Origin: a bacterium
GTDB lineage: Bacteria > Fidelibacterota > Marinisomatia > Marinisomatales > UBA1611
Length of the DNA: 10,828 bases
NCBI GenBank assembly: GCA_038127595.1
Contig: JAYPIC010000006.1
Location: forward strand, 38,951 to 49,778
Direction of reading: 5' to 3'
The position numbers were made by a program, and so were the translations under genes. This document shows positions 1 through 10,828 of this stretch, piece by piece (the first letter of the stretch is position 1; the number at the start of each line of letters is the position of its first letter). Below the pieces are notes generated by a model, which saw only the letters and a program-made list of their open reading frames with translations, was not told where the DNA came from and ran no database searches.

Positions 1-546
1 ATACCTGCCGGTTTGTCTCTTATTGTTGTTATTATGCTAGCAGGCACACTAAATATGCAGGATATTATTAAATATCAGGCAGGTGGAATTTTTAATTGGA
101 TTATTTTTGATAATCCATTCGTTCCAATAGCATTTGTTGTTTATTTTATTAGTGCTATCGCCGAAACGAATAGGACTCCTTTTGATTTACCCGAATCTGA
201 ATCTGAATTGGTTGCTGGCTTTGCGACTGAATATTCTGGAATGAGGTATGCTTTCTTTTTCTTAAGTGAGTACGCAAATATGTTTGTTGTCAGTGCTGTG
301 GCTGCTGCTGGTTTTTTAGGTGGATGGCATAGTCCGATTCAAGGGTTTATGGATTCTCCGGCATGGGGGGTTTTTTGGATGATCAATAAAACTGGTTTTC
401 TTATATTTGTCATGATTTGGCTTAGGTGGACACTTCCAAGATTAAGAGTTGATCAATTAATGAATGTATGTTGGAAAGTTTTTCTTCCATTAGCTCTGAT
501 CAATATTTTTGGTGTTGCGATATGGACAGTTGTATTTAATTCATAA
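1..546 (+). CDS. nuoH: NADH:quinone oxidoreductase subunit H (5'-truncated by window edge)
   Basis: Frame is open from base 1 (IPAGLSLIV..., the end of the conserved SYEIP region), so the ORF-track start at 13 is internal. It carries the NuoH/ND1 signature AETNRTPFDLPESESELVAGFATEYSG and WLRWTLPRLRVDQLM. Stop TAA at 544-546. Confidence 0.97.
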   Translation: MPAGLSLIVVIMLAGTLNMQDIIKYQAGGIFNWIIFDNPFVPIAFVVYFISAIAETNRTPFDLPESESELVAGFATEYSGMRYAFFFLSEYANMFVVSAVAAAGFLGGWHSPIQGFMDSPAWGVFWMINKTGFLIFVMIWLRWTLPRLRVDQLMNVCWKVFLPLALINIFGVAIWTVVFNS

Positions 547-555
547 GGTAGATAA

Positions 556-1140
556 ATGAAAAGATATTTTACAGATATATATGAAAGTGTTAGTTCAATA
601 TTAGGTGGTATGAGCATCACTTTAGTACATCTTTTTAAAGCTAGAAATGATAATGTTACTCTTCAATATCCTGAAGAAAAGTGGCCAAGGCCAGAAAGAA
701 ACATTGGATTTGACCATAACAGCTACAATGTTATTAGGTCAAGATTACATGTTGATATGGATGATTGTATTGGGTGTTTAAAATGTGAAAGAGCATGTCC
801 TGTAGACTGTATTAAAATTGAAACAGAGAAAGCACCTGCTCGTGGCGAAGATTTAAAAGAAATCAAACACAAGGGTGTAACTTCAAATGGTACTAGAAAG
901 GCTTTGGTTGTAACGAGGTTTGACATAGATATGTCTGAATGTTGTTACTGTAACTTATGTACCTACCCATGCCCTGAGGAATGTATTTTTATGACTGGCG
1001 GGCCCAATGCCAAGAAGCATCCAATAGATTATGAGTTCTCAGAGCCTGACAGAAGTGATCTAATATATAGGTTTGCAAAAAAAGGTGCGAAAGAGGGTCT
1101 AGCTGAACTTAATAACGCAAAGCAGGAAGCTGAAGCGTAG
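556..1140 (+). CDS. nuoI: NADH:quinone oxidoreductase subunit I, 2x[4Fe-4S] ferredoxin-type
   Basis: N-terminal TLQYPEEK motif, two CxxCxxCxxxCP motifs (CIGCLKCERACP and CCYCNLCTYPCP), RFDIDM..C and DYEFS motifs. Located between nuoH and nuoJ. Confidence 0.96.
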   Translation: MKRYFTDIYESVSSILGGMSITLVHLFKARNDNVTLQYPEEKWPRPERNIGFDHNSYNVIRSRLHVDMDDCIGCLKCERACPVDCIKIETEKAPARGEDLKEIKHKGVTSNGTRKALVVTRFDIDMSECCYCNLCTYPCPEECIFMTGGPNAKKHPIDYEFSEPDRSDLIYRFAKKGAKEGLAELNNAKQEAEA

Positions 1141-1144
1141 TTAA

Positions 1145-1633
1145 ATGGCCGATTTAGTTTTTTGGATCATTGCTGCTGTTACAATAATGTCAGCTGCTTT
1201 TGTAGTTTTAAATAATCAATTAATCTACTCAGCTGTGGCCTTGTTGTTCACCCTTTTTGGTGTTGCCGGGTTGTATGTTTTTTTATGGGCTGACTTTATA
1301 GCAGGGATTCAAATTTTAGTTTATGTTGGTGGAATTTTGGTCCTTGTGATATTTGGAATAATGTTAACAAATAAAATTAAATCAGTTCGTATTTCTCATA
1401 AAAGTATGCAGCAGGGTGTAGGTGGGGTAGTTACATTTTGGTTTTTTATATTTTTGTTTATTGCATTGACAAAGGCTCCGTGGGCTTTTAGTGATGCTGT
1501 CGAGCCAGTTGGTACTGTGAGAGAAATTGGAGTTCTTCTGCTAACCGATTTTTTACTTCCATTTGAAATTATTTCGTTGCTCTTATTAGGTGCTCTAATC
1601 GGTGCTGCGGTATTATCAAGGGGTGAATCTTGA
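1145..1633 (+). CDS. nuoJ: NADH:quinone oxidoreductase subunit J (compact, 162 aa)
   Basis: Hydrophobic protein with ADFIAGIQILVYVGGILVLVIFGIML and C-terminal LLPFEIISLLLLGALIGA, both typical of NuoJ/ND6. Synteny agrees. Confidence 0.95.
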   Translation: MADLVFWIIAAVTIMSAAFVVLNNQLIYSAVALLFTLFGVAGLYVFLWADFIAGIQILVYVGGILVLVIFGIMLTNKIKSVRISHKSMQQGVGGVVTFWFFIFLFIALTKAPWAFSDAVEPVGTVREIGVLLLTDFLLPFEIISLLLLGALIGAAVLSRGES

Positions 1634-1938
1634 TGGATAGCATTAATTCATATTTATTCATATCATCAATGCTATTTTGTTTGGGTTTATTTGGCGTTAT
1701 TACCAGAAGAAATGCGATTGCTGTTTTAATGGGTGTTGAGCTAATACTTAATGCTGCAAATATTAATTTTGTTGCTTTTTCCAAATTTAACGGGATGAAT
1801 ATTGACGGTCATATTTTTAGTTTAATGGTTATAGTATTAGCTGCAGCTGAAGCCGCTGTAGCTCTCGCAATTATCATAAATATATACAACAATATGAATA
1901 CAATTAATATCGATGATGCAGCGGAGTTAAAAAGATGA
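1633..1938 (+). CDS. nuoK: NADH:quinone oxidoreductase subunit K
   Basis: RRNAIAVLMGVELILNAANINFVAFS and AAAEAAVALAI contain the two conserved Glu. The ATG at 1633 overlaps the nuoJ stop (TGATG) and is preferred over the TTG at 1630. Confidence 0.96.
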   Translation: MDSINSYLFISSMLFCLGLFGVITRRNAIAVLMGVELILNAANINFVAFSKFNGMNIDGHIFSLMVIVLAAAEAAVALAIIINIYNNMNTINIDDAAELKR

Positions 1939-3992
1939 TTGAGAGTCCAATGATAACCTTTCCTCTGCTCATTCTATTTTTGCCTCTTATTTCTTTCATT
2001 ATACTGATATTTTTCGGTAAAAAATTACCCAGGCAAGGTGATTGGGTTGCAGTAGGTTCAATAGTGACAACATTTATTTTGGCTGTGTATATCTTCGTTC
2101 AAATGTTGACAAACTATGATGCTAATTTTAGTCATGGTGCCTCATTATCTTGGATCGATATGGGTGCATTTAAGATAGATTTAGGCATTTTAGTTGATAA
2201 TCTTACCATTGTGATGTTGTTAATTGTTACATTGGTATCAAGTTGTACACATATATTTTCTCTTGAGTACATGAAAGGTGATGTCAGGTACAACAGATAT
2301 TATGCATATTTAGGTTTATTTACATTCTCTATGAATGGTATCGTTTTAGCTGATAACCTAATTTCAATGTATATGTCATGGGAATTGGTGGGTGTAAGTT
2401 CATATTTACTTATTGGCCATTGGTTTGAAAAGGATAGTGCTGCAAATGCTAGTAAGAAGGCATTTTTAACGAATAGAGTTGGAGACATTGGATTTTTTAT
2501 CGGAATAATGTTGCTCTATTCAGCTGTTGGAGCCTTTACATTTGCTCCAATCTTTGATTCAATTTCTGGTGGAGAAGCTATTGCAGGCATGACTTTAACA
2601 CTTGCAGGCTTGGGTATTTTTATGGGAGCGGTAGGTAAATCATCTCAGTTTCCATTGCACATTTGGCTCCCTGATGCTATGGAAGGTCCCACACCTGTGT
2701 CAGCATTGATGCATGCTGCTACAATGGTTGCAGCCGGCGTATATATGTGTGTGCGTTTGTTCCCTATCTTTACTGCTGATGCTCTTACTGTCATTGCTTA
2801 CATTGGAGCTATTACTGCAATTTTAGCTGCATTGACAGCCATAACTCAAAATGATATTAAAAAAGTTTTGGCCTATTCAACAGTTAGTCAATTGGGTTTT
2901 ATGGTTTTAGCTGTGGGTACAGGTGTTTACACTGCTGCATTTTTTCATTTACTAACTCATGCAATGTTTAAAGCAAACTTGTTTTATTGTAGTGGTTCAG
3001 TAATTCATTCAATGCATCATGCTTTGCATGAAGCACATGATCACGATACTGACCCACAAGATATGAGAAACATGGGCGGCTTTAGAGAAAAAATGCCCAT
3101 CACATATTACTCAATGCTAATTAGTACTCTTGCTATCGCTGGTGTTCCTTTGTTCTCAGGGTTTTTATCTAAAGATGCTATACTCGCTGGTACTCTTGCA
3201 TTTGCTCAGCAAAACCCCGGACACTTTTTATTGCCTCTTTTAGGGTTTTCTGCAGCAGCAATTACGGCATTTTACATGTTCCGTCTGATTTTTATGACGT
3301 TTCATGGAAAACCAAATATGAAAAATATTTTTAAAGATATACATGAGTCGCCAAAAGAGATGACTGGGCCAATTGTTTTATTGGGGGCCTTAAGTTTTTT
3401 CATCTTTTACACATTACCAAGCAATTTTAATCCCATTAAGGACAAAGGTTGGTTTACAGATCTCATTGTTCCCAGAAACTCCTCTGTTCCAGGTAGTTTA
3501 ACGGCTAATGAGATCGCTGAATATGCTCATCATGCTCACTATTTAGCAATGGGCCTTTCACTATTTGTGGCTGCTGCTGGAATATTGCTGGCAGTACTTA
3601 TGTACCAGAGACAGTCTATTTCTGCAGAAAAATTAGCCACTAAATTCGGGTTTCTGTATCATTGGAGTTACAATAAGTTTTATTTTGATGAGAACTATAA
3701 CAGGTACTTATACCAGCCATTTCTTAGATTAGCTAATTCTATTTCTTGGTTAGATTGGGAATTCTATGATAAATATTTCATCAATGGTTTTGGAAAATTA
3801 ACAAAGTTATTTAGCAAAATTTCTGGCAAGTTTGACTATGATGGAATTGACCAGGGTTTAGTGGATGGTTTTGGTAGGGTTTCCGCGGTCAGTGGAAATT
3901 TTCTAAGAAACATACAGACTGGGCGATTACAAAATTACTTATTATTTGTCGTGGCCGGTATTTTAGTAATAATAATTGCTCAGGCATTTTAA
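1935..3992 (+). CDS. nuoL: NADH:quinone oxidoreductase subunit L (antiporter-like), with extended HL helix and His-rich inserts
   Basis: Motifs WELVGVSSYLLIG, KKAFLTNRVGD, GKSSQFPLHIWLPDAMEGPTPVSALMHAATMV, DIKKVLAYSTVSQLG, FHLLTHAMFKA, GFLSKD and C-terminal QTG..QNY. ATGA overlap with nuoK and GGAG at 1923-1926. Confidence 0.98.
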   Translation: MIESPMITFPLLILFLPLISFIILIFFGKKLPRQGDWVAVGSIVTTFILAVYIFVQMLTNYDANFSHGASLSWIDMGAFKIDLGILVDNLTIVMLLIVTLVSSCTHIFSLEYMKGDVRYNRYYAYLGLFTFSMNGIVLADNLISMYMSWELVGVSSYLLIGHWFEKDSAANASKKAFLTNRVGDIGFFIGIMLLYSAVGAFTFAPIFDSISGGEAIAGMTLTLAGLGIFMGAVGKSSQFPLHIWLPDAMEGPTPVSALMHAATMVAAGVYMCVRLFPIFTADALTVIAYIGAITAILAALTAITQNDIKKVLAYSTVSQLGFMVLAVGTGVYTAAFFHLLTHAMFKANLFYCSGSVIHSMHHALHEAHDHDTDPQDMRNMGGFREKMPITYYSMLISTLAIAGVPLFSGFLSKDAILAGTLAFAQQNPGHFLLPLLGFSAAAITAFYMFRLIFMTFHGKPNMKNIFKDIHESPKEMTGPIVLLGALSFFIFYTLPSNFNPIKDKGWFTDLIVPRNSSVPGSLTANEIAEYAHHAHYLAMGLSLFVAAAGILLAVLMYQRQSISAEKLATKFGFLYHWSYNKFYFDENYNRYLYQPFLRLANSISWLDWEFYDKYFINGFGKLTKLFSKISGKFDYDGIDQGLVDGFGRVSAVSGNFLRNIQTGRLQNYLLFVVAGILVIIIAQAF
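3750..3911 (+). repeat. Degenerate in-frame tandem repeat (2 x 81 bp, 27 aa) within the nuoL HL helix
   Basis: LDWEFYDKYFINGFGK (3750-3797) aligns without gaps to FDYDGIDQGLVDGFGR (3831-3878). The 10-mer ATGGTTTTGG occurs at 3784 and 3865, exactly 81 nt apart. Confidence 0.75.
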
Positions 3993-4017
3993 TCAATAGG
4001 ATACAAGAGATACACAC

Positions 4018-5562
4018 ATGGAGAATATTCTTAGTTTACTAATCTGGATTCCTATCTTGGGGGCAATCGTAGTCGCCTTTCTCCCGAGAGATAAGGATAA
4101 TTTAATCAGATATACATCAGCAGCTGTTACAGGATTACAGTTTGTTATTGCTATTGTACTTTGGAGAAAATTTGACCCTTTAAATGGATCTATGCAGTTT
4201 ATGGAAAGGTATGAATGGATACCTTCTTTGAACATATCTTATATCTTAGGTGTTGATGGCTTGAGTCTTCCGATGGTCCTTTTGACGGGGATGCTATTTT
4301 TTATTGGAGTTTTTGTTAGTTGGAATATTAAAAAAGCGGTTAAAGGCTATTTTTCTCTATACTTGTTATTAGATGCTGGTGTAGTTGGGGTTTTTCTTTC
4401 TTTAGACTTTTTCCTATTTTATATATTTTGGGAAGTAATGCTTTTGCCGATGTATTTCCTAATTGGAATGTGGGGCGGACCTCAAAGGGAATATGCAGCA
4501 ATAAAATTTTTCCTTTACACTCTTTTTGGATCTGTATTGATGTTGATAGGTATACTTGGTCTATACTTCACATGCGGAAAAACATTTGATATACTTTTGA
4601 TCATGGAAAGAGCGCCAGAGGCTCTCAATGGAGTTCTTTGGTGGGGAATGAGCGCAGCCAAGGTTATATGGGTGCTAGTCTTCATAGGCTTTGCTATCAA
4701 AGTTCCTGTATTTCCTTTCCATACATGGCTTCCATTAGCTCATGTTGAGGCGCCTACAGCTATTTCCGTATTGTTGGCTGGCATACTTTTAAAATTGGGA
4801 GTGTACGGTATTATTAGGGTTAATTATGGTATAATGCCCAATGAGGTGTATTGGTTTGCTGGGGGTCTTGCCTTTCTTGGGCTTGTAAATGTCATATGGG
4901 GTGGTTTGTGCGCTTTAGCTCAAACAGATCTGAAAAAATTAGTAGCATACTCCAGTATTAACCATATGGGTTATTCATTATTGGGAATGGCTGCTGTTGT
5001 CGCTGCTGGAGCGATGAATGGTGGTGACCTTAAAGCTGCTCAAGCTGGTTTAAGTGGGGCTGTTTTTCAAATGTTTAACCACGGTACAATATCTGCAATG
5101 CTTTTTATTTTAGTTGGAGTCGTTTATGAGAGAGCCCATCATCGTGATATAGATGGTTTTGGCGGCTTAGCTAGTCAAATGCCAGTTTATACAGGCATTA
5201 CTGCACTAGCATTTTTTGCAGGACTTGGACTACCTGGTTTTTCTGGTTTTGTTAGTGAAGCCATGTGTTTCATTGGAGCTTTTCCAGTTTTTAGAACTAT
5301 TGTCATCCTGAGCACTATTGGTATACTACTTAATGCCGCATACTTTTTGTGGGCATTTCAGAGGGTGTTTTTTGGAAAGCTTAATGAGAAATATAAAGAT
5401 ATGGAAGAAATCAATGGCCTGGAGCTATTCACCGTGATACCGCTAGCCGTTATTACTTTATTCTTTGGAATATACCCTGGTCCTTATCTTGATTTAATTA
5501 AAGCTACAATGGATCAAATTATTGAAAAGGTTGCGTTTGTTGCCACATACGCTGCACTCTAA
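4018..5562 (+). CDS. nuoM: NADH:quinone oxidoreductase subunit M (antiporter-like)
   Basis: Motifs LGVDGLS, FWEVMLLPMYFLIGMWG, YAAIKFFLYT, AIKVPVFPFHTWLPLAHVEAPT, LLKLGVYG, DLKKLVAYSSINHMG, YERAHHR and GLPGFSGFVSE. Confidence 0.98.
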   Translation: MENILSLLIWIPILGAIVVAFLPRDKDNLIRYTSAAVTGLQFVIAIVLWRKFDPLNGSMQFMERYEWIPSLNISYILGVDGLSLPMVLLTGMLFFIGVFVSWNIKKAVKGYFSLYLLLDAGVVGVFLSLDFFLFYIFWEVMLLPMYFLIGMWGGPQREYAAIKFFLYTLFGSVLMLIGILGLYFTCGKTFDILLIMERAPEALNGVLWWGMSAAKVIWVLVFIGFAIKVPVFPFHTWLPLAHVEAPTAISVLLAGILLKLGVYGIIRVNYGIMPNEVYWFAGGLAFLGLVNVIWGGLCALAQTDLKKLVAYSSINHMGYSLLGMAAVVAAGAMNGGDLKAAQAGLSGAVFQMFNHGTISAMLFILVGVVYERAHHRDIDGFGGLASQMPVYTGITALAFFAGLGLPGFSGFVSEAMCFIGAFPVFRTIVILSTIGILLNAAYFLWAFQRVFFGKLNEKYKDMEEINGLELFTVIPLAVITLFFGIYPGPYLDLIKATMDQIIEKVAFVATYAAL

Positions 5563-5573
5563 GGTTTAGCTAA

Positions 5574-7064
5574 ATGACAAATCTCCAAAGTTTAGAGTTT
5601 TTTATCCCAGAGTTAATTTTGACAATTACAATATTGGCTGCTCTAATTACTGATCTTTTTGTGAAAAAATCTAAGACGAATATGATCGGCTGGGTTCTTG
5701 GTGTTGGTTTAGTTGTTGTAGGGCTCTCTGTTCATAATTTGAGCTCTGTACCTCCAACGACATTATTTCTAGACATGATTGTAATAGATCCTTTCAGCTC
5801 GTTTATGAAAATTGTTATTATACTATCTACGCTGCTGGTAATCGTTGCCAGTTGGGTAAACGATGAGTTAGAAAAATATAGGAAAGGTGAATATTTCACT
5901 ATAATGGGTATAATGGTAATGGGTTTATTTTTAATGACATCATCTGTAGACATAATAATGTTATACATTTCTATTGAAGTTGTTTCAATTATGTCGTTCG
6001 TGCTTGCTGCCTATCTAAAATTAGATACTCGGTCAAACGAGGCTGGATTAAAGTATGTCATTTATGGAGCATTTAGTTCTGGGGTAATGTTGTTTGGCTT
6101 GAGCATCGTATATGGGTTAGCTGGTAGTACAAATTATTTTGCTATCCAAGATACTCTTTCTAGTCTTGATGGTTCTGCAAACCCAGCCCTAATAATGGCA
6201 TTATTAATGATATTTGCTGGATTTGGCTACAAAATTTCTTCTGTTCCTTTTCATTTTTGGACACCAGATGTATATGAAGGTTCACCCTCAACAATTACAG
6301 CATATTTATCTGTTGCCCCAAAGGCTGCGGGTTTTGCAATGATCATAAGGTTTTTTCATCAAGTCTTTTCAGACAGTATAGGATTAACTAGTAATGCTAT
6401 TGGATCCACAGATTTACCGTGGCCTGAAATTATTGGCGTTCTAGCTGTTGTGACAATGACTATGGGGAATTTAGTTGCCATCCAACAAAAAAGTATCAAA
6501 CGTATGCTTGCGTATTCTAGCATTGCCCATGCAGGTTATATGATGTTAGCACTTCCAGTTTTGTCCATGGAGGCAGTTGAGTCAGTTATGATCTATCTTT
6601 TTATTTATGTCTTTATGAATCTAGGTGCATTTTTCATTGTTATTTTTGTTAAGAACAAAACAGGTGGAGAATCTTTTGAAGACTTTGAGGGTCTGGGATG
6701 GAAAATGCCAATAGTAGGTGCATTTATGACTTTATTCATGTTGTCCTTAACAGGGTTGCCTCCTACTGCAGGCTTTGTAGGTAAATTGTATATCTTTAAA
6801 ACATTAGTTGGCGCTGGCAGTGAATTTTTGTGGTTAGTTGTAGCTGGAGGCGTAAACAGTGTTATTTCTCTATATTATTATTTTCATGTTGTGAAAGTGA
6901 TGTTTTTAGGCGGTAAAAGAAGCGATGTGATAACATATCCTCCCTCGACGATGTTTGGTCTTATGATTTTTACAGCAGTTCCTTCTTTATTACTTGGTTT
7001 ATATTGGAACCCTTTAGCTTCATGGGTTAAAGATTCGTTAGTGTTTTACACCCAAGTAATGTGA
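5574..7064 (+). CDS. nuoN: NADH:quinone oxidoreductase subunit N (antiporter-like)
   Basis: Motifs SNEAGLKY, GYKISSVPFHFWTPDVYEGSP, SVAPKAAGF, IKRMLAYSSIAHAGY, SLTGLPPTAGFVGK and NSVISLYYY. Confidence 0.98.
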   Translation: MTNLQSLEFFIPELILTITILAALITDLFVKKSKTNMIGWVLGVGLVVVGLSVHNLSSVPPTTLFLDMIVIDPFSSFMKIVIILSTLLVIVASWVNDELEKYRKGEYFTIMGIMVMGLFLMTSSVDIIMLYISIEVVSIMSFVLAAYLKLDTRSNEAGLKYVIYGAFSSGVMLFGLSIVYGLAGSTNYFAIQDTLSSLDGSANPALIMALLMIFAGFGYKISSVPFHFWTPDVYEGSPSTITAYLSVAPKAAGFAMIIRFFHQVFSDSIGLTSNAIGSTDLPWPEIIGVLAVVTMTMGNLVAIQQKSIKRMLAYSSIAHAGYMMLALPVLSMEAVESVMIYLFIYVFMNLGAFFIVIFVKNKTGGESFEDFEGLGWKMPIVGAFMTLFMLSLTGLPPTAGFVGKLYIFKTLVGAGSEFLWLVVAGGVNSVISLYYYFHVVKVMFLGGKRSDVITYPPSTMFGLMIFTAVPSLLLGLYWNPLASWVKDSLVFYTQVM

Positions 7065-7141
7065 AAAGTTTTTATTTCTGAATCTTTTGTATTGTAATTT
7101 TAAACCCTAATATTTAATAAAAAATAAAGCTTAGCGGTTAA
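7065..7141 (+). promoter_or_regulatory. 77-bp very AT-rich nuoN-nqrA spacer, possible weak internal promoter, no intrinsic terminator
   Basis: Contains -35-like TTGTAT/TTGTAA (7087-7097) and -10-like TAATAT (7108-7113), but the spacing is suboptimal and such matches are expected by chance at this AT content. No GC-rich hairpin followed by a U-tract is visible. Confidence 0.25.
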
Positions 7142-8485
7142 ATGCCTCATATAAAAATCACAAAAGGACATGATTTAAAGATCTCTGGGATTCCAGATAA
7201 GAATATCGCTTATCCTGCGCAGTATTCAACTGTGGCCATCATGCCAAATGATTTCAGGGGAGTAAAGCCTAAACTTTTAGTAAAAGAGGGAGACAAAGTA
7301 GATATTGGTTCTCCATTATTTTTCAATAAAATAAATCCTGAAGTTAAATGGGCTTCGCCTGGTTGCGGAAAAGTTAAAGATATTGTTTATGGCCCTAGAA
7401 GAGTAATTGAAAAAATTGAAATTGAATTGGATAAAGATCAAAATAGTATCGATTATAAAACCTATACTAGAGAAGAGATATCTAACTTATCTGGAGAGCA
7501 AGTTCTAGAAAATATTTTAAATGCTAATCTCTTTACATTTTTTAGACAGAGACCATTTAATATAATACCCAACCATAAAATACCGCCGAGAGATATTTTC
7601 ATATCTGGTATAAACACCTCTCCTCTATCTGTAGATATCGAGGTTGTCATGGCGAGTCAGCTAGAAGACTTTCAATATGGAATTGATGCCATATCAAAAT
7701 TAACAAAGGGTAATGTTTTTCTAACAACTAAAAGAAATTCAATTTTATCATCTATTGAAAATGTAAAATTAAACACTATTTCAGGTCCACATCCAGCTGG
7801 TAATGTTGGTATTCAAATTCATCATATTGCGCATCTTAAGCCTGGTGAAATTGTCTGGACAATTAATCCTCAAGATGTGGTATCCTTAGGCAGATTATTT
7901 AAAAATGGGAGATATCACCCTGAAAGAATTATTTCAGTAGGAGGGCCTAGCGTCAAAACACCATCGTACTCGAAAGTAACAGCTGGTGTTCCTATAAAGG
8001 CTTTAATAAATGACAATTTAACATCTGAAAATGTTAGAATCATTTCTGGTGATGTGCTAACAGGCAGAAGTGCATCCTCACAAGATTATCTCAGTTTTTA
8101 TGATTATTCTTTGAGCGTTATATCTAACGACATCAAAAGAGAATTTATTGGAATGTTAAATCCGGGAAGTAGTTCATCCAGGTATAGTTTAACACCTGTT
8201 TTTGTTTCTCTTGCTGACAAGTTATTTAACTTTACTAGTTCTCAAAATGGAAGTCACAGAGCTGTAGTCCCAATTAATACGTGGGAAAATGTATTACCAA
8301 TGGATATTTTGCCAAATGAGCTCTACAGATCTATTATGGCAAAAGACATTGAAGAAATGGAAAATCTTGGTATTATTGAATGCGATGATGAAGATTTTGC
8401 ATTGTGTTCTTTTGCATGTCCTAGTAAAACCGATGTTAGCGGTGTAATTAGGCAAGGGTTGAACTTGCTTCAGGCAGAGGTTTAA
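7142..8485 (+). CDS. nqrA: Na+-translocating NADH:quinone reductase subunit A
   Basis: 447 aa soluble protein with IKITKGHDLKISG, KPKLLVKEGDKV, RQRPF, GPHPAGNVG, RIISGDVLTG, VLPMDILP and EDFALCSFACPSK. It lacks the intact CxxCxxCxxxCP pairs of RnfC. Confidence 0.96.
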   Translation: MPHIKITKGHDLKISGIPDKNIAYPAQYSTVAIMPNDFRGVKPKLLVKEGDKVDIGSPLFFNKINPEVKWASPGCGKVKDIVYGPRRVIEKIEIELDKDQNSIDYKTYTREEISNLSGEQVLENILNANLFTFFRQRPFNIIPNHKIPPRDIFISGINTSPLSVDIEVVMASQLEDFQYGIDAISKLTKGNVFLTTKRNSILSSIENVKLNTISGPHPAGNVGIQIHHIAHLKPGEIVWTINPQDVVSLGRLFKNGRYHPERIISVGGPSVKTPSYSKVTAGVPIKALINDNLTSENVRIISGDVLTGRSASSQDYLSFYDYSLSVISNDIKREFIGMLNPGSSSSRYSLTPVFVSLADKLFNFTSSQNGSHRAVVPINTWENVLPMDILPNELYRSIMAKDIEEMENLGIIECDDEDFALCSFACPSKTDVSGVIRQGLNLLQAEV

Positions 8486-8487
8486 AT

Positions 8488-9663
8488 ATGCAGTGGCTTT
8501 TAAAATACATACTTAAGATCAAACCCAATTTTGAGGAAGGCCAAAAATTACACTGGCTGTATCCTGTCTATGAAGCGACTGAAACGATTCTTTTTAGTAC
8601 GGATGAAAAAACAAAGTCTGCGCCCCATATCAGGGATAGTATTGATATTAAACGTGTAATGATATTAGTAGTAATCACGTTAATTCCTTGTTATATATTT
8701 GGTGCAATTAATGTTGGGTACCAAAATGCAATTGCCCTAGGTATAGAACGATCATTAATTGGTAATCTCATTTTCGGTGCAATCACAATCGTTCCTATTA
8801 TCGCTGTTACTTTCATTGCGGGTGCATTTTGGGAAATATTGTTTGCCATAGTAAGAAAGCATGATATTTCTGAAGGGTTTTTAGTTACATGCGCATTAAT
8901 TCCGCTTACTATGCCTCCATCAATTCCTTTATGGCAGCTTTTTATTGCGACTTCTTTTGGAATAGTCATTGGTAAAGAAATTTTTGGTGGTGTAGGGATG
9001 AACATATTTAACCCTGCTTTAACCGCGCGGTGTTTCATATTCTTTTCGTATCCAAGCAAAATTTCTGGTGATATGGTTTGGCTAGTTGGGCCTGACGGAT
9101 ATTCGGGAGCTACTGCTTTATCTGTACCTGCAACTACTAAAAACTCAGATGCGGTCACGTTGCTTGAAAATGTTTCGCAATTTGATTATTCTTGGTTGAA
9201 TTTAGCTTCTGGTTGGATACCTGGTTCTATTGGTGAGACCAACAAATTTATTATATTTGCTGCTGCTGTAATATTAATGGCTATGAAACTTATTTCATGG
9301 AGAGTTATTTTGGGTGGTGTGAGTGGTCTTTTCGCAATGGCCTATGTTGGTAACCTAATTGCTCCCTACTCAGATAATTCTATGCTATCAATTCCAGCTC
9401 ATTATCATTTGGTCATGGGTAGCTTTGCTTTTGGATTAACTTTTATGGCTACTGAACCTGTAACGGGATCTCACACAGATACTGGAAGGCTTTTTTATGG
9501 GTTTTTCGTGGGGGTTCTTACTGTAATTATACGTTCAATTAATCCTGCATATCCAGAAGGAGTTATGCTTGCTATTTTATTGATGAATGCATTCGCATCT
9601 TTAATTGATTATTTTGTCGTTAAAGTAAATGTAAATAGGAGGATGGCTAGATATGCGCAGTGA
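8488..9663 (+). CDS. nqrB: Na+-translocating NADH:quinone reductase subunit B
   Basis: Nqr-type N-terminal extension, PHIRDSIDIKR, GKEIFGGVGMNIFNPAL, covalent FMN site DGYSGAT, IPGSIGET and IRSINPAYPEGVMLAIL. GAGG RBS at 8477-8480. Confidence 0.97.
   Translation: MQWLLKYILKIKPNFEEGQKLHWLYPVYEATETILFSTDEKTKSAPHIRDSIDIKRVMILVVITLIPCYIFGAINVGYQNAIALGIERSLIGNLIFGAITIVPIIAVTFIAGAFWEILFAIVRKHDISEGFLVTCALIPLTMPPSIPLWQLFIATSFGIVIGKEIFGGVGMNIFNPALTARCFIFFSYPSKISGDMVWLVGPDGYSGATALSVPATTKNSDAVTLLENVSQFDYSWLNLASGWIPGSIGETNKFIIFAAAVILMAMKLISWRVILGGVSGLFAMAYVGNLIAPYSDNSMLSIPAHYHLVMGSFAFGLTFMATEPVTGSHTDTGRLFYGFFVGVLTVIIRSINPAYPEGVMLAILLMNAFASLIDYFVVKVNVNRRMARYAQ
9637..9642 (+). promoter_or_regulatory. Shine-Dalgarno site for nqrC
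   Basis: Perfect AGGAGG ending 10 nt upstream of ATG 9653, embedded in the nqrB coding sequence. Confidence 0.7.
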
Positions 9664-10354
9664 TCTTTACACTATAGCTTTTACCACAATTATTACGGTC
9701 ATTTTAGGATTGGGCTTATCTGCTACCGCTGATAGTCTTAGAGAAAGACAAGTGTTGAATGAAGAGTTAGATATAAAAAAGAATATTTTATCTGTTTTAG
9801 GTTATAAGCAAGATACACCTTGGACAAATGAAGAGGTCCAAAGTTTATATGATGCTAACATTAGTGAAATAAGAATAGATGAAGTTGGCTCCGTTATCGA
9901 AGAATTAGACAAAAATGAAGATCTATCATACACAATATACCAAAGCAGTGAGAACAATAAAGTTACTGGTTATGCAATACCTATCGCTGGTAAAGGTTTA
10001 TGGGGAACAATGTATGGTTACTTTGCGATTGAACCAGATGCAGAAACAGTAAAAGGAATTACATTTTACAAACATAAAGAAACGCCAGGTTTAGGTGCAG
10101 AAGTTGACAAAGATTGGTTTAAAAATAATTTCGTTGGCAAGAAGTTAACCAACAAAAATGGAGAATTAGTCAGTATAGAAGTTATAAAGGGCTATGTTTC
10201 TGATACAGATCCAGATGCTCCCCATAAAGTTGATGGGATTTCAGGAGCGACCATAACAGGGACAGGGTTGACAACATTCTTAAAATCTGACCTACAGAAA
10301 TATGAGCCATACTTTGCGAAAGTAAGGAGTGTAAATCAAATTGAATCTCTTTAG
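9653..10354 (+). CDS. nqrC: Na+-translocating NADH:quinone reductase subunit C
   Basis: Single N-terminal TM helix, [17 protein letters not shown] and covalent FMN site [14 protein letters not shown] at 9637-9642. Overlaps nqrB by 11 nt. Confidence 0.96.
10323..10329 (+). promoter_or_regulatory. Shine-Dalgarno site for nqrD
   Basis: TAAGGAG ending 11 nt upstream of TTG 10341, embedded in nqrC. Confidence 0.6.
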
Positions 10355-10828
10355 TAGTAAAAATAAAAAAATTGTTAAAGATCCCTTAATGGGAGAAAAT
10401 CCTATCTCCATCCATGTACTGGGAATTTGTTCTGCATTGGCAATAACAACAAAAATAGATACTGCTGTTGTGATGACCATTGCTGTTGTTGCAGTTTTAT
10501 CTATATCAAATGTGGTTATTTCACTTCTTCGAAATAATATTCCCAATAAGGTTAGAATTATTATTCAGATGAGTGTAATTGCTTCATTGGTAATCATTGC
10601 AGACCAGGTATTAAAAGCTTACATGTATGATATGAGCAAGCTTCTAGGTGTTTTTCTTGGACTAATTATAACCAATTGTATAGTGCTTGGTAGAGCAGAG
10701 GCTTTTGCCATGCAAAACTCTCCGAGTAAAGCTTTGCTTGATGGAATGGGCAATGGTTTAGGGTACGGAGCAATTTTAATCGCTGTCGCTTTTTTCAGAG
10801 AATTATTTGGCTTTGGATCCATCTACGG
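10341..10828 (+). CDS. nqrD: Na+-translocating NADH:quinone reductase subunit D (3'-truncated by window edge; not in ORF track)
   Basis: Manual translation from TTG 10341 (first start after an in-frame TAA at 10332; TAAGGAG at 10323-10329) gives [37 protein letters not shown]...[28 protein letters not shown]...[17 protein letters not shown]...[10 protein letters not shown]...[12 protein letters not shown]. Both Fe-S-ligating Cys motifs (GICS, TNCI) are present and the frame stays open to the window end. Confidence 0.95.

What the first reader, a model, noticed from the sequence alone, without database searches (positions are those of the whole stretch)
3684..3923. NuoL transverse helix lengthened by a 27-aa tandem duplication (2M-type signature) although the operon has only one nuoM
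Seen: the segment from the conserved F-D-x-x-Y (3684) to QTG (3923) spans 80 aa and contains two gapless copies of [LF]DxxxxDxxxx[ND]GFG[KR] with a 27-aa period, also visible in DNA as ATGGTTTTGG repeated 81 nt apart. Only one nuoM lies between nuoL and nuoN. Established: the equivalent span is about 50 aa in E. coli NuoL and Thermus Nqo12 (recalled sequences). This amphipathic helix straps across NuoM to NuoN, and in described '2M' complex I homologs an insertion of roughly this size accompanies a second nuoM gene and is proposed to allow an extra proton-pumping module. 27 helical residues is about 40 A, roughly one antiporter subunit. Inference: this complex may hold four antiporter-like subunits without a second nuoM in the usual position, either by incorporating the same NuoM twice or by recruiting a NuoM/MrpD-like protein encoded elsewhere. 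Alternatively the extension is a relic of a lost nuoM copy. A 'cryptic 2M' complex would be missed by gene-counting surveys.
Basis: partly seen in the sequence, partly recalled or inferred. Interest (0 to 1): 0.85.

Follow-up and report, generated by a model that had tools for sequence, protein, structure and literature searches.

The report
Complex I strap fits extra pump
The side helix that straps together the proton pumps of this marine bacterium's respiratory complex I is one 27-residue module longer than usual although the genome assembly holds only one nuoM gene, so the enzyme likely builds in the same NuoM pump twice and would then move an extra proton.

Summary
NuoL helix HL spans 80 residues against 51-54 in solved canonical structures, through a 27-residue tandem duplication. 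The 95.8%-complete Marinimicrobia genome has just three antiporter-like genes (L, M, N) and no nuoEFG. The trait is old and widespread: in a sample biased to long helices, 73 of 78 one-module-long clusters have a single nuoM (Marinimicrobia, Ignavibacteria, Chlorobi, Acidobacteria and others). Yu et al. 2022 noted such inserts in one-nuoM clusters, and this scan found the trait before on other DNA. Added here: helix lengths fall in steps (49-54, 78-83, 104-112, 131-134), and two- and three-module-long Anaerolineae also have one nuoM (17 of 18). Both modules keep their aspartates across sequences about 30% identical. AlphaFold predicts an unbroken helix. Long clusters lack nuoF/G (69 of 71), as most 2M clusters do. 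Best reading (0.55): HL is a ruler and the one NuoM is used twice. Against: no structure or stoichiometry, one helix with about six extra degenerate modules, a weak nuoM start site in this window, and few independent lineages. It is not a 2M complex by gene content.

The parts
1..546 (+). nuoH, 3' part (5' part and nuoA, B, C, D lie upstream on the contig, across a 100-N scaffold gap)
   Evidence: names of A-D, H from sequence motifs I recognise (recalled) and gene order
556..1140 (+). nuoI, 4Fe-4S dicluster subunit
1145..1633 (+). nuoJ
   Evidence: name from order and recalled motifs
1630..1938 (+). nuoK
   Evidence: name from order and recalled motifs
1935..3992 (+). nuoL, 685 aa, antiporter-like subunit carrying the long helix HL
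   Evidence: Pfam PF00361, PF00662; PDB matches
3684..3923 (+). Helix HL, F584-G663, 80 residues, predicted as one unbroken helix of about 115-120 A
3750..3830 (+). HL module 1, L606-K632, with D607, D612, G618
3831..3911 (+). HL module 2, F633-N659, with D634, D639, G645
3915..3989 (+). QTG motif and last transmembrane helix of NuoL (Q661, G663, Q666, Y668 invariant in 67 relatives)
4018..5562 (+). nuoM, 514 aa, the only copy in the assembly
5574..7064 (+). nuoN, 496 aa
7142..10826 (+). nqrA and three following genes read as nqrB, C, D (Na+-NQR), directly behind nuoN
   Evidence: NqrA by Pfam; B-D by order and recalled motifs

Best explanation
This is an 11-subunit complex I (nuoABCDHIJKLMN, no nuoEFG found) whose NuoL helix HL is one 27-residue module longer than canonical, and HL likely acts as a length ruler so that the single NuoM is likely built in twice (L-M-M-N), which would add one proton channel. 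Shown: the insertion, its period, the single nuoM, the conservation of both modules, the absence of nuoEFG hits. Predicted: an unbroken helix about 40 A longer. Inferred: each module docks on one NuoM (the E. coli residue D563 contacting NuoM is recalled, not checked); the last helix stays on NuoN; five protons per two electrons instead of four; ferredoxin or flavodoxin as the electron partner, whose larger redox gap to quinone could pay for the fifth proton (midpoint potentials recalled).
For: (1) HL length tracks pump number in solved relatives (review PMC8165549, passage read). In two MrpA proteins the stretch from the end of TM15 to QxG is 45-47 residues, about 80 in a short NuoL and 107 here (hand counts). 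(2) Among 135 distinct NuoL tails, spans are 49-54 (34), 78-83 (83), 104-112 (12) and 131-134 (6), none at 55-77 or 84-103; five clusters with two nuoM sit at 78-82. (3) D607, D612, D634 and D639 are at least 90% conserved in 123 sequences mostly 25-45% identical; 30 of 30 close relatives show no indel. (4) AlphaFold2 on that alignment gives one helix over residues 581-661, pLDDT about 89-98, no turn. (5) NuoN of long clusters keeps its own Tyr where NuoM has His (42 of 42 each), and only three scattered columns became M-like. (6) nuoF/G is absent upstream in 69 of 71 scorable long single-M clusters and 5 of 6 two-M clusters, but present in 20 of 24 short ones; G000 has no NuoE/F/G hit and one 2-oxoacid:ferredoxin oxidoreductase over the Pfam cut-off. 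(7) The first NuoM of Anaerolineales 2M clusters groups with single NuoM of long Anaerolineae clusters (98/98), the second with single NuoM of short Bacteroidota clusters (100/100). (8) Crude start-site score of nuoM exceeds nuoL in 52 of 69 one-module and 12 of 13 longer clusters against 12 of 27 short ones; it exceeds nuoN in 47 of 70, 13 of 17, 5 of 16, and 0 of 5 in two-M clusters.
Against: No structure, mass or stoichiometry exists in what I could search. One Anaerolineae NuoL (L226) has a helix of roughly 215 residues with degenerate repeats and one nuoM, more modules than a pump could plausibly use. Once a repeat exists, recombination alone gives stepwise lengths. In 120 homologues of a long Anaerolineae NuoL, spans of 71, 85, 101, 110-123 and 145-159 also occur, many with a loop insert. 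L227 has two extra modules but two nuoM genes, so gene count and module count do not match simply. The start-site trend is not significant within genomes (9 of 12, p 0.15; 8 of 12, p 0.39), reverses against nuoN in Chlorobi and Acidobacteria, and this window's nuoM site is weak (-3.1 against -6.1 for nuoL). The window's clade joins the first-NuoM group with weak support (86/68). Residues shared by long-cluster NuoM and first-NuoM rest on 2-4 independent pairs. AlphaFold tends to draw isolated amphipathic stretches as straight helices (pTM 0.42). A self-binding NuoM needs one face to accept both NuoM and NuoN, which is untested.
Confidence: 0.55

Rival explanations
1. Three pumps only; the extra module loops out or lies on the membrane surface and is tolerated or serves as a brace. 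It may be inherited from a two-nuoM ancestor that lost one copy.
For: Very long degenerate helices with one nuoM exist (L226). Loop inserts occur inside HL of some Anaerolineae. L227 nests among single-M clusters yet keeps a second NuoM related to the 2M second copy, which fits repeated loss of that gene. Yu et al. 2022 offer 'evolutionary transition' as one reading.
Against: Length stays at 79-81 in all 20 distant Marinimicrobia operons read, and no shortened copy was seen in the 150 best matches or in 9 of 10 weak matches checked (1 cut by a contig end). Both modules keep the same aspartates. No turn is predicted.
Confidence: 0.24
2. Register shift: three pumps, module 1 on NuoM, module 2 on NuoN, and the last helix of NuoL docks about 40 A further on, near NuoJ/K/A/H.
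For: Explains conservation of both modules and an unbroken helix without a new M-M contact; NuoM and NuoN are homologous.
Against: The QTG..Q.Y motif ahead of the last helix is unchanged from short NuoL. NuoN has not become M-like. It cannot hold for two or three extra modules (17 single-M clusters), which would overshoot the membrane arm (arm dimensions recalled).
Confidence: 0.12
3. A different membrane protein, encoded elsewhere, fills the fourth slot.
For: A PF16980 transporter gene sits between nuoM and nuoN in some relatives' second clusters and has a 68% homologue on contig C58 of G000.
Against: G000, G186, G204, G094 and G312 have only three PF00361 genes. The PF16980 gene lies in clusters with a short helix. 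No extra gene is shared by the long operons read.
Confidence: 0.06

Closest known systems
2M complex I (Chadwick, Hemp, Fischer, Orphan 2018, ISME J 12:2668; not held; known through passages of PMC9040806 and PMC6606698)
   Same: NuoL helix longer by one module of about 26 residues; spans 78-82 in five two-nuoM clusters against 80 here; usually no nuoEF; proposed link to ferredoxin.
   Different: No second nuoM in the operon or the assembly. In Anaerolineales 2M clusters the two NuoM are about 36% identical and not one clade; here any second copy would be identical.
Complex_I_1 and Complex_I_2 of Ca. Manganitrophaceae (Yu et al. 2022, PMC9040806; passages read; Fig. S2 not seen)
   Same: HL insertion in clusters of canonical gene content with one nuoM.
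   Different: Those genomes also encode a cluster with two NuoM, so borrowing is possible there; G000 and several relatives have no other NuoM. The paper describes one family, not a multi-phylum trait or longer helices.
Non-canonical NDH (nNDH) of Marinimicrobia (Getz et al. 2018, PMC6143742; passages read)
   Same: Likely the same operon type: a nuo cluster lacking the NADH module, widespread and vertically inherited in the phylum, alongside NQR.
   Different: The passages read do not mention helix length or pump number; they describe it as lacking nuoD-F, whereas nuoD is present here.
Canonical complex I NuoL/Nqo12/NdhF1 and Mrp antiporter MrpA (PDB 4he8, 6hum, 8qby, 3rko; PMC7419157 and PMC8165549 passages)
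   Same: Same fold and same anchors at both ends of HL.
   Different: HL one module shorter in canonical NuoL and shorter again in MrpA; no long-helix chain appeared among the PDB matches inspected.

Membership tests
2M complex I | Second nuoM gene in the cluster | tested here: not met
   One nuoM between nuoL and nuoN; three PF00361 genes in the 95.8%-complete assembly
2M complex I | About 26-residue insertion in NuoL helix HL | tested here: met
   80 residues against 51-54; period 27
2M complex I | Four antiporter-like subunits in the assembled enzyme | not testable with these tools
2M complex I | Five protons per two electrons | not testable with these tools
   Proposed, not measured, in the passages read
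11-subunit complex I | nuoABCDHIJKLMN present | tested here: met
   Contig C6 35930-46014; L, M, N, I by Pfam, the rest by order and recalled motifs
11-subunit complex I | No nuoE, F, G | tested here: met
   No PF01512 match; no tblastn hit with a relative's E, F, G; assembly 95.8% complete
Canonical three-pump complex I | HL of about 50-54 residues spanning NuoM and NuoN | tested here: not met
   80 residues
Mrp antiporter or hybrid with MrpD | mrpA/mrpD-type genes in the genome | tested here: not met
   No PF00361 gene beyond L, M, N

The most novel reading that the evidence does not exclude
Helix HL is a molecular ruler that sets how many identical NuoM subunits are chained between NuoL and NuoN. 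A large multi-phylum class of ferredoxin-linked complex I (Marinimicrobia, Chlorobi, Ignavibacteria, Acidobacteria) would hold two NuoM from one gene, and some Anaerolineae three or four, so proton stoichiometry is geared by repeat number and is invisible to gene counting. 2M operons would be the special case in which one slot took a specialised, separately derived NuoM.
Probability: 0.45. Interest if true: 0.88.

Novelty: new variant of a known kind. Interest (0 to 1): 0.62.

Why it matters
Complex I is taught as one copy each of three pumps and four protons per two electrons. If one nuoM gene can fill two or more slots set by a helix ruler, energy budgets for abundant ocean Marinimicrobia and for green sulfur bacteria are miscounted, the origin of 2M complexes gets a stepwise path, and the modular coupling question becomes testable in cultured organisms: the long, single-nuoM form is in Prosthecochloris vibrioformis DSM 260 (L126) and in a genome labelled Melioribacter roseus (L120). 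If false, a module conserved across phyla that binds nothing still needs explaining.

Tried and rejected
Chadwick 2018 and Zhu and Vik 2015 are not held; Chadwick may already discuss single-nuoM inserts. Searches for a prior description: two copies, extra or fourth NuoM; 8 papers, 7 listed, none by title or abstract start on single-gene doubling; 0 papers; 1 unrelated; 0 papers; the library lacks most subscription papers. The held supplements of PMC9040806 gave nothing on NuoL, and Fig. S2 was not seen. Viral contigs held no relative. Public RNA runs were contigs only, so depth cannot rank nuoL, M and N. Covariation within HL showed no antiparallel pattern but was too shallow to count (Neff 95). 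The nuoL-nuoM spacer is longer in the long cluster in 10 of 11 genomes with both kinds, but two-M clusters also have spacers (0 of 6 at 5 nt or less), so I set it aside. A simple local duplication of nuoM as the origin of Anaerolineales 2M was rejected (AU p 4e-66). The MrpA anchor inside HL is ambiguous: 26 residues on a hand-picked tyrosine, while MAFFT aligns it otherwise.

Full report
What the window is. The window holds the 3' part of nuoH, then nuoI, J, K, L, M, N and nqrA with three following nqr genes. Upstream on the contig lie nuoA, B, C, D. A homologue carries the name Ca. Neomarinimicrobiota, and the closest named loci are Marinimicrobia. The assembly is 95.8% complete in 133 contigs. 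No nuoE, F or G was found, so this is an 11-subunit complex I.

The observation. Bases 3684-3923 give 80 residues, F584-G663. The self-match at period 27 was reached by 6 of 1000 shuffles, and the family signal peaks sharply at 27. Solved canonical chains give 51, 52 and 54 for the same span (hand counts), and second, 14-subunit clusters in the same order give 53. Independent contigs cross the region without gaps. The modules are L606-K632 and F633-N659.

No second NuoM. tblastn with L, M and N finds only those three genes in the assembly. With PF00361, 29 of 41 genomes (the own genome and 40 relatives) have exactly three matches; the rest have none, fragments or additional clusters. G186, a single contig of 2.14 Mb, has three. 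So borrowing an M-like subunit is excluded as far as these assemblies go.

How widespread. Of 30 loci, 25 have span 80 (one is the window itself), one 81, two 53 (second clusters), one is truncated and one is not NuoL. All 20 operons read across the phylum have one nuoM and a long helix. A scan of 5 of 64 parts of the GTDB collection with a long-helix query returned 80 loci; long helices with one nuoM occur in Ignavibacteria, Melioribacteraceae, Kapabacteria, Chlorobi, Zixibacteria, Latescibacterota, Planctomycetes, Acidobacteria and Chloroflexota. The sample is biased towards long helices, so the proportions below are not frequencies in nature. From 146 loci a script scored 137 clusters, 135 distinct; loci where the motifs could not be placed were dropped. 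Spans were 49-54 (34), 78-83 (83), 104-112 (12) and 131-134 (6). Where M and N both lay on the locus, one nuoM was found in 27 of 27 short, 73 of 78 one-module, 11 of 12 two-module and 6 of 6 three-module clusters. Three of five long-helix Anaerolineae genomes checked whole (G349, G421, G520) have one L/M/N set plus one distant weak hit; the other two carry a further cluster, with two M-sized genes in G448. Some other genomes with a long single-M cluster also hold Mrp or further nuo clusters.

What is in print. Yu et al. 2022 (passages read) report the insertion in NuoL of two one-nuoM clusters and say these complexes either can already take extra pumps or are in transition. A review states that HL length matches the number of pumps in MBH, MBS, Mrp and complex I. 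Chadwick 2018 could not be read. Five earlier notes of this scan describe the same trait in other genomes, and one describes four repeats in an archaeal subunit; several of them read it as not indicating a fourth pump. I confirm their point that the trait is common, but commonness does not decide the subunit count.

Evidence on mechanism. First, both modules are under selection: D607, D612, D634 and D639 are at least 90% conserved in 123 sequences mostly 25-45% identical; in 30 close relatives module 1 and 2 average 72% and 56% amino-acid identity, with third codon positions at 50-57% and no indel. Second, AlphaFold2 gives one helix: residues 584-660 at pLDDT 55-73 for the whole protein, and 581-661 at about 89-98 with the deeper alignment; 27 residues is 40 A. 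Third, the far anchor is unchanged: the QTG..Q.Y motif is invariant, and NuoN keeps Tyr where NuoM has His in 42 of 42 long clusters. Fourth, long helices go with loss of the NADH module: no nuoF/G upstream in 61 of 63 one-module, 8 of 8 longer and 5 of 6 two-M clusters, against presence in 20 of 24 short ones; 34 loci were too short to score. Kin are not independent, and four short Bacteroidota clusters also lack F/G. Fifth, the NuoM tree (49 of 133 sequences) puts the first NuoM of Anaerolineales 2M clusters with single NuoM of long Anaerolineae clusters (98/98), and the second with single NuoM of short Bacteroidota clusters (100/100); the window's clade joins the first group only weakly (86/68). 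Sixth, a crude start-site score favours nuoM over nuoL and nuoN more as the helix lengthens, and nuoN starts with GTG or TTG in 16 of 17 of the longest clusters against 1 of 5 two-M clusters. This would fit extra NuoM synthesis, but within-genome tests are not significant, two lineages reverse, and the window's own nuoM site is weak.

Against. L226 carries about six extra, degenerate modules with one nuoM, which suggests HL can outgrow any real pump number. Repeat recombination yields stepped lengths by itself, and a wider protein set shows intermediate spans: of 120 homologues, 83 scored above 100 with values from 101 to 159, 16 scored 71-85 and 21 could not be scored. Residue signatures shared by long-cluster NuoM and first NuoM (Y111 in 87 of 92 long single, 6 of 6 first, 0 of 6 second, 6 of 29 short) rest on 2-4 independent pairs. 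The direct test, a model of two NuoM together, could not be run.

Verdict. The feature is real, old and common. It is not a member of the 2M family, because the defining second gene is absent; it may work like one. I put the doubled-NuoM reading at 0.55, a tolerated or bracing extension at 0.24, a register shift at 0.12 and a foreign subunit at 0.06. Interest 0.62: the mismatch was noted before, but the stepped ladder up to three extra modules with one gene, in genomes with no other NuoM, makes a sharp question that one cryo-EM map from a cultured relative would settle.

Noticed in passing
L210-L228 (Anaerolineae genomes G387, G347, G647, G349, G448 and others); proteins P0235, P0268, P0279-P0380: NuoL helices with two or three extra modules (spans 104-112, 131-134; up to 159 in proteins), nearly all with one nuoM; nuoN mostly starts with TTG or GTG.
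   Followed up: yes
L226:7001-9445 (G674): NuoL with a helix of roughly 215 residues made of degenerate repeats, followed by one nuoM; nuoN not on the contig.
   Followed up: partly
L227 (G434:C33): Two extra modules and two different nuoM genes; the first nests among single-M clusters, the second with the 2M second copies.
   Followed up: partly
L033:10917-12416, L034:8230-9708, L037:8330-9730, L039:17758-19182; G000 C58:4209-5549: A PF16980 (CitMHS_2) transporter gene lies between nuoM and nuoN in 14-subunit clusters of three relatives and after the nqr genes in another; G000 has a 68% homologue.
   Followed up: partly
L035, L036, L039, L094: The 11-subunit cluster lacks nuoB between nuoA and nuoC in one Marinimicrobia lineage; whether nuoB lies elsewhere was not checked.
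   Followed up: no
L071-L074, L077-L078, L082, L084-L089: NuoI is extended to 288-488 residues in sister orders, against 194 here; the added domain was not identified.
   Followed up: no
L037:3233-8343 (G029): A 14-subunit cluster in which two MrpD-like genes replace nuoL, as in the 'green' complex I described in PMC9040806.
   Followed up: no
window 7064-7142 and L032, L035, L036: nuoN is followed directly by nqrA here, but by a second complete nuo cluster in several relatives.
   Followed up: no
contig C6 38851-38950, just before window base 1: A 100-N scaffold gap cuts nuoH; the 358-residue NuoH of a same-genus genome shows the gene is likely intact.
   Followed up: partly
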